Shown: positions 1-64,000 of the stretch, one piece after another
Numbering within the stretch: position 1 is the stretch's first letter
Layout of the letters: each line of letters opens with the position of its first letter
Assembly (NCBI GenBank): GCA_026986575.1
Contig: JALSOH010000006.1
Coordinates: forward strand, 352,001-416,000
DNA: 64,000 nt
Reading direction: 5' to 3'
Source of the DNA: Thermoproteota archaeon
GTDB taxonomy: Archaea > Korarchaeota > Korarchaeia > Korarchaeales > Korarchaeaceae
The notes under the pieces: model-generated
The model's database searches: none
What the model was told of the DNA's origin: nothing
What the model saw: only the letters and a program-made list of their open reading frames with translations
Made by a program: the position numbers and the translations under genes

Positions 1-2
1 CA

Positions 3-692
3 AAGCATCTTAGGGGCAGCGTCAAGAAGGTGGTGATTACAGCGCCAGCCAAGGGCGAACCTGCAGACTATACAGTTGTTATGGGCGTCAACGAGGACGG
101 TCTGGATCTGGACAAGCACCATGTGATAAGCAACGCCTCCTGCACTACCAACGCCTTCGCTATGCTGGTCAAAGTGCTGTACGAGAGCTTCGGAATAAGG
201 AGGGGGTTGATGACCACGGTTCACGCCTACACCAACGATCAGAGGATACTGGACGCGCCCCACAGGGACCTTAGGAGGGCTAGGGCTGCTGCCATGTCCA
301 TAATACCCACATCCACTGGCGCGGCGAAGGCCATAGAGCTGATATTCCCTGAGCTGAGGGGGAGGCTGGCCGCGATAGCCCTGAGGGTACCCACTCCGGA
401 TGTGTCCATAGTCGATTTCTCCGCAGAGGTCGAAAGGGAGACCAACATCCATGAGATAAACAGGGCCTTTGAGGAGGCCGCCAGCGGTCCCCTGTCAAGG
501 TACATAGGAATAGCCCACGATCCCGTAGTATCGGTCGACTTGGTGGGAGATGAGCACAGCGTCATCTTCGATCCCGAGCTTACCCAAGTTGTGGATGGCA
601 ACTTCGTCAAGGTGTTCGGATGGTACGACAATGAGTGGGGCTATTCGGCTAGAGTGGTCGACCTCCTCGAATATATAGCGAATAAAATGTGA
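3..692 (+). CDS. gap: Glyceraldehyde-3-phosphate dehydrogenase, type I (bacterial-like); 5' part lies outside the window
   Basis: Motifs SNASCTTN, TTVHAYT, RRARAAA, IPTSTGAAKA, RVPTPDVS, WYDNEWGYS; frame is open to the window edge. Confidence 0.95.
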   Translation, partial: KHLRGSVKKVVITAPAKGEPADYTVVMGVNEDGLDLDKHHVISNASCTTNAFAMLVKVLYESFGIRRGLMTTVHAYTNDQRILDAPHRDLRRARAAAMSIIPTSTGAAKAIELIFPELRGRLAAIALRVPTPDVSIVDFSAEVERETNIHEINRAFEEAASGPLSRYIGIAHDPVVSVDLVGDEHSVIFDPELTQVVDGNFVKVFGWYDNEWGYSARVVDLLEYIANKM

Positions 693-707
693 GATGGGAG
701 GATCCCC

Positions 708-3578
708 TCACTCTATGTAGATGGCTGGTTTCCCGGGTGCGGCCCTCCCGGCCCTCTTTTTAGGATCGTAGGACGGTGAATCCTCGTCCTCGAACACTAT
801 CTCCAAGCCCAGCTTCTTCTCCAAGAAGGACTTAGCGTCCTTGAGGGCTCCGAGCTCAGCTTCCTTGCTGGGCAGCCACGGCCATCCGCCCGTGGTGAAC
901 TGTCTGATCAGGTCAACCGCTTGCTTGCTCTTGACCTTGAACCTCTCCTCCTTCATCACCTCAGGTATTATCCTGCGCGGATTGAGTTCATGAACTCTCT
1001 TCAGCTCATCGATCCTCCTAAATAGATCGTACTTCCAGTCTGACGCTAAGTAGAGGTAAAGCCTGCTTCCCTTCACCCCTGAAGAGAGGACGCTCCTCAC
1101 ATCCTCGAGGACATTGGACACGACCTCGTATGAGAGTTCCGCTTCTGGGTATTGGGGCATCTCCTCAGGATCGGGCCACCTAGCGAGGGACACGAAACCC
1201 TCTCCGCCGATTATCTCCCAGATCTCCTCGGCCATGTGGGGCGCGAAGGGGGCGAGTAGTCTGGCCCATATCTTGAGAATAGCCTTGATGATCCCCTCAT
1301 TAGGTCTTTCCTTAGCCTCCAAGTACTCCTCCATCTCGTTGAGGAGCAAGTAGAGTGAGTGCTGTATCGCTTCTCTGCTCCTGCACTCCTCCATGGCCTC
1401 AGTCGTAGCTATTATATGGGTCCTCGTCCTGCTAAGTATCCACTTGTCCCAGAAGTCCTCCGGTTCCTTTCTCTCCTCCGCTCCCGAGAACTGCGTGGCT
1501 ATCTCGTGTATCCTGAACAACCTCTTAAGGGTACTAGCTGCTACCTGAGGAGAGAAGTCAGCATCGGAGAGGAGCTCGGCAGAACCGAGAACGGACAGCC
1601 TGATGGGGTCAGCACCGAACATCTCCACGGCCTCCCTTATCGGTATTATGTTGCCCAATGATTTGGACATCTTCTTTCCTTCCATGGTGACCGAGCCGTT
1701 CACGACTATCTGCCTGGGCCAGAGCTCTTTGGGGAATATGGCTACATGATTGAAGATGAAGAATGTGAGGTGATTCCATATGAGGTCCCTGCCGCTGTGC
1801 CTGGAGTCGAGCGGATACCAGTAGGCGAACTCCTCCTTGAGTCTCTTAAGGACCTCTACATCGATTCCCTTCCTCCTAGCGATGACCTCCGGATCTCCCT
1901 TTCCGAGGAATATGTAGTCGAAGGTCTCGTCGTCCAAGTGGTCAGCGGTAACCAGACCCTCGTTTATGAACTTACTTATCGTGTAGTAGGCCATATAGAT
2001 TGTGGAATCGCTGAGACTCTCTATTATCCAATCGGGATCGAACGGAAGCTTGGTTCCGAGACCGCTCTTTCTAGCACAGGCCTTCTCTCTCATCCAATCT
2101 ATTGCCTCCTCGAACTCCCTCCTGACCTCCTTCGGAACTATCCTCATGTTGTTTAGGGCCTCGTGGGCCAACCTTTTCCATTCAGGTTTAGAGTAGTCGA
2201 TGAACCACTGGTCCTCCACTATGTTCACGACTATCTTAGCTCCGCATCTGCAGTACACGGGAGCATTGGCTATCTCGTAGAACACATAAGCCTTCCCCGC
2301 GGCTATCAGATCTTCCTTAACCCTCTCCTTGGCTTCGCTGACTGGTAAGCCCGCATACTTCCCGGTATTAGATTTCATCCTGCCGGAGTGATATTCCTTA
2401 GAGTAGACGAGCTCGGTGGCCTCCTCAGCCTTCTCGTCCCTTTGGTCTCTGACCCCAAGGGATTCCACGGCGTCCTTGGCCGGGAACTCGCCGAACCCCT
2501 CCACCTCGATTATCGATATCGGCTTAAGGCCATTGAGTACCTCCGAAGGGAGACCGTACCTTTTGAGAGCATCCGGCTTCCTCTTGAGATCCAAGAGAGC
2601 GAGATAATCGTAAGGAGCGTGCCCGGGGACGGACATCACTATGCCAGTCCCGTAATCCGGATCAACGAACTCAGCTGGGAGTATCACGACCTCTTCCCCA
2701 GTCATGGGATTTCTCACTTTCTTCCCCAGCAGATCTCTGCCCCAGATCTCACCGATCTCCCCCTTCACGGGGAACTTCTGGAACTTGAGCTTTATCAGGG
2801 CCTCTTCAGAGACCACCCACTTCTCCCCGTCCACCTCGATGATCTTGTACTTCACCTCCGGATTTATCCAAATATTGGTGACGCCGAGAATGGTCTCAGG
2901 TCTGAAGGTAACGACCGGGATGATAAATTCGTTCTCGAACTTTATCAGAGTGGTCTCAGCGATCTCCGGTTCCACATCACCTATTGTGTCATGCTGACCT
3001 ACCGCATTATTGCACCTCGGGCACCAACCGACAGGATGTCTACCCTTGGTGAGGAGACCTTTCTCGTGGAGCTTGTGGAACTGCCATGTTATGAAGTTAT
3101 TGTAGGGCGGGTCTATGGTAGTGAACTCCCTCCTCCAGTCTATGGAGTACCCCATGAGCTTCATCCCCGACTTGATCTCCTCGTGGAAGTAGCGAGCCAT
3201 CTTGAGCGGGTCCTCCAGCTCCTTTAGCTTCTCCTTGGGTATGTGGAATATCTTTGTGAATATGCGTATGAGTTCCTTGTCACCCTCCCTGAGCCTCTTT
3301 GCCATAGCGAGGATCGGAGTTCCGGTGTAGTGAAAGGCCATGGGGAAGAGCACATTGTAACCCTGCATCCTCTTGAAACGGGCATATGCATCTGTGAGTC
3401 CGTAGGTCCTCCCGTGACCCACGTGTTGCGGGCTGTTGGGATAGGGATAGGCCACGGTAAGGTAAAATTTCTCTCTGCCGTCTGGATCTGCTTCGAATAT
3501 TTTAGCTTCCTCCCACTTGGCCTGCCATTTCCTCTCTATCCGCCTGAGCTTACTGACGAGGTTGGCCTCCGCCTCCAA
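708..3578 (-). CDS. leuS: Leucine--tRNA ligase, archaeal type
   Basis: HVGH (HIGH) and KMSKS motifs, editing-domain GTGIVMSVPGHAPYDY, C-terminal PGKPAIYIE; 956 aa. Confidence 0.97.
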   Translation of the reverse strand: MEAEANLVSKLRRIERKWQAKWEEAKIFEADPDGREKFYLTVAYPYPNSPQHVGHGRTYGLTDAYARFKRMQGYNVLFPMAFHYTGTPILAMAKRLREGDKELIRIFTKIFHIPKEKLKELEDPLKMARYFHEEIKSGMKLMGYSIDWRREFTTIDPPYNNFITWQFHKLHEKGLLTKGRHPVGWCPRCNNAVGQHDTIGDVEPEIAETTLIKFENEFIIPVVTFRPETILGVTNIWINPEVKYKIIEVDGEKWVVSEEALIKLKFQKFPVKGEIGEIWGRDLLGKKVRNPMTGEEVVILPAEFVDPDYGTGIVMSVPGHAPYDYLALLDLKRKPDALKRYGLPSEVLNGLKPISIIEVEGFGEFPAKDAVESLGVRDQRDEKAEEATELVYSKEYHSGRMKSNTGKYAGLPVSEAKERVKEDLIAAGKAYVFYEIANAPVYCRCGAKIVVNIVEDQWFIDYSKPEWKRLAHEALNNMRIVPKEVRREFEEAIDWMREKACARKSGLGTKLPFDPDWIIESLSDSTIYMAYYTISKFINEGLVTADHLDDETFDYIFLGKGDPEVIARRKGIDVEVLKRLKEEFAYWYPLDSRHSGRDLIWNHLTFFIFNHVAIFPKELWPRQIVVNGSVTMEGKKMSKSLGNIIPIREAVEMFGADPIRLSVLGSAELLSDADFSPQVAASTLKRLFRIHEIATQFSGAEERKEPEDFWDKWILSRTRTHIIATTEAMEECRSREAIQHSLYLLLNEMEEYLEAKERPNEGIIKAILKIWARLLAPFAPHMAEEIWEIIGGEGFVSLARWPDPEEMPQYPEAELSYEVVSNVLEDVRSVLSSGVKGSRLYLYLASDWKYDLFRRIDELKRVHELNPRRIIPEVMKEERFKVKSKQAVDLIRQFTTGGWPWLPSKEAELGALKDAKSFLEKKLGLEIVFEDEDSPSYDPKKRAGRAAPGKPAIYIE

Positions 3579-3675
3579 ATATCACCACCTTCTCCACCGG
3601 AATCGCTCAAATGGGACAGTGCCAATGAAAAAGTTACCCTCAGCCTAGTATATGAATGAAAGAAAGAGGGTTCGG

Positions 3676-3909
3676 TCAGTCGTTCTGTCCGCCGCTCCCA
3701 CCATTATCGAGACTGAACACATTGCTTATGAGACCGTCCACCCACTCGACAAAGCTGTTCCAGTTTTCCCAAGCGTTCTGAGGCATTTCCCAGACGAACT
3801 TGGCTGCATTCGCCATGGGAGTGACAACTATCCCCAAGAAGAATGCTAGGGTCACGGCTATGAGGAGAGCCTGCTCCAGCGTGCCGGTAACTCCCTTCCT
3901 CCTCCGCAT
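3676..3909 (-). CDS. Small pilin-like protein with putative class III signal peptide
   Basis: MRRRKG followed by VTGTLE and a ~20-residue hydrophobic helix; GGTGA RBS upstream. Confidence 0.55.
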   Translation of the reverse strand: MRRRKGVTGTLEQALLIAVTLAFFLGIVVTPMANAAKFVWEMPQNAWENWNSFVEWVDGLISNVFSLDNGGSGGQND

Positions 3910-3981
3910 GACGTCACCAATTTTTAATTAGGGAGCACGGCATATATGGAACCGACATTACGAGTGAAATGGGAAAGTGTG

Positions 3982-4197
3982 ATGGAAGTGGGCAGGTCAA
4001 AGAAGACGATCAAGATAACTGTGTGTCCCGTTTGTGGGAGCACTAATATAAGGAAGGTCTCCCCCTTCTCTGGCTGGCTACTGCCAGAGGAATATGTCTG
4101 TCTGGACTGTGGTTATAGAGGCCCCATCGTGGCCGAGATAGAGGTGGATGAGGATGAGGCTAAGGGGGATAGAGGATCCAGCGGAAACCATATCTAG
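3982..4197 (+). CDS. Small zinc-ribbon protein
   Basis: CPVCGS...YVCLDCGYRGP; start uncertain (ORF is open from 3946). Confidence 0.75.
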   Translation: MEVGRSKKTIKITVCPVCGSTNIRKVSPFSGWLLPEEYVCLDCGYRGPIVAEIEVDEDEAKGDRGSSGNHI

Positions 4198-4594
4198 GGT
4201 GATCAGTGACTTGGGACTTGAGGAGTTCACCCGAGTCTCCAGAATGGGAAGGATGATAAGGATCGAGATAATTTACGATCCTCTGGGTCAGGAAAGGCAG
4301 AATTTGATCTCGTTCAAGCACAGGCTGAAGAGACTGGGAGACTCCAGCGATTCAGTCGGTAAACACTTGGTTCAGCAGATAGAATACTTCTTAGAGAGGC
4401 TGGACCGCATAACTCTGGAGAGGGTTCTGGTTGCCGTGTCTTCGTCAGATGGCATACAAAAGTTAGAGAAACAACTAGCCTCCCTCCAGAGAGAAATGGA
4501 AGAGAGGCGAAAAAAGGCGAGGGAAATGAAGAGACTGGTAAGATCCCTGTCATCCTACATAAGAGAATACTTGAGGAATGTGGAAGGAGCCTAA
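4148..4594 (+). CDS. Hypothetical protein with C-terminal coiled coil
   Basis: 148-aa ORF, GAGGTGG RBS, charged helical composition. Confidence 0.65.
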   Translation: MRMRLRGIEDPAETISRVISDLGLEEFTRVSRMGRMIRIEIIYDPLGQERQNLISFKHRLKRLGDSSDSVGKHLVQQIEYFLERLDRITLERVLVAVSSSDGIQKLEKQLASLQREMEERRKKAREMKRLVRSLSSYIREYLRNVEGA

Positions 4595-4811
4595 TTTTCA
4601 TCCCCTCGATAAGATTACTTAATGATCACATTATGTTCAAATAAGTCGTTCATCGAAGTAGTAAGGATCCCTAATTATCCTCTCCAGAGAACGTTGGTAA
4701 AATTTGTGGCTTTACTATTGTTATTACATCCTTATACAGCATGAATTTAGCCTAGAGTCGGTAAACATTTATTAAGAATACCGGTGCTAGAGTGAATGAG
4801 GAGGTGGTCAA

Positions 4812-5060
4812 GTGGTATTACTGAAGTCCCATATTCGGATCCTAAAGGAGCTGGTAAAACGCGGCGACAAGGGCATGACTGCCAGTAAGTTAATTGCCAA
4901 GAGGGAGTACCGAGTTAAGGTCATCAAGTACTTGGAGAGTGAGGGCCTGGTGAGGGTCACTTACAGCGGCGGCGGAATGAGAGTCTACGCCACTGAAAGG
5001 GCAAAGAAACTCCTTGAAAGGCTGGAAAAGGAGAAACCCGAGCTCTTGGTCAATACTTGA
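4812..5060 (+). CDS. Winged-helix DNA-binding protein
   Basis: IKYLESEGLV...VYATERAKKLL wing pattern; GGAGGTGG RBS and upstream TATA-like TTTATTAA. Confidence 0.7.
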   Translation: MVLLKSHIRILKELVKRGDKGMTASKLIAKREYRVKVIKYLESEGLVRVTYSGGGMRVYATERAKKLLERLEKEKPELLVNT

Positions 5061-5643
5061 ATATTTCCCTGAGGTCTCGCACATAGAGACCCGCACCTTC
5101 TATCTTCCCTCCAACGCATATGGTGAGGCACCCTATCTCCTTCCCGGACCTTACATCCCATTCCATGTCCCCTAGAAATACGCAATCTCCTCCTTTAACA
5201 CCCAATTTTTTCAGGGCATAAACTAACTGTTCTCTCCTGTCCAGAGAGTACTCTCTAGTGACGATCACGTCGAACAGATCGGCTAGATTCATATTCCTCA
5301 GGACTAAAACGGCCGACCTGCTAGCTTGCATTGTTACAAGTCCTATTTGGAGGCCTTCTTTCCTTAAGGAAACGAGGAATTTTCTCAGTTCTTCGTCCTG
5401 TCGGGCCCTCGATGCTGCTTTCAATTCCTCCTCCTCTACTATCTCAAATGCCCGTTTAACCTCATCCTCGTTCCTAGCAGCTATAGGTATGCTCCTCCCC
5501 AAGGGTCTCAGGGGATGATCCCATCCCATCGCCCGCCTAACCCTCTCCCTGAGGGAATCCCAATCTATGCGGAGATCGACTAGGGTTCCATCCAGATCGG
5601 TTATCAGTGCTTTCTTACTCTGAAGAAGTTCACGGATCCGCAC
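5050..5643 (-). CDS. HAD-family hydrolase
   Basis: DLDGTL motif I and FLGDMEWD motif IV; start placed at the GTG overlapping the topA end (uncertain). Confidence 0.85.
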   Translation of the reverse strand: MRIRELLQSKKALITDLDGTLVDLRIDWDSLRERVRRAMGWDHPLRPLGRSIPIAARNEDEVKRAFEIVEEEELKAASRARQDEELRKFLVSLRKEGLQIGLVTMQASRSAVLVLRNMNLADLFDVIVTREYSLDRREQLVYALKKLGVKGGDCVFLGDMEWDVRSGKEIGCLTICVGGKIEGAGLYVRDLREIFKY

Positions 5644-7763
5644 TCCCTGCACTGGAGGTATACTCCATATTTCCCCTTCTTCGGGACCATCACCCCGCCG
5701 CATTTGGCGCACCTCACCGGGCTCTCCTCACAATTACCCAAGCACCTGATGTACTTGAGGGTCTTCTTACTCTTAGTTCTGATCCTTCCCTCCACCAGTG
5801 GGAGACCACACTTGCACTCCTCCCTCAGTATGCGCTCCCCCGGCAGGAGGTTGAACTTTACATCGCAGTCGTCAGGATAGCCAGAGCATATGACGAAGTA
5901 TCCGTACTTGCTCTTCTTGAGGAGGAGATCTCTCCCGCACTTCGGGCATTTCCCTATGATGTTCTGGGATAACCTGTATTCCTGAACAGCCTTGGCCAGC
6001 TTCTCCGAGATTAGCCCTTCCTTACTCTTGAAGTCCCTCATTATCTGCTCCAGTTTCAGTAACGCATCGCTGAGGAAGGAGCTGTGGTCTAACTCCCCTC
6101 TTTCAATCTTTGTCATGGCTTCTTCAAGCTTAGCCGTGAGCTCCGGGCTTGTAAGGTCTGGAACGTACTCCTCAAGCACCTCCGCGACCGCCTCTCCCAG
6201 TGGAGTAGGCTTGAAACTCTTACCTTCTATGTACCCCCTTTCCTTGAGTATGTCCAGTATCTGGACCCTAGTGTTCTTTGTTCCCAGACCCAACCTCTCC
6301 ATCTCCTTGATTATGGAGACCGGGGTGTACCTCTTTGGTGGCTGGGTCTCCTTCTCCTCTATCTTTACGTCGATGCACTTGACTTCCTCTCCATTGTCGA
6401 CCGGAGGCATCGAGTAATCTTTTTTGGCGTATGGATAGACCCTGAGCCATCCCTTCTCTAGCAGAGCGGCGCCGCTAGCCTTAAACCTGTACCCCTCCAC
6501 CACGATCTCCACATTCACCCTCTTGATGAGGGCGTCCGGTGCTAGGGTGGCCAGATTCCTCCTGGCTATTATCTCGTAGACTCTCCTGTGATTTCTACTC
6601 TGGAATTCTTCCTCAGGAGAACCGACTACATGGATGGTCGGGTGGGCTGGATCGTCCTTCTTCCCCTCCACGGGCCTGTCCCTCATGTTCTCTAACACGT
6701 AGGAAGCGTCCTCCTTGAGAGGGGAATAACTTCCTATGAGCTCGACCATCCCGACGAAGTCCTCCTTAGTCCAGTTTTTCGGGTACTTCTGGCTTTCCGT
6801 TCCGATGTAGCTGATGAGACCCGCTTCGTACAATTGCTGGGCGATTCCGGTCGATCGGTCTGCTATTTGCTTCGGGGTCAGCCCCGTTATCCTGCTCACC
6901 TCTATTTGCATGGAGGTACCATCAAAGGGAGGAGGAGGAGCGAGCGAGACCTTCTTAGACCTGACCTTGGCCTTGACCATCCTTCCCCTAATGGCCTCAG
7001 CCGCTCTCTCCGCATACTCCCTACTCCATACCTTCTCCTCACCCTTGGGAGGCGCCAGCTTGACCTCGAATGTCCCCTCTCCACTCTCCATCAGTGCTGT
7101 CACGACGTAATACTTCTTGGGAACGAAGTTCCTGATCTCCCGCTCCCTCTTCACTATGAGGGAGAGGGTAGGTCCTTGAACCCTGCCTGAACTGAGCACC
7201 CTCACCCAGCTCCTCTTCCTTGTGCTCAGGGTGAGCCCCCTCGAGACGTTGGCGCCCCACTGCAGGTCCAACACCCTCCTAGCGAATCCTGCATTAGCTC
7301 TGGGATAGTCAAAGGATTTGAGATTGTGGAAAGCTTCCTTTATCTCCTGAGCGTTCAGGGACGAGAACTCCATCCTGTAGATCTCCTTATTTTCCTCCCA
7401 TCCCAAGGCTCTCATTATCTCGAGGGCTATGGAACTCCCCTCGGCGTCCAAGTCCGTGGCAATGATTATCCTATCAGCCTTCCTCCCCAGCCTCTCTATC
7501 ACCCTTAGAAACTGGCTCTTCCCATCTATCTCCCTTAAGACAAGCTCCTCTGGGGGCAGGATTATCGGATAGACCCACTTACCCTCGGGATAGTCTAGCT
7601 CCAGCAGGTGTCCAGCTGCTGGCACTACCACGTACTCCTCACCACCGAGATCGAAAGTGTAGTAGGTTAATCTGCCGATCTTCTTCTGCTGAGGTTTCTT
7701 CGAGAGGATAGAAGCTATCCTCTTGGCGACCCTTGGCTTCTCTGTGAGTATTAGGGTGGTCAT
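5604..7763 (-). CDS. topA: DNA topoisomerase IA with C-terminal zinc ribbons
   Basis: TOPRIM TEKP and ATDLDAEG, SGRVQGP, LYEAGLISY (catalytic Tyr), GLGTKNTR, C4 zinc-finger repeats. Confidence 0.93.
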   Translation of the reverse strand: MTTLILTEKPRVAKRIASILSKKPQQKKIGRLTYYTFDLGGEEYVVVPAAGHLLELDYPEGKWVYPIILPPEELVLREIDGKSQFLRVIERLGRKADRIIIATDLDAEGSSIALEIMRALGWEENKEIYRMEFSSLNAQEIKEAFHNLKSFDYPRANAGFARRVLDLQWGANVSRGLTLSTRKRSWVRVLSSGRVQGPTLSLIVKREREIRNFVPKKYYVVTALMESGEGTFEVKLAPPKGEEKVWSREYAERAAEAIRGRMVKAKVRSKKVSLAPPPPFDGTSMQIEVSRITGLTPKQIADRSTGIAQQLYEAGLISYIGTESQKYPKNWTKEDFVGMVELIGSYSPLKEDASYVLENMRDRPVEGKKDDPAHPTIHVVGSPEEEFQSRNHRRVYEIIARRNLATLAPDALIKRVNVEIVVEGYRFKASGAALLEKGWLRVYPYAKKDYSMPPVDNGEEVKCIDVKIEEKETQPPKRYTPVSIIKEMERLGLGTKNTRVQILDILKERGYIEGKSFKPTPLGEAVAEVLEEYVPDLTSPELTAKLEEAMTKIERGELDHSSFLSDALLKLEQIMRDFKSKEGLISEKLAKAVQEYRLSQNIIGKCPKCGRDLLLKKSKYGYFVICSGYPDDCDVKFNLLPGERILREECKCGLPLVEGRIRTKSKKTLKYIRCLGNCEESPVRCAKCGGVMVPKKGKYGVYLQCRECGSVNFFRVRKH

Positions 7764-7849
7764 ATTCGGGCACCTAGTTCCTCATAGCCGGAGATTAACG
7801 ACGCATTACATGCGCCCTCTCCCCAATATATGGCTGTTTCGGTACCTCC

Positions 7850-10800
7850 ATGCGAGGCCTCATGAAGGTAAAATTCGGGCTGCTGTTGATACTTCTACTC
7901 CTCCTACCAGCTTACGGCGTGAAGGCGACCACTCCGAGAACCCTAGTGGTCCATACTGGGACGGCTTGTATCTCCGGCGACCTGTACTTCGATCTACCTA
8001 GCGAAGCCCTGTCTTCAGCCTCCCCTAGTGATACGATACTCGTGTGTCCCGGAACCTATAGGGATAATGTGAAGATTGTAGTGAGCGATATCTCGTTCAG
8101 AGGTGTGGGTGACCCATCACAGGTCAGGATAGAGGCCCTAAATACCACCCAGAATGTCATAGAGCTGTGGAACGTGAGGAATGTGACGGTGGAGAATTTC
8201 ACCGTGGTAGGTGCTATCGGCTCCCAGATGGCGGGAATACACGTCCAGCTCTCTAGTGAGAGTCTCATCAGGAACATCGTCGCCACGGGTAATTACTTCG
8301 GGATCAACGTAGTATCGAGCTCAAACATCACTCTCAGCGGGATCGACGCGAGCAATAACACTAACGTGGGGATCAACGTGAAGGGGACAGTGATATCAGC
8401 GATCCGCGAATCCTCGGCCGAGGGGAACAGGGTAGGCCTGCTCCTCCTGTTCACATCCGATACCCTAGTAGAAAAGGTGAACACCACCGGAAACTCAGAA
8501 GGAGGGGTGCTGCTGGAGTACTCGGCCAACAACACATTCTCAAACCTGTTCTCCGGTAGGAACGGATGGTACGGGATCTACTTGGAAGATTCTGACGATA
8601 ATTCATTCTCTGATATCGTGACGGTGAACAACACGGCTTCTGGAAGCGACGGTTACGGTATCTACATCTACTTGAGGTCCGAGGACAACGAGTTCACCAA
8701 GATGAGTACTGAGGGAAACATCTACGGGGTTGCCGTGGTGTCACAATCCAACAGGAATTCCCTGACGAATTCCACGATGGAGAACAACACGATAGCTGGA
8801 GTTTACGTGGAGGCGAGCGAGGGTAACGAGATAGATGCGGAGATCTCGGGTAGCATGTACGGAGTGTGGATCCAAGACGGAAACGGTAACGAGATCAGAG
8901 GGGAGATAAGTGAATGCAGGTGGGGTGTGCTACTCTCCGGCCTCTCCGGATCGTCGGGCAATGTGATCAACGGCACATCTATACACGACAATTCGTATAC
9001 GGGCGTAATAGTGGAAGGTAACTCATCCCGAGGTAACGTAATTACTAGGATCTCTTCCTACAACAACACTCTATTGGGCATAGACTTGGGTGGAGACTTC
9101 GTGACGCTCAACGACGGTTCGCTGTCCACGGGTCCCAACGACCTAGTGGATTATCCCGTCTTCTCTTGGGCCGCTGTCTACGGGAGCAGGCTCATAGTGA
9201 GGGGTTACATAAATGTAGAGGGATCGAACAGCGCCAATTCCAATTTCGATAATGCAACCGTGGAGATCTACCAGTCTGACGGGGATCCCAGCGGATACGG
9301 TGAGGGTCTGAGGTACTTGGGCACTCTGATGGCGGAAAATGGTGAATTCATGGGATGGATAGATCTACCTCCCGAGCTGACCTCCAAGCCCATAAATCTG
9401 ACCGCTCTGACTACACTGCTCCCACACGGGACTTCCGAGTTCGGTCCGGTATACGAGGCGCCCGCTGTGGCGACGAACCTGACCATCTCCAAGTCCATCA
9501 ACCCTTCCACGGTGACGCCCAATTCCACAGCAGAAGTTTTACTCCTGATCAGGAATTACGGCAACGGAACCGCGTACAACGTCACGGTAACTGATGTACT
9601 CCCGGAGGGCATGGAATACATTAACGGAACCGCGAGGGTCGATGGAGACATTGTGGAGCCGGAAATCGAGGGCAGGAATCTGAGCTGGTTGCTGGATGTG
9701 CCAGCCTACTCCGAGGTCGTCATAAGGTTCAACGTCTCGATCAACGCACCAGCCGGCACGACCTTGGAGAACTTGGTGGTCTTCGATGGAGATTACGGGG
9801 ATGGGAACGACACCGATGAGGTCGATGTGATAAACCCGGCCATATTAGAGGTCACCAAGGAGGCCCAGCCCGACCTAGTGGATGTGAATGAGACAGTCAA
9901 CTACACGGTGATCCTCGCCAACTCTGGCGGAATGTCCGCCCTCCTGATGGTGGAGGACCTACTTCCATCTGGGATGAATTACGTGAATGGATCCTTCTCA
10001 TCCAACCAGACCGTGGACGGTCCGGTGATTGAGGGCGGACATATGAGGTACAACATCACCTTGAATCCAGGCCAAGCAGCTAGGGTGACGTATTCCCTCA
10101 TGGCAACAACATACGGCACTAAGGAGAACAAAGTATATGTCAACAACTCCTTCATGGCATCTGCCTCCGTGCTCGTGAGAGACCCGCCGCCTCCACCGCC
10201 TCCCGACAGTGGTGGTAACACCGGAGGGTCTAACCGCAGGAGAACCCCACCACCGTGCGGTTGGATACCCCCGAACAATGACATAGAGGATCAAGCCCCC
10301 CAGAATAATGGGGAAGAAACTCATAACTACAGGCTGACCAGTCCCCCGATAGTCTTGGTGTCATTGGGATCCCAAGGAATCTTCTCCTCTCATGGAGGGC
10401 AGGGTAGCTCCGGAACGGGATCAGGATCCAGCGGGAGCATCTCCACTTCGCAGAACGGGAGCGAAAACGGCATATCTGGAGTGGCTGGAGTAACCAGTCC
10501 TCCCTTGGTGGTGGTCGAGCTGATGGCCACACCGACTTCAGCTGAGACCGGGACGCCCATCACGTTCGTGGTCAGGGTGAGCAACATAGGGGATGGTCCA
10601 TCCAAGGATCTCTCCCTCACGGTGGACCTCACAAGCGGCTTGGACTATGTGAAAGGCACCTCCATGGTCGGAGGTCTCCGAAGGGAGCCAGATAACGAGA
10701 ATAACAGGCTAGAGTGGGAGATTGGGGACTTGGACCCAGGTAAAGCCGTCGAGGTCAGCTTCAGGGCTGAATTGCTGGCCACATCCGGCAGCTTCAACGT

Positions 10801-11743
10801 GGTAGCCAAGGCCGACTCCTCATCTGATAGCGTACTGATATCGGTTAAGCCCAAGTCCAAACCCGCCCCACCGAAACCGCCGGCCCCGCCACCCGAGGTG
10901 GTCGACCTCAGGGCATCTGCTAGCAACTCTGGAGGTAACAGCCGCATAAGGGTGACTATATCAAGCCCGACCGGGGCGAGATCCGTCAAGATACTGGTGA
11001 ACTTGGACCCGTCGCTCAGATACGTTCAGGGAAGCTCTAGAATAGGGGGAATAGCCTCACCCCCCAAGGTGAGCGGGAACGTGCTGGAATGGCATGTCTC
11101 TATTTCAAAGGGAGGCACGGCCACCATAACGTTCGAAGTAGCGCCAGCTGATGAGGAGTCTACTGGTGGTAGCGTGCTGGTCTCCCTGCCCAAGTACGGG
11201 AAGAGCGTCAAGGTGGAGGTGGAGTTCAGTCCCGCCCAGAGAGGGGTTGCTCCACCACCAACCTTCAGCATAGAACTGCCGTCCCTTCCGTCAATCCCGT
11301 GGTGGGTGATACTAATTCCCTTGGCACTGATCCCCTTCCTGCTGGCGGTGAGAAGGAGGGAAAGGGTCAAGAGGATAGTGATGGATTACGAGGCGCTGAA
11401 GTGGGCGGTGAGGAGAGGGGTCCTAGAGGACCTAGTCCAAGACCACGAGATACTGATACCCATGGAGACCTTCAACAAGCTGAGCAGGGACCGGGCTCTC
11501 ATGTCCTCCATAGAGAAGCTCATAGTTGACAGGGCTATAAAGGTCGAGAAAGCCCCGAAGAGGAAGATCGTCGTGAAGGGGGCTGACGAGGAGCTTTCAG
11601 CCGCTCTGGGTCTGGCGGACAGGGAGGGCATACCGATATACACCGGCAGGGAGGAACTGCTCAAGGAGCTCAAAAGGAGGGGCTTCGATGCGAGGTTGAT
11701 AAGGGAGGCCCCCCCGCCGGTGCTGAAGAGGGAGCTCCCCTAA
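7850..11743 (+). CDS. Large surface protein: signal peptide, parallel beta-helix repeats, DUF11-like Ig domains, TM helix, cytoplasmic PIN-like tail
   Basis: Repeated GIYL..S..N..beta-helix pattern; three to four K...V....VTY.I...N.G...DxLPxG..YV units; Pro-rich and Gly/Ser linkers; WWVILIPLALIPFLLAV-RRR anchor. Confidence 0.85.
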   Translation: MRGLMKVKFGLLLILLLLLPAYGVKATTPRTLVVHTGTACISGDLYFDLPSEALSSASPSDTILVCPGTYRDNVKIVVSDISFRGVGDPSQVRIEALNTTQNVIELWNVRNVTVENFTVVGAIGSQMAGIHVQLSSESLIRNIVATGNYFGINVVSSSNITLSGIDASNNTNVGINVKGTVISAIRESSAEGNRVGLLLLFTSDTLVEKVNTTGNSEGGVLLEYSANNTFSNLFSGRNGWYGIYLEDSDDNSFSDIVTVNNTASGSDGYGIYIYLRSEDNEFTKMSTEGNIYGVAVVSQSNRNSLTNSTMENNTIAGVYVEASEGNEIDAEISGSMYGVWIQDGNGNEIRGEISECRWGVLLSGLSGSSGNVINGTSIHDNSYTGVIVEGNSSRGNVITRISSYNNTLLGIDLGGDFVTLNDGSLSTGPNDLVDYPVFSWAAVYGSRLIVRGYINVEGSNSANSNFDNATVEIYQSDGDPSGYGEGLRYLGTLMAENGEFMGWIDLPPELTSKPINLTALTTLLPHGTSEFGPVYEAPAVATNLTISKSINPSTVTPNSTAEVLLLIRNYGNGTAYNVTVTDVLPEGMEYINGTARVDGDIVEPEIEGRNLSWLLDVPAYSEVVIRFNVSINAPAGTTLENLVVFDGDYGDGNDTDEVDVINPAILEVTKEAQPDLVDVNETVNYTVILANSGGMSALLMVEDLLPSGMNYVNGSFSSNQTVDGPVIEGGHMRYNITLNPGQAARVTYSLMATTYGTKENKVYVNNSFMASASVLVRDPPPPPPPDSGGNTGGSNRRRTPPPCGWIPPNNDIEDQAPQNNGEETHNYRLTSPPIVLVSLGSQGIFSSHGGQGSSGTGSGSSGSISTSQNGSENGISGVAGVTSPPLVVVELMATPTSAETGTPITFVVRVSNIGDGPSKDLSLTVDLTSGLDYVKGTSMVGGLRREPDNENNRLEWEIGDLDPGKAVEVSFRAELLATSGSFNVVAKADSSSDSVLISVKPKSKPAPPKPPAPPPEVVDLRASASNSGGNSRIRVTISSPTGARSVKILVNLDPSLRYVQGSSRIGGIASPPKVSGNVLEWHVSISKGGTATITFEVAPADEESTGGSVLVSLPKYGKSVKVEVEFSPAQRGVAPPPTFSIELPSLPSIPWWVILIPLALIPFLLAVRRRERVKRIVMDYEALKWAVRRGVLEDLVQDHEILIPMETFNKLSRDRALMSSIEKLIVDRAIKVEKAPKRKIVVKGADEELSAALGLADREGIPIYTGREELLKELKRRGFDARLIREAPPPVLKRELP

Positions 11744-11753
11744 CCTTATCCAC

Positions 11754-13388
11754 TCATCCCCTCTTTATTTCGTCTTTCAGCCCCATCTTACCCTCCCTGA
11801 ATATCCTCGGATCCATCTCTCTGAGATCGTCTGCTATTACCGGCTTGAACTCCATCTTGGATAGCAAATCCCTATCTAGGTCAACGCCCGGCGCTATCTC
11901 CTCGAGCACCAGCCCTCCATCGGTCAGCCTGAACACCGCTCTCTCCGTTATGTAGAGCACCTCCTTACCCTCCTCCAGAGCGACCTTCCCGTTGAAGACT
12001 ATCTTGTAAACGTTCTTGACGAATTTGATCACATTCCCGTCCATCTCTATGCGAAGCTTTCCATCTCCAACCTTCAGCTTCTTCTTACCGGCCGTGAATC
12101 CTCCACCGAAGAAAACCCTCGGGGATCCGGCGGCTATAACCGGAAAACCACCCGGACCAGGCATCCTGTTTGGGAGCATGGACGGGTTGACGTTTCCCTC
12201 CTTGTCTATCTGCATGAATCCCAGAGAGGCAGCATCTATTATCCCGCCCTCGTAGTTGGTGAACATGTCAGGCATCGGTATAATGGCGAAGGGACCTATG
12301 GATACGCCGAAGTCCTCCCCCATCAGGGCCAGCCCGCCCCACGGTCCGGACTCTATGGTAGTCACGATGTAATCTGAGATCCCCTCCTCGGCAGCGACGT
12401 TGGTGACCATGGCCGGGATTCCTATACCTAGGTTCACGAGGATCGGGCCACCCTTCTTGTTCACGAGCTTCACCATCTCCAAGGCTATCCTCCTCGCGAC
12501 GACCTTCCTCTCGTTCAGCTCCATCTTTGGAAGCAGATTGGGAGTTATCGGTGGAATGATAGTACCGCTTATTCGGGGGTCGTACATGATGGTCCCGCTC
12601 TGCCAGTGGTACTGGGGAGGAGCCACGACCAAGAAGTCCACCAAGGGCCCGGGCACGTGAACATCCTTCGGGTTCAGGGAGCCAAATCTCGCCTCCCTCT
12701 CCACCTGAGCGATCACTATCCCTGGGTTCGGCTGGGCCTTCGCAGCTTGAGCGATGGCCAGCACGGTCCCAAATATGCCCTCCTTCTCCATGGTTATGTT
12801 TCCCATCTCATCAGCAGTGGTTCCCCTGATCATGGAAACGTTAGGCTTTGGAGCTTCGTAGAACAGGTACTCCTCACCATCTATCTCTATGAGGGAAACC
12901 CGGCAGGTCCTTCTCTCCCGAGCCAGATCGTTCATCGCACCACCATCCTGCCTGGGGTCGAGGAAGGTCCCCCTGCCTATGGATGTCAAGAGGCCCGGTC
13001 TCCCCGAGGCCACCTCCCTGAACCAGTAGGCAGCCATCCCTATGGACCAAGAATAGAGCTCTATCCTGTTCTCCATGGCCAATTTCTGAACGTACGGTGC
13101 CCATCCGGTGAACGGTAGGAGCATCCCCCTGATGAACTCCTGGCCCTCCTCCTCGTACACCCTCCTGGCCACGAAGTCGAGGGCCCTGTTGGGGGTAGCC
13201 GGGAGCGTGTCCGATATTATGAAGAGATCCTTGGGATGGCCCGTGTCCCTATATCTCTCCCACAGCTTCATTATCAGGTATTCCGGAGTTGTGGCCATGT
13301 TGAAACCGGATATGGCCACCACTGATCCATCCGGGACATGGGAGAGGGCCTCCTCAACGCTGACGAACTTGTTATAGGGTAGCGACAT
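11754..13388 (-). CDS. Acyl-CoA:acetate/propionate CoA-transferase (fused alpha/beta, family I)
   Basis: IRGTTADEMGN, VNLGIGIP, catalytic Glu in IESG, YITERAVF, EIAPGVD. Confidence 0.9.
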   Translation of the reverse strand: MSLPYNKFVSVEEALSHVPDGSVVAISGFNMATTPEYLIMKLWERYRDTGHPKDLFIISDTLPATPNRALDFVARRVYEEEGQEFIRGMLLPFTGWAPYVQKLAMENRIELYSWSIGMAAYWFREVASGRPGLLTSIGRGTFLDPRQDGGAMNDLARERRTCRVSLIEIDGEEYLFYEAPKPNVSMIRGTTADEMGNITMEKEGIFGTVLAIAQAAKAQPNPGIVIAQVEREARFGSLNPKDVHVPGPLVDFLVVAPPQYHWQSGTIMYDPRISGTIIPPITPNLLPKMELNERKVVARRIALEMVKLVNKKGGPILVNLGIGIPAMVTNVAAEEGISDYIVTTIESGPWGGLALMGEDFGVSIGPFAIIPMPDMFTNYEGGIIDAASLGFMQIDKEGNVNPSMLPNRMPGPGGFPVIAAGSPRVFFGGGFTAGKKKLKVGDGKLRIEMDGNVIKFVKNVYKIVFNGKVALEEGKEVLYITERAVFRLTDGGLVLEEIAPGVDLDRDLLSKMEFKPVIADDLREMDPRIFREGKMGLKDEIKRG

Positions 13389-13483
13389 CTAAACACCATT
13401 GTAATATTGTATGTTCAAAGATTAAATTGCTACCGGAAGGGGAACTGGGATAAGTGAGACGACCTTAAAATCAGGGGTCTTCC

Positions 13484-14449
13484 ATGCTCCTCCTGCGACC
13501 TAGCGATGTGAGGGAAGCTATAGAGAGCGATATCAGGGGTTTTCTGGATGCTCTCAAGAGTGCTCTAATCGAGAAATCCTCGGGCAAGGGATGGTATCCC
13601 TCTAGGCCGTCCACCAATCTTCCTAGGGGATGGATAGGCTTCATGCCAGCGTACTCTGAGGAGCTGGGTGCGGTGGCGGTGAAGATAGTCGGCGTCTTCC
13701 CCGAGAATCCGAGCAAGGGGTTACCCACAGTGCCAGCCTCCGTTCTGCTGATGGATGCGGAGACGGGAATCCCCCTCTCCCTTATGGATGGAACAGTGAT
13801 CACGGAGTACAGGACCGGAGGTGCCAGCGCCCTCTCCGCCGAGGTAATGGCGAGGGTGGATTCAGAGTCGCTCCTGATCATCGGAGCTGGGACGCAGGGC
13901 AGGTCCCACTCACGCCTCATACCGGAGGTGAGGCCTATCAAAAGGGTGTTCGTGAGGGATATCGACAGGGCGAGAGCCGAGTCCCTCGCAAACTGGTTGA
14001 GAAAGAGAGGGCTCGACGCGGAGGTTGTCACCGAGAATAGAAATGCGGATATAATAGTGACGGTTACCACATCGAAGAAACCGGTATTGTTCGGTAGGGA
14101 CTTGGCTAGGGGCACCCATGTATGCGCAGTCGGTGCGTACACGTCTGACGCTAGGGAGCTTGACGATACGGCGATAACTTCCTTCGATAGGATCGTCGTC
14201 GATACGGCTGACGCACTCCAGGCCGGCGACCTCAAGATCCCCTTGGAAGAGGGGCTTATCTCGAGGGACAGGGTGGTCGGAGAACTAGGTGAGGTGCTGG
14301 CCGGCTTGAAGATCGGGAGGATCTCACTCGAGGAGATAACCCTGTACAAATCTGTTGGGACCTCGGCACTGGATGTAGCGGCCGCGTTCTTCGTGTACAA
14401 GAGGGCTGAGGAGTTGGGGCTGGGCAGGGAAGTGGACCTCTCCCCTTAA
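13484..14449 (+). CDS. Ornithine cyclodeaminase / alanine dehydrogenase (mu-crystallin family)
   Basis: MPAY, VKIVGVFPENP, ITEYRTG, IIGAGTQG, YKSVG. Confidence 0.9.
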   Translation: MLLLRPSDVREAIESDIRGFLDALKSALIEKSSGKGWYPSRPSTNLPRGWIGFMPAYSEELGAVAVKIVGVFPENPSKGLPTVPASVLLMDAETGIPLSLMDGTVITEYRTGGASALSAEVMARVDSESLLIIGAGTQGRSHSRLIPEVRPIKRVFVRDIDRARAESLANWLRKRGLDAEVVTENRNADIIVTVTTSKKPVLFGRDLARGTHVCAVGAYTSDARELDDTAITSFDRIVVDTADALQAGDLKIPLEEGLISRDRVVGELGEVLAGLKIGRISLEEITLYKSVGTSALDVAAAFFVYKRAEELGLGREVDLSP

Positions 14450-14482
14450 CCATTTATTAGCATCAAACCCCTAATAAGATGG

Positions 14483-15283
14483 GTGGCCAGACTGAGCTGG
14501 GTACAGAGGGTCTTCGTGGAGAGAGCTGATCTCTACATCGAGGTTATGAATGGGACTTGGTCTGAAGGAGAGCAGATAGCTAAGTCTATAGTTAGGATCC
14601 TCAGGGGGAACGGTCTGGACTCCGGAAAGGTCTTGGACGCTTTCTGCGGTAACGGAAGGGTGGCCATCCCCCTAGCCATGGAGGGATACGAGGTCGTAGG
14701 AGTTGATATCTCCCTTCCCTTCATAGAGGACGCTAAGCAGAAGGCGGAGAAATACAGGGTCTCCGAGAGGACTAGGTTCGTCGTTTCCGATGCTAGAATG
14801 ATCGATGAGGTGCTGAAGGGCGAGGAGTTCGATGCCGTCATAATAGTTTCCACTTCGCTGGGCTACTATGATGGCACCACCGACGAGGAGATACTGAGGA
14901 AGCTCCGATCTCTGGCGAAGGATGGAGCCGTCCTGATAATAGCGAACACCCTTCACAGGGAGACCCCTGATTGGAGGTACTGTAACAGGACGTTCCAGAG
15001 GTATGGATCCCTCGTCCTCATGGAGGAGAGGAAGTTCGACCCACTGTGGTCGAGATTGACATCCAAGTGGATAATCCTGAGGGACGACGGGGAGGGCAAC
15101 CTGAACAAGGAGCTAGAAGTGAATACGGAGATGAGGGTCTACACACCCACGGAGCTGGCTGAGATACTTAAGAGGGCTGGTTGGGGAGTCGACTCGATAT
15201 ACGGGGATATAAGGAGGATGGAGAAGTTCATTCCCCCATGTACTCACCTAAGCCTGGTCGCTAAGGCCATTCAGACAGGTTAG
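14483..15283 (+). CDS. Class I SAM-dependent methyltransferase
   Basis: VLDAFCGNGR, VGVDIS, FDAVII. Confidence 0.88.
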   Translation: MARLSWVQRVFVERADLYIEVMNGTWSEGEQIAKSIVRILRGNGLDSGKVLDAFCGNGRVAIPLAMEGYEVVGVDISLPFIEDAKQKAEKYRVSERTRFVVSDARMIDEVLKGEEFDAVIIVSTSLGYYDGTTDEEILRKLRSLAKDGAVLIIANTLHRETPDWRYCNRTFQRYGSLVLMEERKFDPLWSRLTSKWIILRDDGEGNLNKELEVNTEMRVYTPTELAEILKRAGWGVDSIYGDIRRMEKFIPPCTHLSLVAKAIQTG

Positions 15284-17446
15284 AAGGTTCCTAATCAGCT
15301 CCCTGAACAGCTCGTAGGGATCCACCTTCAAGCCGAACCTCGATTTGACCATCTCCCATCCTTTCCCCTGAAGTACCTTGGCGATGAGTACTGAATCCTC
15401 CAACGGGGTCAGGCATTCTTTTCCGAGCCAGAAGTAGTATTTTGCCACCTCGTATACTGCATCAGACGCCAACTCGTAGATGTAAGTCCCCTTCACGAAG
15501 CCTATAAGCCTGCTCCTCTGGGACTGGCTGAGCTTCAACTTCCCGGATCTTATGGGGGTTTTGAGGAGGTGCCTCGCGACTAGCGGATTGAGGGGGAAGT
15601 AAACATCATGGAGGCTGTTGAGCAGGCGCCTCTTAAACTCCTTAACCACCTCTCCAAGCAAGTTCTTCGCCTTCCCGCTCAGGGGCTTCACCACCAGTAC
15701 GCTGTACTCCCCTGTGACTGGGTTCCTTCTCGGGCTTATGTGGACGGGCATGTATCCGTTCCTCACCCAGAACCTCAGCAGATCATTAGTAGCTCCGAAG
15801 CCAGCCCCCACCCAGTCAATTCCTTTGACTTCGGCCTCAGATTCCACTTCCTCTAAGGCCCGGGTCCCGAATCCCATCCCTTGGAGGTCCGGATGGGTGG
15901 CTATCCTGACGATCCTCCAGCCCCTCAACTTGCCGAAGGACTTGAAGTCGTAGTGAAGCACCACCCTAGATGGGATCATGTGGCCCGGTATGTCCCTCTG
16001 ACCCCTCATCATCTCCTCCAAGACGCTATTGGGCAGACCACCCTCCTCCGCTATGTGCAAGCTGACGACGGGTTCCCCTTCAAGCTTGAGGACCCGGGCG
16101 AAGTGATGAGGAGCGTCCAAGAGTGTCGCGAGATCGTTGGGCCTGTTCCTGTAGTGGGCCAACACGTAGATCCCGTAGAACTTCCGGAGGAAATCCTCTT
16201 TCACCTTAGACAGGTCCAATCCCTCGTAAATGGCGTTCTCAGGGGAACCACTCGGAGGGTCGCCCGGCTCAGCGTTAAGGAGGAGGAAGTCATACAGCCA
16301 CGTTTCGACCGGATCGCCAGGTGGGTACCTTATGGGCTCCTCCATCCTCTCCTCCATGTACGGCAGATTAGAGCCTCTCACCCTCTTAAGGAACCTCAGG
16401 GTAAAGCCCCTCCCTGCCCCCTCGTAACCATGCACCGTGCTCGAGAAGATTGCGAACCTGCTGGTGTGGAGGATCCTGAAGAGGGTGGAGATAGGAATGG
16501 CAGCGGCCTCGTCCACCACCTTCAGTTTGACCGAGACCTCAGCAGCGCTGTCAGGGGTTAGGAAGAAGACGTTCCGTCCCCTGAACTTTACATCTATGAT
16601 ATGCCCGTTCCTGATCAAGGGCTCGTACTTGACCCCCAAGCTGTCCAAACCCCTCATTAAGAACTCGAAGAGCGTCTGAATTCCCTCTAGATTCGGGGAA
16701 GTCACCACCGCCCTCTTGACTTTCGTTTTAGTGAGTATGTGAGCAAGAGCGAGCCCTATAACTGCGGACTTACCTCTCCCCCTGTTGGCTGTCAGTATAA
16801 ACGCCCTCTTCTTCTCATTAACGGCCTGTATCAAGGTAGAAAGGACTCTCTGCTGGTCTAGGGTAGCACAAAGATCCATTATGGGGTCGCCCGTCTTCTC
16901 CGGAGGTTTCCTGTCCCGAGAGACCTTGCCGACGAGCTGCCCCCGCACCTCCTCACCTAACAGGAAGGTACCAGGTCTTCCCAGAAAGGAGAGGAACCTC
17001 GCCTTGAAGAACTGCCTCACACCTCTCTCCTCGAAAGGAGGAACTATGAACCTCTTCTGGAACTCCGTTAGAGTGGAGAGCCATTCCTCAGCCGAAGGGA
17101 TGGAGAACAGCACGAGCCCTCCTCCCCTGACAACCTCCACCAGTCTTCCCAAGTCGTTGGCCCGAAACTGCTTGGAGAAATCGGCTATCAGAACATCCCA
17201 AGTCCCTCCCAAGATGTCGCCCGTCTGATCGAAATCTATGGAGGTGAGGCTCCCCTCATCCAGATCAACCCTCTCGGTACCGATGCCTCTGTGGGTGGCC
17301 AGGAGGACCCTCCCCCCACCATGCTTGGAGAGCCACTCTTTAGCTATCTCTGAGGCCCTCTCCAAGGAATCCTCCCCAGAGATCGTTATCAGTCTCCTCT
17401 CACTACTAGTGATTGCTTCCTCAACTATACTCGCGGGATCGATCAC
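15248..17446 (-). CDS. tmcA: tRNA(Met) cytidine acetyltransferase TmcA
   Basis: TANRGRGKSA Walker A, DEAAAIP, STVHGYEGAGRGF, AHYRNRPNDL, GNAT RIATHP..QGMGFG. Confidence 0.95.
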   Translation of the reverse strand: MIDPASIVEEAITSSERRLITISGEDSLERASEIAKEWLSKHGGGRVLLATHRGIGTERVDLDEGSLTSIDFDQTGDILGGTWDVLIADFSKQFRANDLGRLVEVVRGGGLVLFSIPSAEEWLSTLTEFQKRFIVPPFEERGVRQFFKARFLSFLGRPGTFLLGEEVRGQLVGKVSRDRKPPEKTGDPIMDLCATLDQQRVLSTLIQAVNEKKRAFILTANRGRGKSAVIGLALAHILTKTKVKRAVVTSPNLEGIQTLFEFLMRGLDSLGVKYEPLIRNGHIIDVKFRGRNVFFLTPDSAAEVSVKLKVVDEAAAIPISTLFRILHTSRFAIFSSTVHGYEGAGRGFTLRFLKRVRGSNLPYMEERMEEPIRYPPGDPVETWLYDFLLLNAEPGDPPSGSPENAIYEGLDLSKVKEDFLRKFYGIYVLAHYRNRPNDLATLLDAPHHFARVLKLEGEPVVSLHIAEEGGLPNSVLEEMMRGQRDIPGHMIPSRVVLHYDFKSFGKLRGWRIVRIATHPDLQGMGFGTRALEEVESEAEVKGIDWVGAGFGATNDLLRFWVRNGYMPVHISPRRNPVTGEYSVLVVKPLSGKAKNLLGEVVKEFKRRLLNSLHDVYFPLNPLVARHLLKTPIRSGKLKLSQSQRSRLIGFVKGTYIYELASDAVYEVAKYYFWLGKECLTPLEDSVLIAKVLQGKGWEMVKSRFGLKVDPYELFRELIRNLLTCLNGLSDQA

Positions 17447-17450
17447 ATGC

Positions 17451-18302
17451 CTACCTCCCGTACAGCTCCCTTCTCATAGCCTCCAGCAATTCGTTCCTCC
17501 TGCCCGAGGCCTCCGCTGCCGTCTTAAACATGTTGGATATCGACGGCACTCTTTCCCTGAACCCAAGTTCCCTGCAGAAGTGGTGATCGAGCACCAGTAG
17601 CTCCAAGGAAGGGAGGTCTAGTATCCTCCTCAAGTTCTCCTCCGAAGCTCTGAGGCTCTCCTTAGAGTATCTGAAACCGAGCATGTAGGTCATCGGCCCA
17701 TCGATCACGGCGACATGGGGATCTACCTCCTCTATGAACCTCACCTGCTCATCCAAGGAGGGGCCCTCCACATCTGAGGAGAAGAGGAACCTCTCACCCT
17801 CGCTCTCCACTAGGACCTCTATAACGTATCCCAACTTGGTGTTAGTCCCGTGGGGAACCGCCTCGGAGAACCGTACGGATGTGGATCCGAACCTGAACTT
17901 CCTCCCGTCAGCGAACTCTATCTTTTTGGGGAGCCCCTCTATGCTCTTGAGGAAGAGGGGAGCTCTCTCCACCCGCTGGCTCCTGTTGATGTTTTCTCTG
18001 GGATGTTTGATCAGCACAACCTTCCCCTCATACACCTTCAGGGAAACCTTGCGACCCAGATCGAAGTGGTCGTAGTGGTAGTGAGTAATGATGATGACAT
18101 CAGAATCCAGCGCCTCTTCCTCGATGACCTTAGCTAACTCATACATCCTTTCCACTTCCTTGTCGTGAGGAGGTAGGCCGAACCTCCTAGGGGCGAGGGC
18201 CACGCTGGGGTCTACGAAGATCTTCACATCCTTGGTATCCACGACCGTGGCCATGCTCCTGACTCCCATACTGTCGAATGCAATCAATCTGAAGCTCAGC
18301 AA
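17451..18302 (-). CDS. UPF0282-family metallo-beta-lactamase-fold hydrolase
   Basis: DSMGVRSMAT, ALAPRRFGLPP, THYHYDH, SDVEGP, LDHH. Confidence 0.88.
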   Translation of the reverse strand: MLSFRLIAFDSMGVRSMATVVDTKDVKIFVDPSVALAPRRFGLPPHDKEVERMYELAKVIEEEALDSDVIIITHYHYDHFDLGRKVSLKVYEGKVVLIKHPRENINRSQRVERAPLFLKSIEGLPKKIEFADGRKFRFGSTSVRFSEAVPHGTNTKLGYVIEVLVESEGERFLFSSDVEGPSLDEQVRFIEEVDPHVAVIDGPMTYMLGFRYSKESLRASEENLRRILDLPSLELLVLDHHFCRELGFRERVPSISNMFKTAAEASGRRNELLEAMRRELYGR

Positions 18303-19210
18303 TCGCGTCCCCTCCCAATGAGCTCCCTGACTGTCATCCCCTTCCTGCTGAGGTATGACAAAAGGCCCTCACTTATCTCACTGAAGACCTCCAGCCCTTT
18401 AGTCATCACGGCGGTACCCACTCCCACGGCCTTCGCACCCGCCAGCAACATTTCGGCAGCATCCCTCCAGGTTTCAACCCCTCCAGTACCTATCACATCT
18501 CCTAAATGAGATATCTCGTACACGGCTCGGACCGCGATGGGCCTTATCGCTGGCCCGCTCAGGCCTCCCACCCTGTTGGAGAGCACCGGAGACATGGCCT
18601 CCACATCTATGTACATGGCCCTCACGGTATTGATGGCTGTGAGCCCATCGGCCCCGGCATCGATGGCCGCCTTAGCGAGGGAAGCTATGTCCGGAACCAT
18701 GGGGGTGAGCTTCACTAGAAGGGGAATCTTCACACTCCTCCTGACTTCCCTCACTAGCTCTTCAATGAGCTCTGGAGAGGAACCAATTTCCAATCCATGC
18801 TCTCTAACGTGAGGGCAAGAGGCGTTTATCTCTATCGCATCAGCCCCGGCATCTTGGAGCCTCCCAGCGACGTGAGCTACCTCCTCGGGACTCCCTCCGC
18901 CAGCGCTCGCGATGACGGGAATGGTCATGTGGGACTTGGCCTCCCTCAGCTCTCTCTCGAACTCGTCGACTCCAGGATTTGGAAGTCCCATCGCGTTAAT
19001 CAACCCGAAAGGGAGCTCGACGACCACAGGATTATTGTAACCCTTCGTAGGCTCTGGCAGGATGGTCTTGGTCGTCACGGCACCAGCACCTGCCTCTTCT
19101 GCCCTCCTGAGCAGCGAAGCTGCATTTCCCAACACGCCAGATGCGAGGACTAGAGGATTCCTCAGCTTGAGGCCGACCACCTCAGTCTCCAGCAGCCCGC
19201 TTACCTCCAC
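18296..19210 (-). CDS. pyrD: Dihydroorotate dehydrogenase, family 1 catalytic subunit
   Basis: NPLVLASG, INAMGLPNPG, EINASCPH, VKLTP, AINT, GGLSG. Confidence 0.93.
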   Translation of the reverse strand: MEVSGLLETEVVGLKLRNPLVLASGVLGNAASLLRRAEEAGAGAVTTKTILPEPTKGYNNPVVVELPFGLINAMGLPNPGVDEFERELREAKSHMTIPVIASAGGGSPEEVAHVAGRLQDAGADAIEINASCPHVREHGLEIGSSPELIEELVREVRRSVKIPLLVKLTPMVPDIASLAKAAIDAGADGLTAINTVRAMYIDVEAMSPVLSNRVGGLSGPAIRPIAVRAVYEISHLGDVIGTGGVETWRDAAEMLLAGAKAVGVGTAVMTKGLEVFSEISEGLLSYLSRKGMTVRELIGRGRDC

Positions 19211-19685
19211 CTTTATCCGACCTCTCCAGCCTGAAGAGGAGGGAGAACTTTTTAGTAGTGCGGTAAGTCCTCTTTCTGCCTTCCTTGATTTCTCTTATTA
19301 GGCCCAGCTGGATGAGCCTTCTCAAGTGGTCCCTGGCATTTCTCCCCCTGACGCGCACCACCTCGCTCAGGCTCACCGGTTCGTTGGCAGCTATCAGTGC
19401 CAGAGTCCTCATTTCAGATTTGGAGAGCAGTTTCTGTGGGAAGAGATGAGCCACGTGCTCCTCGTATTCCCTCTTGAGGACCATGATCCAACCCCCCTCG
19501 ACCCTCTCCACCCAGAACGGGTGATCCTTCAGTTCCTCGTTGATCTCCGCGATAGCCTTCTCCACGGCCGGTCCGGATAGGCCTGTCAGCCTCTTTATCT
19601 CGCCCTCCGTCATCACGTCCCCTGACGCGAAGAGAGCCGCCTCCAGTAACCTCTTCGCCCTCTCCCACGATTCAGGCCCTTTCAT
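19182..19685 (-). CDS. scpB: Condensin subunit ScpB (KITE)
   Basis: LEAALFA, LSKSEMRTLALIA..EPV...EVVRVRG, YRTTKKF; directly after scpA and smc. Confidence 0.9.
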   Translation of the reverse strand: MKGPESWERAKRLLEAALFASGDVMTEGEIKRLTGLSGPAVEKAIAEINEELKDHPFWVERVEGGWIMVLKREYEEHVAHLFPQKLLSKSEMRTLALIAANEPVSLSEVVRVRGRNARDHLRRLIQLGLIREIKEGRKRTYRTTKKFSLLFRLERSDKGGGKRAAGD

Positions 19686-20196
19686 TTGACAGCACCACGT
19701 AGATCTCGTCGAAGGGCCTCTCCTGAACGAGCTCCACTTCCCCGTCCTTCTCCATGAAGAGCAACGATATGAGTGTCGGAACCAGCTCCTCTGAGGAGTT
19801 AACGAGCTCCCTTAGGGGGACCATCCTCTTACCCCTTCTCCTCAGGGAGATTATCTTCTCCTTCAACTTTTTGATTTCGCTAACCAAATCCCACTTCGTG
19901 ATCAGGGAGAGGCTAAGGGAACTGGCCATGCTTCTGATCTTTCTCTCGACCCACCTGAAGGCATCGAGTATTTCTCCCTTGATGGGATACCTCTTGGGAG
20001 TCCTCCAAGTCCTCGGCACGATCACCCCTCTCTCCAACCTTCTCGACCTGTAAATCCTCGCGGCGCTTTCCTCTGGTGGCCTGAGGTAATTCATCACATC
20101 TTCTCTGAGCTCTCTAGCAAGACGGAAGATCCTCCTGCCCGCTCTAGCTATGTCCCTTGTCTCTAGAAACTCCTTCCAGACTTCTTCTGGCCTCAT
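19672..20196 (-). CDS. scpA: Short kleisin ScpA
   Basis: C-terminal kleisin winged helix LISLLFM..DGEVELVQERPFDEIYV; lies between smc and scpB. Confidence 0.8.
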   Translation of the reverse strand: MRPEEVWKEFLETRDIARAGRRIFRLARELREDVMNYLRPPEESAARIYRSRRLERGVIVPRTWRTPKRYPIKGEILDAFRWVERKIRSMASSLSLSLITKWDLVSEIKKLKEKIISLRRRGKRMVPLRELVNSSEELVPTLISLLFMEKDGEVELVQERPFDEIYVVLSNERA

Positions 20197-22499
20197 GAAG
20201 CAGCCTCCTTCGATACAGCCACGATCTTCGACTCACCGTTCCTCATGGTCACCCCTATCAGGTGATCGGCCTCCTCCAGCGTCTCCTTCTTCAGGGAGAT
20301 TGCTATGACTTGGGCCCTTTTCGATAGGTCCTTGAGGGCCCTAGCGTACCTCTTACAGTTCACACCGTCCAGCATGGCGTCAGCCTCATCGAACACGTAG
20401 AGGGAGGAAGGTCTGAGCTTTTGAGCCGCGAGAATGAATGCCAAGGCACTGAGAGATTTCTCTCCACCGGAAAGGGAATCTATGGTGACCGGCTTCTTGT
20501 TGGGAAGACTTACCCTCATCTCAAGTCCCTTCTCTGTGAGCTTGAGCTCCCCCCCACCTCCCTCAAAGAGCAGCTTTATCTGCTCATCGAACGCCACCGA
20601 CAGCCTCCGAAGCGTCTCTTCTATGATCCCTTCTCTTTCCCTGTCAAGTCTCTCTATGAGCTCCTCTATTTCTCTCTTCCTCTCGGCGAACTCTTGATAC
20701 TTCCCCCTGATTTCATTGAAGGCCTTCTTTCGAATCTCGTATTCCTCTTGAGCCTTGGGATTCACTGGTCCCATGAGCCTCAGCCTAGTTTGTATGGAAG
20801 CCACTTCGGAGAACGGGTCAGGGACGGAGAGCGGTTCAACCTGCGCTAACTTCATCAACTCGGATTCAAGTACCTTCATCTTCTCCTTGAGCCTCCCCTT
20901 CTCCTCGCTTATCTCCTCCAGCTTGGAGAGGTACATCTGTCTCCTGTTGAGAGCTTCTTGGTAGGCCCTCCTGAGTGTTGACACCTCCCTCCTGAGAGCC
21001 TCTAGGGCCTCCAGATTAGGATCCTCCTTAGGCAGACCCCCCAGCTCCTCCTTCTTATTAGCAGCATACTTTTTGAGGCTCTTCAACTCCTCTTCGATCT
21101 TCTTCACCTCCTCTCTCAGTTTGTTGACCCTCTCGATGTCCCTCTCCGGCTTCCCAGCTAGGAGGCTTCCCTCCCTCTCCACGATCTCCCCCTTCAGCGT
21201 CACGAATTTCGCCCTGCCAATGAGATCTCTAGTGATGGCGTCCAAGTCGTCCACGAGGATCGCGTTGAAGACCAATTTAGCGATGACCTCGAACTCCTCA
21301 TCGTATCGGAGGAAGCGGTAAAGGGGGCCCAAGGTGCCCTCTACCTCAGGTAGGTCCCTTACCCTGATGACATCCAAGGGGATTATCCTGAAACGGCCCT
21401 TGACGTTCCTCAATGCCTTAGCTATCCTCTTAGCCCCCTCCAAGTCTTTGACGACGATGTCGCCCAACCTGCCTCCCCCAACAGCCAGATAGGGGATTTC
21501 ATAGCCTTCCATGGGAGTTACCAGCTGAGACACAACGCCGAGAAAGGAGGGGTCGCTTCTGACGACCTCCGGTACATCTCTCACCCTAGCTAGAGCGTTT
21601 AAGGCGTCTCTCTGGGCCTCTAAAGCCCTCTCCAGGGTCTCTATTTGGTGAGACAGGGCCCTCAATTCCGCCTCTATCTGCTTCCTTCTCCTGACCGGGG
21701 AGTCCTTCACTAGACCTTCGATCCGCCTAAGTTCCTTCTCCCTCTCCTCGAGTTGAGTCCTCAAGGAATCTATGTCTGAGAAATCCTCCTCCATGTATGC
21801 CTTATCTAGAGATTCCAGTTTCTCTTTGACCTCTTCGAGTTGAACCATCAGCAGGTACTTCTTTACCCTTCTTAGCCTCTCCTCCAACTCGTTTCTCTCC
21901 TGAAGGGCCTTTACCTCCTTCTCGGCTCTCCTCAACTCCTTTTCCCTCTCCTTCATCAGCACCTCCATCTCTCTCAGGGACTGGTCGACCTCTCTCAGCT
22001 CTTCTAGGGCTTTTCCCTTCTTCTCATCGTACTCAGCCACTCCGCTTATCTCCTCCAGCAGCTTAGCCCTCTCCTTGGGGGACATCTCGACTATTGAAGT
22101 GATGTCCCCTTGGGTCACGAACGTGTACCTGTCGACGACGAAACCCATGTCCGCGAGCAGATCCATGACCTCCGCGGCGCTTTTCCTTCTTCCGTTCACC
22201 TTGTAGACGCTTTCCCCGTTGGGTCTAATCTCTCTACTCAAGCTTATCCTCTCGGAGGAATTCCTTATGAGGAGGCTGACCTGAGCCGCGTTAGACCCCT
22301 TCCTGACTAGGTTCTCTATCTTGGAAGCTCTTAGCCTCCTAGCTCTCCATCCCATGACGAAGGCTATGGCGTCCAATATGTTGCTTTTACCCGAGCCATT
22401 GGGACCCGTGATGGCAACTAGACCAGTGGGTAGAGGTATCGTAGCCCTTCGAAACGACTTGAAGTTGACCATGTGGATGCCGTCGACAGCTGCTTTCAT
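20193..22499 (-). CDS. smc: Chromosome segregation protein Smc, unusually short (768 aa)
   Basis: NFKSF, GPNGSGKS, Q-loop TQGDI, hinge (GVVSQL, GRFRIIPLD, G-x6-G-x3-AG), LSGGEKS, FDEADAMLD. Confidence 0.92.
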   Translation of the reverse strand: MKAAVDGIHMVNFKSFRRATIPLPTGLVAITGPNGSGKSNILDAIAFVMGWRARRLRASKIENLVRKGSNAAQVSLLIRNSSERISLSREIRPNGESVYKVNGRRKSAAEVMDLLADMGFVVDRYTFVTQGDITSIVEMSPKERAKLLEEISGVAEYDEKKGKALEELREVDQSLREMEVLMKEREKELRRAEKEVKALQERNELEERLRRVKKYLLMVQLEEVKEKLESLDKAYMEEDFSDIDSLRTQLEEREKELRRIEGLVKDSPVRRRKQIEAELRALSHQIETLERALEAQRDALNALARVRDVPEVVRSDPSFLGVVSQLVTPMEGYEIPYLAVGGGRLGDIVVKDLEGAKRIAKALRNVKGRFRIIPLDVIRVRDLPEVEGTLGPLYRFLRYDEEFEVIAKLVFNAILVDDLDAITRDLIGRAKFVTLKGEIVEREGSLLAGKPERDIERVNKLREEVKKIEEELKSLKKYAANKKEELGGLPKEDPNLEALEALRREVSTLRRAYQEALNRRQMYLSKLEEISEEKGRLKEKMKVLESELMKLAQVEPLSVPDPFSEVASIQTRLRLMGPVNPKAQEEYEIRKKAFNEIRGKYQEFAERKREIEELIERLDREREGIIEETLRRLSVAFDEQIKLLFEGGGGELKLTEKGLEMRVSLPNKKPVTIDSLSGGEKSLSALAFILAAQKLRPSSLYVFDEADAMLDGVNCKRYARALKDLSKRAQVIAISLKKETLEEADHLIGVTMRNGESKIVAVSKEAAS

Positions 22500-22532
22500 T
22501 CATCAGCGTCTTATAGGCTAGGAATTTAACCT

Positions 22533-23474
22533 TTACGGGGGAATCAGTGCGTATGCGACTGAGAAGGCAGAAAGGTAGGCAACTCCCGACTCAATGGAGG
22601 ATCCCAAGGGCTTGGCGGAGATTAGTGTGGAGATCAGCCCAGCTAATAGGAGGGTCAGGGGTAGTTCCGCGGGGATCTGCAACGGGTACAGCAGGGGGGA
22701 GGTGACGACCTTCATCAGGACCACGTTAGACAGACCGATGGAAGATGAGATAACTAAGGACATCGCTTTTATGGACCTCATGCGAGCTCTCCATGCCGAT
22801 GTTATGCGCTTGAACTCCCTCAACATGGTAGAGGTCCTCCTCATCACCTTAGCTAAGGTCCTCCTATCGGACATCACCCGCAGGACATTCGCCCAAGGAG
22901 GGAGCTCCAAATCATTGAGATCGATGTCCAATACGAGGGGTTCATAGAGACCGAGATGCCTCAGAGCGTAAATCCTACCACCGCCCTTCTCTAGGGTCGA
23001 TGCTATGTAGTCCGCCGCTGCCGGGTCGTCAGATATACATCCTAGGGAAAGCCCTGGGATCAATGGGTACACCAAGGCTAGGGGGATGAGGTGAAAGGGC
23101 TCTATCCTCATCCCTCCCAGGGAGAGGGCTACTGCTATCCCCACTGAGAGGGCCATCCCCAAGGTCAAGGAGAGGTACATCCATCTCTCTCGCGCTTGAG
23201 CATCTGCTTCCAAGAGCTGGGAAATGAGAGTGAGTGAGGACTTGAGCGATTCATCTTTATCCCCACCCTCCTCAATCCCAGACAGTAGAGATCCAGCCTC
23301 GCCCATTTTCTTAGCTAGCGCACTACCGGCCCTCTCGCCTTCTACGGCTACCTCCTCATAGGCCGAGATGGCCCTAAGTCCTAGGGCGGGAGAGGCGCTC
23401 CAACCTAAGACCAGCCTCTGTACTAGGTCAGCTCTCCTCAAGTAGTCCCTTAATCCTCCTATAGACCTCTTCAT
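22533..23474 (-). CDS. Multi-TM membrane protein, probable T2SS-F/TadC-like pilus platform
   Basis: Alternating helical cytoplasmic and TM segments; overlaps the 3' end of a secretion ATPase gene. Confidence 0.55.
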   Translation of the reverse strand: MKRSIGGLRDYLRRADLVQRLVLGWSASPALGLRAISAYEEVAVEGERAGSALAKKMGEAGSLLSGIEEGGDKDESLKSSLTLISQLLEADAQARERWMYLSLTLGMALSVGIAVALSLGGMRIEPFHLIPLALVYPLIPGLSLGCISDDPAAADYIASTLEKGGGRIYALRHLGLYEPLVLDIDLNDLELPPWANVLRVMSDRRTLAKVMRRTSTMLREFKRITSAWRARMRSIKAMSLVISSSIGLSNVVLMKVVTSPLLYPLQIPAELPLTLLLAGLISTLISAKPLGSSIESGVAYLSAFSVAYALIPP

Positions 23475-24801
23475 TGGTCTCGGCGCCCTCCAGCCTCTTC
23501 ACATGCATTAACCAATCAGTCGATGGGCTCCCTGGATCATCCCACCCTCCATCTACCCAGCGCCTCATCTCAACTACCTTCTTTTCCTCCATCCTCACCG
23601 CCAAGGTCCCCTCAGGAAGGTTCACCCCCCAAGAGGTCCATTTCTGGATAAGACCCCGATAATCCTTGGCGTGGGTGGTCGCCATCACCTTCAATCCACT
23701 GAAGGAAGTGAGATCTAGGGCTTCAGCATGCTCCCTTCCCAAAATTTCTCCCAGAAACACCAAGTCCGGATTCCTGTGGAGAAGGAACTTGATGAAATCC
23801 AGCTTGCCCGATGTTATCTCATATGGGGTGTGGTGCATCCCGTACCTAGTGAGGTCCTCTATCTCCCTCACCTCCTCGACGCTCACTATCCTCCAGTGCC
23901 TGGGAAGGCTCGCGAGCAGGGCGTTGGATAGCGTAGTCTTACCGACCCCCGTCCTGCCGAAGATCAATACCGGATCGCCTCTGCCCAGCGAGTCCAACAT
24001 GAGGGCCGCTTCATACCCGGTCAGGGATCCTAGTGAAATGAGACGGGGTAAGCTCAGCCGCGACATGGCGCTCAGATTCCTCACATCCACAGCCCCCATC
24101 GATGCTGGAGGGAAGTCTAAGGCCATCCTGAAGTGGTACTCGCCCAACGAGAGATCGACTTCGTTGAGAGGAGAGCTGAAGTCCACACCGGCGTTCACAT
24201 CAGCCTCCACGAATGTCATCAGCCTGCTTACCTCTCCTTGGTCCATCAGGTAGTTCTCCACTACTATCCTACCCAGTTCTACGTGGTCCAGATAAAGAGG
24301 ACCATTGAAGTGAGCGTATGCCTCAGTAACATCTGGCGCCATGGCTATGGCCAGAAATGGCCAAAGCTTCGTGGATCTAACTGAAGACTCCAGTGCTAAT
24401 TCCTCATCTTCCAAATCCAATTCCCTTAAGATCTCATTAGCTCTGTCCACTCTGAGCTGGAGGGACTTCCATATCAGGTCCCCTTGGGATCTGTAGTCGT
24501 GGGAGTATATTCCCTTAACCATCATGGAAAGGATTATGGAAGCCACTTGCCTACCGGTACGTGATGTTAGCGGATGAGCCACGGCTTTCTTGCCCCTAAT
24601 CTCGAGCGATCCTCCAAGGAAAGGTATATCCCAAGATATGAGCTGTCCTACGACTTCAATAGGTCTGCATTTCCTCCTGAATATCCTCTGGCGGAAACCC
24701 AGTTTCATACCGAGGGATGCTTTTAGGGCGTGCTTGCCGCACCTAGCTATGAGGATAGAGGCCAGCTCCAGTGAACGCTCCTCTCCCACTCCCGATAGCA
24801 T
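23428..24801 (-). CDS. Type II/IV secretion (VirB11/TadA-like) ATPase, divergent
   Basis: GRTGVGKTT Walker A, SVEEVREI Asp box, NPDLVFLGEI Walker B, ATTHA His box. Confidence 0.8.
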   Translation of the reverse strand: MLSGVGEERSLELASILIARCGKHALKASLGMKLGFRQRIFRRKCRPIEVVGQLISWDIPFLGGSLEIRGKKAVAHPLTSRTGRQVASIILSMMVKGIYSHDYRSQGDLIWKSLQLRVDRANEILRELDLEDEELALESSVRSTKLWPFLAIAMAPDVTEAYAHFNGPLYLDHVELGRIVVENYLMDQGEVSRLMTFVEADVNAGVDFSSPLNEVDLSLGEYHFRMALDFPPASMGAVDVRNLSAMSRLSLPRLISLGSLTGYEAALMLDSLGRGDPVLIFGRTGVGKTTLSNALLASLPRHWRIVSVEEVREIEDLTRYGMHHTPYEITSGKLDFIKFLLHRNPDLVFLGEILGREHAEALDLTSFSGLKVMATTHAKDYRGLIQKWTSWGVNLPEGTLAVRMEEKKVVEMRRWVDGGWDDPGSPSTDWLMHVKRLEGAETNEEVYRRIKGLLEES

Positions 24802-25429
24802 AGGAATACCTCCTCACGAGGAGAGCTGCTAGAATGAGTCCAATCGATATGGAAAGGGAGTAAACGTTGATGTCGTGGTCTGCGAGCACACGCACCCTTA
24901 GGGGCTCTTGGGATGGGTTGTAGAGGATCAAATATGTTCTATCGCTGACGCTGTCGCACGCGACCCTTATAGGGCCATCGCTCCTGACCAGGTCTCCTCC
25001 AACTTCATCATAACCCTCTATCTCGTACAGCGTAATTTGCCCATCGGAGGATGCTGAAAGGTTCCATTCACCCCTTTCCACTGGTATTAAGGACCCGCCG
25101 TCAGAGAAGTAGTAACCCCTACTCCATACTGCGTCATAATTACTCACTATCAGCTCAAGGCTGCTCCCCCTCACTTCCAGCAATGGAAATGAGACCAACT
25201 CGTTAATGGAGCTTCCTCTCGATACCTCCCTCAATCTCATATCCCTAAGATCCACGCATAAGCTCCCATTGGCTTGAAGGATCATCGTGCTCTGGCATTT
25301 GACTATCTCATAGGTCCCGTTCTCCAACACTAGGTTCCCCACTATGCTCTCACTGGGTATTAGACTGTAGACTAGAAGAACAGCACCCAAAATCAACAAG
25401 AGGAGAGGGGGAAGTGCAACAAATCTCAA
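24743..25429 (-). CDS. Hypothetical membrane-anchored protein (N- and C-terminal TM)
   Basis: AGGAGG RBS then TTG overlapping the upstream stop (TTGA); hydrophobic termini. Confidence 0.65.
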   Translation of the reverse strand: MRFVALPPLLLLILGAVLLVYSLIPSESIVGNLVLENGTYEIVKCQSTMILQANGSLCVDLRDMRLREVSRGSSINELVSFPLLEVRGSSLELIVSNYDAVWSRGYYFSDGGSLIPVERGEWNLSASSDGQITLYEIEGYDEVGGDLVRSDGPIRVACDSVSDRTYLILYNPSQEPLRVRVLADHDINVYSLSISIGLILAALLVRRYSYAIGSGRGAFTGAGLYPHS

Positions 25430-28005
25430 GATATCCTCCTCCTGATTACCAGAATCCCAATTAGAGAGACAGCCATTATCGCGACCACCATCTCTACATC
25501 CCAAGATCTCGGGCGATCCCTCCTCAAAACACGACATGAAGGTCTGAAGAGTTTTATCTCGCCCCTGTTACTTCCAACATTCCCGATTACTACGTTAGAT
25601 ACGTTTCTGTGGGACGTAAGTTTAAGATGTGTACTAGTTTGATTAAACAAGCTTCCTTCCCTAGGAGCCGTGACGTTTAACTCTATCTGGCCGAACAAGG
25701 TCCCTCCTCCAGTCAAATAAGCCCATCGAACATGCCAGATGCCTTCCTCATGAACGACGAAGTGAAAGGTAGTTTTATTTCTGACTGGGACCTCCCTGAT
25801 AGTGGTGCCACTTGGATCCACGACCCATACACTCCCCCTGGCTCCGTAGGGAGTCGCGGTAACGCTCACATCGTCTCCCACCTCTGGATTGCTCGGCACA
25901 ACCGTAACGGAGAACCTCTCTTTTTGGCTCGTGGTATTTGATGTATTGTTTTCCGGTCCTGAGTTTCCCGTGTCAGTGTGAAGTTGAGATGCTTCAGGCA
26001 ATTCCTCGTGAGCTGATTCTTGGTATTTCTCGGTCCTAAATTCAACATTAGGCTTGGTATGGTCCTCAGATCGATCCTTGACGTCCTCCCCTTCTTGAAC
26101 ATCGTTAACGTCCTCCCTATTATTCCCAGAGTCCTCCTCATAGCTGCTCCCTGTTGTGGTATTCAGGGAATCGTTTGATCCATCGCCTGATCCGTTATCA
26201 TCCTCATGAGATCCACTGCCTTCATCTTGGCCCACATTCCTGACCACCAAAACCGCAGAGTCCCTAGCCACCGCCCCATCCATATCCACTGCCTCAATGG
26301 AGATCTCAATAGAATCCTTCCCCTCAGGCACTGTGAACTCGACATCCTCAGCCGAACTTGACCCGGGCAATTGAATGGCCCTCCCATCGATGTAAAGGGT
26401 CGTTCTGAGTCCCGGAGCATCATCCGAGTAAATCGCGCTAACGATTACGGTCTCCCCGGGAGATGCTTCGCTTGGATTTACGCTGACATCCACTGTGGGA
26501 GGTCTGTTCTCCAGCACCACATCCCATCTCTCGGAGGCCTCCCCAAAAGGACTAGCCACGTACGCAGATACCACATAGTCGCCAGACCTCACATCTCTTG
26601 GGACAACTACCCTGTAATCCCCGGCCCCACTTATTGAGATCCTCTCCCCCATGAAGTCCAGATAACCATTGACATCATCTCCTTGGACATATATGGTATA
26701 CTCCTCACCCCTGTGAATCGTACGGGGAATTTCCCCCGATATCGAGGGAGGTACTCCCACGGTGATACTTTCCGTTGAGGATGAAGATGCACCGTCCCTA
26801 TCGACCGCATTGGCGGTGAAAGCGAGCTCTCCAGAGAATCCTTCAGGGATCCTAAACTCGAGGGAACCTCCATTCTCATCCATATTGAACTCGTTCCTGA
26901 GCCCCTCTCCCGTCACTGTCAAACGAACGTCCGTGCCCGGAGAATCATCCTCCACCGAGACTTGAACGTTTACGGTGTCTCCGGGAATCGCCACATTCTT
27001 GTCCAATGATATCTCAACCTGAGGGGGTATATTCAAGATCTCTAAGGTCCAACTAGCGGAGTTGCTTCCATCCACATCCTCCACGGTAACCTCCATCGGG
27101 TGCTGGCCAGCGTCGATGTCCCTAGGAACCTCTATTAGGTTCTCTCCCCTTTCCAGCGCGTACTCCCTCCTGAAGGCGGTTAAGACGCCCGTCAAGGTAT
27201 CTCCGTCATTCTCGGAAACAATTACCCTGAGCACGTCCCCTCTGTAGACTTGTGTTGGTGGGGTGAAGCTTACGGAGGGTGGCTCACCTAGCACCCTCAC
27301 CGCGGAGTCCTTCCTAGACACGGCAGTGACTCCGCTATAGGATTTGGTGACGGTGAAGGTGATCTCCCTGGTACCTGAGGGCGAGTCCACAAAGTTAACA
27401 CCCACCTTCGACCTGTAGAGCCCCCTAGATACCCTTCTGAGCCTGTAGGTAGACGATCCCAGCTTGGCAGTGACGGATAACTCGCCCACACCATCGTCCA
27501 CATCGTTCAGTCCGTCCACCTCTAGGGTGATCTCGTCCCTCTTGCTGATCTCCCTAGGAGTTATGGATGGGGACCATGAGGGAGGTATGTACACGATGTA
27601 AGAGCTCCCCATATCCTTGCTGTCAGCGTCGGTGGCTCCATTAACCCTGCAGGTCACCTTTATAGCGAGGCTAGCCCGCTCTCCGGCCTTCGTGTGCACG
27701 TAAATCCTGACGCTTCCGCTCCTTGTACTCATAGAAATCGTCTTGGAAAGAACATCTATGTTGCTTCCAGAGGCCTCAACGCTTAGTTGAGTGTTCTGAG
27801 GATCGCTCGTCGTCAGATCAAACCAGAATTTTACGATGATCTCGCCCGGCTTGGTCGCTTGGGGGAGTCTACTCGGAGAGGTTCTAGTTATCTCTATACT
27901 ACAATCATCCAAAGCGAGCGCCCTTCTCTGAATCGAAACGGAGAAGACTATTAACATGAGGAGGAACGGAATCCAATTATGTCGGTTATATTGGAGCCTC
28001 ATCAC
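25426..28005 (-). CDS. Large secreted/surface protein with tandem Ig-like repeats
   Basis: Signal peptide; repeated (N/E)xPPxV/I...DxDG beta-rich units; acidic low-complexity linker; C-terminal TM followed by RRR. Confidence 0.8.
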   Translation of the reverse strand: MMRLQYNRHNWIPFLLMLIVFSVSIQRRALALDDCSIEITRTSPSRLPQATKPGEIIVKFWFDLTTSDPQNTQLSVEASGSNIDVLSKTISMSTRSGSVRIYVHTKAGERASLAIKVTCRVNGATDADSKDMGSSYIVYIPPSWSPSITPREISKRDEITLEVDGLNDVDDGVGELSVTAKLGSSTYRLRRVSRGLYRSKVGVNFVDSPSGTREITFTVTKSYSGVTAVSRKDSAVRVLGEPPSVSFTPPTQVYRGDVLRVIVSENDGDTLTGVLTAFRREYALERGENLIEVPRDIDAGQHPMEVTVEDVDGSNSASWTLEILNIPPQVEISLDKNVAIPGDTVNVQVSVEDDSPGTDVRLTVTGEGLRNEFNMDENGGSLEFRIPEGFSGELAFTANAVDRDGASSSSTESITVGVPPSISGEIPRTIHRGEEYTIYVQGDDVNGYLDFMGERISISGAGDYRVVVPRDVRSGDYVVSAYVASPFGEASERWDVVLENRPPTVDVSVNPSEASPGETVIVSAIYSDDAPGLRTTLYIDGRAIQLPGSSSAEDVEFTVPEGKDSIEISIEAVDMDGAVARDSAVLVVRNVGQDEGSGSHEDDNGSGDGSNDSLNTTTGSSYEEDSGNNREDVNDVQEGEDVKDRSEDHTKPNVEFRTEKYQESAHEELPEASQLHTDTGNSGPENNTSNTTSQKERFSVTVVPSNPEVGDDVSVTATPYGARGSVWVVDPSGTTIREVPVRNKTTFHFVVHEEGIWHVRWAYLTGGGTLFGQIELNVTAPREGSLFNQTSTHLKLTSHRNVSNVVIGNVGSNRGEIKLFRPSCRVLRRDRPRSWDVEMVVAIMAVSLIGILVIRRRIS

Positions 28006-28062
28006 CCTAGAAGGAGCTATCTCGTAAAGGAGGGTAACAGGATCAATTGAAAGGGAAAAGTA

Positions 28063-28497
28063 TCACCAAACTGCGAGCACCACCATGCTGAGGGTCCCGC
28101 TGACCCCTTCCATACCCCTGATCCTTTCGATCGTCTGGTTGAGGCTGACGGTATCGGGACTAGCTATCTCCACGACTATATCATACTCCCCGGTTACTTC
28201 GCATGCCTTGACGACGTCTCTTAGATCGGATATGGTCTTAGCGATCTCAGGGATGTTGTGTCCAGGCCTCACTTTCACGAGTACTATTGCCTTCATTCCA
28301 GATTCGCCGATTTCGATTGTGAACCTCTTTATCACACCGCTCTTAATCAACTTGCTGACTCTCTTCCTGATAGTTGCCTCGCTAACGTTCAATTTCTTCG
28401 CAATTTCAGTGTAGGGAGTTCTTGCATCCCTAATTAACATCTCCAGTATCTTCCGGTCCATCTCATCCAGCAATAGGCTCCCCGGGAATAGAGTCAT
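28063..28497 (-). CDS. Lrp/AsnC-family transcriptional regulator
   Basis: LDEMDRKIL..L..DARTPYTEIAK.LNVSEATIRKR; VTGEYDI. Confidence 0.93.
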   Translation of the reverse strand: MTLFPGSLLLDEMDRKILEMLIRDARTPYTEIAKKLNVSEATIRKRVSKLIKSGVIKRFTIEIGESGMKAIVLVKVRPGHNIPEIAKTISDLRDVVKACEVTGEYDIVVEIASPDTVSLNQTIERIRGMEGVSGTLSMVVLAVW

Positions 28498-29018
28498 GAT
28501 AAGTAATTAATTTGCCTTGATTGATCAGCTTCTCGTGACTGATGGATACGATAATCGCACCTTACCACAGTGGCTAATAGTTTGAGAAGCCTGTAGGACA
28601 TGCCCCAGACAACGTAACCGCAACAAGAGATGGCCCTGACTAGGATATCCCTCCTAGGGATGAACGCGAAACCCTCCCTCATATCCCTGAGATCCATCCA
28701 GAAGAGGTCCTCGACTTCTTCCCCCACCTCCGGGCTAACCTCACCCACCCTGAAGACGAAGGGTACGACCCGCATCCTCTTGCTCAAAGGGGATATCACG
28801 GGCATCCTCGCCGTCAGGGATTTGGGATCCAGTGAGAGGTTGACTTCCTCCCTCACCTCCCTAATGGCTGTATCCAGGCAGCTCTCATCCCCTGGCTCTA
28901 CACTCCCTCCCGGAAAGCTGACATTCCATGAGAACGGATCCCTAGGATCTGGTTTCCTCCTAATCATCAGGACCTTGCAGCCTTTGAGGAGTATCCCCAC
29001 CGCTGCATCGCATTCCAT
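28494..29018 (-). CDS. Nudix hydrolase, CoA pyrophosphatase-like
   Basis: SFPGG..E.GD....TAIREVREE Nudix box; VWGMS motif. Confidence 0.88.
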   Translation of the reverse strand: MECDAAVGILLKGCKVLMIRRKPDPRDPFSWNVSFPGGSVEPGDESCLDTAIREVREEVNLSLDPKSLTARMPVISPLSKRMRVVPFVFRVGEVSPEVGEEVEDLFWMDLRDMREGFAFIPRRDILVRAISCCGYVVWGMSYRLLKLLATVVRCDYRIHQSREADQSRQINYLS

Positions 29019-29066
29019 ACAACCATCAATAGTTTAAATTCCAGAGAGTAATAAAGGGTTGAGAAG

Positions 29067-29867
29067 GTGCCTCGATTGGGGCTGCTGGACCTACTCTATA
29101 GACTGGCAAGCCTGCTGGAGATGCCCCTCTACAAGAGATACTTGGAGTCAAAAGTGAGAGAAGGGGAAATTCCCAAGCATGTAGCCCTCATACTTGATGG
29201 AAATAGGAGATTCGCTCAGAAACTCGGACTCGATTACCTGAACGCCTACAGGATGGGGGCGAGCAGAACTGAGGAGCTGCTCGACTGGTTACTTGAGCTG
29301 GGAGTTGACCACGTCACACTCTACGCCTTCTCAACAGAGAACTTCTCTAGACCCAAGGAACAAGTGGAGGCCGTTTTTAAGGTGATAGAGGAGAAGCTGA
29401 GGGACCTTATGGAGAAAAAGGAGAAATTGCGGAGGAATAGGGTGAGGTTCAGGATAGTTGGGAAGAAGGAACTTCTCCCCGATCGCATCAGGGAACTAGC
29501 AGAGGAGCTGGAGGCCATGACCAAGGACTTCGGAAATAAGACCCTGAATCTAGCGGTGGCCTACGGTGGTAGAGCGGAGATAGTGGATGCCGTCAGGAAA
29601 ATAGCCAGAGAAGTGGCGGAGGGTAAGCTTGGACCGGAGGAGATAGATGAGAATGTCATAAGGTCCCATCTCTACGCCCCAGACCTTCCCGACCCAGACC
29701 TCATAATCAGGACATCGGGAGAGGAGAGGCTGAGCAACTTCCTGCTGTGGCAATCCGCCTACTCGGAGCTGTACTTTTGCGAGGTTTATCTCCCGGAGTT
29801 GAGGAAGGTAGATATCTTAAGAGCGATAAGAGACTATCAAAGGAGGAAGAGGAGATTTGGAGGCTAG
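29067..29867 (+). CDS. uppS: cis-prenyltransferase (polyprenyl diphosphate synthase)
   Basis: HVALILDGNRR, YAFSTENF, YGGRAEI, IIRTSGEERLSNFL. Confidence 0.95.
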   Translation: MPRLGLLDLLYRLASLLEMPLYKRYLESKVREGEIPKHVALILDGNRRFAQKLGLDYLNAYRMGASRTEELLDWLLELGVDHVTLYAFSTENFSRPKEQVEAVFKVIEEKLRDLMEKKEKLRRNRVRFRIVGKKELLPDRIRELAEELEAMTKDFGNKTLNLAVAYGGRAEIVDAVRKIAREVAEGKLGPEEIDENVIRSHLYAPDLPDPDLIIRTSGEERLSNFLLWQSAYSELYFCEVYLPELRKVDILRAIRDYQRRKRRFGG

Positions 29868-30747
29868 AGAACCCAAGATAGATATTGGAGGGGCTATACT
29901 GGACTTGAACGTGCTCAGGGATGAGTATGGTATAAGGACGGACCTAACACATCAGGTGAAGGTTGAGGGGCTGGATGGACGACTCACTAGGCTCATGAAA
30001 GTGATGATCCCTGACTTCAACGTGTACCTGCTGGAGACCCCCCACATCCTGAGGTACATATCCCATCCGCACATAGCGGGGGAATCACTCGAGGTCCTCC
30101 TCTCGGAGAACTCCTCCCTCCTCAGGAGGATAGTGGACAGGTTCACCCTCCAGAGGTTCGGCAAGATAGTGGCCGCTGAGAGTCTGGTAAGGAAGATGGG
30201 ACTGGACATACCCTTTTTAAACGAGCTCAGGGACCTTGCCGATGTCGTCGCAATAGTGCCCACTCCTATCAGCAAGGAGTGGGTGGAGGCCTTTGAATCC
30301 AGCATCAGGGAGAGAGGAGGGAGGCTGAGGGTCATCCTCTTTCTAGGGCCCCTGAGTAGGGAGGATGTGAACATCTTGGGGGACGAGGCCAACTCCCTTG
30401 GCGTGGATTCGATATTCCTAGCTCCCGCTTTGCTCGGGAGCAGGGACAGCAGGGGGGCTCTTGTCGCCTACGGTATGGATATAGGTCTGCTTAGGCACGG
30501 TAAGGTGGTCGAGCTGGGATCGGTGGTGGACGAAATAACTCTCTGTAGGCTGCTCAGAGATTACCCTCCGGGCATAGATGTGTCCGGTCTGAGGGAGAGG
30601 ATCCAACCAGATCTGAATTACCTCAGATCGATCTTGGATGACATACTTTTTCTCCTAGAGCAACCGGTCTTCGATCCTTGGCAGATAGAGATCCTGATGA
30701 GGGAGGCCAAGAACCTGAGGAGGCAGCTGATGAGGTATGGCGGGTGA
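29857..30747 (+). CDS. Hypothetical protein
   Basis: 296-aa ORF overlapping uppS and the next gene; host-like codon usage. Confidence 0.65.
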   Translation: MEAREPKIDIGGAILDLNVLRDEYGIRTDLTHQVKVEGLDGRLTRLMKVMIPDFNVYLLETPHILRYISHPHIAGESLEVLLSENSSLLRRIVDRFTLQRFGKIVAAESLVRKMGLDIPFLNELRDLADVVAIVPTPISKEWVEAFESSIRERGGRLRVILFLGPLSREDVNILGDEANSLGVDSIFLAPALLGSRDSRGALVAYGMDIGLLRHGKVVELGSVVDEITLCRLLRDYPPGIDVSGLRERIQPDLNYLRSILDDILFLLEQPVFDPWQIEILMREAKNLRRQLMRYGG

Positions 30748-31462
30748 CCCCCCCGAGATCTTCCTCGTAGGAGTGGATGAAAGTCTGGGGAAGCTGGGGG
30801 ATTATGTTCTATCCAAGGGCCCCCTCACCGATAAGAGGTGGGGCGTCTCCGTAACTGGTCCCACAGAACTCCTCCTGAGGAATATGGGGCTGAGGGCCCT
30901 AGCTAGGTTATCGGTGTGGGAGAGGGATGCACTCAAGAGAATCCACGAAAAGGCCCTAGATAGCGTCCTAAGCTTCATCAGATCCTTGAATCCTGTTCCA
31001 GACTTCGTGCTAGTGGCAGATGACTGTGCCTCCTATGAGGGGCCTCTCCTACCTAGGTGGTACATTGAGGAACTTTATCTGAGCTCACACGAGCTCCTAG
31101 CCGAGGAGATAAGGTCTGTTGGCGCTGCAGCCTTCTTGCACGCGGACGGTAACTACGGGTCCTACTTCAGGGAGATTGGGAGAATATGGGACCTCGTGCA
31201 CCCGCTTGACATACATCCTAGGGGCGACCTCACGGACTATATGAGTTGGTTGAAGGCAGCAGCTAAGATCAGATCGAAAATAGGTAGCACGATCGCCACT
31301 GGAATAGCTTTCGAGCTAGGCAGTGAGGAATTAATCGTTAGAGCCGTGAAGGAACTCCTCAAACGGGACGTAGGGGATATAGTGCTCTCTAACTTCCATC
31401 CACCTATGACCAGATTGGATGTGAGGATGTTAGTGGGGATGATCAGGGATGCCCTGTCCTGA
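30737..31462 (+). CDS. Uroporphyrinogen decarboxylase/methyltransferase (URO-D)-like protein, short
   Basis: VADDCA..GPLLP, FLHADGN, LSNFH resemble the URO-D/MtbA barrel. Confidence 0.55.
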   Translation: MAGDPPEIFLVGVDESLGKLGDYVLSKGPLTDKRWGVSVTGPTELLLRNMGLRALARLSVWERDALKRIHEKALDSVLSFIRSLNPVPDFVLVADDCASYEGPLLPRWYIEELYLSSHELLAEEIRSVGAAAFLHADGNYGSYFREIGRIWDLVHPLDIHPRGDLTDYMSWLKAAAKIRSKIGSTIATGIAFELGSEELIVRAVKELLKRDVGDIVLSNFHPPMTRLDVRMLVGMIRDALS

Positions 31463-32054
31463 CCCGGAGCAGGTCGCCGAAGAGCTCCTCAAATCCATCA
31501 GGACGGGATGCGAAGCTTTTTGGAGCCAACTCAATGCGTTAACAGCGGACTGCAGGACTCCCACGAGGGGGATCGTTCCAAGATACGTGCTAATCTCGCT
31601 CGGAGACGCCATAGGTAAGAGAGCCCGCGTGGAGGACATCAGTCCGATGAAGGAGTGTTGGTGTGAGTCGGACGACGAGGTTAGAACGGTTCTAGCTGTT
31701 GTATTGAGTAGGTTGGCCATGATCTGTCCGGAAGAAGTGTTCTCTTCGCTGAGAGGGCTTGACTGCGGGGGCAGAATGCTTCTAGCGAGGTGGGTCTATC
31801 CTGTGCTAGGGCTGTGGAGCACATCCTACTTAGATTCCTTGGAGCGGCGAGATCTCTTCCTCTTGAGCTGGGCGTGGTACGCTAGGTACGTGCCAGAAGA
31901 CCTCGAGCTGTCCTTGGACAAGGTGCTCAGCAAATCGGATGTCATCGATAAATACTTGGTAATGGCGCTAAAGGAGCTCCGAAAGGTGAATCCCTCCAAG
32001 ATCGTGGATAAGTTGAGGGACAGGCCCGGCCTCCTCAGGAAAGTAATTCCTTGA
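31449..32054 (+). CDS. Hypothetical helical protein
   Basis: 201-aa ORF overlapping the previous gene. Confidence 0.6.
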   Translation: MPCPDPEQVAEELLKSIRTGCEAFWSQLNALTADCRTPTRGIVPRYVLISLGDAIGKRARVEDISPMKECWCESDDEVRTVLAVVLSRLAMICPEEVFSSLRGLDCGGRMLLARWVYPVLGLWSTSYLDSLERRDLFLLSWAWYARYVPEDLELSLDKVLSKSDVIDKYLVMALKELRKVNPSKIVDKLRDRPGLLRKVIP

Positions 32055-32673
32055 TAAGGAGAGCCTCTTTCAAAGTAAGCTGACCTGGTGCAGCTGCTTC
32101 TCCCAAGAAAGAGTAGATGAGAGGCGATCCTAAGAGAGCAGCCATTCTCCTGCTAAACGAGGCCTTCTCACCCATGGAGAAGGCAACCAGCCTTCCCCGG
32201 TGATCCACTCTCTTGTAGAGGTTCAGGACGCGGTACGCCTCGAGTTCGTCCATCGCTAAGGTAACCACTTTGGCCAGCCCGCCAGCACTGAGAAGCCGAT
32301 TGGATATCCGCAACAAGACATCCATGTCTGGCGTTCCACTGGGATCGTGCCAGGAATAGATGGCGTTAGCGATCCTAAGGCCTCTCATAGCGAGTTCGAA
32401 CTCCACATCCACTAGCCTCGAGATCCTCGCCAGGGATTCTAGGTACTCATGTGAGGGTTCAGATCCCCTTCCCCCATGCCTCTCAGTCCTCCATGTGAGC
32501 AGAGTTCTCCCCTCCATCCCCTCTATCAGATCTCTAACCCTCTCGAGATCAGGAGGGGAATCCCAGATGAGGTCCATCCTGAACTCCACGATATCGCTTC
32601 CCATCGACAGGGCCCGCTTAGCCTCTTTTCTGGCCTCTTCCAAGTTTCCACTGACGGAGGTGACGATCATCAT
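32035..32673 (-). CDS. aroD: Type I 3-dehydroquinate dehydratase
   Basis: EFRMD, LTWRTERHGG, SWHD..GTP, AKVV, FSMG, SR, AAPGQL. Confidence 0.9.
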   Translation of the reverse strand: MMIVTSVSGNLEEARKEAKRALSMGSDIVEFRMDLIWDSPPDLERVRDLIEGMEGRTLLTWRTERHGGRGSEPSHEYLESLARISRLVDVEFELAMRGLRIANAIYSWHDPSGTPDMDVLLRISNRLLSAGGLAKVVTLAMDELEAYRVLNLYKRVDHRGRLVAFSMGEKASFSRRMAALLGSPLIYSFLGEAAAPGQLTLKEALLIKELLS

Positions 32674-33449
32674 TTCAGGTGCACCGCTGCCTCCTCAGGG
32701 TCACATCCCTCGAAGATTATCGAGGCTATGGCTCTCACCATCTTCTCCGGATTCTCATGCTGGAACACGTTCCTCCCAAAGGCCACGCCAGCAGCTCCCG
32801 CCTCCATGGCGCCGGCCACCATTTTCAGCACATCCAAGTCGTCCTTCATCTTAGGCCCGCCAGCTATTATGACCGGAACGCTCACCCCCTCTGTGACGAT
32901 CTTGAACGTGTCGGGATCGCCTGTGTAGGGAACCTTGACGATATCTGCGCCTAACTCTGCCCCCACCCTAGCCACATGGGCGATGAGGTTTGGATCATAC
33001 TTATCGCTGACGTTGGGGCCCCTAGCGTACATCATCGCGAGCAGAGGCATGCCCAACTCGTCCGCCTCAGACGCCACCTCACCCAACTTGATGAGCATGT
33101 CCGGTTCACTGGGCTCCCCTCCAACGTTCACGTGAACGCTAACACCGTCAGCACCGAGCCTAACTGCCTCGAGGACGTCTCCCACCCTGACCTTCCTGTT
33201 GGGTTCGGGACCGAGGGAAGTGCTGGCCGAGAGGTGCATCAGCACCGGGAGGTGGGCCCCCTTTAGAGCCTTGATCATCCCCTTGTGGAGGACGACGCAT
33301 GTGGCCCCACCAGAGGAGACCCTCTCCACGGCCCTCTCCACGTTCTCTATGCCCCTTATGGGCCCATCGGTCAAACCATGATCCATGGGAACACAGAGGA
33401 TCTTCCCCTCCCTAATTATCCTAGATAACCTCACTTCCTTGCCCCACAT
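32670..33449 (-). CDS. aroA': 2-amino-3,7-dideoxy-D-threo-hept-6-ulosonate synthase (DhnA-type aldolase)
   Basis: PMDHG..GP, HLSASTSL, MMYARG, ELGADIVK.PYTG, AGGPK, GRNVFQ; overlaps aroD. Confidence 0.85.
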   Translation of the reverse strand: MWGKEVRLSRIIREGKILCVPMDHGLTDGPIRGIENVERAVERVSSGGATCVVLHKGMIKALKGAHLPVLMHLSASTSLGPEPNRKVRVGDVLEAVRLGADGVSVHVNVGGEPSEPDMLIKLGEVASEADELGMPLLAMMYARGPNVSDKYDPNLIAHVARVGAELGADIVKVPYTGDPDTFKIVTEGVSVPVIIAGGPKMKDDLDVLKMVAGAMEAGAAGVAFGRNVFQHENPEKMVRAIASIIFEGCDPEEAAVHLK

Positions 33450-33510
33450 GGCGATCGATCACCGGACCGAGAGATGAATTATAAGGGTCCCTGCAACAGA
33501 AGCTGTAGAT

Positions 33511-34599
33511 ATGGAAGCAGCATCCCTCCTACTGAATCTCAGCATCGCAATCCTATCAGCTTACATGCTCTACAACGCCATAGAAAACTTGAGAGGCTTC
33601 AGAAGATTACCTAGACCAGATGAGACCTCATACTGCAGCAAGAGGATCTCCGTTATAATTCCCGCGAGGAACGAGGAGGGGAGGATAGGGAAGGCATTGA
33701 CCTCGATCTTGGGGAAGCTAGATCCGAACGACGAGGTCCTAGTGGTGGACGATGCCAGCTCGGACAATACGTACTCCGAGGCAATGGACCACTGCGACGA
33801 GAGGTGCATCCTGATAAAGGTTCTAGAGAGACCTGATGGGTGGAATGGGAAGCCTTGGGCATGCTATCAAGGTTACTTGCACTCCCGCGGCGATGTCCTC
33901 CTCTTCATGGACGCGGATGTCATCGTCAAGAGGGGAATAGAGGGAGTATGCGGTCTGCTCAATGAATACGACGCGCTTTCTCAGGTTCCAAGGATAAAGT
34001 GCGGCTCGCTGGCATGCGGATCCATAGAGATAGCCTTCACCTCTCTGCTCAGACTCACCTATCCCTACTGGAACATGAGTTATGAGAAGGGCTGGCTCGC
34101 TGGTGCCTTCATGTGGTGGAAGAGGTCGTCCTACGAGATCGTGGGGACCCACGAGTCCGTTAAGGATAGTCCGGTGGAGGACGCGGAGCTAGGCAGGAGG
34201 GCCGCGGGGAAGGGAATGAAGATAGCTTTCTTCACCGGTGAAATAGCGGAAAGCTCTTGGATCTCCTCTTGGCACGAGGGCCTACTCACCCTCACGAGGA
34301 TAATGACTGCTAGGGCGCCAAGGCCATTATCAGCTCTATTGGTGGCGTCAGTACTCATTTACGTGGCATTAGCCTCCTATTTGGTCCCAGTAACAGCGAT
34401 TATGGGTTACACGAATCCGATAATTTCGATCGTTTACTTGGTGTCCGTCTTTGGATATGCAGGCATCTCCTTCAAGGAAGTGGATGCAAATCCATTGTCC
34501 CTCGCTCTAGCGCCTGTCGGTCTCATTTTGCTGTCCGTGGCCATGGTGAGATCATCCCTAGGCGCTGAAATAGAGTGGAAAGGTAGGCTCTTGAAGTGA
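33511..34599 (+). CDS. Family 2 glycosyltransferase, membrane-bound
   Basis: IPARNEE, VDDASSD, GWNGKPWAC, FMDAD, VED, WKGR. Confidence 0.88.
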   Translation: MEAASLLLNLSIAILSAYMLYNAIENLRGFRRLPRPDETSYCSKRISVIIPARNEEGRIGKALTSILGKLDPNDEVLVVDDASSDNTYSEAMDHCDERCILIKVLERPDGWNGKPWACYQGYLHSRGDVLLFMDADVIVKRGIEGVCGLLNEYDALSQVPRIKCGSLACGSIEIAFTSLLRLTYPYWNMSYEKGWLAGAFMWWKRSSYEIVGTHESVKDSPVEDAELGRRAAGKGMKIAFFTGEIAESSWISSWHEGLLTLTRIMTARAPRPLSALLVASVLIYVALASYLVPVTAIMGYTNPIISIVYLVSVFGYAGISFKEVDANPLSLALAPVGLILLSVAMVRSSLGAEIEWKGRLLK

Positions 34600-34610
34600 A
34601 CCGGACTCGC

Positions 34611-35884
34611 CTACCCAAGTAGCTCCTCAAACATCTTCTTCTCCTTGCAGGTGGGACAATACCACACGAGCTCCGCGTATCTCTCGTCACCCCTCTTCCT
34701 TATCCTCTGCTCGAGCTTTTGGATCATCCTTACTGTCCCATCAAGCGGAGCGCCGCACCCTCTGCACTTGGCTATCTCGTCCTCAGCTTCCTCCACGAAA
34801 TTCCCAGTTATGAGCAGATGCGGATTTATCTCCCTGCTCAGCTCTATGGCGCTCTCCGGGCAGGATTCCTCACATGCTCCGCATCCTATGCACAGCTGAT
34901 GGGAGAATTCGAGTTTCAGCGTATCCCCCCCTAACAATTTTGAGGGCCTTCGTCGGACACACTTTTGGACAGACGCCGCAAAGCGTGCACTCATCGGAGG
35001 ATACCGACACTCTGAAGAAAGTTTAGGTGCTTCAAGTCAATCCATTCATCCCTGTCCTCCAGCTCGGATGCAATCAGGGCTGCTTCCAGCGATGCGTACT
35101 CGTTGAACCTCTCTATCTGAACGGACCTCCTCTCACCTCTTGGCAAGGTACTGAGCTCCTTCAAGTACGGGTCCAAGAGGTCAAGCCCGATGCCCCTGAA
35201 TTCAACCCCCATCTCCTTGGAGAGCAGTACGGCAACGAGCGGGAAGGACCCCTCTTGGGATCTAATGACGCTCCCATCCCTCACCTCCTCAAGCTTCGAT
35301 AGGGGAACTGCGTGAATGACATCGGATTCCCTCGCAAACCTCCTGAAACCGATGAGCGTGAAGCTAGGGGGTGTCAGATAGCCGACGGGACAAGCATTGA
35401 CGCACACCCCGCACTCCGTGCACCTGCTCAGGTCTATCTTGACAGGTTTCTCCTTAATTATGGCATTCTCAGGGCAGCTGTCGATGCAGAGGTAGCAGTG
35501 ATCGAGACTCGCACACCTGCTATCTACGAGGGGAGCATCCATGTAGTCGAAGGAGGCCTTGGCCATTCTTCTGATGAGTATCCTCCTCTTGAGGGGCTTC
35601 TCACCCATCACCCTGTATGGGGCCTCCGATTCGAGGTACTTGGAGTACTCCACGTACTTATTGGGGTCTTCCCAAGGTGGCGAGTAGACCACTCGGAGCC
35701 AGTTGGCTCCATACTTCCTGATCAGCCTTACAATCACCTTGGCCCTCTCGGGAGGACCCCTCAGCACCACTGAGATACCTTCGTCCAACTTCTGAGCTAT
35801 TTCTAGGGCTAAAGATTCCGCATCGGTCTCCTCACGTACCTCTATCAACTCGACCTCTTGAGACAAAAGTGAGCACCCTTCCAC
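34611..35884 (-). pseudogene. Poly[4Fe-4S] ferredoxin-domain protein interrupted by two +1 frameshifts (or two sequencing errors)
   Basis: ORFs 34991-35884 and 34611-34994 both carry Fe-S motifs; a third frame between them reads FRVSVSSDECTLCGVCPKVCPTKALKIVRG. Confidence 0.75.
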
Positions 35885-35921
35885 CGAGACCTAACATCCA
35901 AAAAAGATTGAGGGGCGCCGA

Positions 35922-36359
35922 TCACTCGGCTCCAAGCAGGACCCTCAGCAGCAGCATCGAGGCATCCATGACGTCTCTCATCGAGAGAACGCCGACGGGC
36001 TTGCCCTCCTCATCCACCACGGGTAGGTGGGATATGTCGGCATCCTTCATCTTCCTAGTGGCCTCTTCTACTGGCTCCTCAGGCTTTATGGTAATCGGAT
36101 TCTCGGTCATCACATCCCTGACCGGTATCCCCTTACCGCAAAGGCCCCTGTATCCCGTATACAATATATCCCTCTGGGTGACGATTCCAACGAGCTTACC
36201 ATCCTCATCTACTATGAGTACGCTCCCAACTTGGTTCTCCCACATGGTCTTGATGGCATCATCAACCGTCGCGGTCACCGGGAGTGTGATCGGAGGTTTA
36301 CTCATTATGTCCTCGACTCGAAGGGGGACCTTCCTCTTAGGTTTCCATGCAGGGGACAT
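35922..36359 (-). CDS. CBS-domain pair protein
   Basis: VEDIMS.PPIT, GKLVGIVTQRD, VMTENPIT, HLPVVD.GKPVGVLS. Confidence 0.92.
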   Translation of the reverse strand: MSPAWKPKRKVPLRVEDIMSKPPITLPVTATVDDAIKTMWENQVGSVLIVDEDGKLVGIVTQRDILYTGYRGLCGKGIPVRDVMTENPITIKPEEPVEEATRKMKDADISHLPVVDEEGKPVGVLSMRDVMDASMLLLRVLLGAE

Positions 36360-36549
36360 GCTATCACCTAATCAGCTTGAATAGGCAATAGCTTTAAACA
36401 TCACCGCACCTTGTCGGTTCCGGGAGCTGCGGGGCCTTCTCCCATATCCGGTAGTCTTCCTCTCGACGAACTCCCCTCCCGCTTGGAATAATCAATCGAC
36501 GTACAAACAGTTAATTTTCCTCACTAACGACTTGAATACGGTGACTCGG

Positions 36550-38505
36550 ATGCATAGAATGGGTAAGATCGCAGCGACCGTCCTTCTTATGCTCACATTA
36601 CTGGCGCCTCTAACCTCTGAGGCCTCTAACAGGAGCAGAGCATTCACCAGAGTTCCAGCAGTATATCAGACACCGGAAGGAATATCGATGGGTTCATTGG
36701 GAAACTTAACCGTCGAGGTCGAGCCTGGAGAGGGCTATGTTTACTTCTCCGCTGATCCTCTAACCCAGATAGACACTCAAGGGGCAGCCAGAACTGCTGC
36801 CTTGGTCGCTAGCTACACCTTAGGCAGGGATCCCCTTTCCTACAACTTCTACTATCGGTTGGAGTCCGATAGCATGATAATAGGTGGACCTAGCGCGGGG
36901 GCGGCCATGACCGTAGCTACGATAGCCGCTCTGCTGGGAAAGGAAGTCAGGCAGGATGTCGTGATGACGGGAATGGTGAACCCCGATGGGACGGTGGGGC
37001 CGGTGGGGGGTATACCGGAGAAGCTGGAAGCTGCCGCTAAGGGCGGAGCTAGGGTGTTCTTGGTTCCTGCAGGTCAGAGGGTAGTCGAGAGGACCGTGCC
37101 CAAGCAGGTGAAGATAGGGCCCCTCATAATGACTACCGTGGAGAAGGAGAAGGTGGACCTCGCCGAACTAGGGAAGAAACTAGGAGTGGAGGTCAAGGAG
37201 GTGAGCACAATCGCTGACGCTGCGCGCTACATGATCGGTATAGAGCTGGAGCGCCCAACCGCTAAGGAACCGACCCTCCCGAAGGAGCTCAAAGCGGTGA
37301 TAGAGAGGTGGGTAGATCACTATCTGAAGGAAAGCGAGTCCATAAGGGAGTGGGTGGAGGCGAACCTCAGCAAGCTTAGCTACATGGCTAGGAACGCGGT
37401 CGAGAAGGTTCTGGCATTATCGGAGGAGCTGTCGAACAAGGCCAAGAAGGAGTTGACGAGCGGACTGTATTATACAGCCTCGAGCTCAGCCTTCCAGTCT
37501 ACCTTCGAGGCCGAGTACGCGAGGTCCCTCGTCTACTTCGCCATATCTGGTCCCAAATCCATCGATCTTATAGCTGAGAGGGTGAGTGACAGGATAGATT
37601 CAGTCGGAAGTAAACTGAATGGGACGAGACCCAGCAGCCTGAGCTCTTTGGAGGCGTTGATAGCCGCCAAGACCCGTTACTACATGGCTAGAGACGCCCT
37701 CTCCAGAGCGACCCTGCTGGCATCCAAGAAAGTGTATTTCGACTCCACGGACTGGGGCGCCCTCCACTGGTTGTCCTACGCGTACTGGAGGGCGGAAACG
37801 GCTGAGACTTGGACATGGCTCTTCGGAGTGGGTAAGGGAGAGACAGTGCCGGAATCACGCTTGAGGAAAGTGGCTTCGGTCATGCTATACGAGGCGGAGA
37901 GCGTGGTATCATATGCGGTCAGCCTACTGCAGGACATTGGAGCCACATCCGATCTGCTCAACGAGGCCTCTGATGATCTCGATAGGGCAGGAGCTGCATT
38001 CTCTTCTGGAGACCTGTACGGGAGCTTGGGCCTGACCACCAGCGCCTTGGCGAAGGCGACGGCATCGATACACCAATGGTTCACCAGCGACCCCGAGGCC
38101 GTCCGGGATGCCCTCAGGAAGATGAGCTACTCCTCGATAAACGAACTACTTCGCAAGGGCATAATCCCCGTATTGGCATTAAGCTATGCGGAGACTGCCA
38201 AGATCTATGAGAGGTCAGGGAACCAATTTGATTCGATAGTCTACTTCGAGCTGAGCTCGGCTCACGCCCACATGCTGTCCTTGCTTACCTTGGCGGGTGG
38301 CCAGCCCAAGCAGACCCTTACCACGACGCCTACCGCAACGGGATCAGAGCTCCCCGCAACAACGCCCACCACGGTGATTGTCACAGTACCCCGAACTGTG
38401 ACATCGACCCCAGAGAGAACGGGCCTCCCCACTTCCCAGATGGTTCTGCTACTCGGGGCCCTCCTCATAGGGCTCCTCGCTGGCTACCTACTAGGTAAGC
38501 GATAA
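36550..38505 (+). CDS. Secreted, membrane-anchored S16 (Lon-like) serine protease
   Basis: Signal peptide, GGPSAG (Ser), GPVGGIPEK (Lys), Thr-rich linker, C-terminal TM. Confidence 0.88.
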   Translation: MHRMGKIAATVLLMLTLLAPLTSEASNRSRAFTRVPAVYQTPEGISMGSLGNLTVEVEPGEGYVYFSADPLTQIDTQGAARTAALVASYTLGRDPLSYNFYYRLESDSMIIGGPSAGAAMTVATIAALLGKEVRQDVVMTGMVNPDGTVGPVGGIPEKLEAAAKGGARVFLVPAGQRVVERTVPKQVKIGPLIMTTVEKEKVDLAELGKKLGVEVKEVSTIADAARYMIGIELERPTAKEPTLPKELKAVIERWVDHYLKESESIREWVEANLSKLSYMARNAVEKVLALSEELSNKAKKELTSGLYYTASSSAFQSTFEAEYARSLVYFAISGPKSIDLIAERVSDRIDSVGSKLNGTRPSSLSSLEALIAAKTRYYMARDALSRATLLASKKVYFDSTDWGALHWLSYAYWRAETAETWTWLFGVGKGETVPESRLRKVASVMLYEAESVVSYAVSLLQDIGATSDLLNEASDDLDRAGAAFSSGDLYGSLGLTTSALAKATASIHQWFTSDPEAVRDALRKMSYSSINELLRKGIIPVLALSYAETAKIYERSGNQFDSIVYFELSSAHAHMLSLLTLAGGQPKQTLTTTPTATGSELPATTPTTVIVTVPRTVTSTPERTGLPTSQMVLLLGALLIGLLAGYLLGKR

Positions 38506-38561
38506 GGGCGCATTACATCTTCCTCTCACCCATTTTATCCCTTCAGCACCGGACACACCTG

Positions 38562-38777
38562 ATGGCAACTCTAATAGATGACCTTGTGGAGTATAGGAGA
38601 GGCAGGAACTGGCTGAAGAGGAACGCTCCCTTGCTCAGGATGAGTTATAGAGGTAAGTATGTGGCGGTACTTGGGAACAGGGTCGTGGACAGCGACGAGG
38701 ACAGGTACAACCTCCTACAGAGACTCTGGTCTAGGGGACTCTATCCTGGACCTGTTATAATTCATCTCGTAGATTGA
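38562..38777 (+). CDS. Small DUF5678-like protein
   Basis: WL....L...YRGKYVAV...VVDSDED pattern. Confidence 0.6.
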   Translation: MATLIDDLVEYRRGRNWLKRNAPLLRMSYRGKYVAVLGNRVVDSDEDRYNLLQRLWSRGLYPGPVIIHLVD

Positions 38778-38963
38778 AGCCGTTTCCCAGCTATTTGAGG
38801 TCCACTGAATCACCTCGATCACTGATAAGCCTGAACAGATCACCATACAGGTTACTCCCTTAGGGACCCCTATTCAGTTAAAGAAAAATCCTAACCTTCC
38901 GGTGAAGTTCGATGGGAAGTAAGGGTTAAAAGCAAGCCGAATTAGGCCAGTTTAGGGTTCATC

Positions 38964-40190
38964 ATGACGAGCCGAAGGGAATTTTTGAAGATAGCGATAG
39001 CCGGTGTTGCCGGCCTTGTTGTCGGCGGAGCGGCCGGCTGGTCGCTTAGAGGACCAGGAATAAGCCCCGAGAAGATAGCTGAGTATGAGAAGGAGATAGA
39101 GAAGCTCAGGAAGCAGCTCGCGGAGAAAGGTGTGGTGACCACCACCGTGACGAAGACGATATCAGCGATGCCCAAGCATGAAGGTGCTTTGCATGTTTAC
39201 AACTGGTCCTATTACATTCAAGAAGCTTTGCTTGACATATTCGCTCAAGAGACAGGCATACCGAGAGATAAGATAGTCTACGATGTGTTCGAAGACCCGG
39301 CCGAGCCCTTCGCCAAGCTCGAGGCTGGTGGTAGCGGCTACGATGTGATAGTCCTTCCTGACAACGACGCGGCCCTCGCCATAAGGAGGGGGTATGTAAG
39401 GAAGCTGGATAAGTCCCTCATACCAAACGCCAAGTTCATGGATCCGAACTTCCTGAACCCACCGTTCGATCCCGGCAACAAGTACAGCTTCGTGTACATG
39501 TGGGGTACCACAGGTTACTCTTGGAGGAACGACCTCTGCCCTGAGGGGGTTAAGACGGTAAAGCAGATATTCGATCCCAATTACGGATTCCTCGAGAAGT
39601 ACAAGAAGAAGATAACCATGCTTCAAGAGGCTATAGAGGTTGTTCTCTCGGCCAAGGCCTATTTAGGCAAGGATCCCAACGACTGGAGCAATAGGACGAT
39701 GGAGGAAGTGAAGGAGGTCCTCATAAAGCAGAAGCCCTACCTCGCAGCCTATGCTGGTACCAGCGAGTACTTCCAAGGACTGGCTAATGGAAGTATATAC
39801 GTGGCTCACGCATATAACGGTGATATAGCAGTCTTTAAGGAGGAGGAACACCCGGAGCTTGCCGATAAGATAAGCTATGGCATACCTGAGGAGGGTGGAA
39901 CCAAGTGGACCGACAACCTCCTAATACCAAAGGACGCCCCGCATCCCATCGCCGCCCACCTGTTCATAAACTTCCTGCTCGACCCAGCAGTCGCGGCCGT
40001 TAACTCGAACTATATAAAATACGCGAACCCCGTGAAGGCATCTCAGCCACTCATGGAGGAGGATGTGCTCAAAGATCCGATAGTGTACCCGCCTGAGGAT
40101 GTGCAGAAGAGGCTGTGGTTCGTGCCAGTACTCACTGACGAACAGAAGGCCAAATTAAATGAGGTGTGGGAGGAGGTCCAGGCGGCTTAG
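38964..40190 (+). CDS. potD: Spermidine/putrescine ABC transporter substrate-binding protein, Tat signal
   Basis: SRREFLK twin-Arg signal; VYNWSYY, GYDVI, YMWGTTG, PEEG...WTDN. Confidence 0.9.
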   Translation: MTSRREFLKIAIAGVAGLVVGGAAGWSLRGPGISPEKIAEYEKEIEKLRKQLAEKGVVTTTVTKTISAMPKHEGALHVYNWSYYIQEALLDIFAQETGIPRDKIVYDVFEDPAEPFAKLEAGGSGYDVIVLPDNDAALAIRRGYVRKLDKSLIPNAKFMDPNFLNPPFDPGNKYSFVYMWGTTGYSWRNDLCPEGVKTVKQIFDPNYGFLEKYKKKITMLQEAIEVVLSAKAYLGKDPNDWSNRTMEEVKEVLIKQKPYLAAYAGTSEYFQGLANGSIYVAHAYNGDIAVFKEEEHPELADKISYGIPEEGGTKWTDNLLIPKDAPHPIAAHLFINFLLDPAVAAVNSNYIKYANPVKASQPLMEEDVLKDPIVYPPEDVQKRLWFVPVLTDEQKAKLNEVWEEVQAA

Positions 40191-41386
40191 AGGAGTCTCT
40201 CCTCCTCCACGAATATCTTCATTCCCCTCTTTTTCAGCTCCTCGAAGAACGGCAGGGGTTCTATTACCTCCTCTGGGTGCTTCACACCCACGGCCTTAAT
40301 CTTGCCAGTGGCCATCCACTGGACCGTTATCGAGGTCGGCGTTCCGACGGTCACGGCCTGCGCGCTCAGGTTCCACTTCTTGTGCCACTCAGTATGTATG
40401 TCAACGGTGATCCTGACCCTCTTACCTCCTTTCTCACCCTCAGCTATGACCCTCATAACGTCGTAGTCGTTGGGAGGTATCTCCTTACCCTCCAGAGTTT
40501 CCATGACCAGCTTCCTCACCAGATCCCTAGGCACGATTTCAACGTCGCCTACCTTCACTGAGGTCTTCTTGGTGAGTCCCAGATCCGTGAGCAGCTTATA
40601 CTTGAGGAACAGGTCGTCGGGGAACGATATTCTGTAATCCACGAACTTCAGGCCCTTGTGTTTGAACACCTCGCCTACAGTCCAGACCTCAGGGTGCTCG
40701 ATATAGTACATCTTTTGTCTGCCCACTGGCTCGGGGAAGTCCATGACCTCGTAATCCCTGACCGGCTCCACCAGCTTGATTTCCCCGTTCTCCCAAACCT
40801 CCACCGGGTCCATGAACTCGTCGAATATGCAGTCTAGGGAGTAGGGAACGGGGAGCGGTATCCCGAGTTTGTCGTAGTCGTTGAAGTCTACCCATCCCTC
40901 TCTGAGTAGGATCTTCTCGACCCTGTCGAGCAGCTCGACCGCGTATCTAGCCTCCACATTTATCATCCCGGGACATCCGCCCATGCCCGGAATGGCGAGT
41001 AAGCCCGCCTTCCTGTAATCTTCGTCCATTTCCAGCTGCTTCTTCAGTATGGGGACCTCGCTACCCAGATCGGTGTAGTGCACGCCGGCCTTGAGGGCCG
41101 CCTGCATCACTTGGGGTATGAAATAGTAGATTATCCCGTTGACCACGACGTCGGCTCCCTCGAGGAGTTTAGCGGTCTCTTCAACGTTTCTTACATCAAC
41201 TCTGGCATATTCGAGCTTCTTTCTGGTAGTGAACTTCTTTGCATCTTCTACAACGGCCTTCGCCCTCTCCTCGTAGAGGTCAGCTACCAGTATCTCGTCC
41301 ACGTGAGGGCTTACCTCATCATCCGCAAGATCGTAGACTATCGCCGGAGCTACGACCCCAGCTCCCAAAACTACAACGCGAACCAA
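40187..41386 (-). CDS. Saccharopine dehydrogenase-family oxidoreductase
   Basis: VLGAG Rossmann start, GVHYTDLG, GMGGCPG, HPE; start placed at TTG after GGGGTGA. Confidence 0.85.
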   Translation of the reverse strand: MVRVVVLGAGVVAPAIVYDLADDEVSPHVDEILVADLYEERAKAVVEDAKKFTTRKKLEYARVDVRNVEETAKLLEGADVVVNGIIYYFIPQVMQAALKAGVHYTDLGSEVPILKKQLEMDEDYRKAGLLAIPGMGGCPGMINVEARYAVELLDRVEKILLREGWVDFNDYDKLGIPLPVPYSLDCIFDEFMDPVEVWENGEIKLVEPVRDYEVMDFPEPVGRQKMYYIEHPEVWTVGEVFKHKGLKFVDYRISFPDDLFLKYKLLTDLGLTKKTSVKVGDVEIVPRDLVRKLVMETLEGKEIPPNDYDVMRVIAEGEKGGKRVRITVDIHTEWHKKWNLSAQAVTVGTPTSITVQWMATGKIKAVGVKHPEEVIEPLPFFEELKKRGMKIFVEEERLL

Positions 41387-41576
41387 TCGATTCACCCCAA
41401 AGGAGGAAGAGGGGGAAATATAAAAACCCTTCGAATAAAGGGCCATGAATGTCTAGTTATTTTATTAACATTGGCGATAGAAGTAACTATCTTTGTGAAC
41501 TTAGTCCATTATAAATAAATTAGTTGCGTAAGATTCGACTTGTAAAGATTGCAGATGAGCTCGTGGGGATCCTTTC

Positions 41577-41638
41577 AAGCCCCCCTGGGGGGGAAGAGGG
41601 CTTATCCGACAAAAATCGGATCTATGACGCCCGATTTT
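41577..41638. promoter_or_regulatory. Structured intergenic element (adjacent and overlapping hairpins) between potC and the dehydrogenase
   Basis: AAGCCC/GGGCTT stem enclosing C and G runs; ATCCGA/TCGGAT and AAAATCGG/CCGATTTT stems that share bases. Confidence 0.4.
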
Positions 41639-41682
41639 ATCCTCAAGTATATTTACTAAAAAGGGCAGAAAAGAGGGAAAAA

Positions 41683-42465
41683 TTACTGCTTCTCCATGGT
41701 CAGCTTCGCGTAAATGTAGGCGATTGTCATAGAGATAGCCATGATAACAGTGGTCAGAGCGTTGAGCTCAGGACCGACGCCTCCTCTAGCCGATTGAGAC
41801 CATATTATGAGGGGCAATGTCTGGAAGCCGGGGCCTGTGGTGAACGCGGTCTTTATGAAGTCGTCGAAGGAGAGGGTGAACGCTATCAGAGCTGCCGCTA
41901 TGATGCCGGGCATGGAAAGGGGCAGGGTTATCTTGAGGAATGTCTGAACCTCATTCGCTCCCAAGGTGAGTGAAGCCTCCTCAAGCGATCTGTCGAAGCC
42001 CGCGAGCCTTGCCCTCACCACGACGTAGACGAAGGATATGTCGAAGGCTATGTGACCCAGCAGAACGGTTAGCCAGCCTAGGTCATAGCCGGAGAACTTG
42101 TAGAAGAGGAGTAGAGAGAGTGCCTCCGCTATCTCAGGGATTATTATAGGGACATAGAGCAGGCTGTCTATGGCACCTTTCCCTCCTATATCCAGCCTCA
42201 CCATTCCATAGGCTGCCAAAGTACCCAGAAACAGGGAGACAAGCGTGGTGATCACGGCAACATTAAGGCTGTTGTAGAAAGCCACCCACACGACCTTGTC
42301 CCCCAGTAAGACCTGATACCACTTGAGGGAGAAGCCAGTGAACTGCCCCAACGTTCTGGACTCGTTGAACGAGAATATGATAACTATTATGATCGGCACA
42401 TAGAGGAAGGCGTAGACAAATGCCGAGTAGAGGCCCATCAACTTGTCCCTCAGGCTCATGCTCAT
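41683..42465 (-). CDS. potC: Polyamine ABC transporter permease
   Basis: FLYVPI...FSFN, GFSLKWY, LEEASLTLGA, FTLSFDDF. Confidence 0.92.
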   Translation of the reverse strand: MSMSLRDKLMGLYSAFVYAFLYVPIIIVIIFSFNESRTLGQFTGFSLKWYQVLLGDKVVWVAFYNSLNVAVITTLVSLFLGTLAAYGMVRLDIGGKGAIDSLLYVPIIIPEIAEALSLLLFYKFSGYDLGWLTVLLGHIAFDISFVYVVVRARLAGFDRSLEEASLTLGANEVQTFLKITLPLSMPGIIAAALIAFTLSFDDFIKTAFTTGPGFQTLPLIIWSQSARGGVGPELNALTTVIMAISMTIAYIYAKLTMEKQ

Positions 42466-43289
42466 ATCTCCAACTCACCTACCTTCCTCATGTAGATGAT
42501 CAGGGTGATCAGGACTACTGCTATGTACAGTATGGAGAGAGCAGCGCCGCGCCACCAGTTGTGGAACTTGAGGAAGAGGTCCCAAGTGAGGGTACCTATG
42601 GTAGTGACGCTCACGCCGCCGAGCATTGAGGGAACTACGAACTCTCCTATGGCTGGGACGAACACGAGGATTGTTCCAGAGGCTATACCGGGCTTTGAGA
42701 GAGGTAAGGTAACCTTAAGGAATGTCTTGAACGGGGAGGCACCCAAAGTGTAGGACGCCTCTAGTAGGGACTTATCCAGCTTCTCCAAGTTAGCGTAGAG
42801 CGGCAGCACCATGAAAGGAAGATAGTCGTAGATCATGCCTATCACGACCGCCTCGTAAGTGAACATCATCTTCATCATTGTGAAGATGTTCATTAGGGCG
42901 TAGGTCCTGAGCAGGAAGTCGACCCAATAAGGGACCATGACGCTGACCACGAGGAGGTTCTTCCACTTCTTCGGCGCCTTGACCGCTATGAAGTAAGCTA
43001 CGGGGTAGGCCATTAATATGCTACCCACTGTAGTTATCGCCGCCAGAATCACAGAATTGTAGAAGACCTTCAGGTAGACCCACCTAAGGGCCTGCTGGTA
43101 ATATTTGATGGTGAGCTCCCAAGTGATCACGCCCCTCCTCCCTATGAAGCCGAAACTGTAGAGTATGGTGATTATGAAGGGGGCGAAGAAGTAAACGGCC
43201 AAGTAGATCAGCGGAGGGCCGAGCACCAGCAGGGCCACGAGGAGCTTGTATTTCCTCACAAAGTCTATGAGGGACTCCATCCACGACAT
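42462..43289 (-). CDS. potB: Polyamine ABC transporter permease
   Basis: AYPVAY, PYWVDFLLRTYA, YLPFMVLPLY, LLEASYTLGA. Confidence 0.92.
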   Translation of the reverse strand: MSWMESLIDFVRKYKLLVALLVLGPPLIYLAVYFFAPFIITILYSFGFIGRRGVITWELTIKYYQQALRWVYLKVFYNSVILAAITTVGSILMAYPVAYFIAVKAPKKWKNLLVVSVMVPYWVDFLLRTYALMNIFTMMKMMFTYEAVVIGMIYDYLPFMVLPLYANLEKLDKSLLEASYTLGASPFKTFLKVTLPLSKPGIASGTILVFVPAIGEFVVPSMLGGVSVTTIGTLTWDLFLKFHNWWRGAALSILYIAVVLITLIIYMRKVGELEI

Positions 43290-43290
43290 G

Positions 43291-44400
43291 CTACTCGGCC
43301 TCCAGCTCGAAAACCCCAGCCTCATCACCAGAATCCCAGCCTATCCTGATAGCCTCGCCCTCCCTGAGCTTCCTTGCCTCTGGGTGAGTGGCCGGGACGT
43401 TCACCTTGACCTCGGTGTCATCCAGCGCGACCATGACTATCAGGACATCTCCCTTGTACACTATCTCCCTTATCTTACCCTCGAATTTGTTATCAGCTCC
43501 CTCAGCCGTCTTACCAACCCTTATTCTCTCGGGTCTGAGGCTCACTACGACCTTCTTACCGCTCTGGATGTCTGAAACCACCTTGACGACTCCGAAGCTC
43601 GTCTCAACAGCACCGTTTCTCAAAACCCCCTCGAAGAAATTGGCCTCTCCGATGAAGTTGGCGACAAACTTGGTTCTCGGCTTCTCGTAAACCTCGTAGG
43701 GTGTGCCCACCTGTTCGACCCTCCCCTCATGGATTACCGCTATCCTATCGGACATGACGAGGGCCTCTCCCTGATCATGGGTGACGTAGACGAACGTTGT
43801 GCCAACGGTCCTCTGAATCCTCTTGAGCTCCAGCATCATGTGCTGCCTTATCTTCAGGTCAAGGGCACCCAGCGGCTCATCCAAGAGTAGCACGGCTGGC
43901 TGAGTCACCAAGGCCCTAGCTATGGCAACTCTTTGCTGCTGACCACCTGAGAGCTGGCTCGGCTTCCTCTCCGCGAACATCTCGTGAGGCATCTTCACCA
44001 GCTCAAGAGCATCGTACACCCTCTTCTTTATCTCATCCTCAGGGAACTTTCTGAGCCTCAAACCGTAAGCTATGTTCTCGAAGACAGTCATGTGGGGGAA
44101 GAGGGCGAGGTGCTGGAAGACCATCCCTATGTTCCTCTTGTAGGGTGGGAGGTTCGTGACATCCTTCCCCTCGAGGATGACGACGCCCTCATCGGGCTTC
44201 TCGAGACCAGCGATTATCCTGAGGAGAGTAGTCTTCCCCGAGCCGCTAGGACCGAGCAGGGAGAAGAATTCATTCCTCTTTATCTCTATGTTGACATGAT
44301 CTGATGCCACAACCTTCCCGAACCGCTTAACGATGTTACGGAGAACGACCATATCCTCGACTTCGGAGGTGATATACTCAGCCTTCTCCATCATCTCCAT
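43291..44400 (-). CDS. potA: Polyamine ABC transporter ATP-binding protein
   Basis: GPSGSGKT, LSGGQQQR, LLLDEPLGALD, VTHDQ, C-terminal TOBE-like domain. Confidence 0.92.
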   Translation of the reverse strand: MEMMEKAEYITSEVEDMVVLRNIVKRFGKVVASDHVNIEIKRNEFFSLLGPSGSGKTTLLRIIAGLEKPDEGVVILEGKDVTNLPPYKRNIGMVFQHLALFPHMTVFENIAYGLRLRKFPEDEIKKRVYDALELVKMPHEMFAERKPSQLSGGQQQRVAIARALVTQPAVLLLDEPLGALDLKIRQHMMLELKRIQRTVGTTFVYVTHDQGEALVMSDRIAVIHEGRVEQVGTPYEVYEKPRTKFVANFIGEANFFEGVLRNGAVETSFGVVKVVSDIQSGKKVVVSLRPERIRVGKTAEGADNKFEGKIREIVYKGDVLIVMVALDDTEVKVNVPATHPEARKLREGEAIRIGWDSGDEAGVFELEAE

Positions 44401-44537
44401 CTCCGAGTCCCAACAGGGGCTTATATTTTGATTTTTCGGATGTCTGAGGCTCCGCACCTTCAGGAAAAAGAATTAACAGATATGCTCGAGCCAGTCACCG
44501 CAAAAATTTGGGGATTGGAGGGTTCAAGGAGAAGGCC

Positions 44538-46352
44538 TCAGGAGAGCCCGAGATCCCTCGAAAGTTCTAGCCTGTCGAGGGTTTCCCTGAGAGGCACGCC
44601 CTTTCTATCCCATCCCCTGAGCTTATAGTACTCGTCGAGGGCCTTCTCGTACTCCTCCCTCGGGAGCTTGACTCCCTTTATCGGGCCCTTGGTGTGCGCC
44701 TCCTCAAAGAACCTGTCAGGCGGATAGTCGTCCTGTCTCTTGAAGCCAGCTCTCACGTTGTACATCCTGGAGAGGTTCCAGATCCTCTCCCCCACTTCCT
44801 GCAGGTAGGATTCCTTGAAGTCCACATCCAGCGTGGCGCTGAGCAGGTCAGCCATTTCCTTGTACCCGACGATCCAGAAATCGCAGATGATCAGGCTCCA
44901 CTTGACGCTGTTCAGATCCTGCAAATCCTTGGTGAGTTTGGCCTTACCCTCGAAGGTGAGGGGCGGCATGTCCCCGAAGGCCTCGCTCGCTATGGTCCAA
45001 GCCCTGAGGTGACAGGCTCCCCTATCCGAGGTTGCGTAGGCCAAGGCCATTCCCCAGCTGGATCTGGGATCGTAAGCGGGGATCTCAGATCCCTTTATGT
45101 GCATCGCATATTTCTCACTGCCTCTTCCTATTCTCTCAGCAGCCCTCTTTACTCCATCAGCTAGGGTATTGCCGATGCCCTCCCTGTACGCTATCATCCT
45201 CACCAGTTTGGCCAGTGCCTCAGGCTCGCCCCAGTCTACGTGGAACCCTATCTCCTCATCCGTAATTATTTCCCTCTCCCTTATCTCAAGGAGGAATCCA
45301 AGGGTGGCTCCGAGGCTTATAGTATCTAGGCCTAACTGGTCGGCCAGCTCGCCGAGATGAGCCAGTTCATCCATGTCCTTGAGGGAGAGGTTAGATCCCA
45401 TCATCCCTATCGTCTCGTACTCAGGGGCCTTTATCACTCCTCTCCTCGTCTTAATCTTCCTCTTACAGGCGAGTGGGCACGAATGACAGGCGAACCTGCT
45501 GTCTAGCTTGGCCTTCACCACATCGGTGTTTATGTAGTTCGCGTACTCGTAGTAGCCCTCCCTGAAGTTGAGGTGCGGCAGGGCACCCACATTGTTGCTG
45601 AGATCCACTATGACAGGGGTACCGTCGGTCCTAGCCCAAAGATTCGTCTCGGTGAGCACGCTCTCCTTCATCAGCTTGGCTACGGTCTCCCTGAACCTCG
45701 CGGGATTGGGGAAATCTATGCTCCTGTTACTGGCCTCGACCACTATCCCCTTGAGCTTCTTCGACCCGAATACCGCGCCCACACCTCCCCTACCGGCGAT
45801 GAAGTGCTCGTCAACCACCGCTGAGGCCATGTAGCTGAGGTTCTCTCCAGCCGGACCTATCACTAGGGTCCTAGCAAGCTTATCGTGATCCCTCTTCAGT
45901 TCCTCCGTGGCTTCCGGAACGGTTTTCCCCCAAAGATGACTGGCATCCCTTATCTCCACTTCCTCATCTTTTACAGATATGTAGGCGGGTTTCTCCGCCT
46001 TCCCTTGGATTATCATGAGGTCATATCCCGCATACTTGAGCTCGGGACCGAAGGCCCCTCCCACATAACTGTCATTTAATGTGCCCGTTTTCGGGGATTT
46101 GGTCACTACCGTGAACCTTCCGGTGAGCGGGGCCACGGTCCCGGTCAGCGGACCAGTGGCAATTATAATCTTGTTTTCAGGCCATAGAGCCCCTGTGGAC
46201 GGTGGAACTTCCTCATAAAGGTACCTTATTCCCAAACCCCTTCCTCCAAGGTAGAGAGCGGCCCAATCTCTCCTCGTGTTCTCGACAACTATTTTATTCT
46301 CGGACAGGTCTACTCTCAAAACCTTTCCTGCATACGGGGCTACCATGTTCAC
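44538..46352 (-). CDS. aor: Tungsten-containing aldehyde:ferredoxin oxidoreductase family protein
   Basis: LGGRGLG, IGPAGE, GRGGVGAVFGSKKLK, CHSCPLAC, EYET, DQLGLDTIS, DRGACH. Confidence 0.93.
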   Translation of the reverse strand: MNMVAPYAGKVLRVDLSENKIVVENTRRDWAALYLGGRGLGIRYLYEEVPPSTGALWPENKIIIATGPLTGTVAPLTGRFTVVTKSPKTGTLNDSYVGGAFGPELKYAGYDLMIIQGKAEKPAYISVKDEEVEIRDASHLWGKTVPEATEELKRDHDKLARTLVIGPAGENLSYMASAVVDEHFIAGRGGVGAVFGSKKLKGIVVEASNRSIDFPNPARFRETVAKLMKESVLTETNLWARTDGTPVIVDLSNNVGALPHLNFREGYYEYANYINTDVVKAKLDSRFACHSCPLACKRKIKTRRGVIKAPEYETIGMMGSNLSLKDMDELAHLGELADQLGLDTISLGATLGFLLEIREREIITDEEIGFHVDWGEPEALAKLVRMIAYREGIGNTLADGVKRAAERIGRGSEKYAMHIKGSEIPAYDPRSSWGMALAYATSDRGACHLRAWTIASEAFGDMPPLTFEGKAKLTKDLQDLNSVKWSLIICDFWIVGYKEMADLLSATLDVDFKESYLQEVGERIWNLSRMYNVRAGFKRQDDYPPDRFFEEAHTKGPIKGVKLPREEYEKALDEYYKLRGWDRKGVPLRETLDRLELSRDLGLS

Positions 46353-46433
46353 CTACCTCATGGCGTATCGCTCTCTAATAAACCCTGAGGCTAGGTTTTA
46401 TAAGGATCTGGTGGGCCTAGCGTTGGTGGTACT

Positions 46434-47795
46434 TTGGCTGGCTGGTTAGGGGAAGTCCCCGACTTCTTCTCCGAGGAACTCGGGAGGTACACGGAGAGGA
46501 CCCGTAGGTCCGAACAGATCTTTAGAGAGGCTCGAAAATACGTACCTCACGGTGTAAATAGCAATATGAGGTTCTTCGAGCCCTATCCTATCTATATAGC
46601 CAGGGGTAAGGGCGGAAAGGTCTGGGATGTTGACGGTAACGAGTACGTGGACCTCAACCTCGCTATGGGCGCGGTGTTCTCGGGCCACAGCCATCCGGCG
46701 GTGGTTGAGGCAGTTCAGGAGGTGATACAAGAAGGAACTGCCTTTGGAACGGATGTGCCCGAGGCCAGACTCGTCGCAAAGGAGCTGGCTAGGAGATGGG
46801 GTCTCGATAAGGTGAGGTTCAGCAACTCAGGTGCGGAGGCAACGATGCACGCCATAAGGATAGCTAGGGCGTACACGGGCAAGGAGAAGATAGTAAAGTT
46901 CGAGGGGAACTATCACGGAGCTCACGACTACGTCTTGGTGAGCATAAAGTCACCTCCCGGTCAGATGGGCAGGAAGTTCCCGAGAAGGATACCCGTAGGT
47001 CCGGGGATACCCGGCACTACTCTGGAGTCCGTCCTGATAGCCAGGTACAACGACCTAAACTCCGTGGAGAGGCTGTTCAGGAAGCATGAGGAGGAGATAG
47101 CCGCCGTCATAGTGGAGCCCGTGGCTATGAACATAGGCGTCGTTCCTCCCAAGCCTGGTTTCCTCGAGGGACTGAGGAAGCTTACCGATGAGTATGGAGC
47201 CCTCCTGATCTTCGATGAGGTGAAGACTGGCGTTAAACTCGCGCCTGGTGGGGCGACGGAGTTCTTCGGCATAAAGCCAGATCTGGCGGTGACGGCAAAG
47301 AGCATAGGCGGCGGCTTCCCTGTATCGGCGATCATGGGAAGGGAGGAGGTCATGTCCGTCGTGGGTCCGCACAGCGCCGTTCATGCCGGCACATTCAACG
47401 CCAACAGGCTGGTGATGGCCGCAGCTCTAGCGACCCTCACGAAGGTCCTGACCATAGATGCCTACCCGAGAGCCCACAGGCTCTGCGACGAGCTCAGTAG
47501 GGCATTCCAAGACATAGTGGACGACTACAGGATACCCGCGGTGGTCCAGTGGATAGGTCCGAACGGTCACATCTACCCAGGCGCGACGGAACCGGTGGTG
47601 GACCTGCCAACGTTCTACCAGCAAGACGACGCTGCTTGGTGGCGCTATTGGATAGCTATGATGAACAGGGGCGTGTTCATAGAACCCGTGGTAAGCGATG
47701 ACGAGTGGACCGTCAGCGTGGTCCACACGAAGGAGGACATAGAGAGGGCCATAGAGGCCTTCAAAGAGGCCGCTAAGTTCATGAGACCCGCCTAA
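46434..47795 (+). CDS. Class III PLP aminotransferase (glutamate-1-semialdehyde aminomutase-like)
   Basis: DVDGNEYVD, RFSNSGAEA, KFEGNYHG, FDEVKTG, AKSIGGG, AGTFN. Confidence 0.88.
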   Translation: MAGWLGEVPDFFSEELGRYTERTRRSEQIFREARKYVPHGVNSNMRFFEPYPIYIARGKGGKVWDVDGNEYVDLNLAMGAVFSGHSHPAVVEAVQEVIQEGTAFGTDVPEARLVAKELARRWGLDKVRFSNSGAEATMHAIRIARAYTGKEKIVKFEGNYHGAHDYVLVSIKSPPGQMGRKFPRRIPVGPGIPGTTLESVLIARYNDLNSVERLFRKHEEEIAAVIVEPVAMNIGVVPPKPGFLEGLRKLTDEYGALLIFDEVKTGVKLAPGGATEFFGIKPDLAVTAKSIGGGFPVSAIMGREEVMSVVGPHSAVHAGTFNANRLVMAAALATLTKVLTIDAYPRAHRLCDELSRAFQDIVDDYRIPAVVQWIGPNGHIYPGATEPVVDLPTFYQQDDAAWWRYWIAMMNRGVFIEPVVSDDEWTVSVVHTKEDIERAIEAFKEAAKFMRPA

Positions 47796-47918
47796 ACCCT
47801 ACTTTCCTTTTCTTCTTGCCTATACTAGTTCACGATTGGATTGCACCCCCTTAATCTTATCGGGCACTGAAAATACTACATCCATCCGTTTAAGTTCTCC
47901 GAGGAGGGTGACTGCTAA

Positions 47919-48503
47919 TCACTTGAACACACTATCTATTAACCTTCTAAGAGTTTTCCTGACTTTAGGTGGATTGTCCACAGAGATGGGCAACCTCTCA
48001 ATGCTCTTCCTCAGAACCTCCTTCAGGTCAAGATCTAGCTCACTGCTCATCGCTTTCACATACTCCCAGTCGATCCTATCCCCGACCTCCGTGAGTATAA
48101 CCGCTATATCAGCGAGGTCCCTCTCCCTGCGAGCTAGTGCCTTGAGTAAGAGCGCATCCTCGGGCGATATGACCCATACCCTCCTCCCGTCAATTTCCGC
48201 CTCTACGGCCCTCTCTAAGAGCTGCCTCACGCTCAATCCAGAGACTCTCTCCACATAAACGTCTATATCCCCTTTCATCCTATGCTTAAATTCGAGCTTT
48301 CCGAGGCGAGGGTTCTCCAACAAAACATAGCCCATACCAGATAATCCCTGCTTAAGCTTCCAGAGATCTGCCGGATCTACAGCGACATCGACATCATGGG
48401 TGGTCCTGAAAGGCCTGATGGCCGATACAGCCAGAGCTCCAAGTAGCGCGTACCTGACCTTTCTCTCCTCCGCTACGGATAAGAAATCTTCAATAGAGGA
48501 CAT
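47919..48503 (-). CDS. Nucleotidyltransferase, AbiEii-like toxin
   Basis: LGALAV...RTTHDVD, LLKA..RERDLAD; overlaps the upstream HTH gene. Confidence 0.75.
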   Translation of the reverse strand: MSSIEDFLSVAEERKVRYALLGALAVSAIRPFRTTHDVDVAVDPADLWKLKQGLSGMGYVLLENPRLGKLEFKHRMKGDIDVYVERVSGLSVRQLLERAVEAEIDGRRVWVISPEDALLLKALARRERDLADIAVILTEVGDRIDWEYVKAMSSELDLDLKEVLRKSIERLPISVDNPPKVRKTLRRLIDSVFK

Positions 48504-49155
48504 CAGTCATCTCCTCCACAACTGTAGGGATCTTCCCACCGAGGGCTGCCAGATCCAGAACGCCTCTCCCCAACCAGGTGATGAGCTCCAACTTCAACCT
48601 CTCCTCCGTCACCACCGGCCAACCAGATATAACCTCGCTAGCTGGTAGCTCTCTCACTGGGATGAGGACGAGATCAGCCAGCCCGTGGGCCCTCCTTCCC
48701 AGAGAGATCCATCTCTCTAAGTCCCGCTCCCTCACATAGGCAAAGGCTGCAGACGGTGTCTGGAACCCTGTTCTTATGTAAGCAGCCGTTTCGTAGCATA
48801 GCACGTAGTCATCTCCCTCACTACTTTCCTTAAGGAGCTCCATTGATCTCTTCCAGCCTCCGGCCTGGAGACGCACGGCCCTATCAAACAGCTTCTCTAT
48901 GTGGAAAACTCCCAGTACATCCTCAGCCTCCATTTTACCAATGATCTTGGCCCTATCAGTCGGGATAAAGACATTCTCCTCTCTTCTGAGCCATCCCCTA
49001 TCTTCAAGTTCTCTCATCTTTCTATAGACAGTAGTCTTTGGTAAAGATGCCTCAATAGCAGCTCTAGAGGGAGTTAGGGGTCCCCTGAGGGCGAGCCATA
49101 TGAGGAAGAGGGAGGACTCATCTATTCCCATATATGGTAAGAGACCCACTTTCAT
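48490..49155 (-). CDS. HTH protein with AbiEi-like C-terminal domain (putative antitoxin)
   Basis: N-terminal wHTH (PKTTVYRKMRELEDRGWL); YETAAY...P...AYV; PVVT.ERL.LEL...GRG. Confidence 0.65.
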   Translation of the reverse strand: MKVGLLPYMGIDESSLFLIWLALRGPLTPSRAAIEASLPKTTVYRKMRELEDRGWLRREENVFIPTDRAKIIGKMEAEDVLGVFHIEKLFDRAVRLQAGGWKRSMELLKESSEGDDYVLCYETAAYIRTGFQTPSAAFAYVRERDLERWISLGRRAHGLADLVLIPVRELPASEVISGWPVVTEERLKLELITWLGRGVLDLAALGGKIPTVVEEMTDVLY

Positions 49156-49204
49156 ACCTATAAAATTTTACCATTAATGGATTAACGAAGCTCAAAGTGG
49201 TCTC
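49141..49204. promoter_or_regulatory. Putative autoregulatory operator of the HTH/NTase pair
   Basis: GAGACCCACTTT ... AAAGTGGTCTC imperfect inverted repeat enclosing the adjacent palindromes TAAAATTTTA and CCATTAATGG. Confidence 0.45.
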
Positions 49205-49442
49205 CCAGATCTGGAAGCTCTTCTCATCCGCCGAGAAGATGAAGATGGTGGGTGTAAAAGTCCATGGACCGTGACTATCGTTTACATCTTCTGATCGTCG
49301 TTCACTCGATGAGGCAGACCATCCTCACTCCCGTCCCGAGGTATCGGACATGGATAGAGAATGCATTCTTTAATGTTAATGGGTCTGGGATCTACAGGCC
49401 ACTGAAACTAATCCTTTTCAATTTTCCCCTAGGAAGCTCCGT

Positions 49443-50759
49443 ATGAACTTGCGTTCCCTGTTAGAGCGCTTGACTAATGAGGAAGACGCATCTATACGTG
49501 TGGCCATTAATGAGTCCTCCGATCCTCCCGTGATAAGGAGAAGCTATTCCCAAATTTTCTATGGAAAGGATCTCCCACCTCAACCGCCTGTGGAGGTAAT
49601 TAAAGCGGGGGACCTGCGGGATGCCGACCTGTTCGTTGCGGTCGACTTGGTAATCTCCCTGACGGGAGCTTCCTCCCCCGATGAGGTCAAATCTGGAGCT
49701 GAATCTCTCCTTAGAGAACTAGCTAGGAAGGTAAGGTTGAGGGCGGAGGACTCGAAGAAGAGCAATGTGGCGCTGGCCCTGCCAGAGAGGCGCCACTTGG
49801 AGGAGGTTAAGGGAAAGTGGACCAAGTGGGTGTGGAAGCGAACTGCCTACGACGGGACCCCAGCTCCAGACTTCAATGGCTGGGTCAGGGACTTGATCTC
49901 TTTGGCAGATGCAATAAGGGGGGAGGGAGTGAGGGTCGTCTTCATGGCTGGCGAGTCCGGCAAGGTTCTGGAGGAGATGGGATACGAGGTCGTCAGTGTG
50001 AGCATCGAGGAGACGCTGCCTAAGCTGGGCTACCCTAGGGATCCCAGCGTAGCGTGGTCCGAGCAGCCGATCCTCATGAACATGGCGCTGGACATAAGGG
50101 GGGGCGAAGAAGAGGTCGCTAGATCCTTCTTTCAGAAGAATGGCTTGACTCCGGTGTTCAGGCCTAGGTGGTGGCGTAATGGTGAGATACTCGTCAGAGC
50201 CAAGGCCGAGGGAGGGAACTTCATACTGGTCGAGGGGGAGGGAGGGAAACGAGCCTTGTTCACCGGAATTGGAGTTAGGGGGAGTAACGTGGCCGCTCCC
50301 AAATTACTCCAAGAGTTCCTCATCTCGCAGGGCCTGAATATCGAGGTTTACGGGGTTCCCCTACCCGGCTACATACGGGATTGGCGAACAGGGGCCGTCC
50401 ATCTCGACGTTGTGATGATGCACGCAGGTCCCGTGACTTTCGTGAGCCCGGGCAGGATGGGGTTCTACTCACTTGTTAAGTACGGCGAGTCCCTCGAGAT
50501 AGTAGAGTTGGGTCAAGTGTTCCGTGACTTGGGCATAACAGTGGACGAGATACCTGCTGAGGGCAGCGAGATCACCATGGTGAACGGTCTCAACTTGGGG
50601 AACGGGAAGATAGTGGTGGATTCCTTCAACAGGGACGCGAACAGGTACTTGGAGAGGGAGTGGGGGCTAGACCTCATTGAGGTGAGCATACCCCAGATAG
50701 AGGCCGGCGGCGGAGGTGCGAGGTGCGCTACTAGGGAGTTCTACGTATCACGCGAGTGA
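49443..50759 (+). CDS. Arginine deiminase / amidinotransferase (pentein) family enzyme
   Basis: YPRDP, AEGGN, HLD, NGLNLG, GGGARC catalytic Asp/His/Cys pattern. Confidence 0.85.
   Translation: MNLRSLLERLTNEEDASIRVAINESSDPPVIRRSYSQIFYGKDLPPQPPVEVIKAGDLRDADLFVAVDLVISLTGASSPDEVKSGAESLLRELARKVRLRAEDSKKSNVALALPERRHLEEVKGKWTKWVWKRTAYDGTPAPDFNGWVRDLISLADAIRGEGVRVVFMAGESGKVLEEMGYEVVSVSIEETLPKLGYPRDPSVAWSEQPILMNMALDIRGGEEEVARSFFQKNGLTPVFRPRWWRNGEILVRAKAEGGNFILVEGEGGKRALFTGIGVRGSNVAAPKLLQEFLISQGLNIEVYGVPLPGYIRDWRTGAVHLDVVMMHAGPVTFVSPGRMGFYSLVKYGESLEIVELGQVFRDLGITVDEIPAEGSEITMVNGLNLGNGKIVVDSFNRDANRYLEREWGLDLIEVSIPQIEAGGGGARCATREFYVSRE
50709..50744 (+). repeat. Left direct repeat (attL-like), inside the 3' end of the deiminase gene
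   Basis: GGCGGAGGTGCGAGGTGCGCTACTAGGGAGTTCTAC, identical to 54514-54549. Confidence 0.95.
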
Positions 50760-50886
50760 GCTATCGTAAAACCCCTCAAGGAACTCATTGCTTTTCTAGA
50801 TGGGAAGAATCGGGCTACTTTACCGCTGATTAGATATACTCAATAGTTCAGCCGTTATTCCGACCCATACCGTAGGAAAAGGGGAA

Positions 50887-52257
50887 TTAGAGAGGAACGT
50901 CGCACAGGTATCTCAACATAAACAGAGAGAGCAGCAAGATGCAAGTATCTATCAGCAGGAAGGCAGAGTACAGCGCACCTACATCCACCACGAACCCGTT
51001 CAGTGATTCCAAGAAGACCATGATGAACACGGACTCGGCCACTACCATGATGGGGGTGAGCTTTAACCACCCAATGGACTGGAAGGTCCACATGGATTCT
51101 CTCTTCGGTAGCAGCCTGCATATCAGGAGATTATACAGGGAGGAGAAGGATATCACGGTAAAGATGAATACTGTGAGGTAGTAGACCAAGTTCCCTCCTG
51201 AGATCAGTGAAAATACGACGATAGGGATGTTTATCGCGAGACATATGATCACGTAAAGGGCGTACTTCGACAGGGAGACCTGTAACTTGGTTAAAGGCAG
51301 GATATAGAGGAGGGAAGAGCCAGAGCCCTCCAAGGAGTACAACCAGATTGTGAAGAGAGGGAGTATCACACCCAGCTCCAAGAGGGAAGCCAAGGTCAGG
51401 TTGAGCAACGCCGCGTTTGAACTTACTTCAGAAGTGTAGATCGTGATGATAGAGTGTGGAAATACGGAAAATAGTATTAAAGCCAGTATCCAAGGTCTCC
51501 TCCTGATCAAGATCAACTCCTTCTTTAGGAGAGTCATGTGAGGCAATTCTGCGTACTCATTCCCGGCAGGAGCGACATTAGGAAACTCATGCAATCTCCC
51601 TATTACTCTACCGAAGGCCATTGCAGTTAAGTAGAAATATCCTATCAGAAGTATACTTCTCTCTAAGATAGACGAGCTAAAGAGAATCGTAAGAAGAGGA
51701 CCTAAATACGTAAAAAGAATAATAGAACCTACCCAACTTAAGGTGATTAACCACGGAACTCTCCTAAATGAAATTTCCACGCAGGCCATTCCCAGTATAG
51801 TACCTAATACAGCTAGAAAACTACTAAGCCATACTAGGATGAAGATAGCATTAAACCGGAAGTCGAGGAGAGTATAGTAGGGGGGGATTAAGAGCGGGGA
51901 GAGGGCAAGACCACCCCAAAGTAAATGCGCAATAATTACTGCTGCAATGACAGTTCTAGGCCTAATAGGCAACATCAGTATTGGCATCAGAGACTTAGTG
52001 TCCTTGATAGATCTGTAATTGATAATAGACAGTGTAAAGAACGAAAATATATAAACCAGTTGACTAACTTTAATGTAAGATTGAATACTATCTCCATCTC
52101 TAACCAATATTATGAGGAAGAAGGACATTATGATAGAGGCTATAAATAGCAAAATATTAGACAATAGAATCCTAACTAAACTAATAGAATTACCACTTCT
52201 ATAGCTTCCTTCGCGGATTATTATCAAAGCTATCCGGAGAGGCAGAGGAATTCTCAA
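50887..52257 (-). CDS. ABC-2-type exporter permease (multi-TM)
   Basis: About 12 TM helices; LLKKEL..IRRRP and EG...LLYILPLT motifs; aligns by eye with the permease at 62849. Confidence 0.75.
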   Translation of the reverse strand: MRIPLPLRIALIIIREGSYRSGNSISLVRILLSNILLFIASIIMSFFLIILVRDGDSIQSYIKVSQLVYIFSFFTLSIINYRSIKDTKSLMPILMLPIRPRTVIAAVIIAHLLWGGLALSPLLIPPYYTLLDFRFNAIFILVWLSSFLAVLGTILGMACVEISFRRVPWLITLSWVGSIILFTYLGPLLTILFSSSILERSILLIGYFYLTAMAFGRVIGRLHEFPNVAPAGNEYAELPHMTLLKKELILIRRRPWILALILFSVFPHSIITIYTSEVSSNAALLNLTLASLLELGVILPLFTIWLYSLEGSGSSLLYILPLTKLQVSLSKYALYVIICLAINIPIVVFSLISGGNLVYYLTVFIFTVISFSSLYNLLICRLLPKRESMWTFQSIGWLKLTPIMVVAESVFIMVFLESLNGFVVDVGALYSAFLLIDTCILLLSLFMLRYLCDVPL

Positions 52258-52359
52258 GGTTCCATACCCTAAAGATTTACTCGTCTACTTAAAAATTAAT
52301 GGACATTAGTATGACTTGCATTCATCATATCATGGCTGAATAATTTATTAGTTAAAAAG

Positions 52360-52986
52360 TTAATCCAATGTGAAAATAACAACGTTATATATATGGATAT
52401 ATAGCAAAATAGCTAAGGAAAAGATAGCTGAAGATGCACACCTTATATCGAATTTTCCGGATAATTTATATAAGGAACATAGCCAGAAAAAGAAAATTAT
52501 CAAGTCTATTGCTATAAACAGATAAGGGCTAATGATAAGATCAAATTCGGACCTCAATAATATAAAAAAAGAAGGTATTACAAATTCAATTAGTCTAAGT
52601 AGAAAGACCGAACTCTCTCCTATCTGAAGAAATATCAAATAAAATCCGAAGCTTAGGAGCGTGTCTCTTAATTTTATTGTATGTTCCTTACAGAAAGTCG
52701 TAATGGTTAAGTAAAATATCTCAGTAACAAGGAATAGGACGAATAAACTAGCTAACCCATGTGCAAGAAAACCTGCCGCGATCACTAAGAATAATCCTCC
52801 AAGAAAATTCTGAAGAAGCACCGTAAATTCTCTGAGGAGATACATTGTCAAACTTGTAGTATACAATAGAGATGAGATCAGTATAGTTGATAGTAGAATG
52901 ATAACCTTTCGATGAGGGCTAACATTATCTAGAAAAAGACAGAAACCCCAAACTCTATTCAATATCCTGATTACAAGGAATTTCAC
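52360..52986 (-). CDS. Yip1-like membrane protein
   Basis: 208 aa, 5-6 hydrophobic helices; divergent from the peptide gene; family call rests on topology and context. Confidence 0.5.
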   Translation of the reverse strand: MKFLVIRILNRVWGFCLFLDNVSPHRKVIILLSTILISSLLYTTSLTMYLLREFTVLLQNFLGGLFLVIAAGFLAHGLASLFVLFLVTEIFYLTITTFCKEHTIKLRDTLLSFGFYLIFLQIGESSVFLLRLIEFVIPSFFILLRSEFDLIISPYLFIAIDLIIFFFWLCSLYKLSGKFDIRCASSAIFSLAILLYIHIYNVVIFTLD

Positions 52987-53049
52987 AAGAATGCCTCCTT
53001 TAGACTCATAATACCATGTTCTCTGACCGGTGCGTTGATCTTAAGTAAA

Positions 53050-53060
53050 TTTTTATATAT
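53050..53060. promoter_or_regulatory. TATA box of the divergent island promoter
   Basis: TTTTTATATAT about 30 nt upstream of the peptide GTG, between divergent genes. Confidence 0.55.
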
Positions 53061-53090
53061 TTGCGCCCTAATTATAAATGTGGTGGTTCC

Positions 53091-53345
53091 GTGGATCAGA
53101 GGAAAATAGTTTCAGTAATCCTGATGTTGCAAATCATATTTCTTGCGGCGCCCTTTTGGATGAGCGGAAAAGCAGGAATGATATGGGGAGCTATAGCATA
53201 TCACGTCCATACACATTATCATAACCATCTAGCTTCGCACGTAGCTTTACATATGGCTATCACTCATATCATGATATACACCTTAGCAGGGTCTGGGTTT
53301 GGACCCATCGGAGCGTTAGCTGGCTTTCTAATAGGAATAGCATAA
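53091..53345 (+). CDS. Putative bacteriocin/archaeocin precursor peptide (84 aa, His-rich)
   Basis: GGTGG RBS plus GTG; leader-like MDQRK+hydrophobic stretch; core with 8 His and a Gly-rich hydrophobic end GSGFGPIGALAGFLIGIA; upstream of SpoIIM. Confidence 0.7.
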   Translation: MDQRKIVSVILMLQIIFLAAPFWMSGKAGMIWGAIAYHVHTHYHNHLASHVALHMAITHIMIYTLAGSGFGPIGALAGFLIGIA

Positions 53346-53385
53346 ACCTAATTCTCTAACATTTTTATATCTTAGGTGAGGAGAC

Positions 53386-53796
53386 ATGTTATCCAAAAAG
53401 CGAAATCTTGTTGGTATTATGATATTTTTCATACTCATGACAATTTTCTTCGGAGTCTTTTCATATCAGTTGTGGATCTCTGAACCGGAGGATTTCCTCT
53501 TATATTTCGCTGTAGGATTTACCTCTAGCATTCTTATATTCCTACTTTTCTCTGGAGATGTTGATCCTTTGGATATGTCTTGGAGGGGAATAGATGTAAA
53601 AGATAGGAGAACTCTCCTAAAGTATCTAATCTTAATAGGCCTAGTAGGTGCACTGCTAGGATCAGCACTCCCTCATGCTCTTGGATATCAGAATGAATTT
53701 CTGTATATAGCAGCTTGGTATACAGTAGGGCTGGGTGTAGCAGTTGCTTCGCTCTTGATATTGCCCATACTCAGCTATTTTCATAACAGAAAATAA
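53386..53796 (+). CDS. Small 4-TM membrane protein, candidate immunity protein
   Basis: GGTGAGGAG RBS; four hydrophobic helices, basic termini; directly after the peptide gene. Confidence 0.6.
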   Translation: MLSKKRNLVGIMIFFILMTIFFGVFSYQLWISEPEDFLLYFAVGFTSSILIFLLFSGDVDPLDMSWRGIDVKDRRTLLKYLILIGLVGALLGSALPHALGYQNEFLYIAAWYTVGLGVAVASLLILPILSYFHNRK

Positions 53797-53811
53797 AGTA
53801 GAAACACGGAG

Positions 53812-54435
53812 GTGGATGTTATAAATATCGGTGAAAAAGGTATTTGGATAGCAGCTCTTCTCCTGTATTTTGTGGGGTTCGGCTTGTCTCTTCTGGACAA
53901 CTCCACCCTGCAACATCCTACTACTCTCCGATGGAAATACATTGACTTAAAACTAAATCGCGAATATTATTTTATAATTACCTATGATTTTTTTAAAATT
54001 TGTCGAATGGATGACTACTCAAAAATTAAACTCATTTTGATAAACAATTTAGAGAGTGTTGTATTGACTGTGATGGGAGGAGTTGCTCTCTCGATACCGA
54101 CCGTCGTATCTACACTGTACAATGGATATCTTTTTGGCTCTTTTATCGGAGGTGCGCTTGCGAGTGGGCTAAGTTTAATCGAAATAATAAAACTAACTGT
54201 GTTTCATGGATTTATAGAGATAGCAGGATTCTTGATGGCGACTGTTGCAGGAATGCGTATCTCACTTTTATTAAAAGATTTATTGATATCATTACCTGAA
54301 GATCAAGATTTCTCTAAGAAGATGCGATTAAAAATTATAAGTATTATGAAACTCTTCCTATACTCTCTAATTTTTATTACTATAGCGGGATTGATAGAGG
54401 TGTACATCTCAATAGACCTAATCCTCTGCGGATAA
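53812..54435 (+). CDS. SpoIIM/DUF95-family membrane protein
   Basis: NN....L, NG...G, HGFIE, G..I and IAGLIEVYIS signature motifs. Confidence 0.85.
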   Translation: MDVINIGEKGIWIAALLLYFVGFGLSLLDNSTLQHPTTLRWKYIDLKLNREYYFIITYDFFKICRMDDYSKIKLILINNLESVVLTVMGGVALSIPTVVSTLYNGYLFGSFIGGALASGLSLIEIIKLTVFHGFIEIAGFLMATVAGMRISLLLKDLLISLPEDQDFSKKMRLKIISIMKLFLYSLIFITIAGLIEVYISIDLILCG

Positions 54436-54513
54436 CTCACCTATATTAATTTTAGGCAAATAATCAGGAGTTTCACTTACCTGCTATTTTGAAACAGCCA
54501 AATTGAGGCTGGA

Positions 54514-54549
54514 GGCGGAGGTGCGAGGTGCGCTACTAGGGAGTTCTAC
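54514..54549 (+). repeat. Right direct repeat (attR-like); orphan copy of the deiminase 3' end
   Basis: Identical to 50709-50744; 54499-54555 reads QIEAGGGGARCATREFYK-stop. Confidence 0.95.
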
Positions 54550-54601
54550 AAATGAAAATTCGTTAAACTTATATTATCACGGGGTTATATCGGCCGGTGG
54601 G

Positions 54602-55159
54602 ATGTTGGTCAGGCCCATGACCTTGTACGCCTTGGCCTCTTCCTTCGGAGGAGAGTCCATGGCCCACATGCGCTACATCCTCTTCGCCGAGAAGGCGGAG
54701 AGGGAAGGCTTTCCCAACGTCGCCAGATTGTTCAGGGCGATCGCCTATGCTGAGAGGGTCCACGCGAACAACCACTTCAACGCACTCTCCGAACTCAAGG
54801 GAGACCTGAAGGTGGTGGCCGGAGCGACCTTCGGCCCCGGGAGCACCTCCAAGAACTTGGAGCTTGCAATTATGGGGGAGGAATACGAGGTAGAGGAAAT
54901 GTATCCTGCATACATATCGGTGGCCGAGCTTCAGGGGGAGAGGAGAGCTGCTACAAGCTTCAAATGGGCCTTGGAGGCTGAGAAAATACATGCTGAGCTG
55001 TTCAGAGAGGCGAAGGATTATGTGGACAGGGGAGAGGATTACCCATTGGATGGGAAGATCTGGATATGTCCCGTATGCGGGCATACTCACGTGGGCCCGG
55101 AACCTCCGGAGAGATGCCCGGTCTGCGGGGCGCCTAGGGATAGGTACGAGGGTTTCTGA
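54602..55159 (+). CDS. rbr: Rubrerythrin
   Basis: GESMA..RY..FA, AERVHA, GEEYE...MYP, AEKIH, CPVCG...CPVCG rubredoxin domain; ATG at 54602. Confidence 0.93.
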   Translation: MLVRPMTLYALASSFGGESMAHMRYILFAEKAEREGFPNVARLFRAIAYAERVHANNHFNALSELKGDLKVVAGATFGPGSTSKNLELAIMGEEYEVEEMYPAYISVAELQGERRAATSFKWALEAEKIHAELFREAKDYVDRGEDYPLDGKIWICPVCGHTHVGPEPPERCPVCGAPRDRYEGF

Positions 55160-55224
55160 TCCCTCTATCCCTTCTTTAGTTGGTGGGGATTTGAAAGCGC
55201 GTAAGTTAACTTATTACTGAACCG

Positions 55225-56154
55225 GTGATCTTGAGGCGTATGAAACCAAATGGCCTGACGATCATCCTCCTGCTGGTAGTCGCGCTATCCCTCTCCCAGC
55301 TCATGTCTCAGAGCATCACCGCCCGAATAGAGCCCTCTTACATAGAAGCTTCTCCAGGGGAGAGCGTTGATCTGAGGTTGATCGTGAGGAACTTGGGCTC
55401 TAAGGAGATAGAGGTCACCGGGCTGAGGGTTTACGTCACTTCGGAGGAGGTGTTCTTCCTACCCATCCGCGCCAACTTCGGCGAGTATCAGATCCCCTTC
55501 GACGAGCCCACTAAGGTGGCACCCGGCGAGGAGGAGGCGATTCACAAGACCATCGAGGTCCCTGACGTGCCCGTCTTCGGCAAATTCCTCCTCAAGATCC
55601 GAGTGGAGACCACGGGCGGGAATGCTTTCTCCCTGCTGAGGGTCGATCTCAAACATTCGAACACTTCCATAGGGGTCTTCCTCTTCCTCCTGCTGGTACT
55701 CCTGCTCATAGTCTACGCGTTGATCAGGATGGTTAGGGGCAGGCTCTCCAGCGCTGGGAGGTTCAAGAGGAGGGTGAGCAAGGTCGATGCCCTCCTTGCC
55801 GAGAAGGAGAGGATCTTGGAACTGATGAGGAGGCTGGAGGAAAAGAGAGGGGAAGGGAAAGTAGGGGAGACTGAGTACAGGAGACTCAAGGAGGAGTACG
55901 AGAGGTCCCTCCGGGAGGTGCAGGCTAAGCTGGACTCGTACTTGGAACCGTTCAAATCCATGCTGGCGAACATAGAGCAGGAGATAGAGAAGCTCAAGGA
56001 GGATAGGGAGGTGGTGAGGGCCAAGATGGAGGTGGGCGATCTCTCCAAGGGAGAAGGGAAGAGAGCACTCAAAGAGAAGAATAGGGCCATCAAATCGCTG
56101 GAAGAAAGGGCTAGGGTCCTGAGGGACAGGATAGAGAGGATAGAGAGGACCTGA
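55225..56154 (+). CDS. Membrane protein: Ig-like ectodomain, TM, cytoplasmic coiled coil
   Basis: Signal/TM, beta-rich domain, second TM, Glu/Lys/Arg heptads. Confidence 0.7.
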   Translation: MILRRMKPNGLTIILLLVVALSLSQLMSQSITARIEPSYIEASPGESVDLRLIVRNLGSKEIEVTGLRVYVTSEEVFFLPIRANFGEYQIPFDEPTKVAPGEEEAIHKTIEVPDVPVFGKFLLKIRVETTGGNAFSLLRVDLKHSNTSIGVFLFLLLVLLLIVYALIRMVRGRLSSAGRFKRRVSKVDALLAEKERILELMRRLEEKRGEGKVGETEYRRLKEEYERSLREVQAKLDSYLEPFKSMLANIEQEIEKLKEDREVVRAKMEVGDLSKGEGKRALKEKNRAIKSLEERARVLRDRIERIERT

Positions 56155-56197
56155 CTCCTCCTTCAATTATTTTAACTTGTTCCTACCGCGTAGCCCT

Positions 56198-57661
56198 ATG
56201 GATCGGATCGTCTCTCCAGAAGTGAAGGAGCTGGTCAGGAGGTACAGGGACATTAGATCCCTCGGCTACGCCCTCTCCCTCTTGGGATGGGACATGGAGA
56301 CCTACATGCCCCCCGGTGCCTTCAGGGAGAGGGGAGAGATAAGGGGAATCCTCAGGACCCAGGTCCAGAGGCTGTACACCCATCCAGAGTTCATATCCTT
56401 GGTTGAGAGTGCTAAGCCGCAGAACGACCTCGAGAGGGGCATAATCCGGGTTCTGAAAAGGTGGATAAAATACTACACTAAAATACCTAGGGAGTTCATA
56501 GAGGAGGAGGAACGTACCACTGCTGAGGCCTTCCAGGTTTGGAGGGAGGCGAAGGCTAAGTCGAATTTTGAGATGTTCAGGCCGGTACTCGAGAAGATCG
56601 TGGAGCTGGAGAGGAGGAAGGCCGACTACCTAGGGTACGAGGATCATCCCTACGATGCCCTGCTTGACCTGTACGAGGAGGGTCTCACGGTCAAGAAGTG
56701 CGAGAGGATGTTCTCAAAGGTCCCCCGGATATCTGATCTGTTCAAGAAGGTGAAGGATCGATATCCAGAGAGGCATCCTCTAGAGGACGAATCCTACGAT
56801 GAGACCTTCCTGAGGAGGCTAATAGAATACGTCTTGGGGGTTCTAGGGTTCGACTTCAACAGAGGCAGGGTGGACACGTCACCTCACCCCTTCACAGTCG
56901 AGATGGGCCTCTATGACATCAGGATCACCGTGAGGTTCGAGGGAAAGGACTTCAGGAGGGCCCTCATGGCTGTTGTACACGAGTTCGGCCACGCCACCTA
57001 CGAGATGAACATAAGCGAGGATCTGTGGATGACTCCCGTTCAGACGGGTGTCTCGCTTGGAGTTCACGAATCACAGTCTAGGTTCTGGGAGAACGTGGTG
57101 GGGAGGTCCAGGGCGTTCGTCAGGAGGTTCAGGAACGAGATGATCATGGCCCTCCCGTTCCTCAAGGGATACGATGAGGAGGAGATGTACAGGTACCTCA
57201 CGCTTGTCAGGCCCGAGCTGATAAGGGTGGAAGCGGACGAGGTGCAGTATGTCCTCCACATATACCTCAGGTACAAGCTGGAGAGGGCGATGATCGAGGG
57301 AAGCGTGAACGTAAAGGAGCTTCCTGAGATATGGAACGACACGATGGAGGAGCTAGTCGGGGTAAGGCCACCCAACGACTCCTTGGGCGTGCTGCAGGAT
57401 ATTCACTGGGCTCATGCTTCCATAGGCTACTTCCCCACGTACGCTATCGGCACAATGCTCGCGGCCCAGTACTATAGGAGGCTCGACTTGAGGGAGGCTG
57501 TGGATAGAGCAGAATTCTCTACCCTGATGAGCGTCCTGAGAGAGAGGATACATAGGTGGGGGGCCGTCTATCCACCCGATGAGCTAATAGTCAGGGCCAC
57601 AGGCGAGGAGTTCAATCCCGAGCACTTCCTCCATTACTTGGAGGAGAAGTACCTGTCCTAG
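56198..57661 (+). CDS. Carboxypeptidase M32 (Taq-like)
   Basis: LLGWD, HPF, HEFGH, HESQSR, IRVEADE, QDIHW, GYFPTY. Confidence 0.95.
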   Translation: MDRIVSPEVKELVRRYRDIRSLGYALSLLGWDMETYMPPGAFRERGEIRGILRTQVQRLYTHPEFISLVESAKPQNDLERGIIRVLKRWIKYYTKIPREFIEEEERTTAEAFQVWREAKAKSNFEMFRPVLEKIVELERRKADYLGYEDHPYDALLDLYEEGLTVKKCERMFSKVPRISDLFKKVKDRYPERHPLEDESYDETFLRRLIEYVLGVLGFDFNRGRVDTSPHPFTVEMGLYDIRITVRFEGKDFRRALMAVVHEFGHATYEMNISEDLWMTPVQTGVSLGVHESQSRFWENVVGRSRAFVRRFRNEMIMALPFLKGYDEEEMYRYLTLVRPELIRVEADEVQYVLHIYLRYKLERAMIEGSVNVKELPEIWNDTMEELVGVRPPNDSLGVLQDIHWAHASIGYFPTYAIGTMLAAQYYRRLDLREAVDRAEFSTLMSVLRERIHRWGAVYPPDELIVRATGEEFNPEHFLHYLEEKYLS

Positions 57662-59015
57662 CCCTCCACCATTTTCTCACCACAAGCGTCGCCACGAGGA
57701 GTGCTGCCAACAGCAGAACTATCCAATACAACCCCGTCACCTCAGGAACCTCCTTACCCTCCGTGGCTGTGCTCTCGGAGGTAGTGGGAGCGGAAGTGGA
57801 AGTAATAGCGCTGGTGCTGGTGGTCGGTGAGGCGACCTTAGTCCGTGTTGGGGATTGAGTAGCTGGGGTTTTACTAGTTTGCGTTTCTCCAACTTTCTTC
57901 TCGGGGATTTCGCTGTTTAAAACTGCAGTTATCTTCCCATAGCTCGCCACCAGCTTGCCCTCCCCTCTAACCTCCAGGGTCACATTGAAAGGTGGAACCC
58001 CGACTACCTCGGTGGCGTTCACGCGCAAGTCACCGAAGGGGGTCAGCTTCACCCTTATTGAAATGTCGGCCCCTCCCAGCCTCTTCACCACAAGTTTTAC
58101 CTTCCCACTACCGTTTATCTCCTCAGGGCTGAACGATAGCGACACCTCCGGGGCCTTCACTCTCACCTTCACCACGACTAGACTAGGTCCCGACTTAGCG
58201 ATGGCGGTCCTGTAGTACTCGCTCTCCACCCTCACCTCGTGCACTCCCTCGCTTATATTGGTCTCTAGGATCCCATTCCTATCGGTGAAACCGTAAAACA
58301 CTCCATCCACATAAACGGACGCATTTCTGACCGGATAACCTGCTTCAGTGACTACTTTGACGGTCAGATTCCTGTACTCAGGCTGGGGCCTCCTCTCCCG
58401 CGAGACCGCCGTAAAGTCACAGCAGCCGACGGTCGATTCTCCCATGCTCTCAGCTAGAATGCAGACCCTCCTCTCACCCTCAGGCCCATCATCCAATCGG
58501 GAGATGGAGTAAAGCCCAGCCTTTAGAGATCCCTCGAATAGAACAATGGTATTGGTCCCTCGCTCCAGTACTACAGTGACGTTGGAGTCCCTGCTCACGA
58601 AGAACAGGAAGGTAATATTACTTCCGACATCGATCTCATTACCGCATCCTTGGAGGATCCGTATTCCAGCCTCCATCACGTTCCTCAGTTTCTTGAGGTA
58701 ATGATCGCCGCACTCCAAGATCACGGTCTGCCTGCAGCACTTGGTCTCCAAGTATCCCTTGACCTCCACGAAGTCTCCAACCTCTACGGCGTCAATGTGG
58801 GGGATTCCAGAGCAGCTATCCTTGCCTTTTAATACTTCGATAACACCCCCCTCTGTGAGAGGACCCTCCAGCACTTCCTCAACCCATACGATCGCGTAAC
58901 CTTTACCCACAGCACCAACGTGACCCCTGAAGATTACCGTGGAGGAACCTTGGGTGGTGATTAGGGGTATCATGAGGAGGGACGCTAGGACGGCCACCTT
59001 AGCTAGGTTCATCAT
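57612..59015 (-). CDS. Membrane-anchored surface protein with PEGA-like domain and Thr/Ser linker
   Basis: Signal peptide, NASVYVDG...G.T, EGVHEVRV, Thr-rich stalk, C-terminal TM. Confidence 0.75.
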   Translation of the reverse strand: MMNLAKVAVLASLLMIPLITTQGSSTVIFRGHVGAVGKGYAIVWVEEVLEGPLTEGGVIEVLKGKDSCSGIPHIDAVEVGDFVEVKGYLETKCCRQTVILECGDHYLKKLRNVMEAGIRILQGCGNEIDVGSNITFLFFVSRDSNVTVVLERGTNTIVLFEGSLKAGLYSISRLDDGPEGERRVCILAESMGESTVGCCDFTAVSRERRPQPEYRNLTVKVVTEAGYPVRNASVYVDGVFYGFTDRNGILETNISEGVHEVRVESEYYRTAIAKSGPSLVVVKVRVKAPEVSLSFSPEEINGSGKVKLVVKRLGGADISIRVKLTPFGDLRVNATEVVGVPPFNVTLEVRGEGKLVASYGKITAVLNSEIPEKKVGETQTSKTPATQSPTRTKVASPTTSTSAITSTSAPTTSESTATEGKEVPEVTGLYWIVLLLAALLVATLVVRKWWRARTGTSPPSNGGSARD

Positions 59016-59367
59016 GCAGGGTATTGGGGAACCTCTATTAACCCTTTTGCTGCATATTAGTAAGTAAGATGGAGTAAGATTCATAGTTCCCCAAAAAAGA
59101 GGTCATCTAATCGTTTCTCATATGACAGCGGTTGAAGTTAGCTAGGAAACCTTCTTCCGCTTTTTTACCCAAAATAATTGCTCGCAATACCCGAAGTTAG
59201 GATTTCTAATTTATGAAAAACTTGATATGAAAAAAGAGGGCAGTTCCCTTTATAAGACCCATTCGCCGGTTTAGTGAGGGTAACACCCCCACAGCGCCGT
59301 CCTAATCTTTTTTCTTCCATTTTTTCTCCTCAGGACCCTCTATCAATAAAAAGGGAACCAAAAATAG

Positions 59368-60240
59368 TCATATAATGCCTGATAGGTGTCTACTACGCTG
59401 GGGGAGTAGATGGGTTCCGTCGCATGAAGGGGCTCTCAGCAGGTCCCTAAATCCCTCTCTACACACAGAGGCGGTCATTCCTAGTTTAAGAGCCTCTTCG
59501 ACTGCATGTTTCAGTAGGCGATACCTCTTAGATGTGGGCATGTACCTATATCCCCTCACTATAACCCCCTCATCGTAGTAAAGGCGTCTCCACACATTGG
59601 CCAAATTCGGGAAGGAGAGAACCATCCTCGTGAAATTATCGGGTTTTGCCTTGTACGTGGAGAAGACCACGTGCTCAGCCCCCGAGTCCCTTATCTCCCT
59701 GAGCAGCTCCTTCAGATCTCTAGGATCGTCTGTGAGCTCGGGTATTATGGGATCCACTCGAGCCCCCTTCCTCACCTCCATTGATGCTAGGGCATCGAGC
59801 CTAGAACTGGGTGGGGGGGCGAAAGGTTCGAGTTTTGAGGCCAATTCCCTATCCAGTGTGGTAATGGTGACCATCAACCCGTCAAATAATCCCTGATCTC
59901 TCATGAAACCCACTCCCTTCGTGGTTAGGAGGACCCTGAATCCTTTAGAGCGGAGCACCTCGAGAGAGGCTCTAGTCAGTCCTAGGACCATCTCCTCTGG
60001 GGGATATGGGTCGCTGCTCGTGGACATGTCGACCGGGAGGGAAGGATCAACCCTCTCAAGGTCCCTCTTCAACCTCTTCAGGAAGTCCTTTTTGGGCCTG
60101 CTGGGCTTTCGACCCACATAGGATGTGGCGTAGCAGTAGAGGCAGTAGTGAGAACAGCCCGTGTAGGGATGTAGGGAGTACTTGGGAGGGCATGTGCAGA
60201 GGGGGCTCTTCCAAGGATCGAAAGGTCGGAGAACATCCAT
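59368..60240 (-). CDS. Radical SAM protein, SplB-like family
   Basis: PYTGCSHYCLYCYA (CxxxCxxC), SSDPYP, TTK, RVDPIIP. Confidence 0.88.
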   Translation of the reverse strand: MDVLRPFDPWKSPLCTCPPKYSLHPYTGCSHYCLYCYATSYVGRKPSRPKKDFLKRLKRDLERVDPSLPVDMSTSSDPYPPEEMVLGLTRASLEVLRSKGFRVLLTTKGVGFMRDQGLFDGLMVTITTLDRELASKLEPFAPPPSSRLDALASMEVRKGARVDPIIPELTDDPRDLKELLREIRDSGAEHVVFSTYKAKPDNFTRMVLSFPNLANVWRRLYYDEGVIVRGYRYMPTSKRYRLLKHAVEEALKLGMTASVCREGFRDLLRAPSCDGTHLLPQRSRHLSGII

Positions 60241-60279
60241 CGTTAAGAGGCTGAGTGACCCTACTTATAGGTGCGCGCA

Positions 60280-60819
60280 ATGGACAGGAAGGCGCTGCTG
60301 TTGTGTATCGCGGTGATCGCTATAATACTGGTCCAATTCAACCATCTGCTACCCAAGGGAAAAAATACAGGGAGCGATCAAGCAAGGGTCAGCGCTTACT
60401 TCTGCCCGGAGGACGGTTGCAGCCAAGTAGTCATTCGGTGGATCGAGAGGGCCAACAAATCGATTGATCTGGCGATGTACTCCTTCACACTGGATTCCAT
60501 AGGGGAGACCTTGGTGAGGGCGAAGGAGAGGGGCATCCGGGTCAGGGTGATACTCGAATCTGAGAGGATCGACAGGTACAGCGAATACGGAAGGCTCAGG
60601 GCAGCTGGCGTGGAAGTTGAGCTCGATCGGAACAGCTACCTGATGCACAATAAATTCATGGTAATCGATGGGGGCGTGGTGCTGACGGGCAGCTTCAACT
60701 ACACTTGGTCAGGGGATAAGAAGAATGACGAGAACTTGGTGGTCATAGTGGATGAGGGGATTGCCTCAGCATTCGAGTCAGAGTTCAATGAGATGTGGTC
60801 GGGGATCTTCGGGAAGTGA
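60280..60819 (+). CDS. Phospholipase D-family (Nuc-like) nuclease with N-terminal anchor
   Basis: FCPEDG, AMYSFT, MHNKFMVID, TGSFN.T, NDEN. Confidence 0.88.
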   Translation: MDRKALLLCIAVIAIILVQFNHLLPKGKNTGSDQARVSAYFCPEDGCSQVVIRWIERANKSIDLAMYSFTLDSIGETLVRAKERGIRVRVILESERIDRYSEYGRLRAAGVEVELDRNSYLMHNKFMVIDGGVVLTGSFNYTWSGDKKNDENLVVIVDEGIASAFESEFNEMWSGIFGK

Positions 60820-60889
60820 TCAATCAGGTGTAAAAACCTCAAGCGGGTACAAAGCGTGGGAACTGCCACGAGTCCCTATTTTTGATCCT

Positions 60890-62779
60890 TCAACCCCGCT
60901 TGGTACTGAGCAGGGAGCGCAAGAAGTCGAAGGGCCTGTAGGCCCGCCTCACCATCTCCACATACCTCTGCGCATCATATCCCCCTCTTCCCATCTCCAC
61001 CGGATAGGGAAAGGTCGCCTCAATGTACCTAATCGATCCACCGCTCGCATTGATCAAGGAGGCTGCTCTCCAGTGGCTGATCTCCCTACTATAGGGAGGA
61101 TCAATCCTCTTCTCCATTACTAGGAGCTCTTCAGGCACCTTGTAACGTATCAGGGAGTTCTCAGTATCTTCAAACATCCTTTGAACCTTCATAAGAGCCG
61201 ATAGTAGGGTACTGGGATCTCCTGCCTCTCCTAACAGGTCAAGCGATCTCTCCACGAGGTGCCTGAGCAGAGGAGGCATGTCCCTCCTGACGATCCCCTT
61301 GGCCTTTATGCCACCCTCCACCAACCTCCCCAAGTATCTAGAGGGCACCCCCAACTCACCTCCCTCCTCCGGCGGGAAGAACACCAGCCAGCTGTAAACA
61401 GAATCGACCCTTATCTTGTATCCCAGCTCGTTCTCTATCTCCTCAGCTAGAGAATGGGGATCGGGGGTCCTCACGAAGAGGGAATCCACCAGGAAGTGGA
61501 TCACCTCACCCCTCCTAGATGCCACTTCCATAGCTCTGAATGCGAGATGCCTCGCCATGGCGGTGACGCTCTCATATGATTCTATGCTACCGAACCTCGC
61601 GTTTCTATACCCTAGATATCCGAAGCAGGCCACCAATACCCATTTTATCGCTTCTAACCTGTCAGAATCGCCCATTGACTTGTATAACCTCTTCCTTCTC
61701 ACTAGTTCGCTTACTGCCTCCGATACCAATCCTCTCCTCTCCCTGCATATCCTGTGGCCCACCCCAGGGATCTCGAACCAGTCAGAGCATGAGGGATCGT
61801 TTACTGTCTCCGGGCTTATGTTCTCCTGACTTATTATTGATGGGAAGAAGGAGTCGAAGTCCAGCTGGGCTACGCCCCAGTAGATCCCCGCTTTGGGAGT
61901 GAGAATGAGGCCTCCCCTATCTGCTCTCACCAGCTCCCCGATGCTCTTCCATCCCTCTACCCTCACGGCCACGTTCGGTACCAAGTATTTCCTCTCCATG
62001 GCCTTGAAGGCTTCCACGCTGGTAAGCACCTTCCCTATCGTGTAGCCGGACGCCAGCCTGATCGGAGCATGAGAGAGGGAGCTCCACTCCATGAGTCCCC
62101 TCACGGTAACGCCCAGCGGTAAGGAGTCTACTAGCACGCCTCTCTTCAAGGCAGATCTGACTCCGGGAATCGAGAGGGCTAGCTTCCTCCACTTAGAGCC
62201 CTCCAGAACAATCACATGAGGCGAGTAAGATTCGACGATATCACCCGCCTCTCTCGGGCCCAGCGTGATGAGATCACCGTTAAGGGAGACCTCCACCTCC
62301 CTGACATACCTCCAAGAGGGAACGTTGGGAGGGCCGGCCCATCCCCTGAAACCCATCCTCACGTACTTGGGCTCGGGTATATCTCCACCGCACGAGGAGG
62401 GGATGAGGCCAGATCTCCACAGGACCTGCTGAAGCTGAGGTGGAAAGGTGTTCCACAGCTCCACCTTGTCGCGAAGAGCCCTAAAAACGCGCCTGTAGAG
62501 GCTTGGCTCTACTTCGATGACGGCCACATGGAGCGAGCTCCTGTAAAGTGGGGGTTTGATCCATTCCTCCACCCTCATGTCTAGATCATGGGCATCAACG
62601 AACTCCTCCAGCCACCTCTCATAAGAGGCGTATATCTCTAACGAGATCCTCCTCCTTTCAATCCTACGCCCATCCCCGTTGACGAAGAGGAGCTCCAATT
62701 CGTCACCTAACTTGGCGTCCAGCAGCCACTCGCACACATTCCGCAGTCGGCAGTCATAATTCAAAGGGAACGTTTTCAC
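60890..62779 (-). CDS. polB2: Family B DNA polymerase, PolB2/Dpo2 type
   Basis: DRGGL, LDFDSFFPSII, KWVLVACFGYLG, HFLVDSLF (altered motif C); no exonuclease motifs recognised. Confidence 0.85.
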   Translation of the reverse strand: MKTFPLNYDCRLRNVCEWLLDAKLGDELELLFVNGDGRRIERRRISLEIYASYERWLEEFVDAHDLDMRVEEWIKPPLYRSSLHVAVIEVEPSLYRRVFRALRDKVELWNTFPPQLQQVLWRSGLIPSSCGGDIPEPKYVRMGFRGWAGPPNVPSWRYVREVEVSLNGDLITLGPREAGDIVESYSPHVIVLEGSKWRKLALSIPGVRSALKRGVLVDSLPLGVTVRGLMEWSSLSHAPIRLASGYTIGKVLTSVEAFKAMERKYLVPNVAVRVEGWKSIGELVRADRGGLILTPKAGIYWGVAQLDFDSFFPSIISQENISPETVNDPSCSDWFEIPGVGHRICRERRGLVSEAVSELVRRKRLYKSMGDSDRLEAIKWVLVACFGYLGYRNARFGSIESYESVTAMARHLAFRAMEVASRRGEVIHFLVDSLFVRTPDPHSLAEEIENELGYKIRVDSVYSWLVFFPPEEGGELGVPSRYLGRLVEGGIKAKGIVRRDMPPLLRHLVERSLDLLGEAGDPSTLLSALMKVQRMFEDTENSLIRYKVPEELLVMEKRIDPPYSREISHWRAASLINASGGSIRYIEATFPYPVEMGRGGYDAQRYVEMVRRAYRPFDFLRSLLSTKRG

Positions 62780-62848
62780 ACATATCGGGAAAGTTTTGTA
62801 GCTCCTAACAACGTTAATAAGGCCTCGCCGATCATCTCAATTGGAGGC

Positions 62849-64000
62849 ATGCATTGGAGGAGGGCTGCAGAGATCATAGCCATGGAAGCAGCCTACAGAT
62901 CAGCCAGAAAGCATGGAAAGGGTAGGGAGTTCATCAGGATAACAGGGAGGAGCGCCCTGAGGTATAACATCCTCCTAGCCGTCATGTTCTCCCTACTATC
63001 TTCTTCCCTCGGACTGGGAGCACTCCTCGGGAGGGAGGTATCATATCTCCTCCTCTCCATGCTCTTTATGATGGATGTGGTCATGGGAATCCTCACAATG
63101 GCCCTGAACCTTCAGATGCTCATCTCTGACAGGCTGCTGGATCCCCTCAAGCAGCTCCCCATAGATGAAGGGGGAGTCAGGAGCATCTTGCTCTGGATAG
63201 GCTTATACTGGGGAGGCGCCGCTCTTCCCTTTCTCCTCATGCCGGCTGGTCTGATATCCTCCCTCATATTGAGGGACCTGTCCACACTGCTAGCAAGCGT
63301 GCTGATGTCATTCTCGTCGCTCAACCTTTCCCTTGGACTGGGGTACCTAGCCGGGTCGTACAGCGCTAACTACACGAAGAGCGGGAAGGGGCTATTGAGA
63401 TCGACCCTCGCTTGGCTGTCTCTATTGAGTTTAGGATTCGCTATAGGTCCCGTCGCGTCATGGTTCCTGAGCTCCATCGAGACAGGAGCCCGCATACCTG
63501 AATGGATGGTCCCCTTGAGCTTCTGCTACCTCACCTCACCACGCGCCCTCATCTCATCCTCGGCGCTCCTCTTCCTGTCAGTGGCTATCATGACCCTCGG
63601 CTCCAAGAGGTTCTGGAGGAAGATATCGGTCGGGGAGGTCTCGGCACCCCCGCGTCCCCCGAAGTGGAGCCTGACCAGTGGACTGTGGGCGGCTCTGCTC
63701 AGGGAGATGAGAATAGTCCTCAGGACCCCGAGAGTCCTAGCCTCCCTGATAATATATTCCTTGGTCTTCCCGGTATCCCTCATATCACCCCAGAAGACCT
63801 TCCTAGGCGGCTTCCTAGGTCCGAACTATACATCTCTGTTTATGCTCTCGGTTGGGGGGCTTGGGGGATTCTCAGTGGTCTACCTCTATATATCCGAGTC
63901 CTCTGGGGCCAAGGCCCTGTACCTGCTTCCCCTGACCAGATCTAGAGTGGCAGCCATCAAGACACTCGCCTTCCTCCTCCTCAACCTGCCGCTCCTCTTA
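62849..64000 (+). CDS. ABC-2-type exporter permease, runs off the window end (absent from the ORF track)
   Basis: GGAGG RBS plus ATG; open frame MHWRRAAEIIAMEAAYRS...ALYLLPLTRSRVAAIK with many TM helices. Confidence 0.8.
   Translation, partial: MHWRRAAEIIAMEAAYRSARKHGKGREFIRITGRSALRYNILLAVMFSLLSSSLGLGALLGREVSYLLLSMLFMMDVVMGILTMALNLQMLISDRLLDPLKQLPIDEGGVRSILLWIGLYWGGAALPFLLMPAGLISSLILRDLSTLLASVLMSFSSLNLSLGLGYLAGSYSANYTKSGKGLLRSTLAWLSLLSLGFAIGPVASWFLSSIETGARIPEWMVPLSFCYLTSPRALISSSALLFLSVAIMTLGSKRFWRKISVGEVSAPPRPPKWSLTSGLWAALLREMRIVLRTPRVLASLIIYSLVFPVSLISPQKTFLGGFLGPNYTSLFMLSVGGLGGFSVVYLYISESSGAKALYLLPLTRSRVAAIKTLAFLLLNLPLLL

Follow-up and report, generated by a model that had tools for sequence, protein, structure and literature searches.

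At one locus of a Korarchaeota-like genome, the end of a gene for a predicted deiminase-fold enzyme is found twice, on either side of a stretch of lower-GC DNA. This raises the question of what the island between the two copies is, and how it came to lie in a gene that it leaves whole. A reading of the letters alone (the sequence-only reading) had proposed an integrase-free insertion, bounded by a 36-bp perfect direct repeat with a 15-bp 5′ extension carrying four synonymous mismatches, the left copy ending EFYVSRE-stop and the right copy EFYK-stop. A repeat search confirmed this layout. One repeat family flanks the island, with two 52-nt copies spaced 3805 nt apart and identical at 48/52 positions (92%), the last 36 nt being perfect. 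Allowing up to three mismatches, the 36-mer occurs at exactly two places in the window (the whole 64-kb stretch of DNA analysed), against 0.00 expected from 100 shuffles. A 201-nt query spanning the repeat matches solely two places in the entire 1,911,475-bp genome, and the repeat has no copy there besides the two. In the deiminase frame the mismatches are CAG/CAA, ATA/ATT, GCC/GCT and GGC/GGA, all four at third positions and all four synonymous; by hand calculation, the chance that four mismatches in 15 positions all fall on the five third positions is 5/1365 = 0.004. Similarity was not found past the 52 nt, the downstream score being reached by 271 of 5000 shuffles and the upstream one by 3424 of 5000. 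A dyad search of the 52-nt repeat (arms of at least 6 nt, at most one mismatch, spacer of 4–9 nt) gave 0 candidates, 500 shuffles giving 0.9 on average.

The gene that received the island appears to encode a member of the guanidino-group-modifying enzyme superfamily. Residues 380–430 match the Pfam ADI family (E = 1.4e-9), and the AlphaFold model (pLDDT 71.5, pTM 0.79) matches the arginine deiminase structures 1rxx, 4bof and 2aci at E of about 1e-7 (TM 0.38–0.52), as well as agmatine deiminase and DDAH structures; sequence searches of the PDB returned 0 hits. C428, of 438 residues, is invariant in 12/12 aligned family members, and the titles of the matched structure entries name the catalytic mutants C406A, C249S and C357A, close to their C-termini. 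Both marks of the superfamily, the fold and a cysteine near the C-terminus, are therefore found, the fold in a predicted model. The C428 codon (TGC, 50724–50726) lies in the core of the left copy. As the left junction consists of the host gene body, the core and an element-supplied end, the deiminase remains whole, its invariant C-terminal cysteine included.

The arrangement in relatives shows which end is native. Deiminase orthologues in five relatives are 85–91% identical, and in all five close relatives whose contig extends past the deiminase gene (G011, G009, G020, G010 and G005, of the same genus) the site is empty, with the deiminase, about 58 bp and then rubrerythrin. One metagenome contig shares the G011 layout and is probably not independent of G011. 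In the five genomes the deiminase ends in V, I or K followed by a stop, and that of G005 also reads EFYK. Downstream of the right copy, the alignment with the relatives' deiminase–rubrerythrin intergenic region runs on base for base. The five empty sites therefore establish that the insertion is real, that the right copy holds the native end (EFYK-stop) and that the element brought a new one (EFYVSRE-stop), in line with the earlier proposal of an original gene ending EFYK beside rubrerythrin.

Table 1. Features of the deiminase locus and its island (positions in the window)
Feature	Position	Strand	Basis or remark
Predicted deiminase-fold gene (guanidino-group-modifying enzyme superfamily), 438 aa	49443..50759	+	last four codons and stop element-derived
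Left repeat copy (attL)	50693..50744	+	50693–50708, host arm; 50709–50744, 36-nt core
Element-supplied gene end, GTA TCA CGC GAG TGA (VSRE-stop)	50745..50759	+	not in the five empty-site relatives
Inserted DNA, 3,769 bp	50745..54513		unique in genome: blastn against own genome matches only itself
Cargo gene 1 (m456), 456-aa multi-pass membrane protein, distant 12TM_1 member	50887..52257	-	Pfam 12TM_1, E = 0.0026, below family cut-off
Cargo gene 2 (m208), 208-aa multi-pass membrane protein	52360..52986	-	hydropathy scan
Cargo ORF 3 (p94), 94 aa, candidate gene	53061..53345	+	two hydrophobic segments and a His-rich stretch (ORF list, hydropathy)
Cargo gene 4 (p136), 136 aa, four hydrophobic segments	53386..53796	+	ORF list, hydropathy; without family assignment
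Cargo gene 5, 207-aa SpoIIM-family membrane protein	53812..54435	+	Pfam PF01944, E = 1.1e-17, 64.9 bits against a cut-off of 26.9
Right repeat copy (attR)	54498..54549	+	54498–54513, element-derived arm with the four synonymous differences; 54514–54549, 36-nt core
Displaced native gene end (AAA TGA, 54550–54555) and native intergenic region before rubrerythrin	54550..54610	+	aligns with the five empty-site relatives
Rubrerythrin gene, native right-hand neighbour	54611..55159	+	Pfam Rubrerythrin, E = 6.7e-30; RUBY_RBDX, E = 3e-13

The composition of the island is foreign, though not throughout. In 150-nt windows, its GC is 0.27–0.47 from about 51550 rightwards and 0.43–0.53 left of that point; against flanks at about 0.55 it goes as low as 0.27–0.43, and the GC3 of the cargo is 0.32–0.38 compared with 0.69–0.72 in the flanking genes. 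Roughly the first 750 bp from the left resemble the host. Non-coding gaps measure about 60–130 bp, and neither tRNA genes nor Rfam families were found in the island. All five of its genes encode membrane proteins, p94 being a candidate only. Within m456, GC3 goes from 0.36–0.42 in codons 1–200 to 0.70–0.74 in codons 301–450. This switch from foreign to host-like in the middle of a gene shows that the island is a mosaic. HMMER finds m456 relatives of about 500 aa at 27–29% identity, and a paralogue elsewhere in the genome follows an ABC ATPase gene; m456 is a putative 12TM_1-like transporter permease. For m208, Pfam, PHROG, NCBIfam and PADLOC gave no family match; its ESM Atlas feature score of 0.94 to clusters labelled 'putative Yip1 domain' is a lead only. 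The sole match of p94 is a weak one to phrog_15014 (E = 0.005).

The enzyme that could have moved this DNA is not encoded in it. Searches of Pfam, PHROGs, NCBIfam and PADLOC with the ORFs of at least 40 aa in 50745–54513 gave no match to a recombinase family, as the sequence-only reading had claimed, and no integrase remnant was found in the island. Across the whole genome, PF00589 hits only C6:255703 and C4:266049; the tyrosine recombinases are a 258-aa Xer-like protein, conserved across the genus, and an integrase pseudogene that is frameshifted and lacks some 135 residues at its N-terminus. The one serine recombinase lies on another contig. In a survey of 21 genus genomes, many with short contigs, no helper element using the same att site was found. 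Fifteen other genomes of the genus have a full-length match to the deiminase; in these the contig with the deiminase is free of PF00589 hits, save for G015 and G017, with a hit at a distance of about 100 kb or more. The collections searched yielded neither a free attP nor a circle junction, nor any relative of the element that carries an integrase: viral contigs held no attP-like copy, and metagenome contigs held one empty site only.

Two other kinds of mobile element were considered and rejected. In the case of an SSV-type element with a partitioned integrase, only the deiminase and a spurious rubrerythrin extension read across or abut the repeat, with no integrase-like ORF at either end. In the case of a casposon or transposon, the two ends of the island are not linked by any inverted repeat, and the duplication is 36–52 nt of gene sequence; Cas1 matches lie only at C6:437845, which adjoins a CRISPR array, and at C4:880243–880935. 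Direct repeats, an empty site and foreign composition, all expected of integrative elements, are present, and an element-encoded integrase is absent. Cis-mobilisable elements (CIMEs) of Firmicutes are flanked by attL and attR and carry no recombination or transfer genes; tandem accretion and deletion is their presumed origin, and a helper integrase their presumed means of movement. The island likewise is bounded by attL and attR without recombination or transfer genes. It differs in its archaeal host, and a related integrase-bearing element at the same att site was not found in the genus genomes or in the viral and metagenome contigs, many of them short.

The element-derived arm (54499–54523) agrees at 25/25 positions with G008, a species of the same genus with lower GC; of 17 distinct alleles from relatives, that of G008 alone matches at all four mismatch sites. 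The claim that the incoming DNA brought a piece of a relative's deiminase gene is supported by this identity and by the purely synonymous mismatches. The element's gene-end copy is mosaic, too: the 25 G008-like nt are followed by 26 nt identical to the host (G000), over which G008 differs at 7 positions. Over the 36-nt core, relatives differ from the host at 3–10 of 36 positions, and both copies carry the host allele.

The junction also occurs in a second lineage. A second, diverged genome has a deiminase ending EFYVSQE (P0023) and an m456 orthologue that is 90% identical (P0013, 381/421); their placement on one contig (118,141 bp) is drawn only from equal contig size. The P0023 deiminase is 95.5% identical to that of the empty-site species G011, compared with 91.0% to the host's. 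The best deiminase tree uniting the two island carriers is worse by 13.9 lnL (p-AU 0.040), in a test that uses the target gene alone and a group named after seeing the tree. An element-type tail and a 90% identical cargo gene, combined with a deiminase that is yet closest to that of an empty-site species, imply at least two events at the deiminase site.

On balance, we lean towards the island being an att-bounded integrative element without an integrase of its own, or the stump of one. Circular DNA carrying a copy of the deiminase 3′ end (attP) would have recombined conservatively with the chromosomal gene (attB), the exchange falling within the shared 36 nt. Such an exchange would form attL from the host gene body, the core and the element-supplied end (VSRE-stop), and attR from the element arm, the core and the displaced native end (K-stop), leaving the region upstream of rubrerythrin untouched. 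The recombinase, of whatever kind, would either have disappeared from the element or have been provided in trans by another one, as for bacterial cis-mobilisable elements. A possible route of loss is homologous recombination within a tandem pair of related elements, which would also account for the mosaic cargo gene m456. The 52-nt repeat falls within the 29–69 bp quoted for crenarchaeal att sites in an excerpt of PMC6563490, and integrase loss is a described way of fixing an element (PMC8371274, in the portion available). Against an integrative element, a site-specific exchange at a fixed position does not predict a mosaic gene-end copy, the 52-nt repeat has no dyad-symmetric core, and the island holds neither an integrase nor a remnant.

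A serious contender, although we consider it unlikely, is insertion driven by homology without a dedicated integrase. Foreign DNA, circular or broken and bearing some 50 nt from the deiminase end of a relative, would have entered by host homologous recombination through ends-in integration with gap repair, and would leave again via the direct repeats, each host partly rewriting the element's gene-end copy. Gap repair from the chromosome would give two copies carrying the host allele over 36 nt, as found, and an island without an integrase, in a genome whose sole intact tyrosine recombinase is the Xer-like gene, is consistent with such a route, as is a repeat without dyad symmetry. The arm differs from the host at synonymous sites only and equals another species' functional allele, suggesting fairly recent capture from a working gene; however, the G008 match amounts to four sites, open to convergence through AT bias. 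According to the text available of PMC8371274, an archaeal integrase can mimic the outcomes of homologous recombination, and homologous recombination is a route for foreign DNA. Identity over 36 nt (52 nt at 92%) is nevertheless a very short substrate, the figure given in that text, for the pTN3 integrase, being 104 bp, and the same junction in two non-sister lineages is easier to obtain with a site-specific system.

It is improbable that the island is an inert relic, that is, a single old insertion inherited vertically, later deleted cleanly between the repeats in several relatives and immobile since. The island copies (m456 90%; its halves 90.6% and 91.7%) are about as diverged as the host deiminases (91%), excision was not seen in the contig data (k = 31 contigs), and 0/83 of the genome's own CRISPR spacers match the island, all of which a relic would accommodate. 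The deiminase tree, however, demands that at least G011 and the G009/G020 group lost the island precisely, and as each clean loss is a recombination at the repeat, the site would still be active. Furthermore, the AT-rich part, at the low GC3 given above, has not ameliorated.

Far less probable is an assembly artefact, in which a free 3.8-kb circle, having 36 nt in common with the chromosome, would have been joined into the contig by mistake. In both holder runs the k = 31 contigs break at the 36-mer, leaving the island as a separate 3,829-nt piece with none bridging the repeat, a result as compatible with the integrated form as with a circle plus an empty site. The four arm mismatches, however, make each junction unique for words longer than about 40 nt. 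The VSRE-tailed junction-spanning protein is recorded in assemblies whose contigs measure 504,152 and 1,300,470 bp, and the VSQE form in the diverged genome, although these assemblies may share source samples and are not fully independent. Depths of 15.4, 29.8, 18 and 16.4 in run X1 and of 21.4, 38.8, 18.4–21.8 and 20.2 in run X2 put the island at the depth of its flanks in both runs, in keeping with a chromosome that carries the island once and the core twice. Least probable of all is an element borrowing the chromosomal Xer recombinase, like bacterial elements integrating at dif: a sole intact tyrosine recombinase that is Xer-like and genus-wide would suit it, but the site lies within coding sequence and the dif form, in which a 6-nt spacer separates two inverted arms of 11 nt (PMC8371274, in part), is absent from the 52 nt.

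An integrative element of the kind we favour has close counterparts. NitEve-E2 of Nitrososphaera evergladensis, as presented in the accessible part of PMC6563490, also has flanking direct repeats, an empty site in a close relative and cryptic cargo, and it too replaces the last codons and stop of its target gene with frame-restoring element sequence. Elements of that type are defined by their integrase, whereas the island has none; its repeat is of 36/52 nt instead of 13 nt, its host is Korarchaeota-like, and its size is at the small end of the 2.6–98 kb range of archaeal elements in the same text. In Escherichia coli K-12, the icd gene similarly runs into e14, with the displaced C-terminal fragment (icdC) at the far end and the two gene-end copies differing mainly by synonymous changes (PMC13626634, in the section available); in contrast to the island, e14 is a bacterial prophage of 15 kb that has an SOS-induced excision system of its own and a much longer duplicated stretch.

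In the portion of PMC6563490 available, 14 of 68 thaumarchaeal elements integrate in the 3′-distal part of protein genes, the element rebuilding the reading frame. Insertion into the 3′ ends of archaeal genes is already documented and the novelty here is modest: the sequence-only reading correctly placed the integration in a protein gene, but the weight it gave to this as unusual was too great, since those elements do likewise. Insertion without an integrase also stands, and the mosaic nature of the island and its presence in a second lineage go beyond what had been read. The island offers a clear-cut case of a type of insertion already known, in the Korarchaeota-like host of a little-studied phylum.

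The repeat search of the window, G000:C6:352001-416000, returned a two-copy direct repeat of 52 nt (48/52 identical, spacing 3805), and the final 36 nt of the two copies are identical. Allowing ≤3 mismatches, the window contains this 36-nt core two times, with 0.00 expected. A genome-wide search for further copies, proposed by an earlier sequence-only reading of this DNA and carried out with a 201-nt query across the core, matched these two places only in the 1.9-Mb, 11-contig assembly. A 438-aa ORF encoding a deiminase-fold protein reads through the left copy, and in its frame the four mismatches (CAG/CAA, ATA/ATT, GCC/GCT and GGC/GGA) are all synonymous third-position changes; by hand calculation, the chance that 4 mismatches in 15 positions would all fall at third positions is 5/1365. 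Repeat search and codon reading thus reproduce every detail of what the sequence-only reading had observed, namely a direct repeat with 36 perfect nucleotides and synonymous mismatches only. Homology past the 52-nt repeat is not above chance, similarity ending at the repeat ends, and no dyad symmetry was found within it.

Pfam assigned only the C-terminal 50 residues of the deiminase to the arginine deiminase family (E=1.4e-9), and PDB sequence searches with the protein and with its family profile gave no match. A structural model built from 12 family members (pLDDT 71.5, pTM 0.79) was used in a fold search, which retrieved the arginine deiminases 1rxx, 4bof and 2aci (E ~1e-7), together with agmatine deiminases and DDAH. 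The codon for C428 falls within the 36-nt core. Because C428 is invariant in 12/12 family members and lies ten residues from the C-terminus, as do the cysteines that the matched structure entries name as catalytic in their titles, we infer on good grounds that it would be the catalytic residue.

A six-frame search found the deiminase gene in 19/40 relatives. The comparison with relatives that the sequence-only reading had suggested shows an empty site in the five closest ones with continuing contigs (G011, G009, G020, G010 and G005; 85-91% identity), where rubrerythrin (rbr) directly follows the deiminase; a further relative, G007, is uninformative, as its contig stops 38 bp past the gene. Aligned at the junction, the empty-site relatives show the stop codon, ~58 bp and the rubrerythrin start. 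The window sequence 3' of the right copy equals this intergenic region base for base, and the relatives' deiminases end in EFYV, EFYI or EFYK. Since its downstream sequence aligns in this way, the right copy has the native gene end, EFYK-stop, which upholds the earlier proposal that the original gene ended EFYK beside rbr. On the left, foreign sequence takes over after the repeat and gives the deiminase its VSRE-stop end. The inserted unit measures 3,805 bp, i.e. 3,769 unique bases and one core. Searching metagenome contigs with a codon-degenerate core pattern gave one match, an empty site with the layout and coordinates of G011, and this contig is probably not independent of that genome. No exact core match, as expected of a free element-borne copy (attP), was found in viral contigs. 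In G020, rubrerythrin (locus L008, G020:C62) matches as two overlapping pieces with a one-base gap just past the start codon, a frameshift or a sequencing error.

Features discussed in the text (window positions unless a contig is given; G000, the studied genome; G008, a relative)
Feature	Position	Strand	Remarks
DUF6036/NTP_transf_5-type nucleotidyltransferase (194 aa) and winged-helix regulator (221 aa), upstream of deiminase	47919-49155	-	Regulator also upstream of deiminase in G009 and G020
Deiminase-fold gene	49443-50759
Left repeat copy (attL)	50693-50744
Island	50745-54513
m456, 12TM_1-like protein, 456 aa	50887-52257	-	Pfam E=0.0026, below cut-off; distant 500-aa relatives (HMMER)
m208, 208 aa			Yip1-like resemblance, a lead only
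94-aa ORF	53061-53345		Histidine-rich
136-aa protein			Cargo
SpoIIM-family protein, 207 aa			Pfam E=1.1e-17
Right repeat copy (attR)	54498-54549
Element-derived right arm	54499-54523
Rubrerythrin gene	54611-55159
CRISPR array	G000:C6:439745-441718		~25 repeats
CRISPR array	G000:C7:23-3990		~61 repeats
Integrase pseudogene (L057)	G000:C4:266052-266806
Exact direct repeats	G000:C4:95110/132397, 95269/138880, 162887/177706, 222551/259423		24-31 nt, tRNA-3'-end-like, 15-44 kb apart
Distant SpoIIM-like paralogues	~G000:C4:149.9 kb and 164.5 kb		In or beside low-GC stretches, ~C4:149-167 kb
Diverged direct repeat, ~100 nt	G000:C4:515073-515217 / 519832-519976		24 nt exact at C4:515113/519872
Deiminase remnant of G008	G008:C93 317-612 (L037); G008:C46 3106-3213 (L039)		Residues 335-433

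Within the island, GC drops from ~0.55 to as low as 0.27-0.43. It has five ORFs; in a crude hydropathy scan all of them are strongly hydrophobic, unlike the enzymes on either side. Elsewhere in the genome, a paralogue of the 12TM_1-like gene lies downstream of an ABC ATPase gene, and for this reason our best guess for the 12TM_1-like protein is a transporter permease. In the 94-aa ORF, which has no homologue, two hydrophobic segments flank a stretch of 24 residues that includes seven His; the product is possibly a metal-binding membrane peptide. The island DNA is unique in its own genome. PHROGs, NCBIfam and PADLOC searches of it added nothing, and neither tRNA genes, Rfam families nor terminal inverted repeats were found there. 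Word-based searches of 5.8 billion proteins matched m456, m208 and the SpoIIM-like protein to their own clusters only, and a full HMMER search gave one 192-aa fragment at 65% identity (P0003), the short fragments P0005 and P0012, and distant relatives of ~500 aa. No related loci of the cargo turned up in metagenome, genome or viral contigs; the 43 genomes of the phylum held nothing closer than 38% identity, five chosen genomes held no match to the SpoIIM-like protein, and blastn of the island against all comparison loci gave 23-nt chance matches only.

The island is a mosaic. Codons 1-200 of m456 have a GC3 of 0.36-0.42 and codons 301-450 one of 0.70-0.74, compared with 0.69-0.72 for the host and 0.32-0.38 for the other cargo genes. 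P0003, the sole closer homologue of m456 found, covers exactly the host-like half, beginning exactly at residue 253, and m456 looks like a recombinant of AT-rich and GC-rich homologues. The repeat is composite as well. Its element-derived right arm is identical over 25/25 nt to the allele of G008, whose deiminase locus has a GC of ~45%; among 17 distinct alleles of relatives, no other agrees at all four variant sites. In the 26 nt that follow, 7 positions are different in G008, and both window copies have the G000 allele over this stretch. Across the 36-nt core, relatives depart from G000 at 3-10 positions. Because it is G008-like for 25 nt and then follows the G000 allele, the element's gene-end copy is a patchwork. 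The arm supports the proposal that the incoming DNA carried a piece of a relative's deiminase gene.

A second carrier is on record. P0023, a member of the deiminase's 90% cluster, ends in EFYVSQE, and P0013, from the m456 cluster, is identical to m456 at 381/421 positions; that the two share one contig is inferred solely from both being on 118,141-bp NCBI contigs. P0023 shares 95.5% identity with the deiminase of G011, an empty-site genome, and 91.0% with the one of G000; in the deiminase gene tree, G000 groups with the empty-site pair G009/G020 (87/87). A tree forcing the two carriers together is worse by 13.9 lnL (p-AU 0.040), in a test of a single gene, the target itself, with the tested group named after the tree had been seen. 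Between the carriers, one half of m456 has diverged as much as the other (90.6% and 91.7%), and the mosaic therefore predates their split. Since no second homologue of m208 or of the SpoIIM-like protein is on record, the other carrier's copy may have different cargo on that side. Two such carriers imply at least two events at the site, either two entries or one entry and clean losses.

Pfam, PHROGs, NCBIfam and PADLOC confirm that no recombinase lies between the repeat copies. The search for tyrosine recombinases elsewhere, also suggested by the sequence-only reading, found in this genome a 258-aa Xer-like gene, conserved across the genus, and a stretch on C4 matching residues 136-386 of the 392-aa G008 integrase in two different frames (42% identity), which is a frameshifted, N-terminally truncated integrase pseudogene. 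It sits within 43-47% GC sequence that also has a gene with a ParB-like N-terminus (by eye); given the lower GC and this gene, the stretch is probably a decayed element. Tyrosine integrases of ~392 aa are intact in G008, G003 and G011. These extra enzymes were rejected as the element's own, as they lie amid ordinary genes and not near a deiminase; across the 21 genus genomes, no deiminase has a tyrosine recombinase nearby. The genome also has one serine recombinase, on another contig, and Cas1 matches at two other loci, one beside a CRISPR array. The repeats of its two arrays differ in sequence, and the 83 spacers gave 0 matches to the island and none to the rest of the genome outside arrays at E of 1e-4 or better.

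Further candidate sites were considered. The deiminase 3' fragment in G008 resembled another att site and was rejected, being a frameshifted gene remnant at the ancestral place, between a potABC-like transporter operon and a carboxypeptidase gene, with 68% DNA identity to the intact deiminase that G008 carries on another contig. The ancestral locus has decayed in that genome and a full copy is present elsewhere. The diverged repeat on C4 brackets a 4.8-kb block with a GC of 0.446 vs 0.533 in its flanks. Its exact 24 nt were rejected as att-like, the pair being, by sequence alone, related PIN-domain-like sequences: the right copy lies in a 110-aa PIN-domain-like ORF and the left is a fragment of a similar sequence. 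The tRNA-3'-end-like repeats on the same contig may be att sites, in which case the integrated elements would be larger ones.

The insertion is built as conservative recombination between a gene-end copy on the element and the chromosomal gene would leave it, with element sequence rebuilding the reading frame of the target. As the most likely agent we favor an integrase of the tyrosine type that has since been lost or was provided in trans. Its loss could have come about by recombination between tandem related elements, which would also yield a mosaic m456; a review describes module exchange of this kind and integrase loss (PMC8371274). The main rival, rather unlikely but serious, is entry and exit driven by homology. 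In its favor are the patchwork arm, cores that both have the host allele, the absence of an integrase and a repeat without dyad symmetry; the very short identity speaks against it. A further-reaching view, which is doubtful, makes the island one of a class of minimal packets without recombinase that move between archaeal lineages with only a ~50-nt copy of a host gene end, partly rewritten per host, their entry and exit guided by homology or by any integrase at hand, with none of their own. Such rewriting would explain another species' arm allele beside this host's core allele, and two carriers that are non-sister on the target-gene tree fit such homology-guided packets.

A relic of purely vertical descent is decidedly improbable. 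Far less probable still is an assembly artefact with a misjoined island: database records of the junction-spanning protein come from assemblies whose contigs measure 504,152 and 1,300,470 bp, and a diverged genome has the same kind of tail (EFYVSQE). Depths of 15.4/29.8/18/16.4 in sequencing run X1 and 21.4/38.8/18.4-21.8/20.2 in X2, the two runs that hold the island, fit one island copy per chromosome and two core copies; these are k=31 contigs, which break at the 36-mer and therefore do not distinguish the integrated form from a circle plus an empty site. None of them spans an island joint, a circle junction or an empty site, as is expected at a 36-nt repeat. Run X3 has low-depth scraps of the island and X4 none. 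The database entry of the SpoIIM-like protein comes from a 3,829-nt contig, which corresponds to the segment separating the two repeats (3,769 + 2 x 30 nt). Use of the Xer recombinase is hardly credible.

Bacterial cis-mobilisable elements are bounded by att sites and carry no recombination genes. The island shares this structure, but no helper was found in 21 genomes of the genus. The closest systems also include archaeal elements integrated in gene 3' ends, from which the island differs in lacking an integrase, and e14 at icd with its icdC fragment (PMC13626634). According to PMC6563490, crenarchaeal att repeats span 29-69 bp, so that the repeat length here is typical; 14/68 integrated elements of Thaumarchaeota lie in gene 3' ends, and NitEve-E2 rebuilds the reading frame as this element does. 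No provirus is reported in 124 Korarchaeota genomes in one survey (PMC13573593), and one literature search found no integrated element of Korarchaeota described in a title or abstract; integrated mobile DNA in this group is almost undescribed.

The architecture itself is ordinary, and the noteworthy features are the patchwork att and the second, non-sister carrier. The borders of this example are exact, five relatives serve as empty-site controls, and the site is occupied in a second lineage. The deiminase 3' end is flagged as a place of recombination that merits screening in further genomes. With its mosaic arm and no integrase, the locus is a test case for whether small archaeal packets move via borrowed integrases or by short homology alone.

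Follow-up and report, generated by a model that had tools for sequence, protein, structure and literature searches.

According to the available text of the papers cited here, SpoIIM is the class-defining gene of circular-bacteriocin clusters (PMC6131525, PMC13289728), every cluster reported so far includes an ATP-binding protein (PMC8534725, PMC6131525), and Yip1 genes and occasional M48 peptidases also occur in them (PMC8659200, PMC8534725). The group ii circular bacteriocins (gassericin A, acidocin B and plantaricyclin) are hydrophobic, have low charge and long leaders, and the immunity proteins of circular bacteriocins are small and cationic (PMC6131525). In archaea, DUF95 (COG1300, arCOG01996) is the fourth commonest known arCOG of the 'dark matter islands', where it stands beside integrases and viral genes with an abundance of 17 and is listed in Table 1 with no function given (Makarova et al. 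2014, PMC4158269).

For the present locus, which lies in the window (the whole stretch of 64,000 nucleotides that was analysed) of a genome whose archaeal rRNA places it in the domain Archaea, the predicted function is that of a bacteriocin-like SpoIIM peptide module, to which a probability of roughly 0.5 is assigned; head-to-tail cyclisation of the peptide is possible but unproven. The features of the locus and its boundaries are:

49443-50759, + strand: target gene, amidinotransferase/arginine-deiminase-like, 438 aa (PF02274 ADI, E 1.4e-9)
50693-50744: left direct repeat, attL-like, with a perfect 36-nt core at 50709-50744 (repeat search)
50887-52257, - strand: polytopic membrane protein of 456 aa, 12TM_1/DUF5687/ABC-2-permease-like (PF09847, Atlas)
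52360-52986, - strand: membrane protein of 208 aa with 5-6 TM-like segments (hydropathy)
52987-53090: putative divergent control region between the operons (read from the sequence)
53091-53345, + strand: precursor-like peptide, 84 aa, GTG start (ORF list)
53178-53342, + strand: predicted core peptide, 55 aa (composition, mass)
53386-53796, + strand: protein of 136 aa with 4 TM-like segments (crude hydropathy scan)
53812-54435, + strand: SpoIIM/DUF95 membrane protein, 207 aa, short stand-alone type (PF01944)
54498-54549: right direct repeat, attR-like, with its core at 54514-54549 (repeat search and empty-site comparison)

The five genes, which an earlier sequence-only reading had described as lying around one divergent promoter, were all recovered in the ORF list with the same positions and strands. 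The spacer between the two gene groups measures 75-104 nt, depending on the peptide start, and contains back-to-back AT-rich TATA-like boxes in both directions, and Shine-Dalgarno-like motifs are present ahead of the 208-aa gene (GGAGG) and ahead of the GTG at 53091 (GGTGG). The + strand operon has the order peptide, 136-aa protein and SpoIIM, the peptide gene being located 467 nt upstream of SpoIIM.

Comparison with circular-bacteriocin clusters

The assignment of the 207-aa protein to SpoIIM/DUF95 was confirmed by a profile search (PF01944, E 1.1e-17; at 64.9 bits the match is well above the cut-off of 26.9). When this protein was used in a tblastn search of 72,556 plasmids, the sole match was on Bacillus thuringiensis plasmid NZ_CP017573.1 (L047), in a locus annotated as a circularin A/uberolysin-family circular-bacteriocin cluster with the order Yip1, 57-aa ORF, YIP1, precursor, SpoIIM, 583-aa membrane protein and ABC ATPase, where SpoIIM adjoins a PF09221 precursor and two Pfam-positive Yip1 genes. 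The island SpoIIM was aligned with 10 short SpoIIMs of archaea and with the SpoIIM of the Bacillus cluster; N79, G89, G105, G109, E136 (in an H-G-x-x-E motif) and E196 are common to it, 8 of the archaeal proteins and the Bacillus protein. Both loci have a small precursor-like ORF upstream of a stand-alone SpoIIM/DUF95 gene, several extra polytopic membrane proteins with neighbours of possible Yip1 type and of permease type, and a mobile setting (a plasmid in Bacillus, an integrated island here). In contrast to the Bacillus cluster, the island has an archaeal host and no ATP-binding protein, and its peptide is uncharged, His-rich and outside the known precursor families; no sequence-level link was found between the 208-aa protein and Yip1, or between the 456-aa protein and the 583-aa 'B' protein.

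Yip1 membership of the 208-aa protein, which the sequence-only reading had called Yip1-like, was not supported by Pfam, BLASTP or hhalign, and the protein had no Pfam match (E<=1) and no NCBIfam, PHROG or PADLOC match. Atlas language-model features, at 0.94 to Bacillota clusters named 'putative Yip1 domain' (207 of 256), are the sole basis on which it is possibly Yip1-like. Within the phylum it was found in 1 of 43 genomes, namely this one.

The ABC-type permease of that reading could be kept on weak evidence; an ATP-binding protein is not encoded between the island repeats (ORF list and Pfam). The 456-aa protein carries a precomputed PF09847 tag, although its match to that family lies below the cut-off (E 0.0026, 17.4 bits against 33.2), and it resembles 12TM/ABC-2 permease clusters in Atlas features (0.96) and in its structure model (TM 0.60-0.69), which weakly suggests an ABC-2/12TM-permease-like protein. 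Homologues of about 500 aa with 24-30% identity are present in 18 of the 43 genomes of the phylum, and one of them, in this genome, lies after a Walker-A ABC ATPase.

The 136-aa protein has the 4 TM-like segments that the first reading had described, and by its position it is a candidate immunity or accessory protein. Compared with the immunity proteins described in the available text of PMC6131525, it is longer and, with a pI of 7.98, less cationic. It had no Pfam, NCBIfam, PHROG or PADLOC match and was found in 1 of the 43 genomes of the phylum.

The precursor-like peptide and its predicted core

The longest peptide ORF (53061-53345, + strand) encodes 94 aa from a TTG at 53061, but the peptide is probably the 84-aa product that begins at the GTG at 53091, since gene callers choose this start and the sole homologue begins there. 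The peptide is small and hydrophobic as first described (GRAVY 0.90), with a basic N-terminus and a hydrophobic signal-like leader of ~29 aa, then a 55-aa core, the cleavage site between the two being predicted. Searches of Pfam at E<=1 (including PF09221 and PF12173) and NCBIfam gave no match for this precursor, which the first reading had not recognised. The one known homologue, P0002 (88 aa, on a 964-nt contig), is 73% identical, with its sole indel in the leader, mostly conservative differences, and 42 of the 55 core positions invariant.

The core contains no K, R, D or E and has 8 His in an alternating H-x-H run, of which 7 are kept in P0002 by profile alignment and all 8 in an alignment restricted to the cores. 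Its linear average mass is 5875.8 Da, its pI 7.1 and its GRAVY 0.89, and its hydrophobic, Gly/Ala-rich C-terminus is the end of the ORF, without a C-terminal extension. It shares with the group ii bacteriocins a long leader, a very hydrophobic low-charge core and a near-neutral pI, but shows no sequence similarity to them (Pfam, NCBIfam), and richness in His is not mentioned in the available text of PMC6131525. A saposin-like fold is also unsupported by the AF2 model of the core (pLDDT 88), which predicts helices at residues 2-41 (40 residues) and 43-54 (12 residues) and no saposin-like bundle; in a Foldseek search with this model no PDB entry matched at E<=0.001, and none of the 9 weak matches was a circular bacteriocin. 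The eight His are spread around the helix, which is atypical of described circular bacteriocins.

The model bears on the alternative that the SpoIIM-linked product is a linear, leader-cleaved hydrophobic peptide. Such a peptide could be a linear bacteriocin or could function in signalling or kin recognition, and the role of SpoIIM would then be limited to export or immunity. In the predicted extended helix-turn-helix the two ends would be far apart, judged from the secondary-structure layout, and the island has no ATPase. Moreover, in the available text of PMC6131525 and PMC7132975 DUF95 has no proven part in cyclisation even in bacteria, where a leucocyclicin Q DUF95 knockout still formed the circular peptide intracellularly. 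A small precursor beside a stand-alone SpoIIM, however, goes with circular peptides in all cases described in the available parts of PMC13289728 and PMC5695211, and the stop codon directly follows an uncharged hydrophobic tail, as in circular precursors (PMC6131525); a linear product is considered unlikely.

Under the preferred reading of a bacteriocin-like module, the signal-like leader would insert the peptide into the membrane, the peptide would be cut near Gly29/Met30, and the 55-aa uncharged, His-rich core would be matured by or with SpoIIM, possibly with head-to-tail cyclisation. The two divergently encoded membrane proteins may aid release of the core, and the 4-TM protein, perhaps also SpoIIM, may confer immunity on the producing cell. 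The expected product is an archaeocin, a membrane-active peptide used in competition, whose eight His could make it charged when the pH is low or when metal is bound.

Short-SpoIIM peptide modules in the genome and genus

Five PF01944 matches are present in this genome. Besides the island gene, three of these are short SpoIIM genes, and each closely follows an ORF of 81-100 aa whose leader is basic/hydrophobic and whose C-terminus is hydrophobic and uncharged. One of these modules includes an ABC ATPase (PF00005, E 1.6e-30) together with two permeases; an M48 peptidase (PF01435, E 3.1e-22) belongs to another. A genome-wide scan, for which the criteria were set after the peptides had been seen, returned 15 ORFs passing generic precursor-like criteria, and 3 of them share the strand of a short SpoIIM gene and lie within 1.2 kb upstream of it (expected ~0.02).

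Across the genus the ~475-aa long form of SpoIIM is near-universal, and the short form occurs in 4 of 21 genomes, at 12 loci. Peptide-SpoIIM modules recur there: an upstream peptide with a leader and a hydrophobic core was found at 9 of the 12 short loci (8 of 11 without the island), which amounts to at most ~6 independent lineages because the genomes are related, and the remaining three loci are ambiguous, cut by a contig end and without a peptide, respectively. The accessory genes at these loci include those for an M48 peptidase, for small cationic proteins with 2 TM segments, and for an ABC ATPase accompanied by permeases, as also known from bacterial circular-bacteriocin clusters (PMC8659200, PMC6131525, available parts). 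SpoIIM is conserved across the modules and the peptide families differ from module to module. In the rRNA-adjacent peptide family, conservation begins at the predicted core N-terminus and peaks at both core ends, a pattern like that of bacterial group 1 (PMC8659200, available part). The peptides of the other modules have no detectable similarity to the island peptide (hhalign P 0.16-0.58).

The other genus modules compared (L014-L016, L018, L019, L021, L040-L046; three genomes besides this one) share with the island the architecture of peptide, 0-2 small TM proteins, short SpoIIM and a 190-250-aa polytopic protein, as well as GC below that of the genome and a patchy distribution. They differ in that the island SpoIIM is only 21-30% identical to theirs, the peptide of the island and its 136-aa and 208-aa proteins have no sequence relationship to theirs, and the accessory genes of the island are divergently transcribed. 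Clear att-like repeats bound the island, the examination of repeats having covered the island locus alone. Taken with the Bacillus cluster, the SpoIIM gene and the precursor-like peptide, the genus modules favour the circular-bacteriocin-type cluster proposed in the sequence-only reading, while the ATPase, Yip1, saposin-fold and precursor-family results do not; that reading is partly supported.

The genus peptides also bear on the possibility that the 84-aa product is no toxin but a resident small membrane protein whose His segment binds metal or senses pH, in an island acting as a metal/proton homeostasis cassette useful at vents. The H-x-H run and its retention in P0002 would suit such a role, as would the membrane nature of five of five products, the lack of a toxin or bacteriocin family match (Pfam, NCBIfam, PADLOC/PHROG searches), and the label of one island-containing run as hydrothermal vent metagenome, which also lends indirect support to the thermophilic host first proposed. 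The SpoIIM-linked peptides elsewhere in the genus, however, are not His-rich, and therefore what the modules have in common is the pairing of peptide and SpoIIM, not histidine. No metal-transport or metal-resistance family was matched (Pfam, NCBIfam), and we know of no link between SpoIIM and metals; a homeostasis cassette is regarded as quite unlikely.

Boundaries and insertion of the island

The island is a genuine insertion of foreign DNA, consistent with the small island of the first reading. The insert is 3.8 kb long, carries five genes whose products are all membrane proteins by hydropathy, and has a GC content of 0.29-0.49 (200-nt steps) compared with about 0.54, and with 0.55-0.58 in the flanks. 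The two flanking 52-nt direct repeats are 92% identical with a 36-nt perfect core, which has just 2 occurrences in the 1.91-Mb genome. Island DNA was found in 0 of 40 relatives searched, and in 5 of these 40 the left and right flanks match overlapping or adjacent positions. In four aligned relatives (L007-L010) the site is empty, and the stop of the target gene, which ends in ...EFY[V/I/K]*, directly meets the rubrerythrin promoter. Compared with these empty sites, the 5' arm of the left repeat is host-lineage sequence, whereas four positions in the 5' arm of the right repeat deviate from the host lineage, and this arm is, judged from the alignment, element-derived; the 3' side of the right repeat runs on into the original target-gene end and the rubrerythrin promoter. 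The last 52+15 nt of the target gene are now partly element-supplied, giving the new end ...EFYVSRE*.

Integrative elements can target the 3' end of a tRNA or protein gene and supply a replacement end. The island is similar in that its repeats are made of the 3' end of the target, one arm is element-derived and the target gene is intact after insertion, but it differs in encoding no integrase; just two tyrosine-recombinase matches were found in the genome, both distant from the island. Integration looks site-specific. A 3.8-kb cargo-only element without integrase would have entered the 3' end of the amidinotransferase-like gene by recombination of the site-specific type, bringing its own replacement gene end. 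The cargo would be a SpoIIM(DUF95)-centred small-peptide module, with one operon for peptide, 4-TM protein and SpoIIM and a divergent operon for the 208-aa protein and the 12-TM ABC-2-like permease.

The clean att-like structure and very low GC would also suit virus- or plasmid-derived cargo left after integration and serving its element by superinfection exclusion or another membrane-level defence. Such an origin would fit the orphan 208-aa and 136-aa genes, the three island proteins for which word searches returned nothing beyond the protein itself or a single relative, and the rank of DUF95 in the dark matter islands (PMC4158269, Table 1), which the island resembles as a small, fast-evolving, horizontally moving carrier of a DUF95 membrane protein and from which it differs in having a linked peptide and fully defined boundaries. 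Against it, PHROG matches were insignificant (two weak ones, to the peptide, E 0.0058 and 0.072), PADLOC gave none, no relatives of the peptide were found among 2.9 million viral contigs, and replication, capsid and integrase genes are absent from the island; this origin is judged very unlikely.

It is highly improbable that the island is merely what is left of a larger mobile element and is decaying without function. The absence of integrase and ATPase could point to this, as could the GC of the 456-aa gene, which climbs from 0.29 (5' end) to 0.49 (3' end) and may reflect a mosaic. Against it stand five intact, tightly spaced ORFs with plausible starts, the mostly conservative divergence of P0002, an island sequencing depth equal to that of the flanks in two runs, and the presence of the island at >=99% identity in a third sample.

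Gene content and borders of the island

The island, a low-GC insert of about 3.8 kb, is real and well delimited, and its interest is raised by three sister modules in the same genome. All five genes listed by the sequence-only reading were recovered by ORF calling with the same coordinates.

Features of the island (coordinates of the window)
50887-52257, minus strand: 456-aa ORF, membrane protein, permease-like
52360-52986, minus strand: 208-aa ORF, membrane protein
52987-53090, no strand: divergent spacer between the two gene groups, with AT-rich TATA-like boxes in both directions and SD-like motifs (read from the sequence)
53061-53345, plus strand: longest ORF of the peptide, 94 aa; 84 aa from the GTG at 53091
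53386-53796, plus strand: 136-aa ORF, four TM-like segments
53812-54435, plus strand: 207-aa ORF, SpoIIM/DUF95

The gaps between genes are 40 and 15 nt on the plus strand and 102 nt on the minus strand, and all five products are strongly hydrophobic (GRAVY 0.85-1.24). An ATP-binding protein was not found among them, PF00005 being matched by none of the five, and there is no room for a further ORF between the repeats that bracket the island. Within the 456-aa gene, GC content changes from about 0.29 at the 5' end (52000-52257) to 0.47-0.49 at the 3' end (50800-51400), a gradient that could reflect a mosaic origin or partial amelioration.

The description of the locus as a small island was borne out by a dip in GC content, direct repeats and an empty site in relatives. 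GC content was 0.29-0.49 over 50800-54600, compared with about 0.54 for the whole window and 0.55-0.58 on either side of the island. The island is bracketed by a 52-nt direct repeat (50693-50744 and 54498-54549; 92% identical, with a perfect core of 36 nt), and this core occurs just twice in the 1.91-Mb genome, both times at the island. The left repeat forms the 3' end of a gene resembling arginine deiminases and amidinotransferases (PF02274). Island DNA was found in none of 40 relatives by DNA search, and the left and right flanks matched overlapping or adjacent positions in five genomes of the genus (BLAST coordinates). The junction alignment comprised four of these five genomes, with a further, fifth locus spanning the left flank only, and in all four aligned empty sites the rubrerythrin promoter directly followed the stop codon of the target gene. 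The left repeat has a host-like 5' arm, the right one shows four differences in this arm, and the target gene gains a new end from sequence behind the left core, indicating that the element brought its own copy of the target's end. Integrative elements typically carry such a copy. Direct repeats derived from the target and an empty site in relatives, as in site-specifically integrated mobile elements, are both present.

No integrase is encoded among the five island genes, and the only two PF00589 matches in the genome, C6:255703 and C4:266049 on its contigs C6 and C4, are far from the island at C6:402693-406549. No tRNA gene was found within the window. In two sequencing runs, the depth of the island contig was that of its flanks (18 versus 15.4 and 16.4; 21.8 versus 21.4 and 20.2), and no excision joint was seen in the contigs of two runs. 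A contig of 3829 nt was rejected as a free circle; it equals 50715-54543, which covers the interval separating the two 36-nt cores and a further 30 nt at either end, and is therefore an assembly-graph unitig and no evidence for a circular form. The island is most likely a cargo-only mobile cassette with no integrase of its own.

Several further observations were made around the insertion site. In one sequencing run other than the likely source samples (X3), eight short contigs at least 99% identical to the island (51163-53974) were present at a depth of 2-5, with the flanks uncovered and the coverage too thin to place the island. In one relative (G019), the att-like repeat has a 50-nt counterpart (90% match) that shares a contig with the rubrerythrin-side flank, about 56 kb away and with the order of the two reversed (C88:72786-72835 and C88:16927-17063), which could represent a rearrangement or another element at the site. 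The rubrerythrin ORF as listed (54503-55159, 218 aa) has a TTG start inside the right repeat. Its true start probably lies further downstream, since residue 44 is the first of the Pfam domain and, in the relatives' empty sites, the promoter comes behind the repeat. Immediately before the target gene, at 47919-49155 on the minus strand, overlapping genes encode a wHTH regulator (IclR/TrmB-like, 221 aa) and a DUF6036/NTP_transf_5 nucleotidyltransferase (194 aa), a pair that looks like a toxin-antitoxin type. The genome carries archaeal SSU and LSU rRNA and thus belongs to an archaeon; 43 genomes of its phylum were compared. One run holding the island is labelled as a hydrothermal vent metagenome, and no RNA run was among the runs listed as holding it.

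The peptide and its membrane-protein neighbours

For the precursor-like peptide, gene callers place the start at the GTG at 53091, giving 84 aa, and the sole homologue, P0002 (88 aa, 73% identical), starts at the equivalent place. The peptide consists of a basic N-terminus, an 18-residue hydrophobic stretch, a short Gly/Ala-rich link, in which the sole indel relative to P0002 falls, and a 55-aa core running up to the stop codon. Cleavage is predicted before Met30 from the conservation boundary. The core begins M-I-W-G, contains no Lys, Arg, Asp or Glu, and has a pI of 7.1, a GRAVY of 0.89 and a mass of 5875.8 Da. Its eight His form an alternating H-x-H run followed by His 4-5 residues apart, and the tail is Gly/Ala-rich and hydrophobic. 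P0002 retains the N-terminal leader-like part and the hydrophobic, uncharged end, and 42 of the 55 core positions are invariant between the two. The peptide gene lies 467 nt upstream of the SpoIIM gene on the same strand.

Only two members of the peptide family are known from about 15 billion proteins. A word search gave no relatives beyond the peptide's own cluster and one 88-aa protein, and pattern scans of genome, metagenome and viral contigs gave none. Two long repetitive proteins returned by a HMMER profile search of 1.84 billion representatives (E 8.4e-5 and 2.6e-4) were taken as composition noise. The two weak PHROGs matches of the peptide (E 0.0058 and 0.072) were disregarded, and neither the peptide nor SpoIIM had a sequence relative among solved structures.

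The AF2 model of the core, built on an alignment of two sequences, contains helices at 2-41 and 43-54 (40 and 12 residues; pLDDT 88), and a Foldseek search of this model against the PDB gave no match at E<=0.001. A compact saposin-like fold of four to five helices is not supported by the model, which is weak evidence because the alignment is shallow. The model of the whole 84-aa peptide had a pLDDT of 64, too low for use, and the complex prediction for SpoIIM with the peptide scored 0.00 without controls and counts neither way on binding.

Among the membrane proteins, the assignment of 53812-54435 to SpoIIM/DUF95 was confirmed (PF01944, E 1.1e-17, 64.9 bits against a cut-off of 26.9). The Yip1 (PF04893) assignment of the 208-aa protein was not upheld: there was no Pfam match at E<=1, BLASTP against two Bacillus Yip1 proteins gave E values of 0.14 and 12, and hhalign gave P 0.4. 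By Atlas language-model features alone (0.94) this protein is near Bacillota clusters named 'putative Yip1 domain', and it matched nothing in Pfam, NCBIfam, PHROG or PADLOC. No family was found for the 136-aa protein, and each of these two proteins occurs in one of the 43 phylum genomes, the source genome itself.

The 456-aa protein is a candidate ABC-type permease. Its PF09847 score of 17.4 bits is under the cut-off of 33.2, but the protein carries a precomputed PF09847.17 tag, its Atlas features are close (0.96) to DUF5687/12TM_1 clusters, and its model has a TM score of 0.60-0.69 to 12TM/ABC-2 permease clusters. This weak but convergent evidence points to a 12-TM, ABC-2-permease-like protein. 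Homologues of about 500 aa with 24-30% identity were present in 18 of the 43 phylum genomes. Word searches with SpoIIM and the 456-aa protein returned self matches only, and a wider SpoIIM locus scan from a two-sequence alignment returned one locus, in an already-known genus relative.

A distant paralogue of the 456-aa protein (492 aa, 28% identity over part of its length) is encoded at 62849-64000 (C6:414849-416327), with no adjoining ATPase. A second paralogue, at C6:442805-444292, directly follows a Walker-A ABC ATPase. Just upstream of this ATPase/permease pair, and outside the window, a single translated motif recurs several times in spurious ORFs at C6:440100-441500, a pattern suggestive of a CRISPR-like repeat array.

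Short SpoIIM loci in the genome and genus

Five PF01944 matches were found in the source genome, including a 460-aa ORF (475-aa open frame) and three short copies in addition to that of the island. Long SpoIIM frames (474-501 aa) were found in most other genus genomes, and PF01944 was matched in 18 of 21 genus genomes and in all 13 of good quality. Short stand-alone SpoIIMs (172-224 aa) were present in four of the 21 at 12 loci, a count that omits four frames below 330 aa that score like the long type, three of them at contig ends. Each of the three sister short SpoIIMs of the source genome lies just downstream of an 81-100-aa ORF that has a basic/hydrophobic leader and an uncharged hydrophobic end and is located in lower-GC DNA.

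Sister modules of the source genome (contig coordinates; extracted-locus coordinates in brackets)
C4:149471-152973 (L014:6471-9973): peptide, SpoIIM, 197-aa membrane protein, ABC ATPase (PF00005, E 1.6e-30), two permeases
C4:163695-166034 (L015:6695-9034): 81-aa Gly/Ala-rich peptide, M48 peptidase (PF01435, E 3.1e-22; HExxH), SpoIIM, 199-aa membrane protein
C1:32242-33989 (L016:7242-8989): peptide, small 2-TM cationic protein, SpoIIM, 235-aa membrane protein

Orthologous or diverged versions of these modules are held by relatives. The first begins about 215 nt beyond the archaeal LSU rRNA gene, an arrangement also present in the relative G020 (locus L041). In the peptide family of this rRNA-adjacent module, the two copies with 55% identity show their best agreement from the predicted first core residue and in the last ten residues. 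The M48 module is kept in G020 (L019) with few substitutions in the peptide, and M48-SpoIIM pairs were also found in another relative, G003 (L018 and L021). In the peptide family of the C1 module (L016, L040 and L042), a Y-Y-Y-[S/G]-R motif follows a leader ending E-[S/E]-P-S, and the peptide gene is followed by one or two genes for small 2-TM cationic, immunity-like proteins and then by SpoIIM.

The sequence-only reading had called for a check of SpoIIM neighbourhoods in related genomes, and a leader-plus-core peptide was observed at nine of the 12 short loci. The remaining loci comprise one with an ambiguous 97-aa ORF, one at a contig end and one without a peptide. The 12 loci come from kin and therefore represent about six independent lineages at most. 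In a genome-wide scan for ORFs of 60-125 aa with GRAVY >=0.6 and the last 12 residues uncharged, not within a longer ORF (criteria chosen after the peptides had been seen), 15 ORFs were retained. Three of these had a short SpoIIM on their own strand no more than 1.2 kb downstream, against about 0.02 expected (15 x 5400 / 3.82 million strand positions). The fourth peptide escaped the scan owing to its longer open frame.

No significant homology was found among the four peptide groups or among the membrane proteins adjoining SpoIIM. A BLASTP match of the 136-aa protein to a small 2-TM protein from one of the other modules (E 0.005) was discounted, as the database held 20 sequences and composition correction was off. 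The short SpoIIMs themselves are alignable at 21-30% identity, with N79, G89, G105, G109, E136 and E196 invariant. The invariant membrane Asn and two Glu, together with a His present in nine of 11 sequences, are candidates for an active or binding site.

Comparison with circular-bacteriocin clusters and proposed working

A tblastn search of 72,556 plasmids with the island SpoIIM gave one match, the SpoIIM of a Bacillus thuringiensis plasmid (NZ_CP017573.1; 29.6% identity, E 4e-3), in which all six invariant positions are kept. The annotated order of the cluster on this plasmid is HlyD, ABC ATPase, permease, Yip1, a 57-aa ORF, YIP1, 'circular bacteriocin, circularin A/uberolysin family', SpoIIM, a 583-aa hypothetical membrane protein and ABC ATPase, and Pfam matches were Yip1 (twice), PF09221 (the precursor) and PF01944. 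According to the literature, SpoIIM is class-defining for circular-bacteriocin clusters (PMC6131525, PMC13289728), the minimum cluster consists of a precursor, DUF95 and an ATP-binding protein (PMC8534725), and Yip1 genes are common, with M48 peptidases in a few clusters (PMC8659200). Group ii circular bacteriocins are described there as hydrophobic, with low charge and long leaders (PMC6131525). The literature consulted gives the enzyme for leader cutting and ring closure as still unknown (PMC6131525, PMC13463998), DUF95 having recently been proposed for both steps (PMC13463998), and places all described head-to-tail cyclised bacteriocins in Bacteria, nearly all in Bacillota (PMC5695211, PMC8659200). 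No report of an archaeal circular bacteriocin or archaeal SpoIIM-peptide locus was found in the literature searched, and an earlier computational prediction is possible. Such a locus or bacteriocin may be described in Makarova et al. 2019 (mBio 10:e00715-19).

Like these clusters, the island has a SpoIIM/DUF95 gene and, near it, a small precursor-like ORF (below about 110 aa) with a leader-like N-terminus, a hydrophobic core and no C-terminal extension. It differs in lacking a known precursor family (the peptide matched no Pfam or NCBIfam family at E<=1, the precursor families PF09221, PF12173 and TIGR03651 included) and an ABC ATP-binding protein, which is present in the sister module at C4:149471-152973. 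Its large membrane protein, a candidate transporter component, is permease-like by weak Pfam and Atlas evidence and showed no similarity to the Bacillus 583-aa protein. The 136-aa protein, a candidate for the immunity role, is larger and, at pI 7.98, less basic than the small, cationic, hydrophobic immunity proteins described for such clusters, and the saposin-like core fold was not seen in the two-sequence AF2 model, which weighs little. With two tested features failed (precursor family and ATP-binding protein) and the fold failing weakly, the island was not filed as a member of the circular-bacteriocin clusters. The archaeocin locus proposed by the sequence-only reading is plausible but remains putative: SpoIIM, the island, the precursor-like peptide and the sister modules speak for it, and the failed Yip1 assignment and the lack of a known precursor family and of an ATPase speak against it.

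We favour, at a probability of about 0.5, a bacteriocin-like, SpoIIM-dependent peptide cassette. On gene content, the island appears to be built like a circular-bacteriocin cluster and, in the proposed working, would act like one in an archaeon. The precursor would enter the membrane through its leader and be cut near Gly29/Met30, and the core would be matured with SpoIIM. Release may be aided by the 12-TM permease-like and 208-aa proteins, with an ATPase from elsewhere or none, and immunity may come from the 136-aa protein, judging by its position. As a speculation, at a pH below about 6 or with metal bound the histidines would give the peptide a positive charge, and its activity on membranes could be gated in this way. 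True head-to-tail cyclisation within this working is tentative, and doubtful overall. The same tentativeness applies to the fuller proposal that Archaea make SpoIIM-dependent head-to-tail cyclised peptides, with the island a self-contained, ATPase-free, integrase-less cassette for a new His-rich, charge-switchable circular archaeocin and one of four such modules in the genome.

A linear signal or linear bacteriocin is unlikely, though the best placed of the alternatives. Less probable again is a resident, His-rich membrane protein that handles metal or pH. Against a simple assignment to the circular bacteriocins, histidines all round the modelled helix would be odd for a membrane-inserting helix, and the alternating H-x-H run would better suit a metal-binding strand. 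If the peptide is an ordinary membrane protein, the value of the locus falls to that of a well-delimited example of archaeal 'dark matter' islands. An exclusion or defence module serving the element itself is slightly less probable still; PADLOC gave no match. A dead remnant is the least probable.

If the fuller proposal of head-to-tail cyclised archaeal peptides is true, SpoIIM, whose membrane Asn and two Glu are invariant, would be an ancient peptide-maturation device common to Bacteria and Archaea, and a dedicated ABC ATPase would be dispensable for export. An archaeal module of this kind would also add a class of peptide weapon or signal to the very short list of known archaeal antimicrobials. 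The island, with five genes, clean borders and no ATPase, and the three differently equipped sister modules, one with an M48 peptidase and one with a full ABC system, form a natural comparative set that bears on which genes are needed and on the role of SpoIIM. The mode of spread is also on view, as a cargo-only cassette in the 3' end of a housekeeping gene. The source phylum is small and little studied, and four peptide-SpoIIM modules are located in this single genome.

Follow-up and report, generated by a model that had tools for sequence, protein, structure and literature searches.

The window analyzed here, a stretch of 64,000 nucleotides of a Thermoproteota genome from a sequencing run labelled as a hydrothermal vent metagenome, carries a low-GC island of 3.75 kb (GC 0.30-0.39, vs. 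about 0.54 in the surrounding DNA) that is bounded by 52-nt direct repeats. The left repeat (50693-50744) falls within the 3' end of an arginine-deiminase-like gene (49443-50759) and the right repeat (54498-54549) just upstream of a rubrerythrin gene. The two copies are identical at 48 of their 52 positions (92%), the similarity stops at the repeat ends, and five genes are bracketed exactly.

Gene content and insertion site of the island

Three of the five genes lie on the forward strand. They run from an 84-aa peptide with a ladder of histidines (53091-53345), through a 136-aa membrane protein with an acidic loop and no family match (53386-53796), to a 207-aa SpoIIM/DUF95 membrane protein (53812-54435; PF01944, E = 1.1e-17, 64.9 bits vs. 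a cut-off of 26.9), the gene for which is found 470 nt downstream of the peptide. Judged only from its position, the 136-aa protein is a candidate immunity or accessory protein. The other two genes are divergent from the peptide gene and occupy the reverse strand: the nearer one codes for a 208-aa multi-pass membrane protein of no known family (52360-52986), and the farther one for a 456-aa multi-pass membrane protein (50887-52257) with a sub-threshold match to the permease-like Pfam family 12TM_1 (PF09847, E = 0.0026, under the curated cut-off). The 456-aa protein has paralogues only (23-31% identical), one of which is encoded in this genome after an ABC ATPase; no ortholog of it was recovered in the relatives. 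The 208-aa protein shows no detectable relation to the membrane proteins of about 200 aa in the other islands described below. Searches of the peptide and the island against Pfam, NCBIfam, PADLOC, PDB sequences and Rfam returned nothing beyond SpoIIM and the sub-threshold 12TM_1 match. No ATP-binding (ABC) protein is present among the five ORFs between the direct repeats, and neither an integrase in the island nor a tRNA in positions 40000-64000 of the window was found.

Comparison with the corresponding loci of 12 relatives bears on how the island came to be there. In four of these (G011, G009, G010 and G005) the rubrerythrin gene directly follows the arginine-deiminase-like gene, with the flanking protein being 85-91% identical; a fifth locus is cut off before the site could be judged, and in none of the seven more distant loci is there a rubrerythrin gene within reach. 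Given the empty site in these relatives, the island is a 3.75-kb insertion. A diverged copy of all five island genes (80-93% identity) was found in contigs of another public run, X4, and the five genes therefore travel together. In the X4 copy the left flank diverges at position 50878, and 29 other letters take the place of the promoter segment 52999-53081; its version of the peptide region has a possible 1-nt gap at 53185, at a depth of 5.6.

The histidine-ladder peptide and its predicted structure

The translation of 53091-53345 on the forward strand, which begins with a GTG codon, gives exactly the 84 residues that had been read in an earlier note on this DNA, and the account given there of the ladder, the charged residues and the tail holds in each respect. 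Residues 1-23 (53091-53159) form a signal-like leader, the N-terminal segment starting with positive charge and continuing as a hydrophobic stretch of 17 residues that includes a proline; the putative core behind it comprises 55-61 aa. Past residue 23 there is a single lysine (K27) and not one Asp or Glu. The ladder itself occupies residues 38-59 (53202-53267), with histidines at positions 38, 40, 42, 44, 46, 50, 54 and 59, i.e., eight in 22 residues; its codons are a mixture of CAC and CAT, and it is thus not a DNA repeat. The peptide closes with a hydrophobic Gly-zipper tail (residues 67-84, GSGFGPIGALAGFLIGIA, 53289-53342) of the pattern G67xG69xG71xxG74xxxG78xxxG82, with GxxxG spacings, which reaches the stop codon: the last residue, A84, is directly followed by TAA, leaving no C-terminal extension. 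We also observe that the C-terminus falls exactly at a hydrophobic residue, as it does in circular bacteriocins.

Upstream of the gene lies a putative promoter and ribosome-binding stretch (53050-53086, forward strand), consisting of a TATA-like TTTTTATATATTT (53050-53062) and a Shine-Dalgarno-like GGTGG (53082-53086) ahead of the GTG. An alternative TTG start at 53061 would give a 94-aa form; since it falls within the promoter-like stretch, we retained the GTG as the start. An archaeosortase- or pilin-type signal was rejected on inspection of the sequence, which has no class III signal and does not show the combination of a C-terminal sorting motif and a basic tail.

To gauge how unusual the ladder is, the whole genome was translated in six frames, giving 11,199 open segments of at least 60 aa. 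At least eight histidines in 22 residues occur in six of them, and an HxHxHxH run in nine. Hence, the density of histidine is not by itself exceptional in this genome; the five-rung HxHxHxHxH run is unique to this peptide among the nine segments.

If the ladder is helical, H38-42-46-50-54 forms an i,i+4 series about 24 Å long, which drifts slowly round the helix, with H40, H44 and H59 placed on its other faces. The computed helical hydrophobic moment of the segment is low (0.05-0.2), and it is therefore not a classical amphipathic helix. HxH runs and i,i+4 pairs of histidines are classical ligands of Zn, Ni and Cu. The earlier proposal of a pH-switchable charge agrees with the charge computed for the cyclised core, which, with a generic histidine pKa of 6, rises from about +1 at pH 8 to +5 at pH 6 and +9 at pH 4. 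A pH- or metal-dependent switch would be both chemically plausible and ecologically sensible.

The earlier note had also asked whether structure prediction would give a saposin-like bundle with adjacent termini. The AlphaFold2 models are of low to middling confidence, and that of the full precursor (pLDDT 64) is too weak to use. That of the core (residues 24-84; pLDDT 74.4, pTM 0.40) has just a long helix and a short one, at core positions 4-45 and 48-60, and no compact bundle; as the alignment behind it comprises two sequences, the model speaks neither for nor against a fold of that kind. A Foldseek search of the core model against the PDB gave no match at E <= 0.001.

Homologues and paralogous islands

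Across two very large protein libraries the peptide has a sole homologue, P0002, an 88-aa protein encoded on a 964-base contig. The two are 69% identical by BLASTP (73% in the alignment) over their full length, with conserved termini. P0002 keeps H38, 40, 42, 44, 50, 54 and 59, and has Glu in place of H46. The earlier note had asked whether the histidines are conserved or hypervariable in homologues: they are conserved at seven of the eight positions, a figure that carries little statistical weight as it comes from a single homologue. The first 22 and last 26 residues are also well kept, the Gly-zipper tail being nearly invariant, and the junction at residues 23-29 is variable. The 4-aa insertion that P0002 has at this junction points to a variable linker between the leader and the conserved core.

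Beyond this pair the family appears to be very rare. A word-index search of 5.8 billion proteins returned only the peptide itself and P0002, and a profile search run exhaustively with HMMER over 1.84 billion representatives added to its own cluster just two long proteins, of 2,031 aa (E = 8e-5) and 1,038 aa (E = 3e-4), which, with their many matched stretches, we took to be low-complexity or compositional matches. The peptide is absent from the 60 related genomes searched, in which the matches were at chance level only, with stops or inside long ORFs. A first metagenome scan found nothing. A second scan yielded a single locus (L060), on a high-GC contig, where a 418-aa membrane ORF immediately precedes an ABC-ATPase ORF; it was rejected, as the Gly-zipper tail had aligned by chance with a transmembrane helix of the 418-aa ORF. 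In searches of Pfam (E up to 10), NCBIfam (E up to 1) and PDB sequences (E up to 10), the peptide matched no bacteriocin family; the precursor families PF09221, PF12173 and PF16942 and the NCBIfam circularin A/uberolysin model were among those without a match. Likewise, no metal-transport or metal-binding family of Pfam or NCBIfam was matched at permissive thresholds.

The arrangement of the genes is less solitary than the peptide. The genome has five SpoIIM genes, four of which are short (186-217 aa) and situated in low-GC islands, the fifth being an open frame of about 460-475 aa in DNA of normal GC. In each of the four islands the short SpoIIM comes after a peptide of 81-103 aa on the same strand, and these peptides are typified by a positively charged start, a hydrophobic stretch with a proline, and a hydrophobic or Gly-rich C-terminus at the stop codon. 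Among the paralogous islands, one also encodes two permease-like proteins and an ABC ATPase (PF00005, E = 1.6e-30), and in another the gene for a membrane Peptidase_M48 (E = 3e-22) separates the peptide from SpoIIM. The four island SpoIIMs are mutually related (25-30% identity, E = 1e-4 to 2e-12). With hhalign, which gave probabilities of 0.1-5%, no homology was detected either between the four peptide families or between the islands' accessory membrane proteins. BLAST comparisons with composition correction off had hinted at kinship among the accessory proteins and peptides; these hints were distrusted after hhalign, the SpoIIM pairs excepted. The parallel among the islands therefore rests on SpoIIM and the architecture. 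The two members of the family studied here have 8 and 7 histidines, as against 0-3 in the other three peptide families, and the His array is therefore specific to this family and not to the system.

A SpoIIM match was obtained in 34 of the 41 archaeal genomes searched. It is thus a common housekeeping-type gene in archaea, and its presence alone is weak evidence. Within the same genus, SpoIIM was found in 17 of the 20 genomes searched, in 14 of these as a single copy, which in most is an open frame of about 475-500 aa. G003, G019 and G020 have additional short copies (five, one and two, respectively), some of which, in the stretches examined, lie next to members of three of the peptide families described above. 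Such a sporadic distribution of the short copies is typical of accessory competition loci.

Comparison with circular bacteriocins

SpoIIM/DUF95 has been described as class-defining for the gene clusters of circular bacteriocins (PMC13289728) and as present in almost every one of them (PMC7132975), and both it and a gene for an ATP-binding protein have each been called obligatory (PMC8534725). According to the in-silico surveys consulted, nearly all circular bacteriocins belong to Bacillota. When the island SpoIIM was used as the query of a word-index search, it was the only protein returned. A tblastn search with it against 72,556 plasmids gave one match, on the Bacillus thuringiensis plasmid NZ_CP017573.1 (30% identity over 142 aa, pairwise E = 5e-11), where the matched SpoIIM follows a gene annotated as 'circular bacteriocin, circularin A/uberolysin family'. 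The two loci thus share the order of precursor followed by SpoIIM as well as the relationship of the SpoIIMs themselves. They differ in that the B. thuringiensis precursor is a Lys-rich protein of 64 aa with a short leader, and its cluster has an ABC ATPase; a direct comparison of the 583-aa membrane protein of that cluster with the 456-aa protein of the island detected no similarity.

In a language-model atlas, the His peptide resembled a PF12173 cluster (0.89, with 170 shared features), followed by PF09221 (0.87) and PF16942 (0.81), scores that are leads only, lying below 0.9 by the tool's own calibration. The peptide of one paralogous island resembled the same kinds of cyclic-bacteriocin clusters with somewhat stronger scores (0.92 with 189 shared features and 0.90 with 174), likewise to be read as leads.

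The cores of circular bacteriocins are about 58-70 aa long. The 84-aa precursor studied here would divide into a leader of 23-29 aa and a core of 55-61 aa; the leaders of circular bacteriocins are given as 2-48 residues, with those of group ii being long and the group as a whole having lower pI and net charge and higher hydrophobicity (PMC6131525). It is this group (e.g., gassericin A, acidocin B, butyrivibriocin AR10 and plantaricyclin A; PF12173, BacteriocIIc_cy) that the peptide resembles in several respects, namely the size of the precursor (about 80-90 aa), a long predicted leader, a hydrophobic core of low fixed charge, a Gly/Ala-rich C-terminus at the stop codon and SpoIIM/DUF95 in the cluster. 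Its top look-alike in the atlas is also the PF12173-bearing cluster. Unlike the group ii bacteriocins, however, this peptide has no PF12173 match, comes from an archaeal host and not from Bacillota, and has eight histidines in its core; furthermore, its island lacks an ATP-binding protein, the core model is not a four-helix bundle, and cyclisation of the peptide is putative.

The gene-cluster premise of the earlier note is supported by this context. Its interpretation of the peptide finds partial support: the position upstream of SpoIIM/DUF95, the match of that SpoIIM to the B. thuringiensis one, the atlas look-alikes, the His array kept in the one homologue and the computed charge speak for it, but neither a precursor-family match nor an ATP-binding protein was found. 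The cassette is circular-bacteriocin-like in its layout, yet it is archaeal, has no ATPase and no precursor-family match, and uses His where Lys or Arg would be usual.

Halocins and sulfolobicins are known archaeal antimicrobial peptides or proteins. The peptide shares with them, and with the archaeal lanthipeptides (PMC10105419), an archaeal origin and a presumed role in competition. The open-access literature searched gave no sign that the known archaeal antimicrobials are associated with SpoIIM/DUF95 or arranged like circular-bacteriocin clusters. It likewise contained no description of an archaeal bacteriocin cluster with SpoIIM, or of a circular bacteriocin rich in histidine.

Possible functions of the peptide

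The gene most likely specifies the precursor of a secreted antagonist that acts on membranes and would be the archaeal equivalent of the group ii-like circular bacteriocins, which are hydrophobic and of low charge. That it is a bacteriocin-like, membrane-active peptide with a pH-titrating charge, produced from a mobile SpoIIM cassette, is the explanation we favor, and we give it an even chance; granted that much, ring closure has at best about the same prospects of being right as of being wrong. The N-terminal segment would act as a leader or signal and be removed near residues 23-29, releasing a core of 55-61 residues that may then be joined head to tail. This core would enter target membranes by way of its Gly-zipper tail and its hydrophobic N-terminal part, with the eight histidines standing in for the usual Lys/Arg patch. 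Such a peptide should have hardly any charge at the pH of seawater but a strong positive one below about pH 6; alternatively, Zn, Ni or Cu bound by the i,i+4 pairs of histidines might charge the peptide or cross-link it. SpoIIM/DUF95 and the three other membrane proteins could provide for export, maturation and self-protection.

A bolder version of this explanation, which we put forward as speculation and consider improbable, has the peptide as the first archaeal toxin of the circular bacteriocin type and the His ladder as its working part, with H38-42-46-50-54 lining an oligomeric transmembrane assembly as a relay for protons or metals. Inactive at the pH of seawater, the peptide would turn into a pore that conducts cations or behaves like a protonophore once in the mixing zone of a hydrothermal vent, where the water is acidic and rich in metals. 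Its cassette would then belong to a larger, so far unrecognised group of mobile cassettes in Thermoproteota that link a peptide to SpoIIM.

The bacteriocin-like explanation has to be weighed against others, of which the nearest is that the product is a linear, Sec-type exported peptide toxin without a head-to-tail ring. Signal peptidase would cut it, possibly after the conserved G-x-A at 26-28, the linear core would act on membranes, and SpoIIM and its neighbors would only help in export or confer immunity. The N-terminus does look like a signal peptide, with its positive residues, hydrophobic stretch and small residues, and the core model does not bring the termini together. Moreover, in the case of leucocyclicin Q the mature circular peptide is reported to be made even without the DUF95 protein (PMC7132975); SpoIIM therefore does not by itself imply cyclisation. 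On the other hand, in each of the four peptide families the C-terminus is hydrophobic or Gly-rich and free of a charged tail, like that of circular precursors, the atlas look-alikes are clusters of cyclic and not linear bacteriocins, and the cleavage site at 26-28 is a guess. Hence, we regard a linear toxin as unlikely, albeit a serious contender.

Departing further from secretion, the peptide might be retained as a small integral membrane subunit with three membrane-associated helices, the ladder of which handles metal ions or protons, e.g., as a Zn-, Ni-, Co- or Cu-binding or conducting partner of the 12TM_1-like permease and SpoIIM. This would suit the metal-ligand chemistry of HxHxH and i,i+4 His pairs, the replacement of H46 in P0002 by Glu, which keeps a ligand-type residue, the permease-like 456-aa protein of the same island, and the hydrothermal vent label of the run, which denotes a metal-rich setting. 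However, eight histidines in one segment would be costly to bury as a lone transmembrane helix by the hydrophobicity scales, no family for metal transport or binding was matched, and the three paralogous islands have the same layout with peptides of 0-3 His, so that the system as such is not metal-specific. A sporadic, mobile, low-GC island that is absent from 60 related genomes is also unlike a homeostasis gene, and this alternative is accordingly a rather doubtful one. Lastly, the ORF could be spurious, its richness in histidine having come about by chance in AT-rich DNA, for which the chance His-dense windows in 6 of the 11,199 six-frame segments might be cited. This is hardly credible given the promoter-like and Shine-Dalgarno-like signals, the presence of the sequence in the diverged X4 copy of the island, and the full-length, 69% identical homologue with conserved termini from another contig. 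That homologue, and the position upstream of SpoIIM that recurs in the three paralogous islands, establish the ORF as a real gene.

If the cassettes do make secreted peptides, hydrothermal archaea carry a mobile and diversifying arsenal of the circular-bacteriocin type, of which four unrelated peptide families are already present in one genome of 1.9 Mb, and SpoIIM-guided genome mining could open up the poorly known field of peptide antagonism in archaea. If the peptide is instead a retained subunit, it would point to a new role for SpoIIM-family proteins alongside small partner peptides.

The His variant would also offer a natural test of histidine as a stand-in for the Lys/Arg patch, one by which membrane attack might become dependent on pH or metals, and this is of interest for peptide engineering. 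pH- and metal-linked behavior is described for the His-rich animal peptides clavanins and histatins (PMC8424629, PMC5198042; for histatin 5, PMC8583803), which are like the archaeal peptide in having multiple histidines, to which a pH-dependent charge and the binding of Zn or Cu are ascribed. They are unlike it in being short, linear eukaryotic peptides of unrelated sequence, with neither a Gly-zipper nor a SpoIIM cassette.

Integration site and promoter of the His-ladder cassette

The low-GC cassette that carries the His-ladder peptide is bounded by two copies of a 52-nt direct repeat (window positions 50693–50744 and 54498–54549), which is a duplicate of the 3' end of the gene for an arginine-deiminase-like protein. 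This duplication indicates that the cassette inserted into the terminal part of a coding sequence; the island itself lacks an integrase gene. Just upstream of the insertion site, on the minus strand (47919–49155), lie the genes for a 194-aa DUF6036/NTP_transf_5-type nucleotidyltransferase and a 221-aa winged-helix protein (TrmB/IclR-like), with the former overlapping the end of the latter; these may constitute a toxin-antitoxin-like or regulatory pair.

A diverged copy of the island in the public sequencing run X4 has 29 other letters in place of the 83 bases at 52999–53081, the stretch that separates the divergently transcribed gene for a 208-aa protein from the gene for the His-ladder peptide. 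Thus, variation within the cassette is greatest in the promoter region.

Low-GC islands elsewhere in the genome

Three further low-GC islands combining a small peptide with a SpoIIM protein are found in the same genome, all outside the window. The fullest circular-bacteriocin-like layout in the genome is that of L010 (contig C4:149285–152973), where genes for a peptide of roughly 100 aa, a SpoIIM and a membrane protein of 197 aa are accompanied by those for an ABC ATPase and a pair of permease-like proteins. It is adjoined by very GC-rich DNA (0.62–0.69), and copies of it are present in the related genomes G020 (L046) and G003 (L043). In the island L011 (C4:163695–166034), the gene for an 81-aa Gly/Ala-rich peptide is followed by genes for a membrane Peptidase_M48 protein of 323 aa, a short SpoIIM of 186 aa and another membrane protein, of 199 aa; a near-identical counterpart exists in G020 (L047). 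The Peptidase_M48 protein of L011 might serve as leader peptidase or in immunity. L009 (contig C1:32242–33989) combines an 86-aa Trp/Tyr-rich peptide with a SpoIIM of 189 aa and two membrane proteins, one small and the other of 235 aa, with a near-identical counterpart in G019 (L045) and a diverged one in G003 (L042).

Membrane-protein paralogues and a neighboring coiled-coil protein

Paralogues of the 12TM_1-like membrane protein of the His-ladder island include two on the same contig, C6. One, of 492 aa (C6:414849–416327), extends from window position 62849 past the window end at 64000; it shows 28% identity to the island protein over part of its length and lacks an adjoining ATPase on its upstream side. 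The second (C6:442805–444292) is directly preceded by an ABC ATPase.

Beyond the island, a 309-aa protein (window 55225–56154, plus strand) with no family match has a signal or anchor segment at its N-terminus, together with a beta-rich domain, a single transmembrane helix and a long coiled-coil tail rich in Glu, Lys and Arg.
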